A stretch of 64,000 nucleotides of DNA from an uncultured Atopobium sp. (GTDB taxonomy: Bacteria; Actinomycetota; Coriobacteriia; Coriobacteriales; Atopobiaceae), in assembly GCA_963535155.1 (NCBI GenBank), contig CAUSVW010000006.1, positions 3,847 through 67,846 of the forward strand, given 5' to 3'. Shown one piece after another: positions 1-64,000 of this stretch. Numbering within the stretch: the first letter of the stretch is position 1; each line of letters begins with the position of its first letter. The position numbers and the translations under genes were made by a program. The notes under the pieces were generated by a model that saw nothing but the letters and a program-made list of their open reading frames with translations, ran no database searches and was not told the origin of the DNA.

Positions 1-146
1 CGAAGAATCTTCTTCTTATCAGATGCCTGAGGAGTATCAGTGGAGGAAGGATTGCAGCCAGCCAGCATCATAGATGCGCCACCACCAGCCGCTACCATAC
101 CTGATGCCTTCAAAAAATTACGACGGCTTAGTGAGTTCTCCAGCAT
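1..146 (-). CDS. Tat-exported lipoprotein, probably an ABC substrate-binding protein (N-terminus only, runs off the window)
   Basis: Read by hand: MLENSLSRRNFLKASGMVAAGGGASMMLAGCNPSS... It has the twin-arginine motif SRRNFLK, lipobox LAGC and an AAGAAGGG RBS. Not in the ORF track because it is short and truncated. Confidence 0.75.
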   Translation of the reverse strand, partial: MLENSLSRRNFLKASGMVAAGGGASMMLAGCNPSSTDTPQASDKKKIL

Positions 147-457
147 GTTAACCCTTCTTTCTTATTAAAACGATTTATAAGACAACCCTGCTGGGGTCAG
201 ATAACTATACAAAACAATTACCAGCATTTACCTATATATACCTAGGATGAAATAGACATGAAACATTAAATTGCGACGATAACAGCAAAATCTATTTACC
301 TGCACTTTTTGTCTAACCATATAGGAATTACCTATATTGAAACATAAAAATTGACTAAGCATTTTTGGACAGTTGTCCATTTTATCCATAAAAATATTGG
401 CAGGTACCAAAGAGATACCTGCCAATACAAATGCATGTAACGAGAGCACTCTCTGTC

Positions 458-2179
458 TTAGTGCTTACGCTTCATAAGTTCAGCGGCTGTCAAAGCAGCT
501 CCACCCATAACCATAAGAGGCATTACCAGAAGCTCTTCTCCCGTATTAGGAAGCTGTGCTTTCTTCTTCTTTGTCTTCTTCTCTTTTACAGGAGAAGCAG
601 GATTGGAAGGCTCTTCTGGAGCTGGAGTTGGTGTTGGAGTTGGAGTATCAGACTCAACAGTTAGGGTAACCGTCTTTGCTGCCTCGTAGTCATTGCCTGC
701 AGCTGCAGCATTACCATTGAAGTAATAGTAATAGGTGACGGAGTATGCACCTGAAGTCTTAGAAATCTCTTCTGCCTTCTGAGCAACAGTTGCTGCATCC
801 ATTGTTGCTGTATCAAGTACAACTGTACCGCTCTGATCAACAACCTTAACGCGAGCGTCAGCAGAACCAGCAGCAGGGGTAACCTGACCAGCGCTGTGAT
901 CAACCATAGCATCAAGGTTATCAAGAATAGTCCAGGAATCCTGGTTAGCGGTAATAGTGCTGTCGTGTGCCGTGACTACCTGCCTAAGCTCTGTATAAAG
1001 AGGAGTAATAACGCCATTGTTAAGATCAAGCTCATCAGTTGAGTTCTCAGAAGCATTGATGACAAGGTTGCCGCTAGAAAGAGAAGTGTACGAATACTCC
1101 TGATACACATCATCAGTAAGGTCATTATCAACAGCAAGCTGCCAGCCAGGAAGATTGAGGTACAGTCCCCTATTGGAATTTCCAGTATGAACTGAATAGC
1201 CATAATCCCTCATGGCATTCTTAATGTTGGTCAAATCAATGTAGTACGCACCGCCGGTATACAGAGCATCGTTCTCCGTTGCGCTGTGGCGATCTTCATA
1301 CAGGATATTGTCAACGTGAATATCACTTGCAGAAATAGTTGGCATGTAATTCCACTCGTCCTGTGGGATAGCGTAATAGCTACCGTCAGGCCTAATAATT
1401 ACGCCCAGATATTTCTTATTGCTGCTAAGAATGGAATTGTTTGTTCCCTCTTCCAAAACCTGCCTTGCAAACCTGACTGAAACACGAGGGTTTCCGTAAG
1501 AGGTTCTGTGATCAAGCAGATACTGGGTAAGACCCACATAGTTGGTACCGTACAGATTGAGAGTAGAGCCATTGGTAAGTGTCAGAGGAACGGTAAGTGT
1601 AATGGTTTCACCAGCAGCCAGGGTACCAGAAATAGAAATGGAACGCATCTCAGCATTGTCCTGACCAGCTGCCTGGTATGCAGCATAAGCATTAGCTGCA
1701 GGCTGAGAGCCAGAACCACCGTTCAGTCCACTAATGTTCAGGTTAATTGCAGTTGCTGTATTAGTTGATGAGAAGGTAAATCCAGTTGCACGCAAATCAG
1801 GATTAGGGCTTGAGCTGACATAGTAAGTAAGTGGCAGCTGCATAACCTCGTTTACAGAAACTGGAGATGAAGAGATGTTGGTAATCTTTACCACTGCCTG
1901 CAGATTCTGATACTTATCAATATCTACAATGGAGCGGTTCATCTGAGTGGTGTCATTATCCTTATAAGCGTAGTTAGATGTCTGACCAGAAGCATCTGTA
2001 AAGTAAATAGAACGCTCAATAAGGCCGTCTGCACTCACAGATGGAGACACGTTAGTAGTAGTGCCGTTATAGAACGAATTGTTACTTGCAGCGTATGCAA
2101 TATTTGGCATAAAGATTAAAGCTGCCAAAAATGCAAACATAACAGCAAGAAAACTGCGGCCCTGCATCTTTGATGTCAT
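458..2179 (-). CDS. LPXTG sortase-anchored surface protein
   Basis: Signal peptide ending AYA, PT/PAP-rich linker, LPNTG followed by a hydrophobic segment and KRKH tail; GGAGG RBS. Confidence 0.85.
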   Translation of the reverse strand: MTSKMQGRSFLAVMFAFLAALIFMPNIAYAASNNSFYNGTTTNVSPSVSADGLIERSIYFTDASGQTSNYAYKDNDTTQMNRSIVDIDKYQNLQAVVKITNISSSPVSVNEVMQLPLTYYVSSSPNPDLRATGFTFSSTNTATAINLNISGLNGGSGSQPAANAYAAYQAAGQDNAEMRSISISGTLAAGETITLTVPLTLTNGSTLNLYGTNYVGLTQYLLDHRTSYGNPRVSVRFARQVLEEGTNNSILSSNKKYLGVIIRPDGSYYAIPQDEWNYMPTISASDIHVDNILYEDRHSATENDALYTGGAYYIDLTNIKNAMRDYGYSVHTGNSNRGLYLNLPGWQLAVDNDLTDDVYQEYSYTSLSSGNLVINASENSTDELDLNNGVITPLYTELRQVVTAHDSTITANQDSWTILDNLDAMVDHSAGQVTPAAGSADARVKVVDQSGTVVLDTATMDAATVAQKAEEISKTSGAYSVTYYYYFNGNAAAAGNDYEAAKTVTLTVESDTPTPTPTPAPEEPSNPASPVKEKKTKKKKAQLPNTGEELLVMPLMVMGGAALTAAELMKRKH

Positions 2180-2266
2180 AGGCGTATTCCTCCTCAGAAT
2201 AAAAACTTAGCGTTATATTTTCGCATTAACACCCTGTTGAAGGAATGGAGATATTTGTTACTTACA

Positions 2267-2300
2267 TAAAAAGAGACGTCATCTTTCGATGACGTCTCTT
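2267..2300 (-). terminator. Intrinsic terminator downstream of rpsA
   Basis: 13-bp perfect stem AAGAGACGTCATC/GATGACGTCTCTT followed by a U tract on the minus strand. Confidence 0.85.
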
Positions 2301-2327
2301 GACAAATCTCTAGATGCGCAAAGTGCT

Positions 2328-3572
2328 CTACTCTGCAGCCTCTTCGGTTGCCTGTGCGTTAGCCTCAGACTCAACAAGGTGAGCCTCAAGATCAGCCTCA
2401 GCCTCAGCTGCTGCTGCCTCTGCTGCTGCACGCTCCTCCTCTGGAAGTGGAGTGACCTCAATGTCAATGCCAAGGGTCTCTGCAGCTGCCTTCATAGACA
2501 GGGAGATGCGACGACGGTCAAGATCAATCTCCATGACCTTTACCTGTACAACGTCGCCAACCTTGCAGACCTGAGATGGAGCAGTAACGTGCTGCTTAGC
2601 CATCTCGGAGATGTGGACGAGGCCCTCAACGCCGTTGCCAAGGTCAACAAATGCACCGAAGGTAACAAGCTTGGTGACAGTGCCCTCGATGATAGCGTCA
2701 ACTGGGTACTTGGAAACAAGTACACGCCATGGATCCTCGGAAGTCTGCTTAAGACCAAGGGAGATACGCTCACGGTTAAGGTCAACGTCGAGAACCTGAA
2801 CCTCAACCTCCTGGCCAACCTTAACAACCTCAGATGGGTGGTTAACGTGGTTCCAAGAAAGCTCGGAAATGTGAACCAGGCCGTCAATGCCGCCAAGGTC
2901 AACAAATGCACCAAACTCAACGATGGAGGAAACAGTACCCTTGAGCTTCATGCCAACCTGGAGCTTGCCCAGGATGTCCTGACGCTCTGCCTTACGAGCC
3001 TCCTCAAGAACAATACGGCGAGAAAGAACAACGTTGTTGCGGTTGCGATCCATCTCGATAACACGAGCCTCAATACGAGTGCCCATGAATGCACCAAGAT
3101 CCTTGACACGACGGAGGTCAACAAGGGATGCAGGCAGGAAGCCACGGAGGCCAATGTCAAGAATCAGGCCGCCCTTAACAACCTCGATAACCTCGCCCTC
3201 AACGGTCTCACCAGCGTTGAACTTATCCTCAACTGCCTTCCAAGCACGCTCGTACTCAGCACGCTTCTTGGAGAGAACCAGACGGCCCTCTTTGTCCTCT
3301 TTCTGGAGAACAAGAGCCTCGACGTCCTCACCCAGGGAGATGACCTCTGCAGGGTTAACGTCTTTACGAATAGAAAGCTCACGAGCAGGAATAACGCCCT
3401 CAGACTTGTAGCCAATGTCTACGAGGACCTCATCGCGCTCAATCTTGACGACGGTGCCGTTGACAAGATCTCCCTCATCAAAGTCGGTGACAGTGCCGTC
3501 GATCAGGCTGTTCATTTCCTCATCGGAAATTTCATCCAAAGAGAAGATGGACGAGTTCTGAATCTCACTCAA
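2328..3572 (-). CDS. rpsA: 30S ribosomal protein S1
   Basis: Four S1 repeats (GTVVKI..VLVDIGYKSEG, FGAFVDLGGIDGLVHISELS, GVEGLVHISEM); TTG start. Confidence 0.97.
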   Translation of the reverse strand: MSEIQNSSIFSLDEISDEEMNSLIDGTVTDFDEGDLVNGTVVKIERDEVLVDIGYKSEGVIPARELSIRKDVNPAEVISLGEDVEALVLQKEDKEGRLVLSKKRAEYERAWKAVEDKFNAGETVEGEVIEVVKGGLILDIGLRGFLPASLVDLRRVKDLGAFMGTRIEARVIEMDRNRNNVVLSRRIVLEEARKAERQDILGKLQVGMKLKGTVSSIVEFGAFVDLGGIDGLVHISELSWNHVNHPSEVVKVGQEVEVQVLDVDLNRERISLGLKQTSEDPWRVLVSKYPVDAIIEGTVTKLVTFGAFVDLGNGVEGLVHISEMAKQHVTAPSQVCKVGDVVQVKVMEIDLDRRRISLSMKAAAETLGIDIEVTPLPEEERAAAEAAAAEAEADLEAHLVESEANAQATEEAAE

Positions 3573-3715
3573 AGGTGGACCCCTTCCAAAACGGGGCCCC
3601 GGTCAACATGGTTGCTGCCAGAGTGCCAATACGTGGGCTTCTCTACTCGGAAACTTACATGCTCTCGGGGGCCAACAGATACAGTGCATAGCTTGACGCC
3701 ATACGGGCAATAGGA

Positions 3716-3754
3716 TAGCGCTCTTCGGCTGATTAAACAAGCCAAAGAGCGCTA
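3716..3754 (-). terminator. Probable terminator hairpin after the HMA-domain gene
   Basis: TAGCGCTCTT...AAGAGCGCTA inverted repeat. Confidence 0.55.
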
Positions 3755-3827
3755 CTTTGCACAGCTATTACGCAAGTTTTACAAAATTTCTTCAAAGTTT
3801 GTTTCTTGCGAGAAGATCTTGTTGTGC

Positions 3828-4220
3828 TTACGCACGAAGACGGTAGCCTTCTTTCTCTACGGCAGCTCGGTACGCATCGACATCAATTGGATTTTTGCTG
3901 AGGATACGTGCCTGACCACCAGCTAGAGTAACCTGCGCCCATGTTCCCTCAATACTATCGAGAGCTCGAGTCACATGATTGACGCAGTTCTGGCAAGTCA
4001 TACCACCAATCTCAAATGTTTGAACATAAGGGTAATGAGATTCATCTTTGTCTTCTGGACCATCTGCAGCAGAAACCTGCTCTGTGTTACAGGTAGTAAC
4101 ACCTGTTCCTTCATCAGAGCAGCAGCCTTTTTTACCTGCAGCAATTCCGTAAACACGATAAACCGCAAAACCGCAAAGCGCTACAACAGCAAGAATAACA
4201 ATGATATTGATTGGTGACAT
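3828..4220 (-). CDS. Membrane-anchored heavy-metal-associated (HMA) domain protein with a Cys-rich N-terminal part
   Basis: N-terminal TM helix followed by KKGCC (like FeoB-associated Cys-rich proteins); GMTCQNC HMA motif. Confidence 0.85.
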   Translation of the reverse strand: MSPINIIVILAVVALCGFAVYRVYGIAAGKKGCCSDEGTGVTTCNTEQVSAADGPEDKDESHYPYVQTFEIGGMTCQNCVNHVTRALDSIEGTWAQVTLAGGQARILSKNPIDVDAYRAAVEKEGYRLRA

Positions 4221-4329
4221 ACAAACTTCCCTTCTGTTGCTGTTTTACTACCCATCATTTTCTAGATTATTCAAAAAAATGATGTTTTTCTCGCCAAATT
4301 TTTCAGCAACAGCAAAATCGTAATGCAGC

Positions 4330-4734
4330 TTAAGCAGAAAGCTTTGCACCAAGGCCGCGAAGAGCCTCAAGAGCATCGTCATCTGGCTCAAGGTTGCAGA
4401 TAAAAGTCTCAACAACGTTGACACCCTCTGCTTCAGCATTCTGCTTCCAAGTCTCCATCCAGTCGCCGGTTCCCCAGTCGTAAGAACCAAAGAGAGCGGT
4501 TGGCTTCTGACCAAGCTTGCCAGCGCAATCGTTGAAGAGCTCCTCAAAATCAGGATCAAGCTCCTCGTCACCCATAGCAGGGCAACCAAAAGCAAATGCA
4601 TCGTACTGATCGCACATATCTGCAGAGAACTCAGAAGACTCAATAGCCTCGGTGTCTGCAGCACTTGCAAGCTCTTTTGCCATTGCCTCAGTATTGCCCG
4701 TCATGGACCAATACACAACTGCTACTTTACTCAT
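4330..4734 (-). CDS. Flavodoxin (short chain)
   Basis: YWSMTGNTE FMN loop, FGCPAMGDE, FGSYDWG. Confidence 0.95.
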   Translation of the reverse strand: MSKVAVVYWSMTGNTEAMAKELASAADTEAIESSEFSADMCDQYDAFAFGCPAMGDEELDPDFEELFNDCAGKLGQKPTALFGSYDWGTGDWMETWKQNAEAEGVNVVETFICNLEPDDDALEALRGLGAKLSA

Positions 4735-4818
4735 ACATTTCCTCCTTCTGTGTCCAGGCTCCCCCTGGAAAACTACACATTACTTTCAATACCTCAACAA
4801 GAAATCCAAGCACACCCC

Positions 4819-5565
4819 TTATGCAACCTGGCGTTTCTTGGTATTGCCATACGATGAGAGAATCTGCGCTAAAGATTCCCCTTGATAAAAACGATGCTTG
4901 CACTGATCTTCTGCATCTTTAAGTCTCTCGAGACGCAGGCGAGTTTCTTCCGTGTTGTCATAGACTTTCCAAGCACCAGTAAAAAGCTCAGACTGTCCAT
5001 TCATAAAGCCCTGAACATCAGCAAGTGGATAGCCCAGTACCAGTCCAATCTCGTGCGGAAACGCAGCTTTTCTTGCATGAAAAGCAAAAATTCTTGAACG
5101 CATGCTCTTCATCAACGCCTGCACTGACTCAGTGGAATGGCCAAAGGCAGCCAGAAACTCACGGTGCTCTGATTTGGCGAGAATATCCTCAATAAGCTCA
5201 GGTCTATAGGCAACAAACGTCACCTTTCCGCCAGAAATAGCAGAGGTAGCAAGGAGCGTTACCCCAAACAGTGAGAGCTCGTGAGTAGCGTTGCATAGAA
5301 ATGACCTCAACGTTGGATCAGTGCAGACAAGGCTTGCACAAGAGCTACAAGACTTATGAGAAGCAAATGAAAAGAGCGCAGCCGGCTTAACGTGAGCAAT
5401 AACACCAGCAGCACAGCGAACAAATGTTGTTGCAAAATCGTGACAGAGCTCGGGAGTATACGCTCTCTCACCCTCATTGAATGCAGACTTTTTATCAGCG
5501 GAATATGCATAGGGAGAAGGAACGTCTAGGAGCGATGAATTCTCAAAAGAAGTAAGACAATCCAT
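4819..5565 (-). CDS. DUF3793 family protein
   Basis: CAAGVIAHVKPAALF and FPHEIGLVLGYPLADVQGF..WKVY motifs; typical position upstream of flavodoxin. Confidence 0.8.
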   Translation of the reverse strand: MDCLTSFENSSLLDVPSPYAYSADKKSAFNEGERAYTPELCHDFATTFVRCAAGVIAHVKPAALFSFASHKSCSSCASLVCTDPTLRSFLCNATHELSLFGVTLLATSAISGGKVTFVAYRPELIEDILAKSEHREFLAAFGHSTESVQALMKSMRSRIFAFHARKAAFPHEIGLVLGYPLADVQGFMNGQSELFTGAWKVYDNTEETRLRLERLKDAEDQCKHRFYQGESLAQILSSYGNTKKRQVA

Positions 5566-5584
5566 ACCGTACTTGCTCCCTTCT

Positions 5585-5729
5585 TAAAAATGCGCCGCCG
5601 ACTAAAAGGGAGCCGACGGCGCCTGGATTCCGGACCCTTGGAGAGGGGAAAGGTTCCGGGCTGATAAAGTAAATTTGTTAGAACTAGCACCTGTTACATA
5701 AATCCTTAACAAGTTAACCTTTTCTAACT
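5585..5729 (-). ncRNA. Candidate metal-regulated sRNA or leader RNA (copy 1) with a CCCUCUCC loop and terminator
   Basis: Promoter TTGCAA-16-TACACT; hairpin CCGGAACCTT-[TCCCCTCTCC]-AAGGGTCCGG; GC-rich terminator followed by AUUUUU. Confidence 0.5.
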
Positions 5730-5763
5730 ATCTAAAGTGTAAGCCTTAGCTAACTAATTGCAA
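5712..5763 (-). promoter_or_regulatory. Sigma-A-type promoter overlapped by two palindromic metal-repressor (DtxR/MntR-like) boxes
   Basis: -35 TTGCAA (5763-5758), -10 TACACT (5741-5736); boxes AGTTAACCTTTTCTAACT (5712-5729) and TGTAAGCCTTAGCTAACT (5738-5755). Confidence 0.6.
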
Positions 5764-5796
5764 GTAATAAACCAAAATATTTTTACTTTTTGACAG

Positions 5797-5834
5797 AAAA
5801 AAGCCCCTGTCTCTTTTTGTAAGAAACAGGAGCT
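5797..5834 (-). terminator. Terminator after the P-type ATPase gene
   Basis: Imperfect stem AAGCCCCTGT...ACAGGAGCTT with a U tract on the minus strand. Confidence 0.6.
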
Positions 5835-5878
5835 TATAGGTAAATCTATTTGCCGCTTAGCTATACCAAGAAGTACTT

Positions 5879-8047
5879 CTAGACAGCTTGCCCATCTGTC
5901 AGAAGCATTTTTACCTCAGAAGGAACATTAGGGTTATGAGCTGCAGTGGTAAGCAGTGACCTTGTGTTTGCAAGCGTTACCATAAGTGTCAGAAGATTGT
6001 GCATATATGCAGCAGCACTTACGGTAATAAGACCTGCAACGCCTGCAGCAATGAAAGAGCTGTTCAGCGCAACAATTGTGCGATAGTCGGCGTGAATCCT
6101 CTTCATTACCTGCTGGCCTAAAAGACGCATGATTACCAGCGATTCAAGCGAATCATTCTTAATCGAAATATCCGCAACTGCGCGAGCAATATCAGTTGCA
6201 TCAGACAGAGCCAGTGAAACATCAGATACGGCTAGTGCAGGTGAATCGTTAATACCATCGCCTACCATTGCAACGGTGTAGCCCTCCTGCTGGAACTTCT
6301 TAACATACTCGCACTTATCCTCTGGGAGAATCTGTGCCACATAGTCATCAAGACCAAGCTTCTTAGCAACACTTGCTGCAACGTTTTCTGAGTCGCCAGT
6401 CAACATAACCATACGCTTAACACCAAGAGCACGGAGCTGCGTAATAGTTGCTGCTGCATCTTCCCTTACAGGATCGGTAATACAAATTGCTGCAATAAGT
6501 TTTGAATCCTCGGACATAAAGATAATGGACGAGGTTGGAGCAATCTGTGCAAGGTCGTCTTGAATTCCCTCGGGCATTGGGGTCTTCTCGTCATCAAAAA
6601 TGAAGTGAGCTGAGCCAATGCAGACCTCTTTGTCGTTAACCTTGGTACGAATACCGTGAGCAACAACATACTTAACCTCTGCGTGGAACTCGTCATTGTG
6701 CTTGAGGCCACGTACCTTTGCCTCGTTCACAATTGCTCGAGCCATGCTGTGTGGGAAGTGCTCCTCAATACATGCAGCAAGACGCAGAAGCTGGTCCTCG
6801 GTGCGACCACAGAAGCTGACAATGCACTCAACATGTGGAACTGCCTTTGTCAGCGTACCGGTCTTATCAAAGACGATAAGATCAGCCGCAGCGATCTTCT
6901 CGAGGTATTTTCCGCCCTTAACCGTCATGCCAAACTTAGCTGCCTCATCCATTGCGCTACCCACTGCAACAGGAGTGGAAAGCTTAATGGCGCAGGAATA
7001 GTCAACCATAAGAACGGTCATAGCCTTAGTGATGTTTCGGGTAATGCCCCAAATACCAAAGAAGGCGAGGAAGCTGTAAGGAACCAATGCATCAGAAAGG
7101 CGCTCTGCCTTAGACTGTGCGCCAGCCTTAAGCTCAGCAGACTGCTCAACCATATCAACAATATTGTCGATACGAGACATTCCTGGAGGAGCAGTGACGC
7201 TTACCATAAGGTCACCGTCTTCAAGGGCGGTGCCTGCGTAAACGGTTGAACCAGGCTCTTTGGTAACAAGGCGAGACTCACCTGTCATGGCGGCCTCGTT
7301 CATCTGGCCAATGCCTTCAACAACTTTGCCGTCAACAGGAAGAACGCCACCAGCGCGCTGGTGCAAAATCATACCCTTCTCAACCTCAGAAAGGGCAATC
7401 ATAACGTCCTTGCCGTCAATACGAGCCCAGACGTTCTCAGAACGAGTAATTAGGCCATCACGAAGTGCAAGACGTGCTCGGCTTGCCACGTGGTTCTCCA
7501 TAGCAGCAGACAGCTCAAGCAAGAACATGACGGTAGAAGCATCTGCCCACTCATTCCTCAGAATAGAAGTGGTAATTGCAGTTGCATCCAAAACCTCAAC
7601 AGTAAGTTCTTTCTTGAGAAGGCGCTTAACGCCTTCTACGACAAATGGAATTGCACGGAGAATGACATAGGTGTAGTTAGCAACTGCAGGCAGTGGCAAA
7701 AAACGTATAATCCAGCGGCGTGCGAATGTGGTCACAACCTCCATCTGGAAGCGATTGTTCTCAAGAGCCATCTCAATTGAGCTACAGAAGTCCTCAAGAC
7801 CTGCCTCTTCTTCTCGTGGCAAGTTCAAGACATCAAAAGCGCCAACAGCCGCAAGTACCTGATCTCTCTTGAGAGGGTCAAACCTTAGCAAGAGAGAACC
7901 GTTTGCCATGTGAACTTCAGCGTGACGAACTCCGTCAACACGCATCAGCTCATAAGAAATACCACGGGCTTCAGCCTCATCAATATGACCCAGGTCGCAT
8001 TTTGCACGAATGCGACCTGAGATTTCATTAGTAATTGTAAAGCGCAT
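5879..8047 (-). CDS. Heavy-metal-translocating P1B-type ATPase (SCA motif type)
   Basis: TGES, DYSCA transmembrane motif, DKTGTLT phosphorylation site, HFPH, GDGINDSPAL. Confidence 0.93.
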   Translation of the reverse strand: MRFTITNEISGRIRAKCDLGHIDEAEARGISYELMRVDGVRHAEVHMANGSLLLRFDPLKRDQVLAAVGAFDVLNLPREEEAGLEDFCSSIEMALENNRFQMEVVTTFARRWIIRFLPLPAVANYTYVILRAIPFVVEGVKRLLKKELTVEVLDATAITTSILRNEWADASTVMFLLELSAAMENHVASRARLALRDGLITRSENVWARIDGKDVMIALSEVEKGMILHQRAGGVLPVDGKVVEGIGQMNEAAMTGESRLVTKEPGSTVYAGTALEDGDLMVSVTAPPGMSRIDNIVDMVEQSAELKAGAQSKAERLSDALVPYSFLAFFGIWGITRNITKAMTVLMVDYSCAIKLSTPVAVGSAMDEAAKFGMTVKGGKYLEKIAAADLIVFDKTGTLTKAVPHVECIVSFCGRTEDQLLRLAACIEEHFPHSMARAIVNEAKVRGLKHNDEFHAEVKYVVAHGIRTKVNDKEVCIGSAHFIFDDEKTPMPEGIQDDLAQIAPTSSIIFMSEDSKLIAAICITDPVREDAAATITQLRALGVKRMVMLTGDSENVAASVAKKLGLDDYVAQILPEDKCEYVKKFQQEGYTVAMVGDGINDSPALAVSDVSLALSDATDIARAVADISIKNDSLESLVIMRLLGQQVMKRIHADYRTIVALNSSFIAAGVAGLITVSAAAYMHNLLTLMVTLANTRSLLTTAAHNPNVPSEVKMLLTDGQAV

Positions 8048-8050
8048 GAA

Positions 8051-8353
8051 TTATGCCTGTGCGCCCTCTGCGTCGACCTGCTTGGTAACCTCAGCGCGGA
8101 TACCCTCCTCGAGTTCAGCAAGGCGAGCGCGAACTGCAGCGTCAATCTTGGACTCACGGCGAGCCTCTGCGACAACGTCGTTAGCCTCGTCAACAACATT
8201 CTGAGTCTCTGCGGAAACGCGGTCAGTTACGCGAAGACCACATGCAGTTGCCTTGACAGCTGCCTTGTGAAGAGTGCCGTTAGAAGCAAGACCAGCAACA
8301 ACGCCAGCAAGTGCAGCGCCACCGGCTGCGAGACACCAATTGTTCAGTTTCAT
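8051..8353 (-). CDS. Small DUF6110/DUF1490-like accessory protein of the metal ATPase
   Basis: N-terminal Gly/Ala hydrophobic helix, HKAAVKATACGLR, coiled-coil C-terminus; 3 bp upstream of the ATPase. Confidence 0.65.
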   Translation of the reverse strand: MKLNNWCLAAGGAALAGVVAGLASNGTLHKAAVKATACGLRVTDRVSAETQNVVDEANDVVAEARRESKIDAAVRARLAELEEGIRAEVTKQVDAEGAQA

Positions 8354-8645
8354 AAAAATCCCCCATCTGCTTTTTGCAAATTAATCGGTTAATGACATAT
8401 TGAAGATACGGGTTTTTTGACGAGAAAACAAGTGAAAATCATTACTAATTGGTTATCCTAATGAAACAATTGTACACAAGTAATTTCTTACCTGCGAAAA
8501 CGTTTCCTATGGTTAGCCATGGTGTACATATAAATTTTGTGAAGAAGCTGCTCTAAGGCGTTACTTAAATATTTGATATCATGTTCATTTGGATTAACAA
8601 ATTAATGAAACATAACACCTCCTCTGTGCTCATACTATGAAATTT

Positions 8646-8661
8646 AAATTGTACACAATTT
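8646..8661 (+). promoter_or_regulatory. OhrR-type operator
   Basis: Palindrome AAATTGT-AC-ACAATTT resembling the ACAATT/AATTGT OhrR site, upstream of the peroxidase-ohrR genes. Confidence 0.6.
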
Positions 8662-8754
8662 ATTTGTGTTAAGCTAATCCAAACGGGGTACACTACCCAA
8701 TACACAAAGCCATCCAATGCTTCGAACAATCCGCGGCTCGTTGAAAGGAACATC

Positions 8755-9309
8755 ATGGCAAACACCAACATCTATGACCTCTCCGTAGAAGAGCGTGACG
8801 GCTCCGTAACTTCCCTCTCCTCTTTTGATGGAAAGGTTCTTCTGATTGTCAACACTGCAACTGGCTGCGGCTTTACCCCACAGTATGAGGATCTTGAGCG
8901 CATTTACGCTGCTTATAAAGATCAAGGCTTTGAGATTTTAGACTTCCCTTGCAATCAGTTTGCAGATCAGGCCCCAGAGTCCGATGAAGAGATTCACCAA
9001 TTCTGCACTATGAAGTTTGGTACTACTTTCCCACAGTTCAAGAAGGGCGACGTCAACGGAGAGAATGCAAATCCTCTTTTTGCGCGCCTTGCAACCGCCT
9101 TCCCCTTCCAGGGCTTTGGCAAGGGTATCAAAGCTCTTGCGTTAGAGAAATTTGCAAAAGCAAACAACAAGAAGTTTGGTGACAAAGCCTACATTATGTG
9201 GAACTTTACTAAGTTCCTTGTAGACCGCCAGGGAAACGTTGTTGCACGCTTTGAGCCAACCACCGATATGGCAGAAGTTGAGTCTGCAATTAAAGACCTA
9301 CTTGCGTAA
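8755..9309 (+). CDS. Glutathione peroxidase family protein
   Basis: VNTATGCGFTPQY, DFPCNQF, WNFTKFLVDR. Confidence 0.95.
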   Translation: MANTNIYDLSVEERDGSVTSLSSFDGKVLLIVNTATGCGFTPQYEDLERIYAAYKDQGFEILDFPCNQFADQAPESDEEIHQFCTMKFGTTFPQFKKGDVNGENANPLFARLATAFPFQGFGKGIKALALEKFAKANNKKFGDKAYIMWNFTKFLVDRQGNVVARFEPTTDMAEVESAIKDLLA

Positions 9310-9330
9310 GGCGAGAGGACCGATTTACTC

Positions 9331-9846
9331 ATGAGTTCTTCTCAAAAAGAAACACAGTCCGTTGCAGCCGCTAGCACTTTTGCTAGCGGCTCTTCTACAC
9401 TCGACAACTCCCCCGATATCCCCGAGCTTCTCCTCAAAAACCAGCTCTGCTTCCCGCTCTACAGTGCCTCAAAAGAGGTGGTGCGCAGGTATACGCCGCT
9501 GCTTAAGCCCTTTAATCTAACGTATACACAATACATTGCCATGATGGCGCTCTGGGAACATGAATCCTTGGATGTCAAAACCTTAGGTGAGCTTTTATTT
9601 CTTGATTCAGGTACCTTGACTCCACTTCTTAAAAAGCTTGAAGAGAAGAGCCTTGTCCTGCGTCAAAAGACAGACAAAGACGGACGTCAGCTGATTGTTT
9701 CCCTCACCCAAAAAGGCAAAGACCTTAGGCGAGAAATGCAAATAGTCCCACATCAGATTGGCTCATGCGTTAATCTCTTGCCCGAAGAAGGCGCTGAGCT
9801 TAAACGGTTGCTTTTAAAAGTTCTCTCTAACGTTACGGAAAGCTAG
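9331..9846 (+). CDS. ohrR: MarR-family regulator, OhrR type
   Basis: QLCFPLYSAS redox Cys motif, LTYTQY, LDSGTLTPLLKKLE. Confidence 0.85.
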   Translation: MSSSQKETQSVAAASTFASGSSTLDNSPDIPELLLKNQLCFPLYSASKEVVRRYTPLLKPFNLTYTQYIAMMALWEHESLDVKTLGELLFLDSGTLTPLLKKLEEKSLVLRQKTDKDGRQLIVSLTQKGKDLRREMQIVPHQIGSCVNLLPEEGAELKRLLLKVLSNVTES

Positions 9847-9853
9847 ATTTACT

Positions 9854-11026
9854 ATGACCCAATCACAGGTAACTATAACCTCTTCTGAACGTGAAACCGC
9901 CATTGTACGCACTAGCGCCATTGGCATTACAGCCAATGTTGCACTTGCGGCATTCAAAGCAGCTGTGGGCATTTTATCTAACTCGATTGCTGTTACTCTT
10001 GATGCGGTGAACAATCTCTCCGATGCAATTTCATCAATCATCACCATTGTGGGAACCAAACTCTCTAACAAAAAAGCTGATCGCGAGCACCCCTTTGGAC
10101 ACGGACGCATCGAATACATCACTACAACAGTAATTGCTGCAATCATTATGTATGCAGGTATCTCTTCACTTATTAAATCTATCCAAGACATCATGGATCC
10201 TGTTACTCCAGACTATAGTCCCCTATCTTTAGTCATCATTGCAGTAGCTGTGCTCGTAAAGATTATTTTGGGTCACTACGTCCGCTCTGTAGGTAATCAG
10301 GTAAACTCCGACACCCTTATTGCTTCAGGCTCTGACGCACTTTTTGACGCTACACTCTCCACTTCTGTTTTAGCAGCTGCGCTTATTTTTATCTTTACGG
10401 GGATTAGCATTGAGGCATACGTAGGTATTGTTATCTCTGTATTTATCATTAAAGCTTCAATTGAGTTGTTACAGGGGTCTATCAAAGAAATTATTGGAAT
10501 GCGTCCCGATGCAGCTCTTTCAACGCTCATTTATGATGTTGTAAAAGATGATCCAGATGCAGAAGGTGTTTACGACCTCATTATCCACAGCTATGGCCCA
10601 GATAAATTTGTTGGCTCATTTCATACTGAGGTTCTTGATACCACTTCAGCTATTGAGATTGATACGATGACTCGTCGCCTGAGTACAGAGATTTACAAGC
10701 AGACATCAGGCAAAATAATCATTGCTGCCATTGGTATTTATGCGAGAAACACTACCGATGATCGCATTGTAAAAATGCGTACTGAAGTAACTGAAATGGC
10801 TTTAGCTCATGAAGGTGTTCTTCAAGTTCATGGCTTTATTGCTGACATTGAAAACCAATTTATGGCCTTTGATGCAGTCATTGAGTTCGGCTATGACGGT
10901 AAGCAAATCGTCCACGATATTATTCATGAAGTAGAGGCAGCCTACCCTGACATGAATGTCTCGGTTCTTTTGGACCGCGATACAAGCGATCTTTCTGAAC
11001 ATGAAGAAGACAGAGACTTGCACTAA
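9854..11026 (+). CDS. Cation diffusion facilitator (CDF) transporter
   Basis: DAVNNLSD, ADREHPFGHGRIEY, six TM segments and a C-terminal dimerisation domain. Confidence 0.92.
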   Translation: MTQSQVTITSSERETAIVRTSAIGITANVALAAFKAAVGILSNSIAVTLDAVNNLSDAISSIITIVGTKLSNKKADREHPFGHGRIEYITTTVIAAIIMYAGISSLIKSIQDIMDPVTPDYSPLSLVIIAVAVLVKIILGHYVRSVGNQVNSDTLIASGSDALFDATLSTSVLAAALIFIFTGISIEAYVGIVISVFIIKASIELLQGSIKEIIGMRPDAALSTLIYDVVKDDPDAEGVYDLIIHSYGPDKFVGSFHTEVLDTTSAIEIDTMTRRLSTEIYKQTSGKIIIAAIGIYARNTTDDRIVKMRTEVTEMALAHEGVLQVHGFIADIENQFMAFDAVIEFGYDGKQIVHDIIHEVEAAYPDMNVSVLLDRDTSDLSEHEEDRDLH

Positions 11027-11044
11027 AAGCAGGTAAAAACATCC

Positions 11045-11166
11045 TAAAAAAGGGGCGAGCCGCTGACACCCAGAGTCAGCGGCTCGTGTTCTACGCTCGC
11101 AAGAAAGGGAGAGGGTCTTTCTCCGAGCTACGGGAACCTGAATAAAGCAAGCAAGTAAATTGCTTA
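11045..11166 (-). ncRNA. Candidate standalone metal-regulated sRNA (copy 2) with a CCCUCUCC loop
   Basis: Promoter TTGTAA-17-TACTAT containing an operator; three hairpins, the middle one with loop ACCCTCTCC; 12-bp terminator stem CGAGCCGCTGAC/GTCAGCGGCTCG then CCCCUUUUUU; no downstream gene on this strand. Confidence 0.55.
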
Positions 11167-11171
11167 AAAAC

Positions 11172-11200
11172 ATAGTAAGTTAACCGTGGGAAACTTACAA
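11172..11200 (-). promoter_or_regulatory. Promoter with a metal-repressor box in the spacer
   Basis: -35 TTGTAA (11200-11195), -10 TACTAT (11177-11172); palindrome GTAAGTT-AACCGTGGGA-AACTTAC. Confidence 0.6.
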
Positions 11201-11379
11201 GAATCAATTCAGTTTTTTTATCTAATTTCGTAAATTCTACAAAAAGTTAGACTAAGTTTACATGTCTATGGATTTTTATCTTATATCAAGAAAGTCCGAG
11301 ATAAACGTGTATTCTCGCCCTTGTTTTTGAATGACCTTTTCAAACATACCTGCCTCTGGTGCACTGTTAAAATTGGCAC

Positions 11380-11413
11380 AAAAAATCCCCCGCGCCGAAT
11401 TGGTACGGGGGAT
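11380..11413 (-). terminator. Terminator after feoB
   Basis: ATCCCCCG...CGGGGGAT stem with a U6 tract on the minus strand. Confidence 0.8.
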
Positions 11414-11441
11414 CAGGTCAGCGTACTCAGCTAGTAGTAGC

Positions 11442-14102
11442 TTATGCCTTTGCAACCTCGGTAAGGTTGGTAAGGATCTTGTCGTCCTTCTTATCCCACT
11501 TTGGAGCAGGACGGAAGAGCTGGAAGAGAATTGCTGCCAAGAAGGCAAAAGCAATAACAGTCCAGATACCAAAGGAACCAAGAACGAAGAACTCCCAGAA
11601 CTGGTTGATGATAAGACCAACAATCCATGCAAATACGCACTGATAGCCAATAGCAAACCAGAACCACTTAGAGTCATTCATCTGACGACGGATGGAACCA
11701 ACTGCAGCGAAGCAAGGTGCATCAAGCATATTGAATGCAACAAATGCGCACATTGCACCAACGTGAAGAATGCCACCAGCATCGGTGAACATACCAGCGA
11801 AACCAGACCACATAGTAACGGACTTCTCACTTGCATCGCCAAGACCGTAAAGAACACCAAAGGTAGAAACTAGGTTCTCTTTTGCAATCAGAGCAGAGAT
11901 GGAAGCTGCAGTTGCCTGCCAGTTTGCAAATCCAAGAGGAGCAAAGATAACGCCAATGAAGCCACCAACAGCTGCAAGCAGGGAGAAGTCCATGACATTC
12001 TCAGGAGCGCCCTCGATGCCTGGAAGGTAACCAAAGACACCGTTTGCACCCTCCCAGGTTGCCCAACCAAAGTTGGAAAGAACCCAGATACCAATAGCTG
12101 CTGCGAAGATGATGGTACCAGCCTTAAGGATGTATGCAGAGATACGCTCCCAAACATGCATTGCCCAAGACTTGATAGAAGGCATGTGGTAATCAGGAAG
12201 CTCCATAACAAATGGTGCAGGCTCGCCCTCAAATGCCTTAGTCTTCTTCAGCATGATTGCAGAAATAACAATCATTGCAACGCCAAGGAAGTAGAAAGCA
12301 GGAGCAACCCACCAAGCAGAAGTGCCACCAATAAGAACACCCATAACCAAAGCAATGATTGGCTGCTTTGCGGAGCAAGGAATCATGGTGGTGAGCATTG
12401 CAGTCATACGGCGGTCCTTCTCGTTCTCAATGGTACGAGTAGAAAGAACGCCAGGAACACCACAGCCAGAAGAAATCAGAAGTGGAATGAAGGACTTGCC
12501 GGACAGGCCAAAGCGACGGAACACGCGGTCCATAACAAAGGCAACACGGCTCATGTAACCGCAGTCCTCAAGGAAGCACAGCATGACAAAAAGAACAAGC
12601 ATCTGTGGAATGAAGCCAAGGACAGAGCCAACGCCGCCGATAATACCGTCAACTACAAGGCTAGTGACAACGGGGCTTGCGCCAGCACCTTCAAGAGCAC
12701 CGCGAGCAAGATCAGGAATACCTGGGACATACATGCCATACGCAGAAGCTTCTGGCTCAGTAGCAGCGCCTTCAACAGCAGTCTTAAAACCAGCGGCAGT
12801 TACGCCACCAAGAGTCTGGAGTTCCTGACCCTCAGCAAGAATTGGGTTGCCGTCAGCATCAAGCTTAAGAGGATTGTCGTCAGTATCAACGAAGTTGCCG
12901 TCCTCATCATGAACTGGTGCGCTCAGAGCAATAACGCTCTTCTTGGCAGTCTCTGCCTCAAAGCTGGTGATAGCGTCAGAATCCCACTGTTTAGCCGCGA
13001 TTGCAGCACGAACCTCAGTGGTATCAATACCAGCCTCGTCAGCTGCGTTGAGATACGCGTCAATCTGGTCACCATAGTGATGAGAGTCAAACTCATCTTT
13101 TGCCTCATTATACTCGGCGTCGCCGATACCCATGAAGTGGAAACCCTTGTCAAACAGGTTGTCGTTGACCCAATCAGTAGCTCCCGTACCAACGGTAGAA
13201 ATGGAGATGAAGTAAACAAGAGCCATGATGATGACGAAGATAGGAAGACCAAGGATACGGTTAGTAACAACACGGTCAATCTTCTCGGAAGTAGTCAGCT
13301 GCTTTGGAGCCTTCTTGACGCAAGCTGCCATAACGCCGGCAATCCACTCATAACGATCAGAAGTGATGATGGACTCAGCATCGTCGTCACGAGACTTCTC
13401 AACTGCAGCAATAATCTTCTCAAGCTCTGCGGTCTTCTCGGCAGAAAGGTTAAGAGGAGCAATTGCATTTGCATCGCGCTCAAAGACCTTAATGGAGTAC
13501 CAACGAGAAAGAGATGCAGGAGCAAGACCCTCGATTGCAGTAGCAATCTTGCCAAGAGCCTCTTCAACCTCTGGGGTAAAGCACTTAACACCCTCAGCAG
13601 GAGTTCCCTCCTGGCCAGCCTTAATTGCAGTCTTTACCAGAGTATCAATGTTCTTGTTACGAAGTGCGGAGACCTCAACAACCTCAACGCCAAGCTGCTT
13701 AGAAAGCTCTGCGGTGTCAATGACGTCACCAGACTCCTTAAGAAGGTCAACCATGTTTAGGCCAAGGACAACTGGACGACCAGCCTCAAGAATCTGAGTA
13801 GTCAGATAAAGATTGCGCTCCAGGTTGGTAACATCGAGAAGGTCAATGATGGCGTCTGGGCGCTCATTAATGAGGTAGTCACGAGATACCTGCTCCTCAG
13901 GTGAATATGGAGACAGAGAGTAAATACCAGGAAGGTCGACAAAGGTGACGTCCTTATCGGCACGCCAGTTTGCCTGCTTCTTCTCAACAGTAACGCCAGG
14001 CCAGTTGCCGACGTAACCGTTTGAGCCCGTAAGCTCATTGAATAGGGTGGTCTTACCGCAGTTTGGGTTACCTGCAAGACCAATAATAGTCTTTTGTGCC
14101 AT
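11442..14102 (-). CDS. feoB: Ferrous iron transporter FeoB
   Basis: GNPNCGKT, VGNWPGVTVE, DLPGIYSL, LEDCGYMSR, AKENLVST. Confidence 0.97.
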   Translation of the reverse strand: MAQKTIIGLAGNPNCGKTTLFNELTGSNGYVGNWPGVTVEKKQANWRADKDVTFVDLPGIYSLSPYSPEEQVSRDYLINERPDAIIDLLDVTNLERNLYLTTQILEAGRPVVLGLNMVDLLKESGDVIDTAELSKQLGVEVVEVSALRNKNIDTLVKTAIKAGQEGTPAEGVKCFTPEVEEALGKIATAIEGLAPASLSRWYSIKVFERDANAIAPLNLSAEKTAELEKIIAAVEKSRDDDAESIITSDRYEWIAGVMAACVKKAPKQLTTSEKIDRVVTNRILGLPIFVIIMALVYFISISTVGTGATDWVNDNLFDKGFHFMGIGDAEYNEAKDEFDSHHYGDQIDAYLNAADEAGIDTTEVRAAIAAKQWDSDAITSFEAETAKKSVIALSAPVHDEDGNFVDTDDNPLKLDADGNPILAEGQELQTLGGVTAAGFKTAVEGAATEPEASAYGMYVPGIPDLARGALEGAGASPVVTSLVVDGIIGGVGSVLGFIPQMLVLFVMLCFLEDCGYMSRVAFVMDRVFRRFGLSGKSFIPLLISSGCGVPGVLSTRTIENEKDRRMTAMLTTMIPCSAKQPIIALVMGVLIGGTSAWWVAPAFYFLGVAMIVISAIMLKKTKAFEGEPAPFVMELPDYHMPSIKSWAMHVWERISAYILKAGTIIFAAAIGIWVLSNFGWATWEGANGVFGYLPGIEGAPENVMDFSLLAAVGGFIGVIFAPLGFANWQATAASISALIAKENLVSTFGVLYGLGDASEKSVTMWSGFAGMFTDAGGILHVGAMCAFVAFNMLDAPCFAAVGSIRRQMNDSKWFWFAIGYQCVFAWIVGLIINQFWEFFVLGSFGIWTVIAFAFLAAILFQLFRPAPKWDKKDDKILTNLTEVAKA

Positions 14103-14347
14103 TAGGCTTCCTCTACCTTGTGAACGTCTACTACTTCAATGCTTGCAGCCTCATCCTTACGGATAGAAAGCTCGTAGCCACGAACTGTGAGCTCAATTGG
14201 GTCTCCCAGTGGTGCTACCTTTTTGACGTAAACCTCAGTGCCCTTAGTAAGGCCCATGTCCATAATGCGACGTTTCACGGCGCCTACACCCTTTAGCGCA
14301 GCAACCGTGCAACTCTCCCCCACCTTAACTTCTTTCAGAGTTGCCAT
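14102..14347 (-). CDS. feoA: FeoA
   Basis: RRIMDMGLTKG..APLGDPIEL.VRGYELSIRKDEA. Confidence 0.95.
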   Translation of the reverse strand: MATLKEVKVGESCTVAALKGVGAVKRRIMDMGLTKGTEVYVKKVAPLGDPIELTVRGYELSIRKDEAASIEVVDVHKVEEA

Positions 14348-14416
14348 AACCTTCCTTTCATCGAAACACGTATTAAAAGCCGCGGGTTTTACCAGCAGCG
14401 CAATACAACAAAGTGT

Positions 14417-14683
14417 TTAGAGCGGAGAAACCATGATGTGCGAAGACATCTGACGGTTCAGTCCTAGTCGTGCACCCTTAACGCTGACAATAACATCACC
14501 ATTGACACGTGAAATAACCTTTACCTCGGCGCCCTCAACAAAACCAAGTGTTGAGAGGTGCTGGCGAAGATCAGAAGCACCCTTAACCGTTACGATCAAC
14601 GCAGTCTCTCCCTCACCAAGCATGGCAAGAGGAAGAACTGGACCAGAATTCGCAGGACCCTGTGAGGTCTTTTCTGTATCCAT
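14417..14683 (-). CDS. feoA: FeoA domain protein (second copy)
   Basis: RQHLSTLGFVEGAEVKV..GDVIVSVKGARLGL; directly upstream of feoA-feoB. Confidence 0.88.
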   Translation of the reverse strand: MDTEKTSQGPANSGPVLPLAMLGEGETALIVTVKGASDLRQHLSTLGFVEGAEVKVISRVNGDVIVSVKGARLGLNRQMSSHIMVSPL

Positions 14684-14712
14684 GCATCCCCCAAAATAAC
14701 GTAGGCAAACTA

Positions 14713-14772
14713 AGTTTGCTCTTTCGAACTTTTACTTCATTAGTATCAACTAAAAGTTAAGGTAATTCAACT
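14713..14772 (-). promoter_or_regulatory. feo promoter region with tandem metal-repressor boxes
   Basis: AGTTTG-CTCTTT-CGAACT (14713-14730), CATTAG-TATCAA-CTAAAA (14738-14755), AGTTAA-GGTAAT-TCAACT (14755-14772); possible TTGAAT-17-GATACT promoter. Confidence 0.6.
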
Positions 14773-14791
14773 TTCATTTAACAATTAAACT

Positions 14792-14835
14792 AAAAAGAAG
14801 GCGAGAAACTCTGTCTACCAGTGGTTTCTCGCCTT
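14792..14835 (-). terminator. Terminator after ppc, built from inverted copies of the GTTTCTCGCC motif
   Basis: 12-bp perfect stem AAGGCGAGAAAC/GTTTCTCGCCTT followed by CUUUUU on the minus strand. Confidence 0.75.
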
Positions 14836-14923
14836 GTAAATATTGCAACTTTATTTCAGGTAATACTAGTTTTACGTAAACATAAACGATTGTTTGCTCA
14901 AGCATACGGCAAGCGGCGTGATA

Positions 14924-17791
14924 TCAGCCTGTATTCTGCAGACCTGCGGCAACACCAGACACGGTGCACAGAATTAGGTAGGTAATATTTGCACGCTCCT
15001 CTGGAGTAAGCATGTCATCTCTTGTACGAAGCTCAGATAGGGCATGTACCTGCGTAACCGAGAGAATATTAACAAACGGCAGACGCAGGCGGATAACAGG
15101 ACCAAGCACGCGACGGTTCTCCAACGGCCACTTGTTACCGGTGATAGCAAGGACCCACTTGCGCGTCAACGACATCTCGGAGAGAACCATCTCCGAAAGT
15201 TCAGGGCGATCACCCAGAGCCAGATAAAGCCTTGCAATACGAGCATCAATCTTGGAGATTGACATTTCAATGTTGTCGATAAACGTAGTGAACAGCGGCC
15301 ACTCTCTATATGCCTCACGGAGGCGTTCGATATCCCCTACTGCCTCGCAGGCACTGCCCAGTCCGTACCAAGCAGCCAGGTTGATACGAGCCTGTGACCA
15401 GGAGAAAATCCATGGAATAGCACGCAAGTCATCAAGAGACTTGGCGCCCAGGCCACGTTTTGCAGGTCTTGAACCAATGGGGAGAAGACCAATCTCTGTC
15501 AGAGGGGTAACAACCGAGAACCACTCAGCAAAGCCATCGGAGTGAATGAGCTCCAAGAAACGCTGCTTGGACGCTTTATCAAGCTCAGAAGCGAGCGAAG
15601 CAAACTTCACGTCTGTCTGGGTATTCTTCTGTTCAATAGAAGGTGCCATCTGAAGCAGTGTTGCTCCAGCAACGGACTCTACGTGACGGCGAGCGAGCGT
15701 TGGGTCACCATAGCGAGCAAAAATAACTTCTCCCTGCTCAGTAAGTTTAAAGCGACCGTTGACTGAGCCTTTGGGCTGAGAAAGAACAGCACGGTTTGCA
15801 GGACCACCGCCACGACCAACTGCACCGCCACGTCCGTGCATCAAGATGAGGTCAATGGAGTTCTTCTCTGCCCACTCTGCCAAAGCAGCCTGGGTCTTAT
15901 GCAGTACCAATGTTGCCGTAGTTGGTCCCTCGTCCTTCGAGGAATCGGAATAGCCCAGCATGACCTCAAGCTTGCGGCCTGTCTGAGCAAGACGCGACTG
16001 CACCTCAGGAAGCTGAATTACCTGGTCAAGTGTAGTAACAGCGTTTTCAAGGTCTTCAATTTGCTCAAAGAGCGGAATAACGTCTAGTACAGGAACGTCT
16101 TCTTCATTTGCAAACGCAAGACGTGCAAGCTTATAGACATTCTCAACATCCTGAGCAGACTGCGTAAACGAAATAATATAGCGACGAGCAGCGTTAATGC
16201 CGTTCTTCTTTTGAATTGATCCAATGGAGCGGAAGGTATCTAGCACCTCCTGCGTCATAGCATCAAGTTTGGCGGGTTTCTCGGCAGTTGAGGGGTGTGC
16301 CTCAATATCTGCAAGTGCACGCTTGTGCACCAAAGAGTGCTGACGGAACTCCATCTCTACCAAGTGGAAGCCAAAAGTTTGAGCCTGCCAGATAAGCTTC
16401 TGAACAGGACCGTAGGCAATACGGAAAGCCCCTGCTTGAGCCAGTGAATCCTGAATAACACGCAGATCAGCAATAAACTCTTCAGCGTTTTGATACATCA
16501 GGTCAGCATTGCGCTCAATGGTGGCGCTAAGTCGGCCAGAAATGACGCGCATTGCCGCACGGTGCAACTCAGACCCAGCCTTATCAATAGCCCTTGAGGT
16601 CAGGGCCTGGCTCATTTCTACCTGCTGTGCCCAAAGATTGACAAGCGCAGGCGAAGCTGGAGTAGAAATACCATCAAGCGTCAGACCTCGACTGACTTCC
16701 TTGGTAGCCTGAGCCAGTGCCTGCAGTACGTGTACGCGGTACTTCTCGGCAACTTGGCGAGAAACCAGGGCGGTAACATTAGGGTTACCGTCGCGGTCGG
16801 AGCCAATCCAGCTACCTGGACGGAAAAATGGTGGGCAGACAGGCGACACACAACCAGCGTTTTCTCCCAGCACCCAGTTATCAAAGCGGCGATATACCGA
16901 AGGAACCATCTCAAAAAGGGTGGTATCAAAAATGTTGAGGACAGTATCTGCCTCCTCCAAAGGAGTTGGCTTTTTATGACCGATAGGAGACGTACGGAAT
17001 AGGCCGTCAATCTCTTGCAGCATGCGACGCTCGTTTTCCACACGAGCAGGACCACCAAGCCTCTGACGCTCATCAAGAAGCTCTGAGATGGTGCGGATTC
17101 GGCGCTCAACGTTTTTACGACGAGCCTCAGTTGGGTGCGCGGTAAAGACGGGGTGGAACTCAAGACGATTAAGACGTGCTTTTGCCTCTTCTTCACCGCA
17201 CTCGTCAATAAGCTGTCTGTATGCAACGGTTATCTCATTGATAGGGTCTTCTGCAGAAGACGGATCAACAGAAGCCTCACGAGAGCGCAGACTGGTAACG
17301 CGATAATTCTCTTCACAAAGATTTGCTAAGTGGAAGAAAGTTACAAATGCGCGCATGAGAAGCACGGAGTCTTCCATGCTTAGGTTGTCAATGGTAGAAG
17401 CAAAACGCAGAAAAGCATTAAGCGATTCCTTCTCTGAATCTACTTTGAGTACTGCATTGATTGCCTCAAGCAGCAAAGGTGCGCGAGTTGTAGACAAATC
17501 ATCTGGTCCAGCTTTAATTGCCTCAACCAACAACGTGTCAAAACTAGTAAGAAGATCTGGATTGTACTCAGCAAGCACTTTTCTTACCAAACGCAAAAAG
17601 AAGGTAAGATTATCGCGCAGAGGAGCTGGCGCTTTAAGCGCTTGAATAAGGGTACGAGCAGCAGCAATCTCATTCCCGCGTCGTTCAAGAAGCGACTGAG
17701 CTACTTCAGAAGTTGTTGCACCATCGATGGGTTTCTCGTCAAAAGAAGCATTGCTGGACTCTAGATTTGAATCTTGAGGATTGCCTGCCAT
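14924..17791 (-). CDS. ppc: Phosphoenolpyruvate carboxylase
   Basis: VFTAHPTEA, GSWIGSDRDGNP, VMLGYSDSSKD, HGRGGAVGRGG, LRAIPW, C-terminal LQNTG; start chosen by the GAAAGGA RBS. Confidence 0.97.
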   Translation of the reverse strand: MAGNPQDSNLESSNASFDEKPIDGATTSEVAQSLLERRGNEIAAARTLIQALKAPAPLRDNLTFFLRLVRKVLAEYNPDLLTSFDTLLVEAIKAGPDDLSTTRAPLLLEAINAVLKVDSEKESLNAFLRFASTIDNLSMEDSVLLMRAFVTFFHLANLCEENYRVTSLRSREASVDPSSAEDPINEITVAYRQLIDECGEEEAKARLNRLEFHPVFTAHPTEARRKNVERRIRTISELLDERQRLGGPARVENERRMLQEIDGLFRTSPIGHKKPTPLEEADTVLNIFDTTLFEMVPSVYRRFDNWVLGENAGCVSPVCPPFFRPGSWIGSDRDGNPNVTALVSRQVAEKYRVHVLQALAQATKEVSRGLTLDGISTPASPALVNLWAQQVEMSQALTSRAIDKAGSELHRAAMRVISGRLSATIERNADLMYQNAEEFIADLRVIQDSLAQAGAFRIAYGPVQKLIWQAQTFGFHLVEMEFRQHSLVHKRALADIEAHPSTAEKPAKLDAMTQEVLDTFRSIGSIQKKNGINAARRYIISFTQSAQDVENVYKLARLAFANEEDVPVLDVIPLFEQIEDLENAVTTLDQVIQLPEVQSRLAQTGRKLEVMLGYSDSSKDEGPTTATLVLHKTQAALAEWAEKNSIDLILMHGRGGAVGRGGGPANRAVLSQPKGSVNGRFKLTEQGEVIFARYGDPTLARRHVESVAGATLLQMAPSIEQKNTQTDVKFASLASELDKASKQRFLELIHSDGFAEWFSVVTPLTEIGLLPIGSRPAKRGLGAKSLDDLRAIPWIFSWSQARINLAAWYGLGSACEAVGDIERLREAYREWPLFTTFIDNIEMSISKIDARIARLYLALGDRPELSEMVLSEMSLTRKWVLAITGNKWPLENRRVLGPVIRLRLPFVNILSVTQVHALSELRTRDDMLTPEERANITYLILCTVSGVAAGLQNTG

Positions 17792-17972
17792 GCTCATCCT
17801 TTCGTCACATGACTCAGAATACGTACTATCTACCATACCCTTTTGTAACAATCTTCGCACGATTGTTTGTCAATCTGTTACCTAATGTACATCGTGGACT
17901 ACAATCGATATAACAAATAAAAATTGATATATCAAAGTTTCTGGCCACGTTAAAGAAGATTTTAGGTTTTAC

Positions 17973-19406
17973 ATGCTCAATCCATTCAAGAAAAGTCGTA
18001 CTGCGTACAACAATTCTTCCGTACATAAGCAGGTAGAGCGTCTTCGCACACCTCGCTATGAGCTTGATGACTCGCATACAAACGGGAGTCAACCTGGCAT
18101 TGTGGTTACATGGTGGACCAGACTTCTCTCTGCCGTGGTCTCTGGCGATATTGCTAATCAAGACGAGCAATACTTGGCACATCAAACGTCCCAGGATTAT
18201 CTCTTCAATGCACTTGGACAAGGTGCCTGGGGTGCACTTTTCCCGCTTTTAACTGTTGTTTGCTCTCAGCTTGTTGGCATTGAACAAGCAGGACTTTTCT
18301 CCATGGCATTTGTTGTGGCAACGCTTTTGTTATTTATTGCCCAATACGGTGTTCGCACGTATCAAGTTTCCGACATAGCTGAACAACGTAGTTTTTCTGA
18401 TTACCAGATTCAACGCGCAGCTACCGTTGTTGTCATGGTACTAGCAGGCCTCATTTGGTGCGTCTTTAAAGGGTACACCGAGCCCATGTTTTCTATCTGC
18501 ACGGGAGCTTTGCTTTTTAGGGCAGTTGACGGTATGGCTGATGTCTACGAAGGCCGCCTACAACAAAAAGACAAACTCTACCTCGCAGGACTCAGTCAGG
18601 CTCTTAGGTGCAGTGCCAGTTTTATTCTCTTTACTGTTGTGTTGTTTGTTACTAGAAATCTTGTATGGGCAAGCTGGAGCATGGGCATTTGTGCCCTTAT
18701 CACCCTGCTATTTGTTTCTGCTCCCCTAGCCATTCTTGAGACCGATAAAAGCGTGCACATCAAACTTGCAAACATCAAAGATATCTTTGTACAGTGCTGG
18801 CCTCTCTTTTTAGCACTTTTCCTCTACAACCTTATTGACTCGCTGCCAAAGTTTGCCATGGAAGGCACACTTTCTTACAGCAATCAGTTGTACTTCAACG
18901 CACTTTATTTCCCAGCTCACACTATTTTGATGATCTCTACACTCATCTACAGGCCACAGCTCTTCAAACTTGCTAGTTTGCTAGAAACCTCAATTCATAA
19001 TCCCGCTCATAAGAAACGCTTTGGCGTAATTGTACTTGCAATGTTTGGAGCCATTGCCGTAGTCACCATTGGTACCGCTGCATTTGTCGAGTTCATTGGC
19101 ATTCCTCTTAACGGCTTCTTGTATGGCGCTGATTTTGAGCAATATCGTGGACTTGCACGCATTATGGTGGCCACGGGTGGACTTTGTGCTGCGATCGACT
19201 TTTTATACCAACTCATCACGATCATGCGAGTTCAAAAAGCCGTTACACGCGCTTACCTCATTTCATTTGCTGTATCCATCCCCATTATCTGGATGATGGT
19301 CAGCTTTACTGGTCTTAACGGCGCAGTTATTGGCAGCTTCTCATCCATCCTTATCCTCTTCTTACTGCTCATCAGCGAATACGCCGTAGCACGTATGAAA
19401 AACTAG
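17973..19406 (+). CDS. Polysaccharide biosynthesis/flippase-like (Wzx/MATE superfamily) membrane protein
   Basis: About 12 TM segments; YGVRTYQVSD motif shared with the paralog at 43448-44698. Confidence 0.75.
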   Translation: MLNPFKKSRTAYNNSSVHKQVERLRTPRYELDDSHTNGSQPGIVVTWWTRLLSAVVSGDIANQDEQYLAHQTSQDYLFNALGQGAWGALFPLLTVVCSQLVGIEQAGLFSMAFVVATLLLFIAQYGVRTYQVSDIAEQRSFSDYQIQRAATVVVMVLAGLIWCVFKGYTEPMFSICTGALLFRAVDGMADVYEGRLQQKDKLYLAGLSQALRCSASFILFTVVLFVTRNLVWASWSMGICALITLLFVSAPLAILETDKSVHIKLANIKDIFVQCWPLFLALFLYNLIDSLPKFAMEGTLSYSNQLYFNALYFPAHTILMISTLIYRPQLFKLASLLETSIHNPAHKKRFGVIVLAMFGAIAVVTIGTAAFVEFIGIPLNGFLYGADFEQYRGLARIMVATGGLCAAIDFLYQLITIMRVQKAVTRAYLISFAVSIPIIWMMVSFTGLNGAVIGSFSSILILFLLLISEYAVARMKN

Positions 19407-19429
19407 CAAACAAATTGATGCTTAAACGC

Positions 19430-19468
19430 AAAACCCCTCTGCTCCATACGTTGGAACAGAGGGGTTTT
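19430..19468. terminator. Bidirectional terminator between convergent genes
   Basis: AAAACCCCTCTG...CAGAGGGGTTTT. Confidence 0.8.
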
Positions 19469-19519
19469 AATGCATATAGCGAGAAACCCGTCTGCTAGAG
19501 GGGTTTCTCGACAATGAGC

Positions 19520-19837
19520 TTAGAAGGAGCAGGCGCCGCCGATAGTGCAAGCATCTGCTGCAGAGCCGTCATCTGAATCATCGTTTGAACCAGAAACATG
19601 GAAGACCTCGGAGAGGTAGTTAATGATGTCGCCGGACTCATACATTGCCTTGCCGTCAATGAACAGACATGGAACCTGACGCTTGCCGCCAACCTCAATG
19701 AGGCGCTCGCGAGCTGCGTCATCAGCAACAATGTCATGCATAGGAAGCTCAATGTTGTTCTGCTCCATGAAGGACATTACCTTATGGCAGTATGGGCAGG
19801 TTGGCTTGTAAAAAAGCTCGAGATTCTGAGTAGCCAT
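19520..19837 (-). CDS. Glutaredoxin-like protein
   Basis: CPYC active site, GGKRQVPCLFIDG; start at MATQN with AAAGGAG RBS. Confidence 0.9.
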   Translation of the reverse strand: MATQNLELFYKPTCPYCHKVMSFMEQNNIELPMHDIVADDAARERLIEVGGKRQVPCLFIDGKAMYESGDIINYLSEVFHVSGSNDDSDDGSAADACTIGGACSF

Positions 19838-19920
19838 AAAAACTCCTTTGTTAGTAATTACTACTACTTTGTCTATACCCACCACAGTGTAGTTGTTTCA
19901 CATGGATTTAGATAGGCATA

Positions 19921-19946
19921 AAAATAGCCGCACAAGGCGGCTATTT
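19921..19946 (-). terminator. Terminator downstream of the tRNA
   Basis: AAATAGCCG...CGGCTATTT stem with a U tract. Confidence 0.75.
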
Positions 19947-19955
19947 AATAGTTAG

Positions 19956-20031
19956 TGGTGCCAGCAACCAGGATCGAACTGATGACCCCCGCTTTACGAG
20001 AGCGGTGCTCTACCAACTGAGCTATGCTGGC
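19956..20031 (-). tRNA. tRNA-Thr(CGT)
   Basis: GCCAGCATAGCTCAGTTGGTAGAGCACCGCT-CTCGTAA-AGCGGGGGTCATCAGTTCGATCCTGGTTGCTGGCACCA; 76 nt, anticodon CGT, encoded CCA. Confidence 0.96.
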
Positions 20032-20088
20032 GTGCAAAAGCGCGCTAACAACTATACGGGGAAGCCCCATATTATTCAAGCAGAAATA

Positions 20089-21279
20089 CTAAAGAAGCCC
20101 GAGAACACCACGAACAAGGCGCTCAAGATCGTCTGCGTACTTCTCGGATGCCTCTTGAACACTCTTATGCGTAGTTCCATGAGCACCAGCTGAATTTGCT
20201 GCAAGCGTTAGAGCTAATACATTCATATCAAGTGCTCGGGCCATAATAACCTCAAGAGCTGTGGAAACGCCAACGTATGAAACGCCAAAGCTGCGAAGCA
20301 TAGCAACCTCTGCTGGAGTCTCAAAATTTGGTCCCAAAAGGCCAGCAAAAACACCTTCATTGAGCTCAATCTTAAGGTCATCTGCTACGCCACGTGCAAG
20401 CGTTCTTAGGTAAGGCGAGAAGGCATCATTCATATCAACAAATGGCGTCTCGACATCGCGAAGGCCCGCCCACTCTGCAAGCGGATTGGTTCCGGTGAGG
20501 TTGATCTGGTCAGTAATAACACCAAGACCAGTCTTTGCGTTACCAGAAACAGCGCCTGTTGCACCTGCAAAGATAATATCTTTGCAGCCCAAGTGATGTG
20601 CATGCTGAACAAGAGAGGTTACCTCAGCTGCAGAATAGCCCTGATAGAGGTGCACACGACCAGGATAGACAACTACAGGCACGCCATCGATAGTACCAAT
20701 GGTTGCTTCAAAGCTGTGACCTGCCATAGGAGAAGCGTCAACAGGGAAACCTGGAATGTCACGATAATCAATACGACGAACTGGCTTTACCAGATCGGCA
20801 AGATGGCCAAGTCCAGTTCCCAAAATAAGAGCAACAGGATGCTCAACAGATGGGCTTACATTCTCAATGGTTTTCTCGGTAACCACGCAAATCCCCTCCT
20901 CTAAGAGGTGACGAGTAAGTGTTCCCTCGCCAGAAACAAGCTTTCCTGAGTACGTACCATCATAAATCTCATGTACGCCACAAGACGGGCTCTTTGCCTT
21001 CAAAACGGCGAGCGTGATGTCAGAAGACGTAACGGCATTAAGAGCAATCTTAGATCCACGTTCAAAATCTTCTGTAACATCCGAGCCATCCTTGAGCCAA
21101 ACACGTCCTTCTCGCTGCTCCGCTGGTGGACGAGGCACAGGGAGACCTGAGGAAGTCTCGGGGCAGATCTTTGTGACGTTTACTTTTTCTGCAAGCCTTT
21201 GTACTGCAGAAACAGGCTTGGCCCCTCCGTCATATCTGACGGGGAGGCCAAGTAAACAAGCGCTAATAGCAACTTTCAT
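20089..21279 (-). CDS. Fusion of a DUF523 (TudS thiouracil desulfidase-like) domain and a purine nucleoside phosphorylase-like domain
   Basis: N-terminal SACLLG..RYDG, CPE, KSPSCG; C-terminal LILGTGLG, GRVHLYQG, DQINL, GPNFETPAE. Confidence 0.85.
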   Translation of the reverse strand: MKVAISACLLGLPVRYDGGAKPVSAVQRLAEKVNVTKICPETSSGLPVPRPPAEQREGRVWLKDGSDVTEDFERGSKIALNAVTSSDITLAVLKAKSPSCGVHEIYDGTYSGKLVSGEGTLTRHLLEEGICVVTEKTIENVSPSVEHPVALILGTGLGHLADLVKPVRRIDYRDIPGFPVDASPMAGHSFEATIGTIDGVPVVVYPGRVHLYQGYSAAEVTSLVQHAHHLGCKDIIFAGATGAVSGNAKTGLGVITDQINLTGTNPLAEWAGLRDVETPFVDMNDAFSPYLRTLARGVADDLKIELNEGVFAGLLGPNFETPAEVAMLRSFGVSYVGVSTALEVIMARALDMNVLALTLAANSAGAHGTTHKSVQEASEKYADDLERLVRGVLGLL

Positions 21280-21292
21280 TGCTTTTCAGATC

Positions 21293-22141
21293 CTAGAGAG
21301 CAAGAGAGTAAACAGCAATAGATGCCTTACCAAGAATCTCGTTGATCTTCTGTGACCACTCCTGAGAAGCCTTGCTTGCAACAGCAGAGTACTTGCTCAT
21401 TGCAACCTGATAAGCGGTCTGAGCAGCTGCATAAGAAGCGGAATCGTTGGAGATTGAATAAGCAGAAAGCTGCTTGTAGTAATCGCCATCCTGGGAAGCC
21501 CAAGTGTTGTTCTTAGCGTCCCACTCATCACCAGCAAGACCAATGATGTACTGAGCGTACTCCTGGCTTGTAGTCTCAGAGTTGCCGTCCTCAGGTGCTG
21601 TTGGTGCCTGTGGAGCATCTGGAAGGGTTGTAGTCAGAACGCTATCACGATACTTCTTCATAATGACAGCATCATTAATAAGCTTCTTTGCAACGTCTTC
21701 AGAGAGCTTGTATGCAGAAGCAACCTGGCTAACATCAGTAGTCTTGAAGTTGGTCTGCATGTAATTGTTGACCTCGTCATCAGTGACGGTAATACCCTTA
21801 CTCTGAGCCTCAGCAACAACAAGAGCATTACGAACGTAACCAATAATCTTATCCGCTGGTGGGACAGCATAGGTGCCGTCAGACTGCTTTGCTGCGTCAA
21901 GACCGGAAGTGTTCTCAATAACCTCACGAGCAGTTACTTCTTTGGTCTGACCGTTGTAGGTATAAGAAGCAATAGGAGTGTTGAGCTCACCCTCAGAAAG
22001 TGTGGTGCGACCGTTCAAAGAACCAGTAGCTCCGCCACCACCAAGGAGGAAGCGACCGATGACAATACCAAGAGCAAACAATACAACTGCGCCTACTCCG
22101 ATAAAGATCTTTGAGTTCTTTTTTACATCAATAGATGGCAT
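21293..22141 (-). CDS. Membrane-anchored exported protein, possibly SurA/PrsA N-terminal-like
   Basis: Single N-terminal TM; LVVAEAQSKGITVTDDEV resembles the SurA_N helix; no PPIase motif recognised. Confidence 0.55.
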   Translation of the reverse strand: MPSIDVKKNSKIFIGVGAVVLFALGIVIGRFLLGGGGATGSLNGRTTLSEGELNTPIASYTYNGQTKEVTAREVIENTSGLDAAKQSDGTYAVPPADKIIGYVRNALVVAEAQSKGITVTDDEVNNYMQTNFKTTDVSQVASAYKLSEDVAKKLINDAVIMKKYRDSVLTTTLPDAPQAPTAPEDGNSETTSQEYAQYIIGLAGDEWDAKNNTWASQDGDYYKQLSAYSISNDSASYAAAQTAYQVAMSKYSAVASKASQEWSQKINEILGKASIAVYSLAL

Positions 22142-22274
22142 ATCCTTGCCTTTCATCGCTTAATGCAACTATGCGTACATAATACAAACCTGTAGTTTAC
22201 TCTTATTAGCATGCATAAAACATACAACCAGTAAACTCCCCCGTTTGCACACAGTCGTTTACATGCAAAACAAA

Positions 22275-22961
22275 CTATTTGGTAGCTGCAACAATCTCTT
22301 CCGAATACTGTTTGATGTATCCAGTGGCATTTTCTGCATCAAACTTCATGCGCTGAGACAATGCCTTCTTCACATCCTTAGAAATAGTTCCGTGTGCTAA
22401 GGCGAGAAGACCCTGGAGCATATCATGGTACTCAGCATCTCCGTGATAACACTGAACCGCCTCATCAAGAAGTGGCCATGCTTCATCAGAATGCTTTGCA
22501 GAAGTTGCTCCGTACTGACAGAGGAACAAAAATGCTGCCAGGCGCACCGTTGCTGAGTCATCGTCAAACAGAGAAGCCTCAGCAGCATCAAATGCCTTAA
22601 AGACCTGGTCACCAAAGTGAGCGCTCAGATTGGCAAGCGCATCAAGTACTTCCCAACGGGTTTGTGCCTCTGGCCTATATAGTGCATCAATAAGAGAATC
22701 AATGTGCTCTTCAAAAGCAAGAGGAGCAATATGGGCCAGCTCCGCAAGCTCATGAGAAGCGTCTTGACGAGCGCGCCTACTAGCATCAGATAAAGCAATG
22801 ACCAGTGCATTCACTTTTTTCATCTGTGCCATAGTTGGCTTTTTAGTAGCCTTTTTAGCAGGTTGCTTTTCTTCTTTTGGCGCCTTTGTAGAGCCCGCTT
22901 TTGCGGTTGCCTTAGTTGAAGCCTTTTTTGGCTTCTGAGCAGTTTCTTTCTTTTCTGCCAT
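22275..22961 (-). CDS. HEAT-repeat-like hypothetical protein with a Lys/Ala-rich N-terminal tail
   Basis: Repeated helical units (ALSDASRRARQDAS, LFDDDSATVRLAA). Confidence 0.65.
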   Translation of the reverse strand: MAEKKETAQKPKKASTKATAKAGSTKAPKEEKQPAKKATKKPTMAQMKKVNALVIALSDASRRARQDASHELAELAHIAPLAFEEHIDSLIDALYRPEAQTRWEVLDALANLSAHFGDQVFKAFDAAEASLFDDDSATVRLAAFLFLCQYGATSAKHSDEAWPLLDEAVQCYHGDAEYHDMLQGLLALAHGTISKDVKKALSQRMKFDAENATGYIKQYSEEIVAATK

Positions 22962-22989
22962 GAAACCTAAATCCTCTCTAAAACACCCT

Positions 22990-23772
22990 TTATTCTCTAA
23001 ATCCGTCTACGACAACGGTGCCGCTTTTTTGATCCTCATGAATTTTAATAAATCCAAGGCTCGATGCTTCACGTAAAAGAGAAGTAAACGAACGATATCC
23101 ATAAGTTGCCTCAGCAAACTGTGGACGCTTCCTTCGCATAGTCTCCTTTAAACGAGACGCATAAATAAATGTTTCGCTTTCGCGCTCCAAAGACTCAATG
23201 GTCTCAAATAAGAGCTGATAGCAGTCGTGTTTCTCGACAGGTACCTTCTCTTTAAAGTCAGGAATTCTGCCAGAACTCAAAATATCCTCGTAGAAGATAA
23301 ACTCGTCACAAACTTCAGCAAGAAGCGAGCTGGTAGACTCCTTCATACCAACGCCAATGACTGTTTTACCAGCCTCTTTAAGCTTTGCCACGAGTGGCGA
23401 GAAGTCCGAGTCACCAGAGAGAACGGCAAAAGTATCAATGTGGTCTTTAGTAAGACACATCTCAACAGCATCTACCGCAAGTCTAATATCAGCAGAGTTC
23501 TTGCCGGTATAAGCCCTATCTGGAATCTCAATGAGCTCAATGCCAAGCTCATGCAGGGGTGTAATAGCATTTGGAAAGCGCTGCCAATCGCAGTATGCAC
23601 GCTTAGCAGTAATACGACCCTTATCAACAAGCCTCTCCATAATGAGCTTCATCTCTGGAAGATGGCCTGGCTCTTGATGACCGTTGCGCTTTCTTTTACC
23701 TGTTCCTAGTGCCAAATTTTCATAATCGATGAAAACCGCAATAGAGCTCTGAGGAGTAGAAATATCACTCAT
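22990..23772 (-). CDS. NYN-domain (LabA/DUF88) protein with a C-terminal OST-HTH/LOTUS domain
   Basis: AVFIDYEN, KNSADIRLAVDA, SGDSDFSPL, FAEATYGYRSFTSLL. Confidence 0.9.
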   Translation of the reverse strand: MSDISTPQSSIAVFIDYENLALGTGKRKRNGHQEPGHLPEMKLIMERLVDKGRITAKRAYCDWQRFPNAITPLHELGIELIEIPDRAYTGKNSADIRLAVDAVEMCLTKDHIDTFAVLSGDSDFSPLVAKLKEAGKTVIGVGMKESTSSLLAEVCDEFIFYEDILSSGRIPDFKEKVPVEKHDCYQLLFETIESLERESETFIYASRLKETMRRKRPQFAEATYGYRSFTSLLREASSLGFIKIHEDQKSGTVVVDGFRE

Positions 23773-23798
23773 AATCGGGGTTCCTTTGCGGCTAGCAC

Positions 23799-24863
23799 TT
23801 AGTGGCAGCAGTGGCCGTCATGACCGTGCTCGTGACCTTCATGCTCATGATGATGTCCGTGACCCTGGCACTCACACTCGTGATCACCATCTTCGTGGTC
23901 GTGACCACAGCAGCACTCGTGCTCACCCTCATCTTCCTGGCTCTCAAGAAGCGACCAGTCAAGACCAGCTGCAGTGCTCGTAGCCTCATCAGCATAAAGC
24001 AGCGAGATTGCCTGGGTACCCTTGCGAGCGCCACCAATCTGGCAAAGCATGTCATACAGGGTAAAGGCGGTCTCTGCACCAGGGAGGGTTATCTCAAGGT
24101 CCTCAGACTGAGCAAGAGCAAGCGCAATATCCTTGCGGAAGTGCTCAGACAAAAATCCTGGTTGGAAGTCTCCCTCAAGCGACTTAGGAGCAAGCTCTTT
24201 AAGTGCACGAGAAGAACCCATACCACTAGCAACAACCTCAAGCATCTGCTCAACGTCAAGTCCACCTTGCTCTGCCAAGGCCATTGCGTCTGCATAGCCA
24301 ATCATGCAGGAAGCAAGGGATACCTGGTTACAAAGCTTTGCGGTCTGACCCTTACCAGCGCCACCCATGCAGAAAATCTTTGCCGAGAAGGTCTCGAGAA
24401 GAGCGCGTACTGGTTCAACGTCGTTCTCAGTTGCGCCGACAATCAGCGTAAGAGTACCGTCCTGAGCACCCTTCTGGCCGCCCGTAACCGGACAGTCAAA
24501 GGCGTGCTTTCCCTCAACCTCAGCAGCATCGTGAATATCACGAGCAAGCTGAGATGAAGAAGTGGTCAGATCAATAAGGTATGCGCCCTTCTTAGCAACG
24601 CGGATAAGACCATCTGTTGCCAAGTAAACATCTTCAACATCAGTTGGATAACCAACCATGGTAAAGACAACGTCAGCGTCTTTTGCAGCATCTGCCACAC
24701 TCTCTGCAGCGTGAGCGCCCAACGAGACAAGCTTTTGTGCTTTCTCTGGTGTTCTGTTGTAAACAGTAACGTCATAACCAGCAGAAATAAGATGCTCTGC
24801 AATAGGAGCGCCCATAATTCCTATTCCAATAAAAGCAACCTTTGCATTCTTGCTCAGTGCCAT
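23799..24863 (-). CDS. NAD(P)-dependent oxidoreductase (3-hydroxyisobutyrate/tartronate semialdehyde reductase family) with a His/Cys-rich tail
   Basis: GIGIMG Rossmann motif, DCPVTGG, KLCNQ, FRKD. Confidence 0.9.
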   Translation of the reverse strand: MALSKNAKVAFIGIGIMGAPIAEHLISAGYDVTVYNRTPEKAQKLVSLGAHAAESVADAAKDADVVFTMVGYPTDVEDVYLATDGLIRVAKKGAYLIDLTTSSSQLARDIHDAAEVEGKHAFDCPVTGGQKGAQDGTLTLIVGATENDVEPVRALLETFSAKIFCMGGAGKGQTAKLCNQVSLASCMIGYADAMALAEQGGLDVEQMLEVVASGMGSSRALKELAPKSLEGDFQPGFLSEHFRKDIALALAQSEDLEITLPGAETAFTLYDMLCQIGGARKGTQAISLLYADEATSTAAGLDWSLLESQEDEGEHECCCGHDHEDGDHECECQGHGHHHEHEGHEHGHDGHCCH

Positions 24864-24938
24864 GTATGAGTCCTTTCAGACTGAAATAAATATACAAACT
24901 GGGGCCGCTCCAAAGAGCGACCCCATACCTTGTACCCG

Positions 24939-25967
24939 TTAATTAGATTTACGAACCCTGTTAGCAATTCGGTCAGAAAGCGAAAGCTTCTCGCGGCGGT
25001 CAGTTCCCCAGAAGACAATAGCCACCATGCCTGGTCCAACGTGAGCACCAATGACTGGTCCTACCTGGCTATGAATAATGGTAAGTCCCTCGCAGCCCTT
25101 CTCTTTACGAATCTGAGCCTCTAGCCAATTAGCGTCCTTCTGTGCGTCTGCAGAAATAATGCCAACAGGAAGCGAGGTGTCATGAGAATAACTATCTCTA
25201 AAGTCCTGGATAAGAGACTTGAGTGCCTTCTTGCGGCCTCTGCACACTGTCTTGACGGTAAGAGCTCCTGTTGAGTCATAGGTAAGCTCTGGCTTTACAT
25301 CAAGTTTGCCGCCAATATTTGCTGCAGCAGCAGGAATACGACCGCCCGCAGCAAGAGCATCCAAGGTCTCAAGTGTTAAGTAGCCATGTATATAGTTACG
25401 CGCATCTGCTGCCCACTCGGCAATCTCTTTTGCCGAGAGACCCTTATTGGCCTGATGTACTGCCTCAAGACCCAAAAGCTGAGCTGCGGACGAAGGTGCA
25501 CCATTGTCGACTACGTAAATCTCAAAGTCTGGGTATTTCTCTCTTACCATATCTGCTGCTTGCTCAGCTGCATAGTAGGATGAAGAAAGTGCAGAGGTAA
25601 AGCAAAGATATACCGTTGGAGTGCTCTGCTTTGCAGCACGCTCAAAGACCTCGAGGTAATGACCAGGAGTAATTGCAGAGGTAGTGTAGCGCAGCTTTTT
25701 GTCTTTGCGCATGCCCTCAAAGAACTCATGTGCACTGATACTCTTCCAGCCGTCATCATAGTGCTCTCCATCTGGTCCCACATAAGGGAACTGGATGATA
25801 TCAACACCTAGCTGTTCAGCAATTCCTGGAGCAAAGTCTGCGCAGGAGTCCATGATGATTCGAACGTTACTGGGCTTATGATATGCAGCTGAAAGCTCAG
25901 TAGGCTCAAGATCTTCAAAGGCAACCTCGCTGATTTCTTCTTCGGCTTTATCTTTTTTATTGAACAT
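24939..25967 (-). CDS. DegV family fatty-acid-binding protein
   Basis: IIMDSCAD, TTSAITPG, SALSSSY, GGRI, HVGPG; start at MFNKK overlapping the end of hpf. Confidence 0.9.
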   Translation of the reverse strand: MFNKKDKAEEEISEVAFEDLEPTELSAAYHKPSNVRIIMDSCADFAPGIAEQLGVDIIQFPYVGPDGEHYDDGWKSISAHEFFEGMRKDKKLRYTTSAITPGHYLEVFERAAKQSTPTVYLCFTSALSSSYYAAEQAADMVREKYPDFEIYVVDNGAPSSAAQLLGLEAVHQANKGLSAKEIAEWAADARNYIHGYLTLETLDALAAGGRIPAAAANIGGKLDVKPELTYDSTGALTVKTVCRGRKKALKSLIQDFRDSYSHDTSLPVGIISADAQKDANWLEAQIRKEKGCEGLTIIHSQVGPVIGAHVGPGMVAIVFWGTDRREKLSLSDRIANRVRKSN

Positions 25968-26547
25968 CTGGTTCCTCAATCTTAGGTTTGATAATTCCAT
26001 AACCACCATTTTTACGATGGTAGATGACATTAGTCAAACCAGTAGAAGAATTAACAAAGACATAAAAATCATGGCCGAGAAGGTCAGTTTGGACAAGCGC
26101 CTCCTCTTCCGTCATGGGCTCAAGATCAATGTATTTCTCGCGAACAAGCTGGTCATCAAGGTCTTCAGCTGGAATCTCAATGAGATTGGCAAGATCTTCT
26201 TGTGTAAGAGCAACTCCGCGCTCAGACTTTACATGATGACGGCGCTCAACAACTTTTGTCTTGTACTTACGCAGCTGTCTGGAAACTTTTTCTGCTGCTT
26301 CATCAATAGCCACATACATATCGTCAGAGCTAGCAGTGACACGAACAACATTGTTACGAACAAATACCGTAACCTCAGCTGTCTTTCTATCTGGATTTGA
26401 AGGGTTTTTGTCTACTCTAAGAACTACATCGCAAGACATAGGAGTGATGTCAAATACTTTAAGAGCATCACCGATTTTCTGATCTACGTGTGTGTGCAAA
26501 GCCTCAGAAATGCTTACCTTGCGTCCCGAAATCTTGATGTCCACCAT
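25957..26547 (-). CDS. raiA: Ribosome hibernation promoting factor (long HPF/RaiA)
   Basis: DMYVAIDEAAEKVSRQLRKYKTK; C-terminal PMTEEEAL..LLGHDFYVF. Confidence 0.95.
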   Translation of the reverse strand: MVDIKISGRKVSISEALHTHVDQKIGDALKVFDITPMSCDVVLRVDKNPSNPDRKTAEVTVFVRNNVVRVTASSDDMYVAIDEAAEKVSRQLRKYKTKVVERRHHVKSERGVALTQEDLANLIEIPAEDLDDQLVREKYIDLEPMTEEEALVQTDLLGHDFYVFVNSSTGLTNVIYHRKNGGYGIIKPKIEEPDVQ

Positions 26548-26684
26548 GGGAGCCTCCTATCGGATACACGAGACATCTTCTAACTGATGTCTGTATAACA
26601 ACAATACCCATTTGTCGGTCAATCATTCCATAAAAAGTTGAATTGAGCGGTAAACGGTTAGAGACTATTTCTCTTTATGTGCGA

Positions 26685-27620
26685 TTAATTTTGCTCAGAG
26701 GAAGATGTAGCTGAATCAGCGCTGGTAGATTGCGTAGAAACTTCCACAAGACCGGAAATCTTATTGGTAGTTGAGAGGTGTGGCAAGGTGCCAATCCACT
26801 TGTTTCTAATAACTCCCTCGACACCGTTAGATTGAATAGCTGAAAGAGCTTGCTGAATTTGTGTAGCGAGAGCTTTGTTACTGGTTGCTACAGAAATACC
26901 AATCGTGGATGGAACGTCAACTACACCAACCATAGAAATATCTTTGTTTGCTGCTAAATAAGCACCAGCATATGCATCACAGGCCACATAATCGATGGAA
27001 CCATTTTCAAGTGCTTCAAAAGCATCATTTAGGTTAGAAAAACTCTGAACAGACATGCCCGTGAGTACCTGACCCATTGCGCGCTCAGACAAAGAACCCG
27101 TTTGAACGCCAACTGACTTTCCACTCAAACTATCAGCAGTAATGTCTGTCTCTGAACCCTTATGGAAAAGAGCAGTTGCAGACTCAGCATAACCAGAAAT
27201 GAGCGTACTTGTTGAGTCTTCACCACTTCTGACATCCATGACAATGTCACAGCCTGCTTGTAGGCCATCTACTGGTCCATTAACTGATACAAACTTAACG
27301 TCTACGCCTAACTGATCTGCAATTGCAGAAGCTATTTCAACGTCAATTCCCTGCAATGTCCCAGCTTCTGAGGCCACAACCATTGGAGCTGTTACTGACT
27401 GAGTACGTAGACCAACGGTCAAAGTGCCAGCTGTGTGCAGTGAGGAATCAGGAATCTTCTGCTGACGGGCTTCTCGCTTCTCTTGGATTGCCTCTTGCAC
27501 TGACTTGACGTGGAACCATTTATCCAGATCAATGTTTATAGGACCAATGGAACATCCTGTTAAAACAACAGCAAGTGCTATAAGAAGTAACACCTTAAGA
27601 GAGTTTTTACCGCGCATCAT
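26685..27620 (-). CDS. Polar amino-acid-type ABC substrate-binding lipoprotein (family 3)
   Basis: Lipobox LTGC, GTLTVG, GIDVEIASAIADQLG, LSGKSVGVQTGS. Confidence 0.85.
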   Translation of the reverse strand: MMRGKNSLKVLLLIALAVVLTGCSIGPINIDLDKWFHVKSVQEAIQEKREARQQKIPDSSLHTAGTLTVGLRTQSVTAPMVVASEAGTLQGIDVEIASAIADQLGVDVKFVSVNGPVDGLQAGCDIVMDVRSGEDSTSTLISGYAESATALFHKGSETDITADSLSGKSVGVQTGSLSERAMGQVLTGMSVQSFSNLNDAFEALENGSIDYVACDAYAGAYLAANKDISMVGVVDVPSTIGISVATSNKALATQIQQALSAIQSNGVEGVIRNKWIGTLPHLSTTNKISGLVEVSTQSTSADSATSSSEQN

Positions 27621-27644
27621 CAGAACTCCTTCTTCTATTCAGGT

Positions 27645-27901
27645 GTCTTTTCAGCTGACCTGGTATTTGACCCCACACTCGCATACTGGAACGTTTGCTT
27701 TGCTACCGCAGCAGCTCCACTAGTAGTTCTCTCGCCTGCGAGACCCTTTGTCTCTTTGATATAACAGGCGGTATGGCTTACTTCTAGGACGAGCCATGAT
27801 CGTTTACGTGCGCACACGCAAACTTACGTGGATCCCTTTGACCTCGTCTGTCATGGACTAAAAGCTCACAGAGAACTTCGCAACCACAGACCTGAAAAGA
27901 C
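27645..27901 (-). ncRNA. raiA-motif RNA (large structured ncRNA)
   Basis: Conserved blocks GGUCUGUGGUUG, GAUCCACGUAAG, UAGAAGUAAG, GGCGAGAG, UUCCAG..GCGAGUGUGGGGUCAAAUACCAGGUCA; closing stem GUCUUUUCAG/CUGAAAAGAC; TATACT -10 at 27913-27908; comF / SBP / raiA context. Confidence 0.9.
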
Positions 27902-27935
27902 TCATCAAGTATAGCCGTTTGCAACCATAGGTAAC

Positions 27936-28685
27936 TCACCATACGCGAGCTAATGCGCCTACGGTTACAGAATGCACGCCTGCGGCACAAAGTACTCTAG
28001 TGGCTTCTCTAATTGATGCTCCCGTAGTTACAACATCATCTAAAAGTAGAATATTTGATTGATTAACCGGCACAGTACAAGCAATACTTCCTTTCAAATT
28101 TATGTGCCTTTGAGCGGATGAAAGTGTTCTTTGGTCCTTTGCATGAGGACGTATAAGCACGTCATACAAAGGTAAACCTGTAAGCTGGCAGAACGATTGG
28201 GCTACAAGTTCCATATGATCAAAGCCTCTGCGCGCGTACGCTTCTGCAGTTGCTGGAATAAAGGAAACGCCATCAATTTTTAAACTATCAAAGCGAGAGG
28301 CACCGTCACGAGCTTTCCATGCTGAGGCTTCTTCAAGCGCACACAATATAGCTGCAGCAATTACCGGCGCCAGTCGAAGCTCGTGTCCATCCTTAAGCGT
28401 CAAGATCAACCGTGCAGGAGGACCCTTAAATCCCATGGCACAAATGACCGCTCTACTCTCCCACTGAACAGGTCGTTTCTTTTTGTCCGCACACTCTGAA
28501 CAAACAAGCTTCCCATATGGAGCGCCGCAATTAGGACATGCCCACTGCTGAGAAATCCATGGCAGCTTTGCCCGACATTCATCGCAGAGGAGCTGACCGG
28601 GTTTCTCGCACACAACGCAGCGCGTAGGAGCAAGCAGCTCAAGTGTTGAGTTTGCCGTTGCAGTAAGGATAGATGTAGGTTGCAT
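27936..28685 (-). CDS. comF: ComF family protein (double zinc ribbon plus phosphoribosyltransferase domain)
   Basis: CxxC pairs, RRGFDH, ILLLDDVVTTGASI. Confidence 0.9.
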   Translation of the reverse strand: MQPTSILTATANSTLELLAPTRCVVCEKPGQLLCDECRAKLPWISQQWACPNCGAPYGKLVCSECADKKKRPVQWESRAVICAMGFKGPPARLILTLKDGHELRLAPVIAAAILCALEEASAWKARDGASRFDSLKIDGVSFIPATAEAYARRGFDHMELVAQSFCQLTGLPLYDVLIRPHAKDQRTLSSAQRHINLKGSIACTVPVNQSNILLLDDVVTTGASIREATRVLCAAGVHSVTVGALARVW

Positions 28686-28778
28686 TTTTACCCCCAAAAT
28701 CTGGGGGCTGACAGTGAATACAGTCTAGGTCAAAGATCGCAAAATGAAAGGTATTTTAGGTAAACGGAAAAAGATGGC

Positions 28779-29540
28779 TTATCTAAAGCTCCTACCAGTA
28801 AGATTGTATTTTGTGAGGATTCGGCTAACGGATGTTTGCCATGGAAGCCATAACAAAATCAAGAAAACAAGCGTTGCTACGCCGTGCGTTAGATCAAGCG
28901 GAATTGAAGCCGCAAACGCGAGAAGAGCGGATTCAAGCGTTAAGGGATGTACAAATCCAATAACAAAGTACACGTTCATTACAAGACCAAAGAATGGTCC
29001 AGAGATAAACGCCCAGATCATAAGCAAGAAAGGTGGAAGCTTGTGGGGTTTCTCGCCTTGTTGGACGGATGTGCGTTTAGAAGATGCAGGGCGAGCTGAG
29101 GTAAAAGTTGCAAGAAGGCCTCCCAGATAACCAACAAGCCCCCACGCATACATCTGCCATGGCGTCCACGAGCCCTGGCCAAAGAAAACGTTTGAAAGAA
29201 GCGCAGATAAGGCACCTACTAAAAAGCCCGCATGTCTGCCAAGAAACGCTCCCGCGAAGATAGCAACTGCGGAAACAGGCTTTACATATGCGAGAGGTGC
29301 AAAGGCAATTCTTCCCGCAGCCCCCAATGCGCTAAAGACGGCAGTAGGTACCAAATTGGCAACTGAGGGCTTCTTTGCCTCAAAACTTAACATAAATAAT
29401 GCAACTGAAATGATTGCTAAAATAATTGAAGATACCGCGGTAAAATCGGGAAAATATATCATTTCAACAGCAAGAATAATAGGTGTAGCAAAGAGTGCCA
29501 CAACCTCTAAGACTATTGATAACGTGTGCCGATTATCCAC
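28779..29540 (-). CDS. ECF transporter S component (CbrT-like)
   Basis: GRIAFAPL..VKPV, FGQGSWTPWQMYAWG, DLTHG. Confidence 0.85.
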   Translation of the reverse strand: MDNRHTLSIVLEVVALFATPIILAVEMIYFPDFTAVSSIILAIISVALFMLSFEAKKPSVANLVPTAVFSALGAAGRIAFAPLAYVKPVSAVAIFAGAFLGRHAGFLVGALSALLSNVFFGQGSWTPWQMYAWGLVGYLGGLLATFTSARPASSKRTSVQQGEKPHKLPPFLLMIWAFISGPFFGLVMNVYFVIGFVHPLTLESALLAFAASIPLDLTHGVATLVFLILLWLPWQTSVSRILTKYNLTGRSFR

Positions 29541-29633
29541 AAGAACCTCACGCTTACCGTCAAAATAAAAATATCAAGAAGGTCTGTCTTATTTTGGCAT
29601 AAGATGAATTGAAACTACAACAAGGAGGTCTTC

Positions 29634-30095
29634 ATGATCTATCTGGGAAACTTTAGCTACAACGACGAGCTTGATGCTACTGACAACTACTGTCTTATGC
29701 CTTGTATTGTTGAGGCAGATTCCACAGATCATGCACTTGAGCTTTTCTCAGAGCACCTTATTGAGGTTGCAAAATCATCTGACCTGCTTGACGGCGCAAA
29801 AGAGATTTTCTTGGATTCCATTGTTGAGCTGGGAGAAGTTCCTACCACTCCTCTGATTGCTCAGTGGCAAAAAATTATGCCTGCAGGAGTTGGCCTCTGT
29901 AGCATTACCAGCGCTCTTCCAACACTTGAGTTTGATGATGAGACGGCCAATGCCTATGGCTTCAATGAGCATACTCACAATCATGAGGAAGATGAAGAGG
30001 AGTATGAACACGAGGAGTTTGGCGACATCAACGATCTTGACGATGAGCTTCTTGAGGAGCTTGGTCAGGATGAGGAGCCGTTCTTAAGGTTCTAG
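29634..30095 (+). CDS. Acidic hypothetical protein
   Basis: Strong AAGGAGG RBS, coding-like composition, Glu/Asp/His-rich C-terminus. Confidence 0.7.
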   Translation: MIYLGNFSYNDELDATDNYCLMPCIVEADSTDHALELFSEHLIEVAKSSDLLDGAKEIFLDSIVELGEVPTTPLIAQWQKIMPAGVGLCSITSALPTLEFDDETANAYGFNEHTHNHEEDEEEYEHEEFGDINDLDDELLEELGQDEEPFLRF

Positions 30096-30099
30096 CCAC

Positions 30100-31584
30100 C
30101 TACTCTGCCGACCACACCCAAGAGTTTTCAAAGAACTCTGAAGTTGGCTCTGTCAGAGAAATCTGACCATCAAAAACTAGAGAAACGTTATCAGCAACGC
30201 GCGATATCAACTGCATGTCGTGCGTTGCTATTACTATGGTTGCACCTTCTGACTGTGCGCGAGAAAGCAAATTGACAACCGCATCTTTGGTTGGGGCATC
30301 CAAGCCCTTTGTTGGCTCGTCAAGAATAAGCAGTCGCGCTTTTGTAAGCAGCACTTTTACGAGGGCTAAGAGTTGCTGCTGTCCACCAGATAAATCGTAT
30401 GGATGAGAAGACATAAGCTTCTGATATGTTGTGCGAGCAAGAAGTCCCGAAGCTTCCAGAAGCTCCTGAACATCCTGATCAGAATAGGCGCCACTCTGCT
30501 GCCACTGAGCAAGCTCCTCGCCCACACTTTGGCAGGTAAAGAGCAGCTCAGGATTTTGTGGAATGTATCCTTGGGATTGCTGGAGCTGGTTGTAGATATG
30601 TCCGCGCCTTGGGCGGAGAACGCCCGCTGCAAGCTTTAGCAGTGTGGACTTACCTGAGCCATTGCCGCCTACAAGCGCACGAATTTCTCGCCCCGTGACC
30701 TCAAGCGAGCACTTGCTGAGCACCAGCTGCTCACTCTGTGGATACGCAAACGTCACGGCGCTGAACTCGAGCACGGGAGTGTTGTCGGCCACGGCGGATG
30801 CTTGGTTTGGCGCGGAGCTGCGAGGACAAAGCGCCTGGCGAGAAGAGCTGTCTGCTTGGAGCGCATCGGGTTTCTCGCCACCAAGGCAGACGCGCGCGTC
30901 AGCAAGGTACTCGAACGCGGCAACGTCGTGGGTGGCAACAAGCACGGCAACGTTGAGCTCGCGCGCCACTCGCTCCAGGAGCGCGGTGAAACTCTTCTGC
31001 GCAAACGGGTCCAGCTGCGAGGTTGGCTCATCCAGCAAAAGCAGCTTTGGGCGCATGACAAGCGCTGCAGCAAGGGCCACTAGCTGCTGTTCTCCCCCGG
31101 AAAGTTCGTTGCAGCGCTTGTGCAAAAGCGATTCCATGCCAAAGAAACTGACCGTCTCAAAAATACGACGGCGCATTTCTTTCTCTGAAACGCCTCGATT
31201 TTCCAGGCCAAAAGCCAGCTCTTTCAAAGGTGTCTCACACACAAGTGCTTGTGAAGTGGCTTGCGGCACAAATGCAATGGTGTCTACGGATTGCGCCTGC
31301 GTCATCGTAGAAACCTCTTGGCCGCAAACAAAAATGGAGCCCTCTCGCCTACCTTGAGGTGCAATCTCGGGCTTAATGAGGCTCAAAATGGTGGACTTGC
31401 CTGAACCAGTTGGTCCCAGTAAAAGACTAATCTGACCAGCACAAACCTCACAGGAAAAATCTTCTACAACGTTGCGGTCTAAAGTTAGAGCATACGCAAA
31501 CGAGAGATTCTGAATAGCAAGAACTACTTCTTTACTAGCTGAAGTAGTAAGTGAATTCTGAATATAGGAAGAATGCTCACTCAT
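30100..31584 (-). CDS. ECF transporter fused double ATPase (A-A')
   Basis: Two Walker A motifs (GPTGSGKS, GGNGSGKS), two LSGG and two LDEPT; ATGA overlap with the T component. Confidence 0.92.
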   Translation of the reverse strand: MSEHSSYIQNSLTTSASKEVVLAIQNLSFAYALTLDRNVVEDFSCEVCAGQISLLLGPTGSGKSTILSLIKPEIAPQGRREGSIFVCGQEVSTMTQAQSVDTIAFVPQATSQALVCETPLKELAFGLENRGVSEKEMRRRIFETVSFFGMESLLHKRCNELSGGEQQLVALAAALVMRPKLLLLDEPTSQLDPFAQKSFTALLERVARELNVAVLVATHDVAAFEYLADARVCLGGEKPDALQADSSSRQALCPRSSAPNQASAVADNTPVLEFSAVTFAYPQSEQLVLSKCSLEVTGREIRALVGGNGSGKSTLLKLAAGVLRPRRGHIYNQLQQSQGYIPQNPELLFTCQSVGEELAQWQQSGAYSDQDVQELLEASGLLARTTYQKLMSSHPYDLSGGQQQLLALVKVLLTKARLLILDEPTKGLDAPTKDAVVNLLSRAQSEGATIVIATHDMQLISRVADNVSLVFDGQISLTEPTSEFFENSWVWSAE

Positions 31585-32513
31585 ACAGACTGCTCCCATA
31601 AGACAGTATCAATACGCACAAAAATTGCTGGTAAAACGGTAAACAGCACTACGCCCAGATACCAAAAGCTCACTTGGAACTCTGGCATAGTAGGATAAAA
31701 CTGCCAGGCTTGTACCAGCATATACAAAGAAACCGCAGCTATAACGCTTAAGAAAGTAAATACCAGCAACGCCACAGTATCATAGGCGTCAAGCACTTCA
31801 GCGCTCCATCTACTCCTGTGCCCTGCCATCCCCCAACCTCGAGACACGATAGACTGAAACGTACTCATCGACTTCTCCAGCGCGCTCATGCACACTGCGT
31901 TAATGGTGGCAGCTGATTGCACAATAGTTTTTCTCGCGCTCAAAAGACGGCTTTGACTTGGAACACGGCTTTGCTGATGTGACTGCACAGCAGAATCACA
32001 CCTTCTAGCTGCGGTATTTGCTGACTGAATTTGACGGGCTGTTGTCAGATCAGAAAGTAGTTGTGGCATAAGCTGCACAGAAAGACTCAAGACCAGCTGC
32101 AATCCCGGAAAGCGCACGCTTGATCGCTGCAACATCTCGAGCGGCGATACTACTGCAAATAGGCACTCAAGCCAGCTCAAAGTACTTACGAGCACAAGAC
32201 CCGAGGTAGCCCCGTACACCAGACTTTCTGCGTACAGCTGTGTGTGTCCAAAAGAATACAAAACGGTAGAGCCAGATGCCGAGAAAAACGGATTGATTAT
32301 CGCCATCAATATAATAATTGGAGCATACCAAACAAGCTGTTTAGCAGCATGTTTGGTGCCAAACAACTGGATTGTACAAAGCTGCGCCCCTAGAAAAGCA
32401 ATCAGCGCACAGAGAGGTTGAAAAGAAAATGCGGCAAGCACAACCTCGCATCCAAACAGCACAACCGTAGCAAGTGGATGAAGACGAGAAAAGCTTGTGC
32501 GCGCGGGATTCAT
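31581..32513 (-). CDS. ECF transporter T component
   Basis: LHPLA, INPFFS, ESLVYG and SRG coupling motif. Confidence 0.85.
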   Translation of the reverse strand: MNPARTSFSRLHPLATVVLFGCEVVLAAFSFQPLCALIAFLGAQLCTIQLFGTKHAAKQLVWYAPIIILMAIINPFFSASGSTVLYSFGHTQLYAESLVYGATSGLVLVSTLSWLECLFAVVSPLEMLQRSSVRFPGLQLVLSLSVQLMPQLLSDLTTARQIQSANTAARRCDSAVQSHQQSRVPSQSRLLSARKTIVQSAATINAVCMSALEKSMSTFQSIVSRGWGMAGHRSRWSAEVLDAYDTVALLVFTFLSVIAAVSLYMLVQAWQFYPTMPEFQVSFWYLGVVLFTVLPAIFVRIDTVLWEQSV

Positions 32514-33169
32514 TAGTTCACCGCGTTAACGTACGTCCAAACAACCGAATCGCCATCATGCAGAACATATGCATCTGACGTGTAGTTAGGCTGAACACCG
32601 TTAACTGAATATACCCAACCGCTCTGTGGACCATGGTCACGCTCTGCAAGCCCATTAATAGCCGCAACGTACATACCAAACGACGTGCTACGTGCATTTA
32701 CCCCGGCTCCACTTGCAAGCAACGCGTCATAGACTGACGTACCCTCTTGCACCTTGAGGTTGACAGTAAATGAAGACCCTTTGGCTGCAGAGCCGTCAAC
32801 CGTAACACTTACAGAAAGCGCACTATTCTCTTTATGAGGAGCAGCTACAGCGTTTGTTGAGTTACCAGAGTTAGAAGGCTCCGACGTTTTCTGATTAGAA
32901 GAATCCTGCGTTTTAGACGCATCAGCATTTGATTGAGCGTCTGAACTAGAGCTCCCTTGCGTCTGTGACGTCTGAGAGTCTGTTTGTGTGCCAGAAGCAC
33001 CTGCTACCGTCTGACCTTGTGCGGTAGGAGCTTCTTGAGCAGAAGTGCTTGAAGCAGGCGTAAAGAAATACTGAATCAATGTCCATGCAAAGAAAAGCAT
33101 GAACACAAAAGATACTATTGATGCTGCCAAATAGAGAATCCGTTTGGATTCTCTTGTGAGCTTAACCAC
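32513..33169 (-). CDS. Membrane-anchored DUF4430 (transcobalamin-like C-terminal domain) protein
   Basis: GTSVYDAL..YVAAINGLAE...GWVYSVNG..Y.LHDGDSVVWTY after a TM helix and Ser/Thr/Gln linker. Confidence 0.85.
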   Translation of the reverse strand: MVKLTRESKRILYLAASIVSFVFMLFFAWTLIQYFFTPASSTSAQEAPTAQGQTVAGASGTQTDSQTSQTQGSSSSDAQSNADASKTQDSSNQKTSEPSNSGNSTNAVAAPHKENSALSVSVTVDGSAAKGSSFTVNLKVQEGTSVYDALLASGAGVNARSTSFGMYVAAINGLAERDHGPQSGWVYSVNGVQPNYTSDAYVLHDGDSVVWTYVNAVN

Positions 33170-36100
33170 TATCTCACCTGGCCTCGGCCATTGGAAACAT
33201 GGTGAATTGCAGCAGTTTCTTTCTTAAGCAACACTACAAACACTGCAAGAACTGCACCAGAAGCAAAGAAACCAAAGACACTCAGAAGTGGAATGGTAGG
33301 CGCAGAGGACACCTGCTGTGGGGCAGCGGCCTGCTTATTTGAGTATTCAGTAGGTGGAAGCTGCTTCTCGTCAGAGTTAGTGTCTGCAGTCTTGTTCTCA
33401 GATGGAGCCTTTGTAACCTCCTCACCAGCACTCGCAGCGGTGGTCGAGGAAGTTTCATGCGCAGCTGGAGATGAAGGATCTTGAGCTGGCGCGTTTGTAG
33501 CTGTGGAATCTGTCCTGCTAAAAATGTCTCCAGATGGCTGGATATTCTCGCCAGAAGGTTTCTGATTAATAAGCGAGAAAAGCGTGCCGGAGTCGTTGGT
33601 GTAGTAAAGATTGCCCTCAAAATCTGCAATGACCGACGATGTGGTGTAGTTCTGGTGATCTTTATCAGGAGTGTAAATCTGAGCTGCTCGGCTGGTGCCC
33701 AACTTGTATACCCATACGCCACCAGGTAGACCGTTTACCGTGAAATAGGCATAGGTACCGTTTTGTTGAACAGAAACAAGAGGGGTGCTCTGAGACTTAC
33801 CCTTGCCAGCTCGGGCCTGGTCAATCACCGTAAAGGTATCAAGAGAAATCACAGAGATAGTTCCGTAGCCCTCAGCATCGACACCGTTAACAAAGACATT
33901 AGAACCGCTGATAGTTGGTGTAGAGGTAGATTCTGCTGCAAATTTGACTTGCTTCTCTTCAACAAGAGAAGAACCGTTTCTTCTAATCAGGTGCAGCGTA
34001 CCGTCATTTCTGGTTACGGCAAGATAGGTTCCATTACCGTTTTGATCAACAGAGACAGGAACAATACCTGCGCGAATTGGCGAGCCAAGGTTAAGCTCGG
34101 CCTCAATGGCGCCGGTTGTACCGCTGATAAGTCTGACAGAGGAGGACTCGTCGCCAATCATAAAGTCAGAGCCAGAAGCCGCTGCGCCAGACCAGTAATA
34201 ACCTGAAGGCTGACCAGAGGTTGCTCCAGGAATATTTGCAGGCTGTGCATTCTGCTTCCAGCGAAGCGCACCAGTTGTAGCGTCAACAGCAACCATGTAG
34301 CCACCAGCTGCGTCAAATCCGCTCATCTTAGTAAACTCAGCCAAGATGGTGCCATTATTAACCGTCAGGCTAGAAACAGATTGCAGCGCATTGGTGGTAT
34401 CCAGCGGCTCTGTCTTCCAGATGCACTCCATAGTTGTTGCCGAGAATGCGGTAAGACATCCATCATCGGTAGCAACAACAATCATGCCATTAATGTACAG
34501 AGGACGTGCAAAGTACGAAACCTTGGAGCCAATTTGTGCCTCGGCAATAAGGTTACCTGTTGCAGCGTCAACTGCTTTGAGAGTAGAACCGCTTACGTAA
34601 TAGACCGTATCATGAACAATGACCTGATCAGAAACAAATCCAGGTGTATTCTGAGTTCCTTCGGTCACACTCCAACGAAGAGCTGCAGAATTAATGGGGG
34701 TGCTCTGCGTAGTAGTGGAACTGTTTCCGCTACCAAAACCGCTCCAAGATGCCTCGTAGTTAGGGTGCTCAGCAAATGGATTGATGACCAACTCATTTTG
34801 AGGAGTTGGAATGGAGTTATCCTGACCACCATATGTCCAGGTAATGGTAGTGTTTTCGTCCAAGGTAACGTTGTTTGCCATCTTGTCCGAAAGCTGACCG
34901 TTTACAAAGAACTGCCACCATTTATAGGCGCCATCTACCTGCGCTGTTGCAAGCGTAAGTCCCTGTGAAGGCGACGTAATAGAAGACAAATAACCGCCTG
35001 CTGCATCGTAGGTAAGGCCATTATTCTTCAGGTAGTCATACGTTACCTTGTCAGCAGTGGTACCCTTACGAACCTCAATAGTCTGCGTAGGAGCCCAGTG
35101 CTGAGGCTTACCGTCTTTATCAAGACCTACTACAGAAAGAGTGACGGAAACAAGCTGACTTGGATCTGGGTCTTCCTCTACAGGTCGAGCGCCCTTCTCG
35201 CCTGCCACGGTAAAGGTGGCAGAGACCTTCTGGTTAGTAAGGGCCTGGAACTGCTCATTATCTGGATACAAGCTCGCATAGCGAGAATAGCGTGCACTTG
35301 AAAGAAGTGCCGAAACCGTAACAGACGTGTTGTACTCAGGAGTCTGTGCGAGAACAAGATTCTCGTTCTGAATGATTGTTGGCTGAGAAGAACTGTACGT
35401 GCGCGCCTGATCAGCAGGACCCATGGGATCGTATGTTGGGAACTCTGAAGGCACAATACCACTTGCGGTCTTATCGGTATTGTTAACATCATAAGACCAG
35501 GTCAAAGAGCCGTCAGCAGCACGATAGAACTTGTTTGGCGTGGCCAGAGACTCAGAAACGCTATCCTTCTTATTCTGCTGACCAGAAGGAGTAGCAAGTG
35601 CATCCCAGAAATGAGCCTTAGACTCATTCATCAAAGCAAGCTCTGCATCAATGTCAGCCTGATTAAGTGGACTTACCGTAACCGTAAGAGTCTTAGAGAC
35701 TGATACCTCAGGATTTTCTTTATCGGTAACGGTCAGAGTGATGTCTACCTGCTGCGCGGAAGCAGAAGGCAGAGGCTGGTACACCGTTCCTCTATAGCCA
35801 TTGAACGTAATAGCAGCATTGGAGGAAGTGTACGTAAACTGATAGCGCTTTCCGTCCAAGCCAAAGTTCTTTGGTGTAGGCATCTGCAGGTCGTCTGTAA
35901 CCGCCTGAGCATTAATGGAGTGATTGGTATACACGCCTTTAATACTTGATGCCGAGAAACGCCTGTTAATGCGCCTCAACAGATTATTCTGTGCATCGGT
36001 AATAGCCGAAGGATCCCCTGGAACCGTTATGGTAAAGGTTTTCTGATAGTTTGTCTGAGGAGCGTCTGAGCTGCTCAAAGAAACGTTTGCAGTCAGCGTT

Positions 36101-36975
36101 ACCTGCTTGTCACGAATACCGCGAGTAACTGTTGCCTTATAAGGCTCAGTACCATAACCATCAATACGAACAGTAGATGTATCTGAGCTGGTCCAAGTAA
36201 CCTTAGACCATGAAAGCTGGCTCCCATCAGCAGAAACAAGCTTATGTGGAAGGGTAAAGTCTGAAGTTACCGAAGACTCATTTTGTCCTGCAGCATATGA
36301 TGGCGAAAGATTTTGAGATACGTCAGCAAGCTGTGCCTGAGATTTTGCCTCATCCCAAGGAATTAAAACATTGCAGGTATATTGGACGGTCTTTCCATCC
36401 TTGGAAAGTTCAAAGGTAACTTTTGCCTGGCGAAGAATAAGAGTGCTTCTCTGATTAGTAAAGCCAGCGGCGTCCATCCAGAAGTACTCAATAGAACCAT
36501 TAGTTGCAAAATCAGTAGAAATGCCTGCGTGAGCATATGAGGCTGTCGAAGACATCTGAACAGATGCCACTCTAACGTTAACCTCTCCAGCACCAATGCG
36601 ACGCAGTTCTTCTGCAACCATTGTGTTGAGGTTAGTATCTACACCATAGCGAGGTTTTGGCTTATAGAAGGAATTAGTCAGAGTTTCTACTGCCTGGTCC
36701 AGCGTTTTGTGTGGATAGCCAGTCTCATTTGTGGTTGCTGCAACGCCAGGGCCTGTCTCTTCAGAGGTTGTGGTTGCACCAGTTGTAGCTTCTACCGTAC
36801 CAGAAGCAGCTTCCGTACCAGAAGCGTTGTCCTGAGCAGTAAGAGCATTCTCTGCTGAGGAGGTTGCAGTAGCAGTAGTGGTCAACTCCCCCGCTGCTTC
36901 TGCGAATGCAGGAGCTGGTAAGAGCGCAAGCACTAAAAGTATGGAGAAAAGGCTATTGAGCGCCTTTTTAAACAT
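33169..36975 (-). CDS. Large cell-surface protein: Ig-like repeats, DUF4430 domain, PQQ-like beta-propeller, C-terminal TM anchor
   Basis: Signal peptide (PAFA), YLSSITS..WWQFFVNG DUF4430 segment, AVDAATG/AVDATTG..W propeller blades. Confidence 0.75.
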   Translation of the reverse strand: MFKKALNSLFSILLVLALLPAPAFAEAAGELTTTATATSSAENALTAQDNASGTEAASGTVEATTGATTTSEETGPGVAATTNETGYPHKTLDQAVETLTNSFYKPKPRYGVDTNLNTMVAEELRRIGAGEVNVRVASVQMSSTASYAHAGISTDFATNGSIEYFWMDAAGFTNQRSTLILRQAKVTFELSKDGKTVQYTCNVLIPWDEAKSQAQLADVSQNLSPSYAAGQNESSVTSDFTLPHKLVSADGSQLSWSKVTWTSSDTSTVRIDGYGTEPYKATVTRGIRDKQVTLTANVSLSSSDAPQTNYQKTFTITVPGDPSAITDAQNNLLRRINRRFSASSIKGVYTNHSINAQAVTDDLQMPTPKNFGLDGKRYQFTYTSSNAAITFNGYRGTVYQPLPSASAQQVDITLTVTDKENPEVSVSKTLTVTVSPLNQADIDAELALMNESKAHFWDALATPSGQQNKKDSVSESLATPNKFYRAADGSLTWSYDVNNTDKTASGIVPSEFPTYDPMGPADQARTYSSSQPTIIQNENLVLAQTPEYNTSVTVSALLSSARYSRYASLYPDNEQFQALTNQKVSATFTVAGEKGARPVEEDPDPSQLVSVTLSVVGLDKDGKPQHWAPTQTIEVRKGTTADKVTYDYLKNNGLTYDAAGGYLSSITSPSQGLTLATAQVDGAYKWWQFFVNGQLSDKMANNVTLDENTTITWTYGGQDNSIPTPQNELVINPFAEHPNYEASWSGFGSGNSSTTTQSTPINSAALRWSVTEGTQNTPGFVSDQVIVHDTVYYVSGSTLKAVDAATGNLIAEAQIGSKVSYFARPLYINGMIVVATDDGCLTAFSATTMECIWKTEPLDTTNALQSVSSLTVNNGTILAEFTKMSGFDAAGGYMVAVDATTGALRWKQNAQPANIPGATSGQPSGYYWSGAAASGSDFMIGDESSSVRLISGTTGAIEAELNLGSPIRAGIVPVSVDQNGNGTYLAVTRNDGTLHLIRRNGSSLVEEKQVKFAAESTSTPTISGSNVFVNGVDAEGYGTISVISLDTFTVIDQARAGKGKSQSTPLVSVQQNGTYAYFTVNGLPGGVWVYKLGTSRAAQIYTPDKDHQNYTTSSVIADFEGNLYYTNDSGTLFSLINQKPSGENIQPSGDIFSRTDSTATNAPAQDPSSPAAHETSSTTAASAGEEVTKAPSENKTADTNSDEKQLPPTEYSNKQAAAPQQVSSAPTIPLLSVFGFFASGAVLAVFVVLLKKETAAIHHVSNGRGQVR

Positions 36976-36979
36976 GCTT

Positions 36980-37795
36980 CTAATTCCTTCCAACTTGTGG
37001 TGAGTTTAGCCTTCTTGCCATAACAAGCACCACGATTCCAAGTACAACTAAAGGCAGACTGAGTAGCTGTCCCATGGTAATAAAGCTGCCAAAGAGATAG
37101 CCAAGCTGCTCGTCAGGAACACGAACAAATTCCACGACAAACCTAAAAATGCCATAGAGCATCAAAAACGTTCCAATGAACGTTCCTTGTGGACGAGGAG
37201 GATACTTCCTAGAAAGGACGTACAAAATGACAAACATCACAAGACCCTCGAGAAGTGCTTCGTAGAGCTGAGAAGGGTGACGGTAGACCGCTCCTCCTGT
37301 CTCAAACATTACTCCCCAAGGCAGATCTGTGGGCTTTCCCCAAAGCTCACCGTTGATAAAGTTTGCGCAGCGTCCAAAGAAAAGACCAAGCGGCGCACCA
37401 ATAACTCCCAGGTCACAGATGGTAGGGATAGAGAGGCCCGATGCCTTACAGACAATAGAGCCGCCCACAACAGCGCCTACAAGGCCACCGTGGAAGCTCA
37501 TGCCACCTTGACTTAAAGCAAATGCATCAAGTGGATGAGTCACGTAATAACCAGCGCCGTAGAAAATAACGTAGAACAGACGAGCACCAACAATAACGCC
37601 AAACGAGATGCCAACCATCAAATTAAGTACGTCATCAAGGGTAACGTTAAGTTTCCAGCGCTGAGCAGTTCTATACATAACTACGCCAGCAAGCACAAAG
37701 CCTACAAGATATGCCAGACCATACCATCTGATAGACAGCGGACCCAGAGAAAGTGCTACTGGGTTTAATGAATGATAAAAAGCATCAAGCCACAC
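36980..37795 (-). CDS. lgt: Prolipoprotein diacylglyceryl transferase
   Basis: IRWYGLAY, GGMSFHGG, GRCANFINGELWG, HPSQLYE. Confidence 0.96.
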   Translation of the reverse strand: MWLDAFYHSLNPVALSLGPLSIRWYGLAYLVGFVLAGVVMYRTAQRWKLNVTLDDVLNLMVGISFGVIVGARLFYVIFYGAGYYVTHPLDAFALSQGGMSFHGGLVGAVVGGSIVCKASGLSIPTICDLGVIGAPLGLFFGRCANFINGELWGKPTDLPWGVMFETGGAVYRHPSQLYEALLEGLVMFVILYVLSRKYPPRPQGTFIGTFLMLYGIFRFVVEFVRVPDEQLGYLFGSFITMGQLLSLPLVVLGIVVLVMARRLNSPQVGRN

Positions 37796-37816
37796 AATAC
37801 GTCCTACTTACTAAAA

Positions 37817-38374
37817 CTACTTTGAAAGAACATGCGAAGGAGTTGCACCACGCTGACCCTGATAATGGCTACCAAGATCTTCGCAGCCATAAGGACGCTC
37901 AACAGGGGAACTCATACGCTCAAAGGAAAGCTGACCAATCCTCATGCCAGGGTGCAAAATGATTGGAAGGTTAGCAACATTAGAAAGCTCCAGTGTGAGC
38001 TCTCCGTCCCAGCCTGGATCAACATAGCCTGCAGTTGAGTGAATCATAAGACCCAGGCGTCCCAGGGTGGACTTACCTTCAAGCTTGCCAAGAATATCGT
38101 CAGGAATAGCAATGCGCTCAAGCGTAGTGCCAAGCGCAAACTGACCAGGATGAAGAACAAAAACCTCTCCCTCAGGAACATCAATTGACTCAGTAAGACC
38201 CTCTTGAGCTACAAGTGGATCAATTGAGGTGTGCGTAGAATTGCGGAAAATTCTAAAGTTTGAGCCAAGACATACGTCAACCGATGCAGGCTGCACATTT
38301 TTCTCGCATAAAGGCTCAATAACGATACGACCAGCAGCAATCTCGGCTTTAATGTCGCAATCAGAAAGAACCAC
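37817..38374 (-). CDS. dcd: dCTP deaminase
   Basis: VQPASVDV, EGKSTLGRLG, TAGYVDPGW.G.LTLE, YQGQ; GTG start after AGAAAGG. Confidence 0.95.
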   Translation of the reverse strand: MVLSDCDIKAEIAAGRIVIEPLCEKNVQPASVDVCLGSNFRIFRNSTHTSIDPLVAQEGLTESIDVPEGEVFVLHPGQFALGTTLERIAIPDDILGKLEGKSTLGRLGLMIHSTAGYVDPGWDGELTLELSNVANLPIILHPGMRIGQLSFERMSSPVERPYGCEDLGSHYQGQRGATPSHVLSK

Positions 38375-38442
38375 AACGTCCACCTTTCTTACGTCATACA
38401 AATGTATGGTCAGAAAAACTAATTATCCGTTTATATAAAATA

Positions 38443-38477
38443 TCACGCCCTACGCAATAATGTGCGGGGCGTGATAT
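38443..38477 (-). terminator. Probable terminator after the NifU-C gene
   Basis: ATCACGCCC...GGGCGTGAT stem followed by AUUUU on the minus strand. Confidence 0.65.
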
Positions 38478-38604
38478 ATAAATTTTGTAAATATGCAGGT
38501 CAATTATGGTTCACCACAACTTCTCTGCATAAAAAACACGTTTATGCGCATGAAGCTCACAACCGATAAGCGCCAAACGTTCACTTTTGACGCCGGGCGA
38601 TAAC

Positions 38605-38841
38605 TTACAGCATTGCAGGCTGAACGCGCTTTACACCAGGAACGTGCTCAATCAGGATGCGCTCAATACCCTCAGACATGTCGTATGCAGACATTGGGCA
38701 GCCAGCGCAAGAACCAGTCATCTCAAGGGTAACGGTGCCGTCATCGCTTACATCAATAAGCTCAACGTCGCCGCCATCGGTCTGAAGGCTCTGGCGAATA
38801 ACATCAAGGGTTGCATTCAAAAGGTCACGATTAATGGCCAT
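38605..38841 (-). CDS. NifU C-terminal/Nfu-type Fe-S carrier
   Basis: IRQSLQTDGGDVEL..GSCAGCPMS. Confidence 0.92.
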   Translation of the reverse strand: MAINRDLLNATLDVIRQSLQTDGGDVELIDVSDDGTVTLEMTGSCAGCPMSAYDMSEGIERILIEHVPGVKRVQPAML

Positions 38842-38930
38842 GTTTGCTCCTATTCAAACTCTTCAAGCGCGGATGCGCCCATAACTTACAACATGGGTAT
38901 CCTACCCAAAATTCCAAACTTATTTCTCGC

Positions 38931-41561
38931 CTATCCAATTGGCGAGAAAAGATGTCCAACTGAAGCATCTTTGAGACGTGCAGGCAATGATGCACCCGAC
39001 GCTGTTGCCGCAATCGCTGCAGCTACGCGAGAGGTAGCCTCTCTTGTCTGCTCCGTGCTCAGAAGCGTTGCGTCCACCATAAAACGCTTCACACCACAAG
39101 ACAACATCTCGGCCATCTCTGGCACGCCGTCAAAGAGCTTAGGGCTCCAAATCTTGGAGCGACCATGTCTGTCAGTCCTTACGGGCATGTAATCGTTGTC
39201 AATGCCTCTGAGCGTGTGCTCCTCAAGACGAAGTTTGCAGGCATCACAATCGTGGATGCACTTGCCCGTAGACATCAAAATACAGTGCTCAGTAGTCATG
39301 GTACGAATACGGCCACTGACCATATAACCCACAGAAATCGAGGCATTTCTCGCCAGGTGGCAAATCTCTTGGAGAGTCAGCTCGGAGTTGAGCCAAACGC
39401 CTTCTGCCCCCATGTCAGCCAGCGCCTGCAGGGAGTAGTCATTATGGACCGGAATGCACTCGCGCACCTCTGGAGTAGCTCCGCGCTCAACAGCCAGCGC
39501 CAGCTCGGAGATGTTGCCCACGACAACCGTCCTACCTGCAGCAACGTACGGGTCCAGGCGATTGTGGTCAATCTCGCGACATACCTCATCAAGCCATGGC
39601 GACACCTTGGCGAGAAGATCCTCTGGCCACGAAGTCTCTGCGAGGGCATCGGCTGTTGCGTACAGACGATCTGCTCCTGCCTTGAGCGCAACGCGTGCCT
39701 GCTCGGGAGTCTCAACCAGAACACATACCTCTGCCTGCGACGCATTTGTTTTTGCAGCAGCCTCATCAAAGGCAAAAAGCTTCTCTTTGTCCTGGGCTTC
39801 TCGCTCCTTTTGATAGGCAAGACGGGAAAGCGGAGCAATCTTCTGCTCGCGGTCCTGGTACTCCTCCAGAAGCGCGGCCTCCAGCTGCTCACATGCTGCA
39901 GCGCGGACCTTGTGAACGGCACTAAAGCTCATACCGCACGCATCGTCCATCTGGACGTCAAAGCTTACGGCCTCAAACGGCGAGGTTCCCATACGTCCAA
40001 CGTGCTCAATAAGCTCGTCAGAGGTTACCGCCTTGGTGCGTGCCTCCTCCACCACAAAGCCCTCGGCAGACGCGCTTGCCACACCGTCTGCAGTAGTAAG
40101 CACCACAGTAAAGGGCTGGCCAATGCGGGCAATAATAGCCACGTCAACGGCACGTTTGCGAGGATACTCTAGCGAAGAAATCTGCTCAGCTGCCACGCGT
40201 GCTGCCTCAGAGCGAATAATGCGCACCGTGGAGCCAGTCTGCATAACGCGAGAAGTGCGGACGGTGACCGTCTGACCAGGCTCAACGTCAACAGGACAAA
40301 GAGCAGTCAGGAACTTGTCAGGCTCATCCAAGGGCCTAATTTCTAGCAAGTCGTTCTTGCCAATGGGAGCGTGAGCAATAAGGTCAACATCTGCTTGCTT
40401 GTAGCGGCGCAGCTTAACACGGCCACCATTGAGGCCACTCTTGCGCTCAAGAGCATCTTCAAGTGGACGTCCTCCGGTAACCTCACCAACAATCTCTCCA
40501 CGGTTGTTGGAGCGCTCATAGCTCATCATCTCGTTGCCAGCGGTGCCATGCAGGTACGCATTAGTTAAACCGCGGTTAAATGAGCGTTTAAGCAAGCGGT
40601 GGCGGCGAGCCACATCAGCTTGGTTGTCCACGCCCTTCTCGGCAGCGTCAATTGCCTGACGATACGAAGACACTACCGAGTACACGTACTCGGGAGCCTT
40701 CATGCGGCCTTCAATCTTGAGCGAGCCAACGCCCGCCTCAATCATGTCGGGCACATCATCAATAGTGCAATAATCCTTGGGACAAAGCAGCCTATCAATG
40801 CCGCCCATCGAAACAACTTCGTGCTTAGAATTGAGCAGCTCATATGGCAGGCGGCACGGCTGAGCACAGGCTCCACGGTTTGCAGAGCGGTCTCCTCGCA
40901 TAGACGACATGTGGCAGATGCCCGAATAGCAGAAGCACAAGGCGCCGTGACCAAAACACTCCAGCTCAACGCCAAGCTTGGAAATGGTAGAAATCTCTTC
41001 TTTCGTAAGCTCTCTGGACAACGTAACACGACCCACACCAAGCTTTTTGCAGGTAGCAACACCGCGCGTATCGTGGATATTTGCCTGCGTTGATACGTGG
41101 CATTCAATCTCTGGCCAGGTCTTTCTTACCTGAGCCATAAGACCCCAGTCCTGAATGATAAAGGCATCTGCACCAAGAACCCACGCACGGCGAATCAAGC
41201 GCAGCACCCGCTGCATCTCGTCCCACTTAACAACAACGTTCACGGTGACGTATACGCGAGCGCCAGCTAGATGAGCCTGTCTGCACGCACGCGCAAACGA
41301 CTCGTCGTCAAAGTTGTCCGCACCGCGGCGGGCGTTGAAGTTGTTGCCCAAGCCGCAGTAAATAGCATCTGCACCACCAGCAAGAGCTGCGGTAAATGGA
41401 GCAGGACCTCCCGCTGGGGCGAGAAGTTCCATCTGGGTTGCACGAGGGAGCGGCGAAGACGAAAGTTCTTTATCAGAAGCTTCCTCTGTCCACTCTGGCT
41501 CGTTCATGCGATTAAGCTCGTGAGCTGTGGATTCTCGCTCACGACGATTACGTTCGTTCAT
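38931..41561 (-). CDS. U32 family protein with DUF3656 (RlhA-like rRNA hydroxylase)
   Basis: ELLAPAG, HVSTQ, HGALCFCYSGICHMS, NRGACAQPCR, LKIEGR; long C-terminal extension. Confidence 0.88.
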   Translation of the reverse strand: MNERNRRERESTAHELNRMNEPEWTEEASDKELSSSPLPRATQMELLAPAGGPAPFTAALAGGADAIYCGLGNNFNARRGADNFDDESFARACRQAHLAGARVYVTVNVVVKWDEMQRVLRLIRRAWVLGADAFIIQDWGLMAQVRKTWPEIECHVSTQANIHDTRGVATCKKLGVGRVTLSRELTKEEISTISKLGVELECFGHGALCFCYSGICHMSSMRGDRSANRGACAQPCRLPYELLNSKHEVVSMGGIDRLLCPKDYCTIDDVPDMIEAGVGSLKIEGRMKAPEYVYSVVSSYRQAIDAAEKGVDNQADVARRHRLLKRSFNRGLTNAYLHGTAGNEMMSYERSNNRGEIVGEVTGGRPLEDALERKSGLNGGRVKLRRYKQADVDLIAHAPIGKNDLLEIRPLDEPDKFLTALCPVDVEPGQTVTVRTSRVMQTGSTVRIIRSEAARVAAEQISSLEYPRKRAVDVAIIARIGQPFTVVLTTADGVASASAEGFVVEEARTKAVTSDELIEHVGRMGTSPFEAVSFDVQMDDACGMSFSAVHKVRAAACEQLEAALLEEYQDREQKIAPLSRLAYQKEREAQDKEKLFAFDEAAAKTNASQAEVCVLVETPEQARVALKAGADRLYATADALAETSWPEDLLAKVSPWLDEVCREIDHNRLDPYVAAGRTVVVGNISELALAVERGATPEVRECIPVHNDYSLQALADMGAEGVWLNSELTLQEICHLARNASISVGYMVSGRIRTMTTEHCILMSTGKCIHDCDACKLRLEEHTLRGIDNDYMPVRTDRHGRSKIWSPKLFDGVPEMAEMLSCGVKRFMVDATLLSTEQTREATSRVAAAIAATASGASLPARLKDASVGHLFSPIG

Positions 41562-41587
41562 ACTACCTAACTTGCCTTCAGCGCTTG

Positions 41588-42193
41588 TTACTTCTTAAGT
41601 GAAGAAAGTGCTGGATGAATCTTGTCTTTATCGGAAAGAATAACCTTTGCAGGATCTAAGGTTTTCTCGCCAAGAAACGCTGGCCACTCAACGCCAAGCT
41701 CTGGATCGTTCCACATAATGCCGCCCTCATCACCTGGGTGATAGATGTCGTCACACTTGTAGCAGAACTCTGCAGTCTCGGAGAGTACCAAGAAACCGTG
41801 GGCAAAGCCGCGAGGAACAAAGAACTGTCTGCGATTCTCCGCGGACAAAACAACGCCTTCCCACTGACCCCAGGTTGGACTTCCCTCTCGCAGGTCAACC
41901 GCAACGTCAAAAACAGTGCCGGAGATTACGCGCACAAGCTTTGCCTGCGGATGCTCAATCTGGAAATGAAGACCGCGGAGCACACCTTGAACGGATGAGG
42001 ACTGATTGTCCTGCACAAATGAAGCCTCAATGCCGCCGGCAACAAAGTTTTCTTCACGGTAGGTCTCCATAAAGCCACCACGAGCATCACCGTACAGCTT
42101 TACGTCCACAACCTTTACACCTTCAATCGAGGTGTCATAAAACGTAAAATTGCCCGATTGAGTAGGGTTTTTAAGCTCTTTTGGAAACTCCAT
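41588..42193 (-). CDS. rfbC: dTDP-4-dehydrorhamnose 3,5-epimerase
   Basis: DARGGFME, VLRGLHFQ, FAHGF. Confidence 0.96.
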   Translation of the reverse strand: MEFPKELKNPTQSGNFTFYDTSIEGVKVVDVKLYGDARGGFMETYREENFVAGGIEASFVQDNQSSSVQGVLRGLHFQIEHPQAKLVRVISGTVFDVAVDLREGSPTWGQWEGVVLSAENRRQFFVPRGFAHGFLVLSETAEFCYKCDDIYHPGDEGGIMWNDPELGVEWPAFLGEKTLDPAKVILSDKDKIHPALSSLKK

Positions 42194-42310
42194 AGCGTTC
42201 ACCTTTCAATTTCTTTAGGTAATCTACTATATACGAGTCAAGATTAATACATCTTTTGAGCTATGATATTCATGCAGTTAACGTGTAAATCTGTAATTCA
42301 AAGGATGCTC

Positions 42311-42991
42311 GTGAGAATTCTTGCAGTCGTTCCCGCTTATAACGAAGAAGCCTGCATTGCTTCAACTATTACAGAGCTGCGCCAGGTAGCCCCGCAGATT
42401 GATTACATCATAATCAACGACGGCTCATCTGATCGCACGCTAGATATCTGTAAAGAACGCGGATTTAACTACCTCAATCTTCCTGTTAACGGAGGCCTTT
42501 CTGCAGGCTTTAGGGCTGGTATGCGCTACGCCAAAGAACATGGTTATGACGCTGTGGTGCAGTTTGACTCCGATGGCCAGCACAGGCCTGAGTACATTGC
42601 TCCTATGGCTCAAGCAATGGTAAACGAGGGGGCAAACATTGTTATTGCTTCTCGTTTTGTCACTAAAGCTCGCGGAAATTCTCCCCGAGAGATTGGCTCC
42701 AAGCTTATTTCTTGGCTTATCAAAACAAGTACTGGTCAGACTATCACTGACCCTACGTCAGGCATGCGTATGTACGACCGCGGCCTCATTGAGACGTATG
42801 CGCGCTCCTTTGACTTCTCCCCCGAGCCAGACACTATCTCGTTGCTGATGCGCCGCGGTGCAAAGGTTGTCGAGATTGAAACTGAAATGCGTGAGCGTCA
42901 AGGTGGCGAGTCCTACTTGAGCTTCTATAACTCAATTATGTACATGGCTCGCACGTGCCTCTCGCTTTTGCTCTTCCAGTGGTTTAGATAA
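42311..42991 (+). CDS. GT2 glycosyltransferase (polyprenol-phosphate sugar synthase type)
   Basis: VPAYNEE, INDGSSD, QFDSDGQH, TDPTSG; paired with a DUF2304 gene. Confidence 0.9.
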   Translation: MRILAVVPAYNEEACIASTITELRQVAPQIDYIIINDGSSDRTLDICKERGFNYLNLPVNGGLSAGFRAGMRYAKEHGYDAVVQFDSDGQHRPEYIAPMAQAMVNEGANIVIASRFVTKARGNSPREIGSKLISWLIKTSTGQTITDPTSGMRMYDRGLIETYARSFDFSPEPDTISLLMRRGAKVVEIETEMRERQGGESYLSFYNSIMYMARTCLSLLLFQWFR

Positions 42992-43000
42992 GGTGACACC

Positions 43001-43387
43001 ATGACTTTAGTTCTGAGAATTCTGCTGCTTATTGGTGCTCTTTTTGCCATGGGCATTGTTATTAATAGCGTTCGTAAATCAAAGATTCGCATCTCCGACT
43101 CTGTGTATTGGGTTGTTTCCGCAGGAATCCTTGTTTTGTTTGCGCTTATTCCCCAGCTTGCGTATTTCTTTGCTGGACTTTTTGGCTTTATGAGCCCTGC
43201 AAACTTTGTCTTGCTGCTGGTTATTGTGATGATCTTGATTAGGCTCTTCCATCAGTCTTGTGCAATCTCCAAGCTCACCTATAAGGTTGAACAGCTTTCA
43301 ACTGAGCTCGCCCTACGCGACAAAGATGCACGTGACGAGAAAAACCTTGATTTTGTAACTGATCTTAACCAGCGTACGCGCGTGTAA
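43001..43387 (+). CDS. DUF2304 membrane protein
   Basis: Three TM helices, IPQLAYFFAGLFGFMSPANF, C-terminal coiled coil LSTELAL. Confidence 0.85.
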   Translation: MTLVLRILLLIGALFAMGIVINSVRKSKIRISDSVYWVVSAGILVLFALIPQLAYFFAGLFGFMSPANFVLLLVIVMILIRLFHQSCAISKLTYKVEQLSTELALRDKDARDEKNLDFVTDLNQRTRV

Positions 43388-43447
43388 ACGACGCGTCGAT
43401 CCTCTGGCAGCATGCTCATCTACCTGTGCTTTATTTAAAAAGTCCGC

Positions 43448-44698
43448 CTATGCAGCGGACTTTTTCTTTTGATCTTTAAATCCCAAGAAGCAGAAGATGC
43501 CAAATACCAGAGCGAGAATTGCAAGCGAGGCATCATAGAGCACACATGCTCCCATAATGCCAAAGTTGCCTACAAACCATCCTCCTGTAAGCGCAGCAAA
43601 ACCTGCACCTGCGGCGTAGCTCACAAACACGGCAACCTGCTTACGCATGGTTACTACGGCGTAGTACAAAATGACCGTGAGCGCATTGAGCAGGCCTCCA
43701 AAAAGCAACATCAAAAGCTCCAGCTTATACGGTTCAAAATCAAGACCATAGAGAAGTCCAAGAACTGGAGCGCCTAGCGGCCAAGCCAGCGTCATAGAAA
43801 CAACAGTAGCTAAAGCAACTACGGCAAAACCCTTAAGAATCAGGCCCACAAACTGCTTGTCTTGCTGATTATTCCAATATTCGGCCATCTGAGTGAGCAG
43901 TGGCTTAAAGACAAAGTTACTTAAAAGATTGATAACCATGGCTGGCATGGCCAATGCCGTAAAGAACGTAAGAAGCGCCTGATCGCTCAAAGCACCCAGT
44001 GCATAGCGAGGAGCACCAACAACGTACGTTAGCAAGAATGAACCAGCAAACAATGGTGCGGTGGTAACCAACAGCTTTGTAATTTGCTTAACGTCAAAGG
44101 TAGGCTTAAGCGTTGCCATCTTCTTGGTAGGAGGAATGACAAGCGCAATCATAACTACCAGTGATGCAACAAAAGAAAGAGCTGCGCCAACAAGCAGGTT
44201 CTTTGTAAGAAGCACACCTACTGCAAAGCCAACAACTGTTGCAAGAACACGATAAAAGAATGCTCTACCAGCAATATCCAAGCGACCATGCTGCTGGAAC
44301 ATGCCATGGAAAACATCTTCTACAACGTCAAATAAACGAAGTGAGGCAATGAGGGCGTACAGCACTCCCTCGTAACTTAATCCCTGGGACTGCAGGGTAA
44401 AGATAATGATTCCCGCAATCATCAAACCAGTTGTGATGATTCGTGCCGCAAGATACACACCAAACGAGAATACTTCTTCTGTATCGGTAACCTGATACGT
44501 CCTAATTTCAAAGTGACCAATAACCATAAGCTGCTGAGCCACAGCATACGCAAGCGAGAAAACACCACCGGCAGCAGCTCCCATGGTACGTGTAACCACC
44601 ATCAACATAAGCACTGTTGAGGCAGCGTTCATTAAAGAACCAAGCGTATTCCAAAAGTAGTTTTTCTTAAGCTGTTCCGCAGAAGTATCAATAGTCAT
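43448..44698 (-). CDS. Polysaccharide flippase-like protein
   Basis: About 12 TM segments, NYFWNTLGS, IRTYQVTD. Confidence 0.8.
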   Translation of the reverse strand: MTIDTSAEQLKKNYFWNTLGSLMNAASTVLMLMVVTRTMGAAAGGVFSLAYAVAQQLMVIGHFEIRTYQVTDTEEVFSFGVYLAARIITTGLMIAGIIIFTLQSQGLSYEGVLYALIASLRLFDVVEDVFHGMFQQHGRLDIAGRAFFYRVLATVVGFAVGVLLTKNLLVGAALSFVASLVVMIALVIPPTKKMATLKPTFDVKQITKLLVTTAPLFAGSFLLTYVVGAPRYALGALSDQALLTFFTALAMPAMVINLLSNFVFKPLLTQMAEYWNNQQDKQFVGLILKGFAVVALATVVSMTLAWPLGAPVLGLLYGLDFEPYKLELLMLLFGGLLNALTVILYYAVVTMRKQVAVFVSYAAGAGFAALTGGWFVGNFGIMGACVLYDASLAILALVFGIFCFLGFKDQKKKSAA

Positions 44699-44700
44699 AG

Positions 44701-45636
44701 TTAGCTTTTCTGACCAAAGTCTTCAAATGCCTGACGGCTTCCCTTGGTAACGTCTACATCTTTCCATTTGCCAAAATCAAGTGCACCAGGATGATGGTTT
44801 TTACGATCCTTCTCTGAAGGAAGCTGCATGTAATCCCCGTATCCCCTGGTCAAGAGTTTGTCATATTCCTTTGGAAGCGTAGTAGTAATGTCCTCAAAAG
44901 GAACGCGAACCATTGGAAATACATCCTCTTTGTCCATTGACCAGTTCTCTGGATCAGGTTCAACAAAGCTTGCGTAATGAGTGGTTTTCTCGCCCTCTGC
45001 AGCACGAGCTGCCTCATCCCAGTTACGCTGGATCAGCGCGGATGAAACCCTAAAGAGCTTCAAGGTGTGGTGAATGACAAAACATCCCGCAAGAGCAACT
45101 TTCTTTTTCCAGCCAGTCAGCGGTACGCGCGGAGTTGGAGTAACCAGCAGGAAGTTCAAGCGACCCCAGAACCATGTCTGGCGCTTAATCTTGGCAAGCT
45201 TCTTAGAATCTGCAGGAATCTTATCAAAGGGAAAAATGCCAATAGAAATAGCGTACGTAAAGGGGCAGGTCATAAACTCATCAGGAACACACACTGTTCC
45301 CTTTAAAGAAAGGTTTGTATTTACTGCAGGAAAGTAATTGTTCGTCCTGCCGTTTTGAATGCAAAAATCTGGTCGAAGAAGCGCAGGTGCTTTCTCCAAA
45401 AAAATCTCATAATCCTCGCGGAACATCGAGATATCTACGTCATCATCCCAAGGAATAAAGCCTTTGTGTCTCACAGCGCCAATGGCTGTTCCACCGTACG
45501 CCTGGTACGAAATGCCAAGCTCCGTGCAGACGCGGTCAAGCTCATCCATCAAAAGCGTAGAAAGAATCTGGATCTTTCTTAGCTCATCGGGGTTCTCGTA
45601 TGTCTTATATCCGTCAGACTCCACAAAGGCTCCCAT
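44701..45636 (-). CDS. licD: LicD family phosphotransferase
   Basis: GGTAIGAVRHKGFIPWDDDVD, YGDYMQLP. Confidence 0.92.
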   Translation of the reverse strand: MGAFVESDGYKTYENPDELRKIQILSTLLMDELDRVCTELGISYQAYGGTAIGAVRHKGFIPWDDDVDISMFREDYEIFLEKAPALLRPDFCIQNGRTNNYFPAVNTNLSLKGTVCVPDEFMTCPFTYAISIGIFPFDKIPADSKKLAKIKRQTWFWGRLNFLLVTPTPRVPLTGWKKKVALAGCFVIHHTLKLFRVSSALIQRNWDEAARAAEGEKTTHYASFVEPDPENWSMDKEDVFPMVRVPFEDITTTLPKEYDKLLTRGYGDYMQLPSEKDRKNHHPGALDFGKWKDVDVTKGSRQAFEDFGQKS

Positions 45637-45699
45637 TCGCCATCGTCCGATAACATTCTTATAATACTAGACATCGGAGCTAATCGATTGGATGTAGCA

Positions 45700-46491
45700 A
45701 TGTATACACCTCAGGATCACACGTTTGCTGTCTGCGCTTATGGCGAGAGCCCCTATCTAGAAGAGTGCATTCTCTCGCTCAAAGAGCAGACTCTTTCTAC
45801 GAATATTCTTTTGGCTACTTCAACACCAAATGAACTGATTCAGTCTCTTTGCGAGAAGTACAACATTCCCATGCATGTTAATCCCGGTCCGGGAGGCATT
45901 GCTGGCGACTGGAACTTTGCCGTAAGCGTTTGTACAACTCCGTTAGTAACCATCGCTCACCAAGATGATATCTACAAACCAAACTATGCAGAGTACATGC
46001 TTGAACGCGTGAACAGATCTTCTCGCCCGCTGATTTATTTCACCAATTACGGTGAGCTGCGTGATGGCGAGGAGGTTCTTGAGAATCGCCTGCTTAAGGT
46101 AAAGCGTCGTCTCCTGTACTCGCTCTCCAAGCCAGAAAATGCAGGTAAAGCATGGGCTAAACGTCGTGCGCTTGAGCTGGGTTGCGCCATTTGCTGTCCA
46201 AGCACTACGTTGGTGCTGCCCAACCTTGAGGCTCCCGTTTTCAAGGCTGGATTTGGCTCTAACCTAGATTGGGAAGCCTGGGAGGCAATCAGCAGACATG
46301 AGGGCGATTTTTTGTACGATACCCGCGTTCTGATGCTCCATCGCATTCATGAAGACTCCGAAACCAGCCACCTTATCCACGATAACCGTCGTGAAAAGGA
46401 AGACCTTGAGATGCTCAAGAAGTTCTGGCCAACTCCTGTGGCTAAGCTTATCAACCTGGCTTATAAGAGTGGCCAGAAGAGTAACGGCTAG
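45700..46491 (+). CDS. GT2 family glycosyltransferase
   Basis: FAVCAYGESPYLEECI, WNFA, HQDD, LDWE. Confidence 0.85.
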   Translation: MYTPQDHTFAVCAYGESPYLEECILSLKEQTLSTNILLATSTPNELIQSLCEKYNIPMHVNPGPGGIAGDWNFAVSVCTTPLVTIAHQDDIYKPNYAEYMLERVNRSSRPLIYFTNYGELRDGEEVLENRLLKVKRRLLYSLSKPENAGKAWAKRRALELGCAICCPSTTLVLPNLEAPVFKAGFGSNLDWEAWEAISRHEGDFLYDTRVLMLHRIHEDSETSHLIHDNRREKEDLEMLKKFWPTPVAKLINLAYKSGQKSNG

Positions 46492-46610
46492 TGATGATAG
46501 AGTATGTCAACAACTTATACACATTATCGCAATCTAGTTACGAGCTTTTGCGAAAACATAAAATAAGCTTGTTTAAATTTATTCCACTTAAACAAGAGAC
46601 TTCTTCGACT

Positions 46611-48725
46611 ATGACCACATCGTCAGCCAATAAAAAACTACTCATTATTCACGGGGCACTCTACACACTTGTGTTAACTCTGACCTGGTGGGCACTTCTG
46701 CCAGCAACAGCTCAGGCGTACGTTGACCCATCCGTCATGACCTACACTATCCAGGCGCTGGCTGCGGTGGTAGTTGCTCTTTCTGCCGTGCTTGGTGTGG
46801 CATTTAGACGCTCTCGCAAGGTGCTCTTCCGTCTGCTTAAGATTGACGAGAACGCAAACAAGATTGTCGAAGGCAAAGTGCATAAGGTTGACGTCAAAGG
46901 TGCAGAAGCTGCAAACGCTCAGATGAAAGAAATCCTCGCAGCAGAAGCCATTCGCCTTAAAGAACAAAAAGAGGGCACCCTCAAGCCTAAGGGCCGCATT
47001 GGCGTTGCATTTCTTATTTCATTCTTCACAGTCTTTACTATCTTGGTTGTAGCCCCACTTGAGCTGGTAGCCAGCAATGCAAAGGATTTATCGTTTAGTC
47101 TTAATGACGTAGCAGGTCCTGTATTTTTAGCTGGTCTTTTACTAACGCTTATTTCTACTGCAGTGCTTTCATTACTTCGCAAACGCGTATTTAACGTTGC
47201 AGTTGCGCTCGTAGGCGCCATCGGCGTAGCGTCATATGTTCAGGCAGTGTTCTTGAACGGTGGCATGCCACTTGCTGATGGTCATGAGGTCATTTGGTCC
47301 AACTTTACCAATCAGATGATTGTCTCTGGCCTCATTTGGCTGGCAATTATTGCAGCTGCAGTGATCTTCTCGCTCCTTAAAGCAAGGCAGCTTAGAACGG
47401 GTCTTTTGGTAACCGCAACAGCTCTTATCATTGTCCAGGCAGTGGGCGTTGCAAGTTTATGGGGACCAGCTGTAGCTGCTTTTACCGACGTAAACACAAG
47501 AGAATCTCAGCAAATCTATGCCACAAGAGATGGACTCTTTAACGTCTCTTCCAAAAAGAACGTTGTGGTCTTTGTTTTGGATACCACTGATACAGCCTTT
47601 GTACAGCAAATCTATAACGAGTATCCCGAGACATTCGCCCATATGACAGGCTTTACCTGGTACAGGAACTCTGTTGGATCAATGATTCCTACACGATACG
47701 GAATTCCTTCTCTTGTCTTTGAAAATCGCCTACAACCCGGTCAATCATTTGGAGACTTTGTTAATGGTTGGGCGGACAACAGCCATTATCTAGATGACAT
47801 CAATAAACTTGGTTACTCCGTTGGCTTGTATACCGATAACTTCAACTCAATTTATACCGACTACATGCACAACCGCACTATCAACTATCACGAGCTTCGT
47901 GGTCGCGGTTCAGAAAACCAGCTTAATGTTCTTAGCGCACTTCGCATCCTCTACAAGACAGCGTTCTGTAGAGATATGCCTTGGGTGTTTAAGCCTCGAT
48001 TCTGGTATTACACCGAGGACCTCAACATGCGTATGATGAGAAAATTTACGTACGACGAGGTTGATATGTCTTCTCAGCGCTATAACGAAGATGACCTTAA
48101 GTATTATCAGGAACTCCAGCACTATGGCCTGTCTGTTCATGATGAAAACGATACAGGAAGCTTCCGCTTTATCCATCTTATGGGATCCCATGGTCCTTTC
48201 ATCCTAAATAGAAACCTTGAGCGCCCCAAAGATCCAAGCGAAGAGAATGAAATTGAACAGACGAGAGGTGCTTGGAAAATCGTAGATGCTTATATTGCAG
48301 AGCTTAAGCGTCTTGGCCTCTACGAAAACACCTCTATTATTGTGACTGCTGACCATGGTCGCTGGTATCTAACACCAAACGATATTACAGAGACATCTGC
48401 TCCAGCAATCTTCTATAAACCTGCTGGTCAAAGCGCAGAAGAAGCCGAACAACCAATGCAGATTTCAGATGCTCCTGTCTGGCACTACGATATCTTGGCT
48501 CAAACGCTCAAAGATATGGGCGCAGATTCTCAGATGCTCTCTAACTACACCACTCCTCTTGATGAGTCTTATGAGGGAGAGAATCGTCCTCGTTACTACA
48601 TTGAAACTATTACCGAGAATAACCGCGATGCAGAACTCAGAGAGTTTGTCATCAATGGCGATGCAACCGACTTTACTACCTGGAGTTTGACAGGAAATAA
48701 CTGGAGATTAGTCTCCGATAAATAG
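46611..48725 (+). CDS. Membrane protein with an extracellular alkaline-phosphatase/sulfatase-superfamily domain
   Basis: Multiple TM segments then NVVVFVLD, IPTRYG (Thr nucleophile position), HLMGSHGPF, IIVTADHG. Confidence 0.8.
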   Translation: MTTSSANKKLLIIHGALYTLVLTLTWWALLPATAQAYVDPSVMTYTIQALAAVVVALSAVLGVAFRRSRKVLFRLLKIDENANKIVEGKVHKVDVKGAEAANAQMKEILAAEAIRLKEQKEGTLKPKGRIGVAFLISFFTVFTILVVAPLELVASNAKDLSFSLNDVAGPVFLAGLLLTLISTAVLSLLRKRVFNVAVALVGAIGVASYVQAVFLNGGMPLADGHEVIWSNFTNQMIVSGLIWLAIIAAAVIFSLLKARQLRTGLLVTATALIIVQAVGVASLWGPAVAAFTDVNTRESQQIYATRDGLFNVSSKKNVVVFVLDTTDTAFVQQIYNEYPETFAHMTGFTWYRNSVGSMIPTRYGIPSLVFENRLQPGQSFGDFVNGWADNSHYLDDINKLGYSVGLYTDNFNSIYTDYMHNRTINYHELRGRGSENQLNVLSALRILYKTAFCRDMPWVFKPRFWYYTEDLNMRMMRKFTYDEVDMSSQRYNEDDLKYYQELQHYGLSVHDENDTGSFRFIHLMGSHGPFILNRNLERPKDPSEENEIEQTRGAWKIVDAYIAELKRLGLYENTSIIVTADHGRWYLTPNDITETSAPAIFYKPAGQSAEEAEQPMQISDAPVWHYDILAQTLKDMGADSQMLSNYTTPLDESYEGENRPRYYIETITENNRDAELREFVINGDATDFTTWSLTGNNWRLVSDK

Positions 48726-48759
48726 CTCACAAACACAGAGCTAAAAGCTTTAGATAAAC

Positions 48760-48797
48760 AAAAACGAGTCATTCTTACCACAGAATGACTCGTTTTT
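48760..48797. terminator. Bidirectional terminator
   Basis: AAAAACGAGTCATTCT...AGAATGACTCGTTTTT. Confidence 0.85.
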
Positions 48798-48824
48798 TAA
48801 GACATCTAGAATTGCAGAAACAAA

Positions 48825-49772
48825 CTAATCTCTCTTGAGCAGCTCACTCCAATCTGGAGTTGCAGAAAGAACCGTTCCTACAATAATGACAATGCAGCAA
48901 ATTACAACCAGTGGAGATGGAATTGCTTCAGGCATAATTGTTGGCAGGATAATACCTGCAAGAGCTGCAAAAATGACCGACCATGCAGAGTAAGAAATGT
49001 TCAGTGCCATACCGCGAGAAGCGCCAATGGCGTCAATTGCCTTGTAGTAGAAGAGATACGAGGCAGTACCAGCAAGTGCTGCAATAAAGACAACGCCATT
49101 TGCAGGAGTGAGTGCAACCTGTGCAGCAAAATCAACGGAACCAGCCAATGGCAAGATGAGAAGACCGTATGCAAATGCAGAGGTGGTTTCCCTAATCTGA
49201 AGAGCAGTCTCATTATCAACAGCATCGTCTTGCATACCCCAAGCCAAAATAACCGCCTCAGATCCCCAGCCAAAGACACAAGCAGCAACGCCCAAGATAC
49301 CCACAAGAACATTTCCGTTACCCTCGCCTGCTGCTGTTGAGAGACCAATAACCATGACGCCAACAAGAGCAACGATAAGGGCAATAATCTGCTTTAAGTT
49401 CATCTTTTCTTTGAGCAAAAGCCATGCTAAAAGCGAGCCGACGGCTGGATAAAAAGCTGAAATTGCAGCGGTGTAACCAGGTCCAATGGTGTTAATAGCA
49501 GCAAGGTAGCCACTCATACCAATTGGTCCACCCAGAAGTGCGCCAAGCATAACTACACGGCCACTCTTTGTTTTTGCTGCCTCAAGGGTGTCTTTAAGTC
49601 TGCCTTTCTGAGCCATCATGACTAAAAGAACTGCAGCGGCAAAGAAATCGTGCATGAATGCGCTGACAAATGACGCCTGAGCTGAATCAACATAAGGACT
49701 CATACCAAGAGCAACGCCAAGAATAACGGTATCAACCGCCCAAAGAATACCGCTTAAAAGACCGTAATACAT
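48825..49772 (-). CDS. licB: DMT/EamA family transporter, LicB-like choline permease
   Basis: About 10 TM segments, LLGGPIGMSGY, ISAFYPA, MALNISY; directly downstream of licC-licA. Confidence 0.75.
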   Translation of the reverse strand: MYYGLLSGILWAVDTVILGVALGMSPYVDSAQASFVSAFMHDFFAAAVLLVMMAQKGRLKDTLEAAKTKSGRVVMLGALLGGPIGMSGYLAAINTIGPGYTAAISAFYPAVGSLLAWLLLKEKMNLKQIIALIVALVGVMVIGLSTAAGEGNGNVLVGILGVAACVFGWGSEAVILAWGMQDDAVDNETALQIRETTSAFAYGLLILPLAGSVDFAAQVALTPANGVVFIAALAGTASYLFYYKAIDAIGASRGMALNISYSAWSVIFAALAGIILPTIMPEAIPSPLVVICCIVIIVGTVLSATPDWSELLKRD

Positions 49773-49789
49773 AGTTTCTCCTTTTGCTC

Positions 49790-51580
49790 TTAGTTCTGAG
49801 CGTCTTCGTACCAAGAAAGAACACGATCAATATTGTTTGCAGCGTAGCGATAGTAAATGAAGAACCACTCGCCTACGTTCTCGCCCTCTGCTTCCTTAAC
49901 CAGAGACCAGAGATACCAGCACCAACCAGCAAAGACTACATAGCTCCAGAAGTGTCTGCGCTGCTCAAACGTTGCCTCTTTTCCAAAGTAGTAATCAATA
50001 GCAGCATTAGCCTCATCGTCAGTAAGCTCACAGCAAACTGCGAAGGTACCAAAGTCATTAGCCTCATCTGACATGCCTGCATATTCCCAGTCAATAAGGC
50101 TGTAGGTACCGGCCTCATCAATCAAGAAATTCAGATAGAAGAAATCATTGTGTGAAATAACAATTGGATACTGATCTGCGTCTGCAAACTTCTTCAAGCG
50201 CAGGACCTTCTCGCGAAGCTCGTAGTAGCCAGGAATCTCAATAGGACCCTCTTCAAGCAGGAGTTTCTCGTAATTAAGACCCTCGTTGACAAAGTCAAAA
50301 GAACGATCAAGTGACGCGCCGCTATGATGCAGTTTATAACCCATCTCCATTGCGCGCTTGAGCTGCTCAGGATTATGAGGATCAAGATTCTGAGCGTTTT
50401 TCACAAACTTGGAAATCTTCCAACCTTCTTTTTGGTCCTCGTAAATAAAGGTGTTGTCTAGGCCAAGCTCACGAGCAAGTCGAAGACCAGCTTCTTCAGC
50501 TGCACGATCAACGAGTTTCTCGGTACCAACACCTGGATGCCTGTAGACATACTCCTGAGCATCATCACCATATCCCACAATAAAGTGAGCAGATAAATTG
50601 GTAAGTCCCTGTTTTAGAGGATAGAAACCGTGGATATCCTTCTTCTGGCAATGAAGCACCGAGACAATGTTGTCAAAAATCTCTGAGTCGATGTTCTCAA
50701 TAAATGCTGGGTCAAACTGACGAAGTTCATCAAGGGAATCAAACTCGTAAATAACGCCGTCAGGATACTTTCTAATGGTCATGGAAAGCTCTTTGATATG
50801 ACGGACGTAAATCTCTTCCCAGAGCATATCAACGGTTTCTGGCTTGTCGTAGACAGCCTCAAGAATATCTACAAACTTCTTTGAGAATTGCCTGTCAAAA
50901 TAGACGTGACCAAGCATAATCCAAGAATTTGAACCGCCAATTTCTACGCCAGTAATACGTCCACCACGTCCCTCTTTAAGGCACCACTCATCAGTTTCTC
51001 CTGCAACATACGTTGCTGAGTAATAAGCCTCATAGACATAGTGTTCAAATGGATTCTGAGTAAAGTAGTCATCTGACGAGCAGATATACGTATTATCAAG
51101 CTGATCTTTCACATACCAAAGCGTAGAGTTGTTATTTCTTGTTGCATAATCTGGGTTAACAACAATCTTGACGCCATACTTCTCCTCCAGATAGAAGAAG
51201 TACTCCTTCTTATAACCCACAACAACGGTGATGTCAGTAATACCAGCTTCAAGCAACTGATGAATCTGGCGCTCAATCAGAACTTCTCCACGAACCTTCA
51301 GGACACCCTTTGGCTTCTCATATGAAATAGGTGCAAAGCGAGAAGACAGACCAGCTGCCATAATAATGGCATTCTTAACCTCATAAGGTTTTAGAGCTTC
51401 AAGACCCTTTGGTGTGATGAGTCCCTCTTCAATAAGACCCTGGTCCTCAAGCGTTTTTACTGCTGAATTAACTGATCCCAAAGAAAGCTCAGTTTCTTCT
51501 GCAAGCTGTCTCTGATTGAGCCTCTCGTCAGAAAGAGCAATAGTTTTTAATACAGAAAACACGTTATTTGTTAGTGCCAC
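49790..51580 (-). CDS. Fusion of wHTH, CTP:phosphocholine cytidylyltransferase (LicC) and choline kinase (LicA)
   Basis: NQRQLAEETELSLGSVN HTH; AIIMAAGLSSRF; GLTN, HND, LIDWEYAGM kinase motifs; GTG start with GGAGG. Confidence 0.9.
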   Translation of the reverse strand: MALTNNVFSVLKTIALSDERLNQRQLAEETELSLGSVNSAVKTLEDQGLIEEGLITPKGLEALKPYEVKNAIIMAAGLSSRFAPISYEKPKGVLKVRGEVLIERQIHQLLEAGITDITVVVGYKKEYFFYLEEKYGVKIVVNPDYATRNNNSTLWYVKDQLDNTYICSSDDYFTQNPFEHYVYEAYYSATYVAGETDEWCLKEGRGGRITGVEIGGSNSWIMLGHVYFDRQFSKKFVDILEAVYDKPETVDMLWEEIYVRHIKELSMTIRKYPDGVIYEFDSLDELRQFDPAFIENIDSEIFDNIVSVLHCQKKDIHGFYPLKQGLTNLSAHFIVGYGDDAQEYVYRHPGVGTEKLVDRAAEEAGLRLARELGLDNTFIYEDQKEGWKISKFVKNAQNLDPHNPEQLKRAMEMGYKLHHSGASLDRSFDFVNEGLNYEKLLLEEGPIEIPGYYELREKVLRLKKFADADQYPIVISHNDFFYLNFLIDEAGTYSLIDWEYAGMSDEANDFGTFAVCCELTDDEANAAIDYYFGKEATFEQRRHFWSYVVFAGWCWYLWSLVKEAEGENVGEWFFIYYRYAANNIDRVLSWYEDAQN

Positions 51581-51730
51581 GGTTCCTCCAAATGAAGACC
51601 AATTAACTGCGAAATAAACTTCCATACCAATTAACTTCAGTCATAATACTCCTATGTTCAAATTTATACAAGTATGAACATATTTTGAACATATTACCTT
51701 CAGAGGATTGTCAAAGACTGCCAATCTAAC

Positions 51731-51756
51731 AAAAAACGGCACCTGAGATGCCGTTT
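51731..51756 (-). terminator. Terminator after the rfbA-rfbD-rfbB-licD operon
   Basis: AAAACGGCA...TGCCGTTTT. Confidence 0.75.
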
Positions 51757-51791
51757 TACCTTTTATGTATTGCTTTACAGGCGAGAAGACC

Positions 51792-52637
51792 CTAGTACGG
51801 ACCAAAATCCAAACGCGCTGGATAGTGGTTTTTACGCTTCTCAACTGGTGGCATTTGCATGTAATCGCCGTAAAGCATCCTAAGGAATTTATCATTTTGA
51901 TTAGGGAACGCTACTTGAATTCCATCAAAATCAAGCTTATCGACAGGAAAAACCTCATCAACTGGATAGGTATTTACAAACCTATCCGTATCGTGCAGGT
52001 AGGCAATTCTTTTTGTCTTAACGTGAGCAAAGCGGTTGCGGGCTTCCTGCTCACGCTCATACATTTTCTGAGTAGAGAGATGCAGCAGTTTGCAAACTCC
52101 CCTACCCATAGTAACTGCTGCCTTTAAGAGCTTTCCTTTGATGCCGTCGGCCAAAATAACAGGGCGAGGAACGTCAACGAGGATGCGCATATGTGACCAG
52201 AACCACGCATCAAATGCCTGCTTCTGATATTCCTTCTCGTCATCCGAAACATTATCAAAGCAGTAGACATCTAGGAAAATACCAAGGTCAAGAGGAAGTG
52301 GCGCAAGTGCTTCTTCGCAGAACTGTGTTCCTTTGAGCATAATGCGCGTGGTTGGGAATGGATAGTTGATATCCCTCTCAGTATTCATGATTGAATACTT
52401 TTCTGACCACTCTTTATCATAGATATCTAAGAGTTTGTTGAAGTCTTCTGCAGGAAGACAAACATCAATATCATCGTCCCAAGGAATAAATCCCTTATGA
52501 CGAAGGGCGCCAATCGCGGTGCCGCCAAAACCAAAATAGCGGATGTTGTTGGCTTCACACGTGTCTACGAAGTCCTTTAAAATCATCAGCTCAACTTGCT
52601 GGAGATGCTTAAGCGTTTCTGTATCGTATGTGCGCAT
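51792..52637 (-). CDS. licD: LicD family phosphotransferase (second copy)
   Basis: GGTAIGALRHKGFIPWDDDID, GIFLDVY, YGDYMQMPP. Confidence 0.92.
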   Translation of the reverse strand: MRTYDTETLKHLQQVELMILKDFVDTCEANNIRYFGFGGTAIGALRHKGFIPWDDDIDVCLPAEDFNKLLDIYDKEWSEKYSIMNTERDINYPFPTTRIMLKGTQFCEEALAPLPLDLGIFLDVYCFDNVSDDEKEYQKQAFDAWFWSHMRILVDVPRPVILADGIKGKLLKAAVTMGRGVCKLLHLSTQKMYEREQEARNRFAHVKTKRIAYLHDTDRFVNTYPVDEVFPVDKLDFDGIQVAFPNQNDKFLRMLYGDYMQMPPVEKRKNHYPARLDFGPY

Positions 52638-53704
52638 TATCGACCTTCATACATCTTCTTGTAGTAATCCTGATAATCACCGGAAACTACATTCTTAACC
52701 CACTCGCGGTTCTCTAAATACCAGTTGATAGTGGTAACAATGCCCTCTTCAAATGGAGTTTCTGGATACCAACCAAGCTCTTCTTTAATCTTATCGGGTG
52801 CAATACCATAGCGACGATCGTGACCTTTGCGGTCAGTAACGTAAGAGATTAGATCCTCAGTAATCTGAGTGTCACCAGTGATTCTTGCAACTTCACTGAT
52901 AATGCGCTTAACAATGTAGAGGTTGTTGCGCTCGTTATGACCGCCAACGTTGTAGACCTCACCAAGGCGTCCACCTTCAAGAACCATAGCAATTGCCTTA
53001 CAGTGATCATCAACGTACAGCCAATCGCGAACATTAAGTCCATCGCCATAGACAGGAAGAGCCTTGTGTTCCAAGCAATTCTCAATCATCAGAGGAATGA
53101 GCTTCTCAGGGAACTGATATGGACCGTAATTGTTAGAGCAACGAGTAATTACTGCTGGGAATCCGTATGTATCATGCCAGGCCTTTACAAACATATCTGC
53201 AGAAGCCTTAGATGCAGAGTAAGGGCTATGAGGGCTCAGTGGTGTAGTCTCACGGAAGAATGCTTCTGGATCATCAAGCGGAAGTGAACCGTAGACTTCA
53301 TCAGTAGAAACCTGCAGGTATCTGTGGTTACCGTAGGAGCCCTGGCCATCATTCCAGAAAGACTCTGCAACGCTCAGAAGAGCGACAGTACCCATAACGT
53401 TAGTGTCTGCAAAGGCACCCGGATCTTCAATAGAGCGGTCTACGTGACTCTCTGCTGCAAAGTTAACAACATAATCAGGATGATAGGTCTCGAACAGCTG
53501 TGTCAGAGCCTCTTTATCCCTAATATCTACGTGAGCAAAGGTGTAGCGAGGGTCTTGATCATATTCCGAAAGATTCTCAAGGTTGCCAGCATAGGTCAGG
53601 GCGTCCACGTTCAAAATATGAATGTCCTGATTTCTTCTAAGCATGTAGTGGATGAAGTTTGAACCAATAAATCCAGCTCCACCAGTGACTAAATAGGTTT
53701 TCAC
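52637..53704 (-). CDS. rfbB: dTDP-glucose 4,6-dehydratase
   Basis: GGAGFIG, AAESHVDRSI, STDEVYG, YSASK. Confidence 0.97.
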   Translation of the reverse strand: MKTYLVTGGAGFIGSNFIHYMLRRNQDIHILNVDALTYAGNLENLSEYDQDPRYTFAHVDIRDKEALTQLFETYHPDYVVNFAAESHVDRSIEDPGAFADTNVMGTVALLSVAESFWNDGQGSYGNHRYLQVSTDEVYGSLPLDDPEAFFRETTPLSPHSPYSASKASADMFVKAWHDTYGFPAVITRCSNNYGPYQFPEKLIPLMIENCLEHKALPVYGDGLNVRDWLYVDDHCKAIAMVLEGGRLGEVYNVGGHNERNNLYIVKRIISEVARITGDTQITEDLISYVTDRKGHDRRYGIAPDKIKEELGWYPETPFEEGIVTTINWYLENREWVKNVVSGDYQDYYKKMYEGR

Positions 53705-53705
53705 A

Positions 53706-54605
53706 CTAACCTCTTTCTACCTTCGAAAGATATGTTGCAAGAGCCTCTTGCCAAGGCCTCATACAATTTCCAATGGTACTCTCAAGATGCCCATTTACCA
53801 AAGATGAATATGCGGGGCGAGAAGCGCTTTCTGGGTGCATCTCTTTCCACTGAGCAGAAGTTACTCTAGCAACCTTACAATCAAGATTACTGCCAGCCAT
53901 AATAGCTTCGGCAAAATCAGCCCACGAGCACGTTCCCTCATTGGTTGCGTGGTAGATGCCATAGTTCTCAGTAGCCGCAATGCACAAGATTGTGTGTGCC
54001 AAATCATTTGCGCTGGTAGGATTACCTACTTGATCATCAACAACACTAATCTCTGGATACTTTGCACCAAGGGTGCGCATGGTTGCCACAAAATTTTTGC
54101 CAACATAACCATAAAGCCAAGCCGTTCTAACCACAAACGTTTGAGCATTTGCAGCCAGCGCAAGTCCCTCTCCTGCTAATTTGGATCGACCATAAGCAGA
54201 AACAGGACAAGGAGCATCTTGTTCCGTGCGAGGAGAGCTTTCCTTACCGCTAAAGACATAATCAGTGGATACCTGAACAAGCTTTGTTTGTGTAGAGTTG
54301 CAAGCTCGTGCAAGATTCATAGGGCCGAGCGCATTTACCGCAAAAGCCATCTCAAAATTGCTCTCGCAACCATCTACATTTGTTGCGGCAGCACAGTTAA
54401 TAACAACGTTATAGCGTTCATGCTGGTCAAACCATGTATTAACTGCCTCAGCGCTAGTGATGTCAAGCTCGTCTGCGTCGGTATAATCAACATCTGGTTC
54501 AACAAAAACCTCTGGAATTGGGCCAATCTCAGAGACACCGGACTCAAAAAGACATTTGAGCTCGTTGCCTAACTGGCCATGCGCACCGGTAATAAGAACG
54601 TGCAT
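53706..54605 (-). CDS. rfbD: dTDP-4-dehydrorhamnose reductase
   Basis: GAHGQLG, STDYVF, YGRSK, DQVGNPT. Confidence 0.96.
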   Translation of the reverse strand: MHVLITGAHGQLGNELKCLFESGVSEIGPIPEVFVEPDVDYTDADELDITSAEAVNTWFDQHERYNVVINCAAATNVDGCESNFEMAFAVNALGPMNLARACNSTQTKLVQVSTDYVFSGKESSPRTEQDAPCPVSAYGRSKLAGEGLALAANAQTFVVRTAWLYGYVGKNFVATMRTLGAKYPEISVVDDQVGNPTSANDLAHTILCIAATENYGIYHATNEGTCSWADFAEAIMAGSNLDCKVARVTSAQWKEMHPESASRPAYSSLVNGHLESTIGNCMRPWQEALATYLSKVERG

Positions 54606-54606
54606 A

Positions 54607-55509
54607 CTACTCTCCCTTTCCAGAAGGAAGGATACGTCCTTCTGCAACGCTCTTGAGGTGCTCGCCATACGTAGATTTACCGTAGCGTTCTGCACATTCA
54701 ATGAGTTTTGAGCTATCAATCCAGCCATTCTCAAAAGCAATCTCTTCTGGAACGCTTACCGGCAGGCCCTGAGCTGTTTCAACGGTACGGACAAAGGTTG
54801 ATGCCTCAAAGAGAGACTCCATAGTTCCTGTGTCAAGCCATGCAAAACCGCGGCCAAGTGTGACGACGTCAAGCGTGCCATCCTCAAGATACAGACGATT
54901 AAGATCAGTAATCTCGTACTCGCCACGAGCACTTGGCTGAACTTGCTTTACCAGCTCAGTAACACGCTGATCATAGAAATAGAGACCGGTTACGGCATAG
55001 TTAGATTTTGGATGAGCTGGCTTTTCTTCAATTGAAATAGCGTTGTAGTTCTTATCAAACTCAACAACACCAAAACGCTCTGGATCATCCACGTGGTAAC
55101 CGAAAACGGTAGCTCGACCAGCAGTTTGTGCCTGTTGGGCAGCTTTTCTGACAAGTCCTGAAAGACCGTTTCCAAAGAAGATGTTGTCTCCAAGAATCAG
55201 AGCTGCAGCGTCATCACCAATAAACTCTTTACCAATAACAAATGCCTGAGCCAATCCATCAGGTGAAGGCTGTTCAGCATAGCAGATAGAGATGCCAAAA
55301 TCAGAACCGTCACCCAAGAGTTTCTCGAAATTTGGAAGGTCACGAGGAGTAGAGATAACAAGAATGTCTCTAATCCCCGCCAGCATAAGCGTAGACAGAG
55401 GATAGTAAATCATTGGCTTGTCATAGACAGGCAGGAGTTGTTTAGACGTAACGGTTGTCAGCGGATAAAGCCTGGTACCGCTACCTCCTGCAAGAATAAT
55501 GCCTTTCAC
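54607..55509 (-). CDS. rfbA: Glucose-1-phosphate thymidylyltransferase
   Basis: [36 protein letters not shown]. Confidence 0.97.
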
Positions 55510-55584
55510 AATCCACTCCTCATCAATCGGGTTTCTCGCGCAATGGTACTTAGAATAACGCTCATACGTAAGCTTACCAAAGTC

Positions 55585-57765
55585 CTACTCAACGGCCGTA
55601 ATTCTATATAGTCTGTAAGGACCTTCTCGAAGAACAAGCTCAAATCCAGGATCTTTATCGGTGATTTGTAGGCCTGAGAAGAAATAGCTTTGATTTCCTA
55701 ACAAAGCTGGATTTTCCAAGTCGAGCAACAGGACATATCTTGCTCCAGTTTCTCGGACCGCCTGCTGAACCTCTGGATTAGTAGCTACCTCGTTAAGCTT
55801 TGTACGAATAATCGCACTTTGTGGCAATTCTTCCGATTCTACCTTTGCACGGTAAAAAATGTTCATGCCATAAAGTGAGTTCAGAACAAGCGAGCCATCG
55901 TAAGGATTATTAACTACCAGGTCATTACCAACAATCTGGAGAGCTTTTTTTACAAACTCATCCTCACTTGCCTTATAAGTTGTATGCTCACGAGGCTCAA
56001 AGACCTCATTAAGCCAAATGATTCCCCAGCGAAGCTCACTACGCTCTCGCCTAGGCAGGCTTGCTAAATCCCAAGGACTTAGGAGTGCACAACCCCACAA
56101 CACAGCAATAATGCACACGAGAATGCCGGAGTTTTTAATAAACATGCAGGGCTTACAGGTTGCCTGATCTCCGCTTGCAGAAATGGTGCAAGCAGAATTC
56201 TCTGAGTTGTTTTTCTCGCCTTTATTGCCTTTTTCTTTGACCGTCTTAATAACGTATTTAATGAAGTCAAATACAAGCGTAATGGCGGTTTCCATGCCAA
56301 TAATTGCAACAGGAACTGCAGCTATTGCTACCATTGCAGCAGTCCTCTCTGGATCGGTATACCAAAATCCCGAGAAAAACCTCTTAATAGGAAGCACATC
56401 AGAAAGACTAGCCACATAAATGACGGCAGTCATGAGAAATGCCAGAGTGAGCCAACGATAATTCTTGTTCAAAATGCAGCTAACAAATCCAATCCAGAAC
56501 GCAACCGCAAAGAGAATTTGTGGCATGTTCATGAGCAAGCCAAAGTTCAATACGGTGATAATTGACTTAATTGGGTCAACATAAATTTCCCAGAGGAAAT
56601 TGACTGTCGGTGCCATAAAACTTGAATTAAGCACGATATTCCACATACCAATAGCGAAGCCAAGAATTACGCACTCTAAACAGATCAATAGAATGATTCT
56701 TTTTGGTTTTGTTAATTCAAACTTCTTACTCAAATACTGCACAAAACTTGGAAGCAAGTTGCAAAGAACAAATGGTAAAACAAAAATAGCCCACAAAAAA
56801 TCTGCACTAGGATGAACCAATGCAAGTGCAATAATCCCCATAAAACATAGACAAAGTGTATGAACATTTACTGAAAATTTTTGAACACTATGAGTTGATG
56901 TGCATACTTCTTTGCAGGATGTCTTCTCGTTAAAAGACAATATAAAGACTGCTACAACAGTGGGGACAAGACAAAAGCCAGCTACATTAGGAAAGACTGC
57001 ATGAACCGTAACCATTCGAAGAGGAAATGCCAGCTGCGCAAAAACTACAAATGAGGTTAGAACGCTGGCAACGAGGTTTTTCTTTCCTATTGTTTGAAGC
57101 AAAGCACAAACGCCCACTGGATATATAACCGCGACAAAAACAAACCAAACTACATTTTCTGTAAGTACTTCATTAAGGCCTGTAATTGCCGCAGTGACAG
57201 CCGCAAAAGAATGAAAAAGAGTTGGATAGAAGCCTTCATCAAAGAAGGGAGTCTGAAACTCTGGCCTTGCTCCTGTATAAAAGGCAGCATGCAGCATGGA
57301 ATAAATGCCCGACTGAACACTTCTTGTAATGTATGCAAGGTGCGCGTAGTTATCAGCGGACTGCAAGAACCATGAGGGGTTTCTAATTGCCTTATGGAAA
57401 ATAACAAAGAATATTGCAGTAGAGATAACAGCAGTTACTAAGAGAAAAACTCCGTTTAGAGATTCCTTCTCGGCAAGGTTTGCATGAGATTGATTTTCCT
57501 GGGTAGGTCTGATTTTCTGAATAAGATACGCAAGTCCAGCAGCAATCAGAATAAAAAGACCAACGCCTCCCAAAAGCGGCGTTACACCTCTTAGACCCAG
57601 AGGGTAGATGGCAATTCCAGAAAAGCCAATGAGGCAGACCGAAATAAGCGGAGCTACCACAAGGGATGTCATTCGTTTAGTACCAAGAGCGCGAGAAAAA
57701 AGATATCCCGGTACATAACAAAGAACCAGTACAACTACTACGGCTAGAGCAAACTGTCTCCACAT
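55585..57765 (-). CDS. DUF6541-like polytopic membrane protein (possible GT-C glycosyltransferase)
   Basis: More than 10 TM segments, DNYAH loop, FYPTLFH, WYTDPER, NNPYDGS; adjacent to the rfb operon. Confidence 0.65.
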   Translation of the reverse strand: MWRQFALAVVVVLVLCYVPGYLFSRALGTKRMTSLVVAPLISVCLIGFSGIAIYPLGLRGVTPLLGGVGLFILIAAGLAYLIQKIRPTQENQSHANLAEKESLNGVFLLVTAVISTAIFFVIFHKAIRNPSWFLQSADNYAHLAYITRSVQSGIYSMLHAAFYTGARPEFQTPFFDEGFYPTLFHSFAAVTAAITGLNEVLTENVVWFVFVAVIYPVGVCALLQTIGKKNLVASVLTSFVVFAQLAFPLRMVTVHAVFPNVAGFCLVPTVVAVFILSFNEKTSCKEVCTSTHSVQKFSVNVHTLCLCFMGIIALALVHPSADFLWAIFVLPFVLCNLLPSFVQYLSKKFELTKPKRIILLICLECVILGFAIGMWNIVLNSSFMAPTVNFLWEIYVDPIKSIITVLNFGLLMNMPQILFAVAFWIGFVSCILNKNYRWLTLAFLMTAVIYVASLSDVLPIKRFFSGFWYTDPERTAAMVAIAAVPVAIIGMETAITLVFDFIKYVIKTVKEKGNKGEKNNSENSACTISASGDQATCKPCMFIKNSGILVCIIAVLWGCALLSPWDLASLPRRERSELRWGIIWLNEVFEPREHTTYKASEDEFVKKALQIVGNDLVVNNPYDGSLVLNSLYGMNIFYRAKVESEELPQSAIIRTKLNEVATNPEVQQAVRETGARYVLLLDLENPALLGNQSYFFSGLQITDKDPGFELVLREGPYRLYRITAVE

Positions 57766-57798
57766 GTGTCAGTTTCCTTATTTGGTGGCCATTACCGA

Positions 57799-59010
57799 CT
57801 AGATAAGCTTAGCCCAGCGCTTTTTACCTGCCTGGAGAAGAGCTTTCTCAAGAACCGATGGCTCAACCTTATAGGTCTTTGCGGGAAGAGGCTGCTGGTT
57901 AATCTTAATACCGCCGCCGTCAATCAGACGGCGAGCCTCACCATTACTTGAAGCAATTTCTACCTCCACCAAAATCTTTGGCAGATAGATAAGGCCATCC
58001 TCATCAGCCTCAAGAGAGATGGCAAACTCTTTGACGTCGTCAGGAACCTCATTGTTCTTGAACTGAGCATCAAAAGCAGCCTGAGCCTTAAGGCCTTCTC
58101 CCTCACCGTGATAAAGGTCAACGATATTTCTACCAAGAGCACGTTTGAGCTGGTAAGGATCAGCAGTACCATCCTCAAAGCTCTTATCGATTGCATCAAG
58201 CTCATCAATAGAGAGCGTAGAGCAGAGACGATAGTACATTGGAATAATCTCGTCAGTAATAGACATGACCTTACCAAACATATCGTTTGGCTCGTCAGTC
58301 AGTCCAATGTAGTTGCCGTAAGACTTACTCATCTTCTTAGTGCCGTCAGTACCTACAAGCAAAGGCATAGTAAGCGCAATCTGAGGCTCCATGTCCATAT
58401 CACGCATAAGATCGCGACCAGCAAGCAGGTTGAAAATCTGGTCGTTTCCGCCCATCTCTACATCTGCCTTGATAACAACAGAATCGTATGCCTGAAGAAC
58501 TGGATAAATGAACTCGTGAAGCGCAATTGGCTGCTGATTATGATAGCGATTAGAGAAGTCTTCTCGCTCAAGAATACGAGCAATGGTGAACTTGCTCATA
58601 AGGCCAAGCATGGTCTCAAGATTCATAGGCTTAATCCAGTCACCGTTATGAACAACAGTGGTTCTTTCTGGATCAAGAATCTTCATAGCCTGGTTAACAT
58701 AGGTCTCTGCGTTTGCATCCACCTGCTCTGCAGTGAGAGGAGGACGGGTAGAATCGCGTCCGGAAGGGTCTCCGATCAGCGCGGTGCCGCTACCAATAAT
58801 CAAGGTGACATTATGGCCAAGGTCTTGGAACTGACGCATCTTGCGCAAAGGAACTGCGTGTCCCAGATGCAAATCAGGACTTGTTGGATCAACGCCAAGC
58901 TTAATATTAAGAGGGGTACCCTTCTTGAGTTTTTCTTTTAGACCATCCAAAGGAACAATCTGCATAGTTCCTGAAGTAATAACACGGAGCTGTTCTTCTA
59001 CTGAAAGCAC
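57799..59010 (-). CDS. tyrS: Tyrosine-tRNA ligase
   Basis: GVDPTSPDLHLGH, KMSKS, C-terminal S4 domain. Confidence 0.97.
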   Translation of the reverse strand: MLSVEEQLRVITSGTMQIVPLDGLKEKLKKGTPLNIKLGVDPTSPDLHLGHAVPLRKMRQFQDLGHNVTLIIGSGTALIGDPSGRDSTRPPLTAEQVDANAETYVNQAMKILDPERTTVVHNGDWIKPMNLETMLGLMSKFTIARILEREDFSNRYHNQQPIALHEFIYPVLQAYDSVVIKADVEMGGNDQIFNLLAGRDLMRDMDMEPQIALTMPLLVGTDGTKKMSKSYGNYIGLTDEPNDMFGKVMSITDEIIPMYYRLCSTLSIDELDAIDKSFEDGTADPYQLKRALGRNIVDLYHGEGEGLKAQAAFDAQFKNNEVPDDVKEFAISLEADEDGLIYLPKILVEVEIASSNGEARRLIDGGGIKINQQPLPAKTYKVEPSVLEKALLQAGKKRWAKLI

Positions 59011-59171
59011 TCTGTATCCTCTCAACGCAAGCCTGTTAAACCATATAGTTACTGCTACAAATAGTATCAATTCAAAATGTTATCTATCAGAATACAACAG
59101 AGTTGTAACTCTTTATTCACTGAAACATAAATATCAGACTATAATAGTGAGAGCTATGACAAGGAGGCTCA

Positions 59172-61310
59172 ATGGGTATTAGAACCCGTCGTGCACGTAA
59201 ACACGCAAACACACATGCCGTAGGTTTTGGCATTGCCGGATTCTTTGGCTTTATGGCTCTTCTCGCGCTTGCACTTGCCCTTTCTTTAGGTGCAGCTGTT
59301 TCTTCATGGCTCGAGGACCTGCCTGATTACAACTCTGCTGATGCCTACCTGGTAGCAGAGCCTACCCGCGTTTATGACTCTAAGGGCAACGACATTGCAG
59401 ACTTCTATCTGCAGCAGCGCCGCTCAGTTACCTTGGATCAGATTTCTCCTTATGTTATTCAGGGCACCATTGATACTGAGGATAAGCGCTTCTATTCCCA
59501 CAGCGGTATTGACCCCTGGGGTATTGTCCGCGCATCTGTTGGCTCGCTGTTTGGTGGCGGCGAAGGTGCTTCCACTATTACGCAGCAGCTTGTTCGTAAC
59601 ACTGTTCTTTCTAACGAGCAGTTTGAGCGCTCTTTGAAGCGTAAGGTCCGCGAGGCTTACATCTCTATTCAGATGGAGAAAAAGTTTACTAAGGACCAGA
59701 TTCTTAATATGTACCTCAACACCATTTACTACGGTAATGGTGCTTACGGTATTGAAGCTGCAAGTATTATCTACTTTAACAAGCATGCAAGTGATTTGAC
59801 TCTTGCTGAGGCTGCAACGCTTGCTGGCCTTCCAAACGCACCTTCTGCCTATGACCCAACTGTTAATCCAGAGGCAGCAAGAGAAAGGCGTAATACCGTT
59901 CTTGAGCGTATGCTTCGCGCAGGTGATATTACACAAGAGCAATACGATGAGGCTGTTGCTGAGGACTTAGTGCTTAATCCTGGTACTTTGACCGATAACA
60001 TTGGCCAGTTCCCTTACTGGACTGACTATATTCGTAGCCTGCTTCAGGAAGACTTTGATAGCGATACCATTCTTCAGGGTGGATTGCGTGTTTATACTAC
60101 ACTTGATCCTGACCTCCAGAAAGATGCTGATGAGGCTGCTAGAAGGCGTATTGCTGAGCTTGGCAACCCTCGCCTGGGTGCTGCTTTGGTCTCTATTGAT
60201 CCTCAAACTGGCTATATTAAAGCAATGGTTGGTGGACAGGATTACTCAAAGAGTCAGTACAACATTGCAACCAGTAGTAACCGTCAGATGGGCTCCAGTT
60301 TTAAGATGTATACGCTGGTAGCAGCCCTTTCTGAAGGCATGAACCCAGAGATTGTTCTTAACGGCAACTCTCCCATGCAGATTACACCTACCTGGCTGGT
60401 TGGAAACGCAGGTAACTACAGCTATGGCGCAATTACGCTGCGTCAAGGTACGGTTTACTCTTCTAACACTGTTTACGCACAGGTTGCTGAAGCTATTGGT
60501 ATCGATAAGATCCTTCAAACGTGCTATGCCATGGGTATTCGCACCCAGCTACAGCCATACCTGTCTACTACTCTTGGTTCCCAGGGTGTAACCCCTATTG
60601 AGCAGTGCACAGCATTTGCAACGCTTGCTGCAGGCGGTGTTCGTCGTGATGCTGTAGCAATTACGCGCATTGAAGACCGTAATGGCAACGTTATCTACGA
60701 GCACAAGGACAACCCAGTTCAGGCAATTAGCCCAGCTGTTGCTGCAGCTGCTACCGATGTTCTGAGCGGCGTTCTTACCTCCGGTACTGGTCGCTATGCT
60801 TACAACCTGAAGACCTTTAACCAGCCAGTTGCTGGTAAGACAGGTACTTCCGATAAATCCGAGGACCTTTGGTTCTGCGCCTATACCCCACAGCTTGCAA
60901 CAGTTGCTTGGTGTGGATATCCAGATAGTCGTGACCCTGTTATTATCGGCGGCGGAGAGTCCTCTACCTTTGTTACTGCACAGTACGTATGGGCGTACTA
61001 CATGAACGCAGCTCTCTCTGGCGTTGCTCGCGCTGAGTTCCCAAAGACCACTGAAACTATTGCTTACAAGCCTAATAGTTACTGGAAATTTGTTGGTGGC
61101 TCCGCTAATGCTAAGCAAAATGAGAAAGATGACGACGAAGAGGAAGAGGAGGAGACTACCGAGGAGGAGGAGGACGATACCACCACTACTCCTACCACTC
61201 CTACTACTCCAGCCACACCAGGTACCGGTACGGGCACTGGCACGGGTACCGGAACAGGTACTGGAACAGGTACTGGAACAGGTACTGGAACAGGAACAGG
61301 AACTCCATAA
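59172..61310 (+). CDS. Class A penicillin-binding protein (transglycosylase/transpeptidase)
   Basis: EDKRFY.H.G, GASTITQQL, RKVRE, SSFK, SSN, KTGT. Confidence 0.95.
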   Translation: MGIRTRRARKHANTHAVGFGIAGFFGFMALLALALALSLGAAVSSWLEDLPDYNSADAYLVAEPTRVYDSKGNDIADFYLQQRRSVTLDQISPYVIQGTIDTEDKRFYSHSGIDPWGIVRASVGSLFGGGEGASTITQQLVRNTVLSNEQFERSLKRKVREAYISIQMEKKFTKDQILNMYLNTIYYGNGAYGIEAASIIYFNKHASDLTLAEAATLAGLPNAPSAYDPTVNPEAARERRNTVLERMLRAGDITQEQYDEAVAEDLVLNPGTLTDNIGQFPYWTDYIRSLLQEDFDSDTILQGGLRVYTTLDPDLQKDADEAARRRIAELGNPRLGAALVSIDPQTGYIKAMVGGQDYSKSQYNIATSSNRQMGSSFKMYTLVAALSEGMNPEIVLNGNSPMQITPTWLVGNAGNYSYGAITLRQGTVYSSNTVYAQVAEAIGIDKILQTCYAMGIRTQLQPYLSTTLGSQGVTPIEQCTAFATLAAGGVRRDAVAITRIEDRNGNVIYEHKDNPVQAISPAVAAAATDVLSGVLTSGTGRYAYNLKTFNQPVAGKTGTSDKSEDLWFCAYTPQLATVAWCGYPDSRDPVIIGGGESSTFVTAQYVWAYYMNAALSGVARAEFPKTTETIAYKPNSYWKFVGGSANAKQNEKDDDEEEEEETTEEEEDDTTTTPTTPTTPATPGTGTGTGTGTGTGTGTGTGTGTGTGTGTP
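61221..61304 (+). repeat. Coding (Gly-Thr)n repeat at the PBP C-terminus, including 12-bp tandem units GGAACAGGTACT
   Basis: Tandem repeats are visible; translation PGTGTGT...GTP. Confidence 0.9.
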
Positions 61311-61330
61311 ACCTCTGGTTTATCTACAAC

Positions 61331-61368
61331 AAAAAGGAGTCTGCACTAAGCAGGCTCCTTTTTCTTTT
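61331..61368. terminator. Bidirectional terminator between the PBP gene and argR
   Basis: AAAAAGGAGTCTGC-ACTAA-GCAGGCTCCTTTTT. Confidence 0.85.
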
Positions 61369-61415
61369 TGAATGAGGTGTGCTTTTGACGGGTTTCTCGC
61401 CAAAAGCTTTGTGTT

Positions 61416-61856
61416 TTATAGAACGCTCTCTACGTTGCCAAGCTGCGTAATGATGCGCACCACGTCTGCAGCGTGCTCAGTCTTATCCACAATCATCAAA
61501 ACGGTATCGTCGCCGGCAACGGTGCCAACAACGTGGTCAAGCTCAACGTCATCAAGGGCAAACGCAACGGCTGATGCAGTGCCCGGATGACATCGAATCA
61601 CAATAAGATTCTCTGCTGCCGTAGCCCCAACCACAAACTCAGAGAGCATTTTCTGCAAATGCATATCTTCAGAAAGCACATAAGCACCCTCGGGAAGCTT
61701 TTGCAAATCCATTTCTGCAGTATCACGAGAAACGGTTGCTTGAGTACAGGCAAAGCCACGATCTTTAAGCATATCAACAAGATCGCGCTGCGTACGAATG
61801 GATTCGCTGCGAACAAGCTCACGAATCACGTCCTGTCGAGCATTTCTATGCTTCAC
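61416..61856 (-). CDS. argR: Arginine repressor
   Basis: TQRDLV, TQATVSRD, GTVAGDDT. Confidence 0.92.
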   Translation of the reverse strand: MKHRNARQDVIRELVRSESIRTQRDLVDMLKDRGFACTQATVSRDTAEMDLQKLPEGAYVLSEDMHLQKMLSEFVVGATAAENLIVIRCHPGTASAVAFALDDVELDHVVGTVAGDDTVLMIVDKTEHAADVVRIITQLGNVESVL

Positions 61857-62078
61857 GACGCCTTCTTTCCTTATACGACTCGCTAACTTTGAAAACAAAT
61901 GATAGTGAATAAAAGAATATACTTAATCAACCCTTATGCGCATGCCAAACCGCTAAACGGTGCAAATAACCCGCTCGTCGGTCGGAATATTGCATTCACC
62001 GTTTTCTAAAAGTATTTATACACTTCTCGCCGTATGATTCATCATGAGTGAAACTATTTTTACGGCTTGGAGGCCACC

Positions 62079-63128
62079 ATGCCCCTGAATGATTCACCTG
62101 ATAGAAGACAATGCTCCCACGGAGATCCTGCAATGCGTCGCCGTCCTCCACAAAATGGCCGTCCTCCTCATGATGGCGGTTTTTCTGATAGGCAGGCAAG
62201 ACGTCGCAAGAGAAATACCCTTGGTTCGCAGGCCATTCTCTTTAAGAGACAATCTCTACTACATCGCATTGATTCTCGTACGAGAACCTATATTGTCATT
62301 GGTCTAGCGGTTATTGCAGCCCTTTTACTGGTCTTTATTGTGTCGAGCTGCGTGCGTGGTTGCGCTAAAGAATCTACTCCAGAGGTAGAGGCCAACTCCG
62401 TTGATTCTCGTGTTGCTGTGGGAACTTCAGAGGAGCTGACTAAAGCCCTGGCAGCCAAGTTAGATCAGAACAAAAACCTTGCGTGGATTGCAGAACACGC
62501 TGATAAATACAGCGATAAAAGCCTCATTGAGCTAGCACTTGCCCACCCTGAGGCTATTGATTTTGTTGCAAACTACCCTGATTCTGACGGTAAAGCCAAA
62601 ACCTACGACGATTCAATCACCAAAGGCACAGCTCCTCAGCTTTATACCTGGGACTCCAGGTGGGGTGGCGTCTCATATGCCGGCTCTGTAATTGCCACCA
62701 AGGGCTCTGGTCCCACTGCACTCTCCATGGCATACATGGGACTTACCGGAAAGAACAACTGGACTCCAGCAGATATTGCGGGCGCTGTTGAAACCGCTAA
62801 AGCAACGGATACCGACTCTGGAATGAACAGATCATTTCTCGAGAAGAATTTAGCTAACCTTGGTCTTACCGCTGATAGCTATAACATTTCTGCCGACAAT
62901 ATCACCACGCTTCTAGATGCTGAAACCTTCCTGCTTGTTGAGGTTAAGGGCAATAAGCTGAGCTCTGATGGCGATCACTGGATTTTGGTAACCAGCAAGA
63001 ACGATGACGGCACCGTAAACGTTCACGACCCTCTGTCCCCTGAGGTAAGCGCACGTCCATGGGCGGCAGAAACTATTGCCAGCGCTGCAAATGCCCTGTA
63101 CACCGTGACGGTAAAGGCTGCCGAGTAA
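62079..63128 (+). CDS. Membrane-anchored C39-like peptidase domain protein with Ser at the catalytic Cys position
   Basis: QLYTWDSRWG..Y, GSGPTALSM, GDHWILV, VHDP; ATG start with GGAGG. Confidence 0.7.
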   Translation: MPLNDSPDRRQCSHGDPAMRRRPPQNGRPPHDGGFSDRQARRRKRNTLGSQAILFKRQSLLHRIDSRTRTYIVIGLAVIAALLLVFIVSSCVRGCAKESTPEVEANSVDSRVAVGTSEELTKALAAKLDQNKNLAWIAEHADKYSDKSLIELALAHPEAIDFVANYPDSDGKAKTYDDSITKGTAPQLYTWDSRWGGVSYAGSVIATKGSGPTALSMAYMGLTGKNNWTPADIAGAVETAKATDTDSGMNRSFLEKNLANLGLTADSYNISADNITTLLDAETFLLVEVKGNKLSSDGDHWILVTSKNDDGTVNVHDPLSPEVSARPWAAETIASAANALYTVTVKAAE

Positions 63129-63161
63129 AAAACCCAGCATCCACAAAAGGTGAATGCTGGG
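63127..63161 (-). terminator. Terminator after the phosphomutase gene
   Basis: CCCAGCAT...ATGCTGGG stem with a U6 tract on the minus strand. Confidence 0.7.
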
Positions 63162-63222
63162 CTGGACGGGTTTCTCGCCAAAGGACTGTGCGGAGAAAGA
63201 CGCTTTTAGAGGTAAAGACGGA

Positions 63223-64000
63223 CTATGAAAGTACCTTCTGAGCGGCCTCGCTGAGCTCTGCAACGCGAGCCTCAGCCTCTTCGCGAGTAGCGCCATTGGC
63301 AAAGAGATAGGCCTTGACCTTTGGCTCGGTGCCCGATGGACGGAAGATGACCTTGTTGTCTCCCTCAAGCCTATACTCAATAACGTTGGATGCTGGCAGC
63401 GTCTGAGGAGCCTCTTTTTGCAGGCCCGAGACGCGAGGCATTTCTGCACACTCAGCATAGTCTGTTACGCCAACAACCTTGTAGTTGCCCACCGTTTCCA
63501 GTGGATTCTTACGCAGGCTGCTCATAATCTGAGCCATCTTAGCGGCGCCCTCAGCGCCTGGATAGGCAGCATTGACAACGCCATTGAGGTAGTAGCCATA
63601 GCGCTGATACAGGGCATCCATCGCCTCGTAGAGGTCCATGTTGCGAGCGGCATACCAAGAAGCCATTTCAACGCAAAGCATGGTGGCAACAATAGCATCC
63701 TTATCGCGAGCATGTGTGCCAACAAGATAGCCGTAGGACTCCTCAAAGCCCATGAGGAAGCGATCCTCCTCACCGGCATCCTTGAGCTGGTCAATTTGGT
63801 CGCCGATGTACTTGAAGCCCGTGAGCACGCGGCGCATCTCAAAGCCGCGAGCACGTGCCAAGACGTCGGGCATAGCAGAGGATACGATGGTGGAAACGGC
63901 TACCTTATCCTGGGGTTTCTCGCCACGCTCTTCAGCCATGGTAAGGAGCCAGTCCATAAGCAGGACACCCATCTCGTTACCGGAAAGCAGCACGTAATCG
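63223..64000 (-). CDS. Phosphoglucomutase/phosphomannomutase (C-terminal part, truncated by the window)
   Basis: LTGFKYIG, GFEESYGY, RDKDA, RPSGTEPKVKAY. Confidence 0.93.
   Translation of the reverse strand, partial: DYVLLSGNEMGVLLMDWLLTMAEERGEKPQDKVAVSTIVSSAMPDVLARARGFEMRRVLTGFKYIGDQIDQLKDAGEEDRFLMGFEESYGYLVGTHARDKDAIVATMLCVEMASWYAARNMDLYEAMDALYQRYGYYLNGVVNAAYPGAEGAAKMAQIMSSLRKNPLETVGNYKVVGVTDYAECAEMPRVSGLQKEAPQTLPASNVIEYRLEGDNKVIFRPSGTEPKVKAYLFANGATREEAEARVAELSEAAQKVLS

Follow-up and report, generated by a model that had tools for sequence, protein, structure and literature searches.

The intergenic region between an iron-uptake operon (feoA-feoA-feoB) and a convergent cation-efflux (CDF) gene of an uncultured Atopobium sp. 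was predicted, from its letters and open reading frames, to encode a standalone iron-sparing small RNA (sRNA), raising the question of whether the region holds an RNA gene with targets elsewhere in the genome or only the terminator of the CDF gene. The region was analysed within the surrounding 64,000-nucleotide stretch of DNA (the window), within its genome assembly (completeness 85.7%; 1004 genes, 76% coding, by our own simple gene caller) and against other genomes. The genus of the window is taken here to be Lancefieldella and its family to be Atopobiaceae, in keeping with the record titles; FeoA is 100% identical to entries titled Lancefieldella parvula or Atopobium sp.

The element behind feoB and its paralogue

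The minus strand beyond the feo operon carries a promoter-like sequence, a palindromic operator overlapping it and three hairpins, the last of which is an intrinsic terminator, at the places given in the original prediction, and no gene follows on that strand, the CDF gene converging on it (Table 1). A second operator box farther upstream had been overlooked, hairpin 2 has an additional basal stem (GUUC/GAAC), and hairpin 1, although present, showed no conservation beyond close relatives among the aligned loci. The predicted transcript of this copy (copy 1) would be approximately 120 nt long with its 5' end near 11165, as judged from the -10 position, at which relatives carry TATTAT, TATACT or TATTCT. 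A promoter scan did not have this promoter, with only 8/12 consensus matches, among its hits, and promoter-like sites were fewer in that scan than in shuffles (4 vs 7.9). Folding of copy 1 gave a z-score of -4.66, with 0/200 shuffles as stable, and the bases of the apical loop were unpaired with a probability of at least 0.99. The U tract occurs on the minus strand only, and the terminator loop is not C-rich, unlike that of most homologues. The feoB terminator, read from the sequence, was not in the list returned by a terminator scan of the window.

Table 1. Features of the two RNA copies and their surroundings in the window
Feature	Position	Strand	Remarks
Copy 1 of candidate sRNA	11046..11165	-	Matched by models R1 and R2
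Promoter-like TTGTAA-17-TACTAT	11172..11200	-	TTGTAA 11200-11195, TACTAT 11177-11172
DtxR-type box 1, GTAAGTT-N10-AACTTAC	11175..11198		Palindrome
DtxR-type box 2	11242..11265		
Hairpin 1	11149..11165	-	Lineage-specific 5' part
Hairpin 2	11088..11137	-	Multi-tier stem presenting the loop; pairing kept, sequence varies
Apical C-rich loop, ACCCUCUCC	11108..11116	-	9 nt; last 7 nt are the predicted seed
Intrinsic terminator	11046..11086	-	12 bp (11086-11056), then CCCC and U6
feoB terminator	11380..11413	-	Between feo operon and copy 1
feoA-feoA-feoB operon	11442..14683	-	Upstream of copy 1
Boxes ahead of feoA	14710-14733, 14752-14775		
CDF (cation efflux) gene	9854..11026	+	Neighbour, no fixed partner
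DUF1490-like gene and P1B-type ATPase	5879..8531	-	Box at 8508-8531
Copy 2 (paralogue core)	5582..5670	-	DUF3793 starts 17 nt on
Copy 2 loop, CCCCUCUCC	5648-5640	-	
Copy 2 terminator	5622-5592	-	
Two boxes for copy 2 and DUF3793-flavodoxin	5709-5732, 5735-5758	-	Matrix matches
Promoter-like TTGCAA-16-TACACT, same operon	5763-5736	-	
DUF3793 gene	4819..5565	-	Directly after copy 2
Flavodoxin gene	4330..4734	-	Iron-free stand-in for ferredoxin

Copy 1 lies in a metal-gene cluster, with the feo operon upstream and with CDF, MarR and glutathione peroxidase genes convergent, which goes on with the DUF1490-like gene, P1B ATPase, DUF3793 and flavodoxin. Of the 30 loci aligned, the window and 6 others have a segment of ~69 nt (~11313-11381) separating the feoB terminator from the upstream box, which is missing from most of the remainder, and in one genome (L031:3060-3180, G028) short TCACAAC-type repeated words were seen between feoB and the RNA. 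Two sequencing runs, selected with the window and only guessed to be of RNA origin, yielded short contigs at 10892-11121 and 10960-11101, from which, as they carry no strand or end information, nothing is concluded.

A paralogue core (copy 2), also missed by the original prediction, lies at the head of the DUF3793-flavodoxin operon and has a weaker fold (z = -1.2 over 5570-5705). The description 'standalone' is thus appropriate for copy 1, whereas other copies of the family run on into DUF3793-flavodoxin or are located in 3' UTRs. Judging by its arrangement, copy 2 might give rise to the sRNA upon termination and to the flavodoxin mRNA upon read-through. The copy 2 terminator loop can pair over ~10 bp with the DUF3793 ribosome-binding site (RBS; 5576-5611, minus strand). 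Following the flavodoxin gene there is a 130-aa open reading frame (3828-4220, minus strand) with a membrane N-terminus, a CC pair and a CxxC motif, which has no Pfam or NCBIfam match at the thresholds used and probably belongs to the same operon. In another locus, the flavodoxin gene and its RNA copy are duplicated in tandem (L190:3009-3111 and 3668-3769).

The RNA family and its operators

A BLAST-type DNA search recovered copy 1 in 32/35 genomes of the same genus and in 0/24 from other families, and a loop-based pattern was present in 62/67 Lancefieldella genomes; outside the genus this Lancefieldella-specific pattern gave 15/204 hits, near the level of the reversed control, and the one such hit inspected sits inside a coding region. 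Close relatives carry near-identical copies, and in two genomes (G028 and L043) the stem of hairpin 2 is rewritten and the loop kept. Loci anchored on feoA from records titled Olsenella, Atopobiaceae and Atopobium have the same order of box, promoter, hairpin and terminator. A model built from Lancefieldella copies alone (R1) recovered six Olsenella-type copies at rough E-values of 3e-5 to 6e-3, and a model built from 15 non-Lancefieldella copies (R2) matched 51 of 80 hand-picked family genomes at E<=0.01 and 45 at E<1e-5, a set which includes one training genome and four matches (G060, G065, G071 and G089) that were left uninspected. Several genomes, the window's among them, have two or more copies.

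A MAFFT alignment of the Lancefieldella and Olsenella types placed the terminator out of register, and a model-guided alignment was therefore used. In the resulting 75 rows (alignment A7), 95.4% of 1513 cells were paired and two-sided changes occurred in 21/21 pairs, compared with 0/500 shuffles and a score of 0.60 vs at most 0.11 when slid, figures that lean favourable because the alignment was fitted to the model and its rows are related. Three of these rows (L120, an antisense hit in L104 and a loop-less copy in L191) are included in this test and in model R3 but not in the counts given below, which refer to the other 72 copies. The 7-nt loop core was kept in 71/72 copies, with stem columns conserved at 35-89%, so the C-rich loop is conserved, as predicted, and effectively invariant within covarying stems. 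A C run is present in the terminator loop of 63/72 copies, and a U tract follows on the strand of the RNA in 68/72, compared with 16 on the opposite strand. This strand bias, together with the varied neighbours described below, rules out that the element is only the terminator of the CDF gene. It is a member of no Rfam family: a scan of the window at gathering thresholds found only a tRNA and a raiA motif RNA (27646-27900, minus strand, 172 bits), both elsewhere in the window, and all seven hits of an E-value scan of six loci were far under the family thresholds.

Outside the family, the loop pattern was found in 0/358 genomes, and R2 gave weak hits in 4/80, of which the best, the only one inspected, lacks the loop. 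R3 matched 23/40 such genomes at E<=0.05, but the loop core was found in only 5 of 30 inspected R3 hits (three further family members, L212 and L225), and the other 25 look like bare terminators. These misses do not show absence, because the first pass scores only 50-100 candidates per genome. The one convincing copy outside the family (L212:1501-1611, plus strand) is a full copy in another family (f3) which has no box by the matrix used, and its regulator may differ. In L384 (near 1378, minus strand) and L225 (near 1531, minus strand), the seed core was seen in the 9-nt loop of a lone terminator hairpin, one of the two lying ~120 nt past feoB; these hairpins are possibly minimal forms of the RNA, or chance. 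The flavodoxin and feoB loci of five genomes, comprising four in which the RNA was not found plus G048, mostly had boxes but no full copy.

A matrix for the operator was built from seven seed sites as a 24-bp palindrome and refined on 13 sites of the genome itself, giving the consensus AAAGTTAG-N6-CTAACTTT. Its core, TTAG-N6-CTAA, is spaced like the single-dimer IdeR site, a 14-bp sequence with the consensus TTAGGNNNNCCTAA in the accessible text of its description (PMC8464063). The top hits in the genome, from which the 13 training sites were drawn, lie upstream of feoA, two ZnuA-family ABC systems, a FecCD ABC system, an ABC-exporter pair, an NMT1-like binding protein, a hemerythrin-domain protein and the P1B ATPase operon, with further top hits at DUF3793-flavodoxin, pyruvate formate-lyase (PFL; box at G000:C3:19482, gene at C3:17115-19271) and rubrerythrin.

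In the 170 nt upstream, 55/72 RNA copies (7 of the 55 being Lancefieldella copies close to the training set of the matrix) have a box scoring over 12 bits, compared with 10/420 control windows. The 17 copies without a near box follow a stop codon (enolase 8, flavodoxin 6, feoB 1, other 2), and for 15 of these the fetched DNA contains a box farther upstream, before the host gene or operon. Downstream, 21/72 copies face a convergent gene (gpmA 13, rmuC 4, CDF 4), 19 lead directly into DUF3793 on the same strand, 5 are followed by enolase, 5 by other genes, and 22 have no assignment. As the downstream neighbours vary, the element follows the regulon and not one neighbour, and the DtxR-like character originally proposed for the operator appears to be borne out by its single-dimer spacing and by its travelling with the element through different neighbourhoods. 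The enolase gene is boxed in several Atopobiaceae (L160, L186, L197, L199, L200, L202 and L203), ~1.35-1.46 kb upstream of an RNA copy that lies right past the enolase stop, often with DUF3793 behind it; enolase is an unexpected constituent of a metal-starvation regulon.

The loop complement at ribosome-binding sites of iron proteins

The complement of the 7-nt loop core, GGAGAGG, occurs within 25 nt upstream of 18 of the 1004 called starts, compared with 210 starts for GGAGG in a similar zone. By Pfam and NCBIfam, the 18 genes include those for pyruvate:ferredoxin oxidoreductase (PFOR), ferredoxin, an NfnA-like Fe-S flavoprotein, rubrerythrin and two Fe-ADH-family enzymes, along with endonuclease III (Nth), RlmD and acyl-CoA dehydratase activase, which we take to be Fe-S proteins from their Cys motifs and general biochemistry. 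Glycerol dehydrogenases are often zinc-dependent. Iron proteins thus make up 9/18 genes with the site compared with 2/60 random genes (p = 1e-5), the latter having been scanned at 1e-15, not 1e-8, with 19 staying without a name; by Pfam name alone the count is 6/18 (p = 0.0015). The other nine have no iron link. Among genes flagged by iron-protein motifs, 7/40 have the site compared with 11/964 others (p = 2e-6), and GGAGAGG ranks first of 251 7-mers for this set, although the test is biased because the motif list was drawn up after the hits were seen. The 33 flagged genes without the site include those for radical-SAM proteins and AdhE, which fits selective sparing, yet is also a miss. Allowing one G-U pair, a [FeFe]-hydrogenase-like gene, PyrK and PurF also fit. 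The enrichment at iron-protein RBSs is consistent with the anti-Shine-Dalgarno character that had been ascribed to the loop.

The site is also conserved at orthologous starts. It was present for PFOR in 49/57 (counted by eye, in a search of 80 genomes), for the NfnA-like protein in 19/29 and for rubrerythrin in 11/30, compared with 1/168 control starts over seven gene sets (feoB 0/43, feoA 1/60, flavodoxin 0/29, enolase 0/14, glutathione peroxidase 0/5, P1B 0/13, CDF 0/4). However, the PFOR site was also found in 10/11 family genomes in which the RNA was not found and in 13/19 genomes of other families, in only one of which an RNA copy was found, and its conservation therefore need not depend on the RNA; either diverged RNAs were missed or the site was simply inherited. 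The NfnA-like site was found in 18/19 genomes with the RNA compared with 1/10 without, a split that is confounded with kinship because the genomes without the RNA are also more distant. At the loci L368-L375, from genomes in which the RNA was not found, the site at the NfnA-like RBS is mostly displaced by one base, which may point to a related RNA whose seed is displaced as well. The seed pairing extends over only 7-8 bp (~-14 kcal/mol), and the flavodoxin RBS, which has no seed site, reaches -13.7 when a bulge is allowed, which means that targets are not told apart by energy alone; if the RNA acts as proposed, its selectivity could come from the targets carrying a variant Shine-Dalgarno sequence present in fewer than 2% of the 1004 genes.

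Mechanism, alternatives and related RNAs

These observations are likely, on sequence evidence, to reflect a trans-acting iron-sparing sRNA under a DtxR-family repressor, encoded by a conserved structured RNA motif of Atopobiaceae that lies behind DtxR-type operators and presents a loop complementary to the RBSs of iron-protein mRNAs. The features of the iron-sparing class, namely a metal-repressor operator at the RNA's own promoter or host operon and a conserved single-stranded seed complementary to the 5' regions of iron-protein mRNAs, were both found; Fur control is not indicated, the operator having the single-dimer spacing of DtxR sites. In the proposed mechanism, the single DtxR-family protein of the genome, loaded with Fe(II), would bind the box, and iron starvation would switch on feoAB, the metal ABC transporters, flavodoxin, PFL and both RNA copies. 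Through its exposed loop, the RNA would then base-pair across 7-8 nt with the variant Shine-Dalgarno sequence on the mRNAs for PFOR, ferredoxin, the NfnA-like protein, rubrerythrin, Fe-ADH, Nth, RlmD and acyl-CoA dehydratase activase and block their translation, with canonical GGAGG or AAGGAG sites pairing less well. The box at PFL and the seed site at PFOR predict a switch from PFOR to PFL, and the net outcome would be a move from ferredoxin/PFOR metabolism to flavodoxin/PFL metabolism. A more tentative extension is that GGAGAGG is an address label on dispensable iron-protein mRNAs throughout the Coriobacteriia, read by one RNA family that is diverged or reduced to a single hairpin where the models are blind, and that in the DUF3793-flavodoxin leader copies one promoter would drive both the RNA silencing ferredoxin and PFOR and the replacement flavodoxin.

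The metal to which the repressor responds bears on when such an RNA would be made. It appears unlikely, though worth weighing, that the sRNA has the same targets but is governed by a repressor sensing manganese, or manganese and iron, and thus responds to a shortage of divalent metals in general or to oxidative stress. For the only DtxR-family gene of the genome (G000:C38:1540-1968, 142 aa), the best NCBIfam models are those of MntR, all under cut-off, and the closest solved chains are 5zr4 and 8pvt, manganese sensors thus being the best matches by both family and structure; two ZnuA-family ABC systems are boxed, and TroR of T. denticola is, by the title of its report, Mn- and Fe-dependent. 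In the alignment with the two chains the protein has Asp at the Met10 position, an MntR signature, but Cys at the Cys102 position, an iron-type ligand according to the accessible text of PMC10317159, and with this mixed signature the sequence does not settle iron vs manganese. Against manganese, the regulon includes feoAB, the FecCD ABC system and flavodoxin, the genes with the seed site encode iron proteins, and the only Fur-family protein has PerR as its best match (below cut-off), leaving the DtxR-family protein as the likely iron sensor.

Other alternatives dispense with targets in trans. A role of the element in cis, as a leader, an attenuator or a 3' stabilizing structure for boxed operons such as DUF3793-flavodoxin and enolase, with cases like copy 1 as leftovers, is improbable: the copies placed directly before DUF3793, the 15 placed after the stop codons of enolase, flavodoxin or feoB, and the pairing of the copy 2 terminator loop with its own downstream RBS (-17.5, rank 1 of the 15 leader-type copies) would all suit such a role, but the copies facing convergent genes still have the loop, box and promoter, the 15 leader-type RNAs pair no better with their own downstream 50 nt than with those of other copies (mean -11.2 vs -11.5), no riboswitch family of Rfam matches, and the complement at unlinked iron-protein genes is left unexplained. 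Still less probable is a strong terminator with a C-rich upstream hairpin, its match to GGAGAGG coincidental and the latter an RBS variant that strongly expressed anaerobic enzymes have inherited; the fixed loop core amid fully exchanged stems, the dedicated boxed promoter, the strand bias of the U tract and the first rank of the complement among 7-mers (in the motif-flagged set, with its after-the-fact motifs) all speak against this, despite C-rich terminator loops being common, as in the R3 hits without the loop core, and the PFOR site being class-wide. Invariant loops can be protein sites, but a protein-binding or sponge function of the loop is hardly credible given that base pairing better accounts for a loop exactly complementary to RBSs that form a functionally coherent set, and nor is an RNA encoding a peptide, an ATG-started open reading frame of at least 10 codons occurring in only 2/72 cores.

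The trans-acting sRNA reading has several parallels among described RNAs, compared here from the accessible text of the cited reports. IsrR of Staphylococcus and FsrA of Bacillus subtilis, the precedents named in the original prediction, are iron-sparing sRNAs whose exposed C-rich regions pair with Shine-Dalgarno sequences of iron-enzyme mRNAs, and in IsrR several hairpins and a terminator are accompanied by two repressor boxes (PMC9410917). The predicted working of the Atopobiaceae RNA is alike, but IsrR and FsrA are controlled by Fur and not through a DtxR-type box, their seeds are C runs whereas the 7-nt seed here, with two U, fits a specific Shine-Dalgarno variant, and their targets are TCA or nitrate enzymes whereas those predicted here are anaerobic ferredoxin-linked enzymes. 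Absent from those precedents was MrsI (ncRv11846), an iron-sparing sRNA of mycobacteria, likewise Actinomycetota. It has an IdeR site close to where it starts and, ahead of a terminator, a 6-nt seed within an apical hairpin loop; it is reported to be conserved in Mycobacteriaceae and Nocardiaceae, its seed includes G41 and its shown target is bfrA (PMC6016810). Its wiring is alike, although the Atopobiaceae loop contains no G, the reported ranges differ and the two were compared by description only. RsaC of S. aureus, regulated by MntR (DtxR family), arises by cleavage of the 3' UTR of an operon for metal uptake (PMC9294342), a placement resembling that of the copies behind enolase, flavodoxin or feoB stops; however, it spares manganese (SodA), whereas most Atopobiaceae copies have their own boxed promoter and predicted iron-protein targets. 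RyhB and PrrF share the logic of a metal-loaded repressor restraining an sRNA that silences iron-using enzymes (PMC9294342), but are Fur- and Hfq-dependent and proteobacterial, and the Atopobiaceae RNA has no Rfam match.

The RNA family is new and well supported, and of a functional kind already known, but its combination of regulator, seed and target is unusual. No prior description of the motif was found in the literature listings searched, although the supplements of large screens for RNA motifs could include it with no function assigned. The table of a 2022 review, in its accessible text, lists no sRNA for iron-sensing DtxR proteins (PMC9294342), and MrsI is the only precedent found, within the accessible sources, for an sRNA under an iron-sensing DtxR-family protein. 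If the proposed reading is true, it would provide an iron-sparing RNA for a class of oral and gut anaerobes, together with its regulator, operator, seed and a list of targets, in which RyhB-like sparing of PFOR, ferredoxin, Nfn-type proteins and rubrerythrin would be coupled to the induction of flavodoxin and PFL. It would also represent another independent origin of the RyhB logic, aimed in this case at fermentative ferredoxin metabolism.

Follow-up and report, generated by a model that had tools for sequence, protein, structure and literature searches.

Members of the raiA-motif RNA family, which includes ModT of Clostridioides difficile, are most often found downstream of comFC (74%) and upstream of raiA/hpf (66%) (Soares 2024, PMC10861870), and RaiA and periplasmic-binding-protein domains have been described as encoded downstream of these RNAs in both of the phyla concerned (Weinberg 2017, PMC5737381). 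The architecture of the RNA varies within the family. P2 is an optional stem that is present in 42% of its members (Soares 2024; He 2026, PMC12968392), and P7 is variable, with 4 bp in Clostridium acetobutylicum and 14 bp in a 253-nt RNA of Nocardioides that possesses all eight stems (He 2026). A conserved, solvent-exposed linker has been proposed as the site bound by KhpA-KhpB, proteins that bind four raiA RNAs in vitro with an affinity of about 2 micromolar (He 2026), and in C. difficile binding of ModT by KhpB was, according to the account in Lence 2024 (PMC11706538), unseen in earlier global assays. In both C. acetobutylicum and C. difficile, deletion of the RNA affects the transition from growth to stationary phase and the phenotypes are rescued in trans (He 2026; Lence 2024). 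The effect of ModT on sporulation has been linked to c-di-GMP, and the possibility that its orthologs act on c-di-GMP-regulated processes was raised as a question in the same work (Lence 2024).

We have analyzed a stretch of 64,000 nucleotides from a contig of an uncultured Atopobium sp. (CAUSVW010000006.1), referred to below as the window. On its minus strand the window carries a full-length raiA-motif RNA, a reading to which we assign a probability of roughly 0.9. The RNA is a standard member of the known family in a typical context and is not a new kind of element, and this copy leaves the question of the family's biochemical function as it was.

The raiA RNA of the window and its relatives

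An Rfam 15 scan of the whole window returned two matches at the gathering level. One of these is a tRNA gene (19959-20031, minus strand), which scores 67 bits against RF00005. The other is a match to RF03072 (raiA) at 27646-27900 on the minus strand, with a score of 172.3 bits (E 1.3e-43) compared with a gathering score of 101.3 bits for this family. The match covers model positions 1-209 without truncation, and a search of the whole genome gave the same result. The initial annotation of this DNA, made from the letters alone, had identified the element as a raiA-motif RNA and had proposed a covariance-model search with the Rfam family as a check; the score quoted above bears out this identification. 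The sequence blocks on which it relied were likewise all located where they had been placed, on a minus-strand read of 27500-28050. These are the perfect 10-bp stem P1a, formed by GUCUUUUCAG (27901-27892) with CUGAAAAGAC (27654-27645), and the conserved blocks GGUCUGUGGUUG (27892-27881), GAUCCACGUAAG (27834-27823), UAGAAGUAAG (27786-27777) and GCGAGUGUGGGGUCAAAUACCAGGUCA (27682-27656). Within its own genome the RNA is present in a single copy, as judged by an RF03072 search of the 1.34 Mb assembly (57 contigs, 86% complete).

It might be argued that there is no RNA gene at this position, the stem and the blocks having arisen by chance, or that the region instead encodes a small protein. Open reading frames of 60-72 amino acids, identified mechanically, do in fact overlap the raiA region, two of them on the minus strand (27635-27817, 27784-27990) and one on the plus strand (27505-27723). 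Both versions of this argument are opposed by the E value of the RF03072 match and by the compensatory changes in P1 and pseudoknot 1 that are described below. Coding is opposed further by the comparison between genera, in which the segment containing P2 measures between 10 and 33 nt, the length of the P7 segment is likewise variable and P5 contains insertions and deletions. Because these length changes would break any reading frame, the small open reading frames are rejected as coding genes, and we consider the probability that no RNA gene exists here to be vanishingly small.

The conservation of the RNA was explored in 41 genomes, comprising its own, 24 from the same genus and 16 from other genera. 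This set represents 17 genera of the order, with one genome for each genus other than that of the window. Each of the 41 genomes yielded exactly one raiA match. The copies from the same genus are all 255 nt long, and those of the 24 other species are 95.7-100% identical to the copy in the window. Within the genus the RNA has a mean identity of 99.0%. The corresponding values for its flanks are 94.9% (3' part of comF) and 95.0% (the gene of the solute-binding protein, SBP, that follows the RNA). A 51-nt stretch of the RNA is found without change in 45 public contigs, assigned to Atopobium sp., Lancefieldella parvula and Atopobiaceae. The raiA RNA is therefore under strong constraint and lies in a conserved locus, the features of which are collected in Table 1.

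Table 1. Features of the raiA locus, listed in the direction of transcription; coordinates are positions in the window.
Feature	Coordinates	Strand	Remarks
comF-family gene, upstream of the RNA	27936-28697	-	Pfam DZR_2 and Pribosyltran; NCBIfam ComF/GntX matches below cut-offs
-10-like box TATACT	27908-27913	-	6 nt before G27901, where P1 begins and transcription putatively starts
raiA-motif (ModT) RNA	27645-27901	-	RF03072 match; 257 nt including the tenth P1a pair
P2 hairpin GAAGUUC/GAGCUUU	27861-27879	-	19-nt insert relative to the Rfam model; folds as 7 bp
Pseudoknot 1, 5' strand GACGAG, in the apical loop of P3b	27843-27848	-	perfect complement of 27788-27793
Pseudoknot 1, 3' strand CUCGUC	27788-27793	-	pairs with GACGAG
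Conserved single-stranded linker UAGAAGUAAG, from pseudoknot 1 to P6	27777-27786	-	from the alignment and the description in He 2026
P7, two parts: proximal CCUGU/GCAGG, distal GAGAC/GUCUC (27750-27754 with 27740-27744)	27735-27768	-	insert relative to the Rfam model
Spacer with ribosome-binding site AAGGAG (27626-27631)	27621-27644	-	24 nt from the end of P1 to the SBP ATG; kept within the genus
Divergent lipoprotein SBP of family 3 (polar amino-acid type), 311 aa	26685-27620	-	Pfam SBP_bac_3, E 1.1e-12
hpf, long-form ribosome hibernation-promoting factor	25957-26547	-	Pfam Ribosomal_S30AE and Ribosom_S30AE_C; TIGR00741, 78.1 bits (cut-off 40.9)
DegV-family protein (mechanical ORF)	24939-26030	-	Pfam/NCBIfam

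Stems, pseudoknots and linker

The closing stem P1 consists of three parts (P1a, P1b and P1c). It is interrupted by two bulges, GU in the 5' strand (RNA positions 10-11) and GGU in the 3' strand (positions 241-243), which agree with the description in He 2026. The tenth pair of P1a, G27901-C27645, which extends the Rfam match by one base at each end, is kept in 15 of the 17 genera; the low P1a pair counts recorded for two genomes, G037 and G036, are an artefact of an offset of about one base in anchoring. Across the 17 genera, 10 of the 12 pairs of P1a and P1b have changed on both sides. P3a and P3b are bent relative to one another by an asymmetric loop in which AU is opposed by AAAG, as is evident from the arrangement GUCC-AU-GAC[AGACGAG]GUC-AAAG-GGAU. 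The apical loop of P3b contributes the 5' strand of pseudoknot 1, which comprises 6 bp and has its 3' strand in the linker that follows P5. These are paired in 99.1% of cases over the 17 genera, and 4 of the 6 pairs have changed on both sides. For pseudoknot 2, which in the family consists of two Watson-Crick pairs joining the linker after P5 to that between P4 and P1c, the candidates are U105-G221 and G106-C220, which can pair and which were mapped by analogy with the numbering of He 2026. G106 and C220 are invariant in our alignment of 19 sequences, and invariant pairs yield no covariation signal. The linker that follows pseudoknot 1 is of the UUAGA(C/A)GUAA type given in He 2026; here it is represented by CUAGAAGUAAG, which ends at 27777, and its UAG and GUAAG elements are invariant in the alignment. 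The match also spans the P6-P7-P8 domain (model positions 104-173), where posterior probability is high for the conserved elements UAGUG and AGC.AA; membership in this subtype (68%), the definition of which includes an E-loop in P8, was judged from this alignment.

In the Rfam alignment two inserts are apparent, one of 19 nt after GGUUGCG and another of about 28 nt around the apical loop of one stem. They appear as inserts because the Rfam model contains neither P2 nor the distal part of P7. The initial annotation had noticed the corresponding hairpins (AAGUUC with GAGCUU, and GAGAC with GUCUC) and had suggested that they were extra elements carried by this copy, perhaps insertions specific to its lineage. 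The hairpins are indeed present, and they correspond to the optional P2 and the distal P7. They are not special to this copy, and the notion of lineage-specific insertions did not survive the comparison, since most of the 17 genera have both stems, each with a different sequence. When 19 sequences were folded, a P2 hairpin of at least 5 bp was obtained in 16 of the 17 genera, with unrelated sequences; the remaining genus (G026) has a P2 of only 2 bp. A two-part P7, consisting of a short proximal helix, a one-sided loop and a distal hairpin, is predicted in 15 of the 17 genera, and the exceptions are G033, which has a 4-bp P7 only, and G037, in which the segment was mis-cut by the pattern used to extract it.

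The support for this fold was evaluated by counting pairs in P1a, P1b, P1c, P3a, P3b and pseudoknot 1, as these are drawn in the published model, on a MAFFT alignment of 19 sequences from 17 genera. The proportion paired in P1, P3 and pseudoknot 1 was 97.8%, compared with 88.7% in shuffles, and 16 of the 29 pairs have changed on both sides; none of 500 shuffles reached the observed values. Controls in which the structure was slid along the alignment gave 32-48% paired, a comparison that favors the structure because the latter was laid out on the window's own sequence. Minimum free energy folding of 27560-27925 did not recover the known fold and gave a z of -0.68 relative to shuffles. This outcome is expected for a pseudoknotted RNA and is uninformative either way.

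P1a is also asymmetric with respect to its strands. Over the 17 genera, pyrimidines occupy 112 of the 119 positions that make up the first 7 nt of its 5' strand, and covariation in this stem consists almost exclusively of exchanges of U-A for C-G, a bias that is shared by the Rfam consensus. As a consequence the 3' strand stays purine-rich; it is GGAGG-like in several genera and reads GAAAAG here.

Taken together, the alignment and the published descriptions suggest that this copy has the full form of the Actinomycetota type, with stems P1 to P8 and both pseudoknots, the second of which is putative and was mapped by way of the He 2026 numbering.

Neighboring genes, transcription signals and read-through

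The end of comF lies 34 nt before the RNA, and 315 nt separate the comF stop (27936) from the start of the SBP gene (27620). The SBP has a lipobox, LTGC, at the end of its N-terminal signal. All of its NCBIfam matches, which are to binders of polar amino acids, fall below the cut-offs, and among solved structures its best match is 4zv1 (E 3.2e-24). No ABC permease or ATPase gene adjoins the SBP gene in the Pfam annotation of the window. The mechanical DegV reading frame overlaps hpf by 74 nt, and since the DegV domain begins only at residue 56, the true start is probably further downstream. Two genes beyond DegV, on the same strand, a 260-residue protein is encoded (22990-23772, minus strand) in which an NYN nuclease domain is accompanied by a weak match to OST-HTH/LOTUS. 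On the other side, upstream of comF, is a row of genes for an ECF-type transporter (28779-33169, minus strand) that includes an S component, a double ABC ATPase, a 310-residue open reading frame with no Pfam match and a DUF4430 protein.

The context typical of the family is thus found in the window, with comF upstream and with hpf as the second gene downstream, following that of the SBP. The initial annotation had described this same context, including degV, and the Pfam domains agree with it. Its estimates of a gap of about 315 bp between comF and the SBP gene and of a spacer of about 25 nt that is devoid of a terminator proved accurate as well, as did the TATACT sequence that it placed just upstream of the RNA.

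The gene immediately downstream of the RNA, in the same orientation, encodes the SBP in the window's own locus and a homolog of it in 16 of the 16 other genera, as determined by tblastn with the proteins of the window. In the stretches from these other genera comF is upstream in 15 of 16 and degV is present in 3 of 16, while hpf follows the SBP gene in 9 of 16, with one stretch that ended too early to judge. To measure the spacer between the RNA and the SBP gene, we chose as start the first codon with both a ribosome-binding site before it and a lipoprotein signal peptide after it. On this basis the spacer amounts to 24-53 nt in 10 of the 17 genera and to 63-232 nt in the remaining 7, so that tight coupling does not extend to all of them. 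In this order the SBP gene is consequently often too near to the RNA to leave room for a terminator or a separate promoter. The association of the RNA with SBP genes was known in outline. What is added here is that the SBP gene is the constant first neighbor in the Coriobacteriales (17 genera of one order), although the supplements to Weinberg 2017 and Soares 2024 may already list it.

Transcription of the RNA would be driven by a promoter of its own, with TATACT as the -10 box, and would begin close to G27901, where P1 starts; a start at the corresponding base has been mapped in C. difficile (Lence 2024). A two-hexamer scan identified no promoter before the RNA, where the -35 region matches poorly; the scan is blank at this position because a good -35 box is lacking. 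It should be added that the promoter and terminator scan as a whole gave counts near chance, with 3 promoter-like sites where 4.8 are expected and 6 terminator-like sites where 3.3 are expected. The case for a promoter is based instead on the conservation of the -10-like box, since a TAnnnT box is located 10-18 nt upstream of the Rfam match in all 17 genera, mostly with a preceding TG. On these grounds it is probable that the raiA RNA has its own promoter, with a start close to G27901.

On the 3' side, the scan detected nothing resembling a terminator on the minus strand in the interval from the RNA to the SBP gene. Two "terminator-like" sites that it reported on the plus strand, at 27730-27754, are simply the complement of P7 and were discarded. 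In 3 genera the 3' flank has a T-run about 9 nt after P1, which may represent a weak terminator, and most of the others have no T-run. As there is no terminator and the SBP gene follows after only 24 nt, read-through appears likely, and on balance we incline to the view that the polymerase would continue past P1 into the SBP gene, and perhaps through hpf and degV.

An alternative is that the RNA is an independent unit that ends at P1 or just beyond it by a non-canonical route, such as Rho or a stem that has no U-tract. Expression of the SBP gene would then come about through rare read-through or from a weak start within the 3' part of the RNA gene, and the short spacer would merely reflect compaction in a genome of about 1.5 Mb. 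There is precedent for such an arrangement. For the C. difficile RNA a start of its own and two 3' ends have been mapped (Lence 2024), and in C. acetobutylicum a discrete single band is observed and no terminator is predicted (Soares 2024). Compaction is plausible in itself, given assembled genome sizes of only 0.9-1.6 Mb in this genus. Against this alternative, there is no terminator-like site after P1 here, and no obvious -10 box could be discerned by eye in the 3' part of the RNA. The SBP gene also follows the RNA directly at every locus of the 17 genera, including those in genomes of 2-3 Mb, and adjacency that persists even in these larger genomes suggests that the linkage has a basis beyond compaction. 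An independent unit is for these reasons the less favored, though a plausible, explanation. In the available text of the raiA-motif literature we found no transcript mapping of a raiA RNA from the Coriobacteriia; a "raiA-hairpin" motif that appears in a single list of a Streptomyces paper is unrelated to the present question. The Coriobacteriales locus, in which the spacer is often 25-45 nt and contains no terminator, would be a simple system in which to distinguish processing from termination.

If read-through does take place, its extent is a separate matter. The gap between the SBP gene and hpf (26548-26684, minus strand, 137 nt) contains the promoter-like hexamers TTGACC and (G)TTATAC, so that hpf may have its own, regulated start. 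The initial annotation had suggested co-transcription in a dormancy/hibernation unit; the layout on which it drew is real and is conserved across the order, but a single "hibernation unit" transcript that extends through hpf and degV is only a possibility. The same gap contains a GACAUC/GAUGUC hairpin just before the ribosome-binding site of hpf.

Mode of action and comparison with described raiA RNAs

Once the transcript had been cleaved, or its 3' end trimmed to P1, the compact fold closed by P1 would remain as a stable species of about 257 nt. The single band seen in C. acetobutylicum, where a terminator is likewise not predicted, is a precedent for a discrete RNA of this kind. By analogy with the clostridial homologs, the RNA would be abundant and would act in trans, tuning the switch from growth to stationary phase. 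On the strength of this analogy we think it likely that the raiA RNA acts in trans here as it does in Clostridia.

A different possibility is that the RNA is a riboswitch-like leader that acts in cis, with or without a ligand or protein, to control how the SBP(-hpf) message, of which it would be the beginning, is transcribed or translated or how stable it is. The position of the RNA, in what would be a 5' untranslated region at a distance of 24 nt from the ribosome-binding site region of the SBP gene, is in keeping with such a role; this layout is kept across the order, and the downstream RaiA and periplasmic-binding-protein genes recur in two phyla (Weinberg 2017). The Rfam 15 family type for RF03072 is in fact "Cis-reg; riboswitch". 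On the other hand, the distances and orientations of neighboring genes over the whole family do not favor control in cis (Weinberg 2017; Soares 2024), and the in vitro experiments described in Weinberg 2017 furnished no evidence of small-molecule binding. Nor would a cis leader account for the rescue in trans of deletion phenotypes in the clostridial homologs, or for the largely unchanged levels of the flanking mRNAs in the C. acetobutylicum deletion strain (Soares 2024). A conserved alternative pairing was not found, and in the predictions the ribosome-binding site does not form pairs with a conserved part of the RNA. A leader acting in cis is consequently improbable. The label given by Rfam stands in contrast to the conclusion of the experimental papers, which is that these RNAs act in trans (He 2026; Lence 2024).

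One candidate for a switch was considered and set aside. The spacer of the window contains CUGAAUAGA (27629-27642, minus strand), a near copy of the 3' strand of P1, CUGAAAAGA, which might have formed an alternative pairing. Other species of the genus have CUGUUUAGA or CUGUAUAGA instead, and the resemblance is probably due to chance.

A broader reading is also conceivable. In the Coriobacteriales the raiA RNA might be the obligatory 5' part of the message for a conserved orphan lipoprotein that binds amino acids, often together with hpf, so that the RNA, a nutrient sensor and a ribosome hibernation factor make up one module in which the RNA is either released from the message or controls it. 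This proposal is speculative and we give it little credence. If it were true, the conserved job of the RNA would be linked to the sensing of nutrient exhaustion and the shutdown of translation, independently of c-di-GMP and of sporulation.

Returning to action in trans, KhpA and KhpB, both of them KH-domain proteins, may be partners of the RNA, and candidates for both are encoded in the genome from which the window derives. One is a KhpA-like protein of 100 residues whose gene lies between rpsP and rimM. The other, which is KhpB/Jag-EloR-like and 194 residues long, has KH and R3H regions. The latter lacks the Jag_N domain, and a search of the genome returned no match to PF14804.

A route through c-di-GMP appears less promising. 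Forty genomes of the genus, 23 of them with a completeness of at least 90%, were all without a detected GGDEF domain in a search that produced matches in 8 of 14 control genomes. In the order as a whole, 57 of 101 genomes have a GGDEF domain, and seven of the raiA-carrying genomes from other genera are also without one (G027, G030, G032, G034, G036, G037 and G039). Since the RNA has been kept in a genus with no detected GGDEF domain, c-di-GMP is unlikely to be part of the conserved mechanism, and the conserved function of raiA is probably independent of this molecule. This genus (Atopobium/Lancefieldella type) is not known to form spores, and if it forms none the RNA cannot act here by way of sporulation.

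These features may be compared with those of three raiA RNAs that have been described experimentally. The RNA of C. acetobutylicum resembles the present copy in having comFC/comF upstream and in that no intrinsic terminator is predicted (Soares 2024). It differs in its size and architecture, being 204 nt long with no P2 and a P7 of 4 bp (He 2026), and also in its downstream gene, which is gntR rather than an SBP gene followed by hpf; the phenotypes recorded for it concern sporulation and aggregation (Soares 2024). ModT of C. difficile is likewise a member of RF03072 that is closed by P1, and its promoter, of the housekeeping type, lies directly before P1. Unlike the copy in the window, ModT has no P2, and it occurs in two forms, a short one (215 nt) and a long one (260 nt), the latter ending in an intrinsic terminator, whereas here there is no terminator and a gene begins after 24 nt. 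The effect of ModT on sporulation operates via c-di-GMP (Lence 2024), in contrast to the genus studied here, which has no detected GGDEF domain.

The closest resemblance is to Ns-raiA of Nocardioides sp. Iso805N, the structure of which was solved by cryo-EM (He 2026) and with which we compared our copy by description only. According to that description, the present RNA is distinguished by its short P2 (7 bp) and by a two-part P7 with a one-sided loop of 9 nt. In other respects the two are alike. Both have eight stems and pseudoknot 1, pseudoknot 2 being putative in the present copy, they are similar in length (255-257 nt here, 253 nt for Ns-raiA), and each has a long P7, GU and GGU bulges in P1 and a conserved purine-rich linker following pseudoknot 1.
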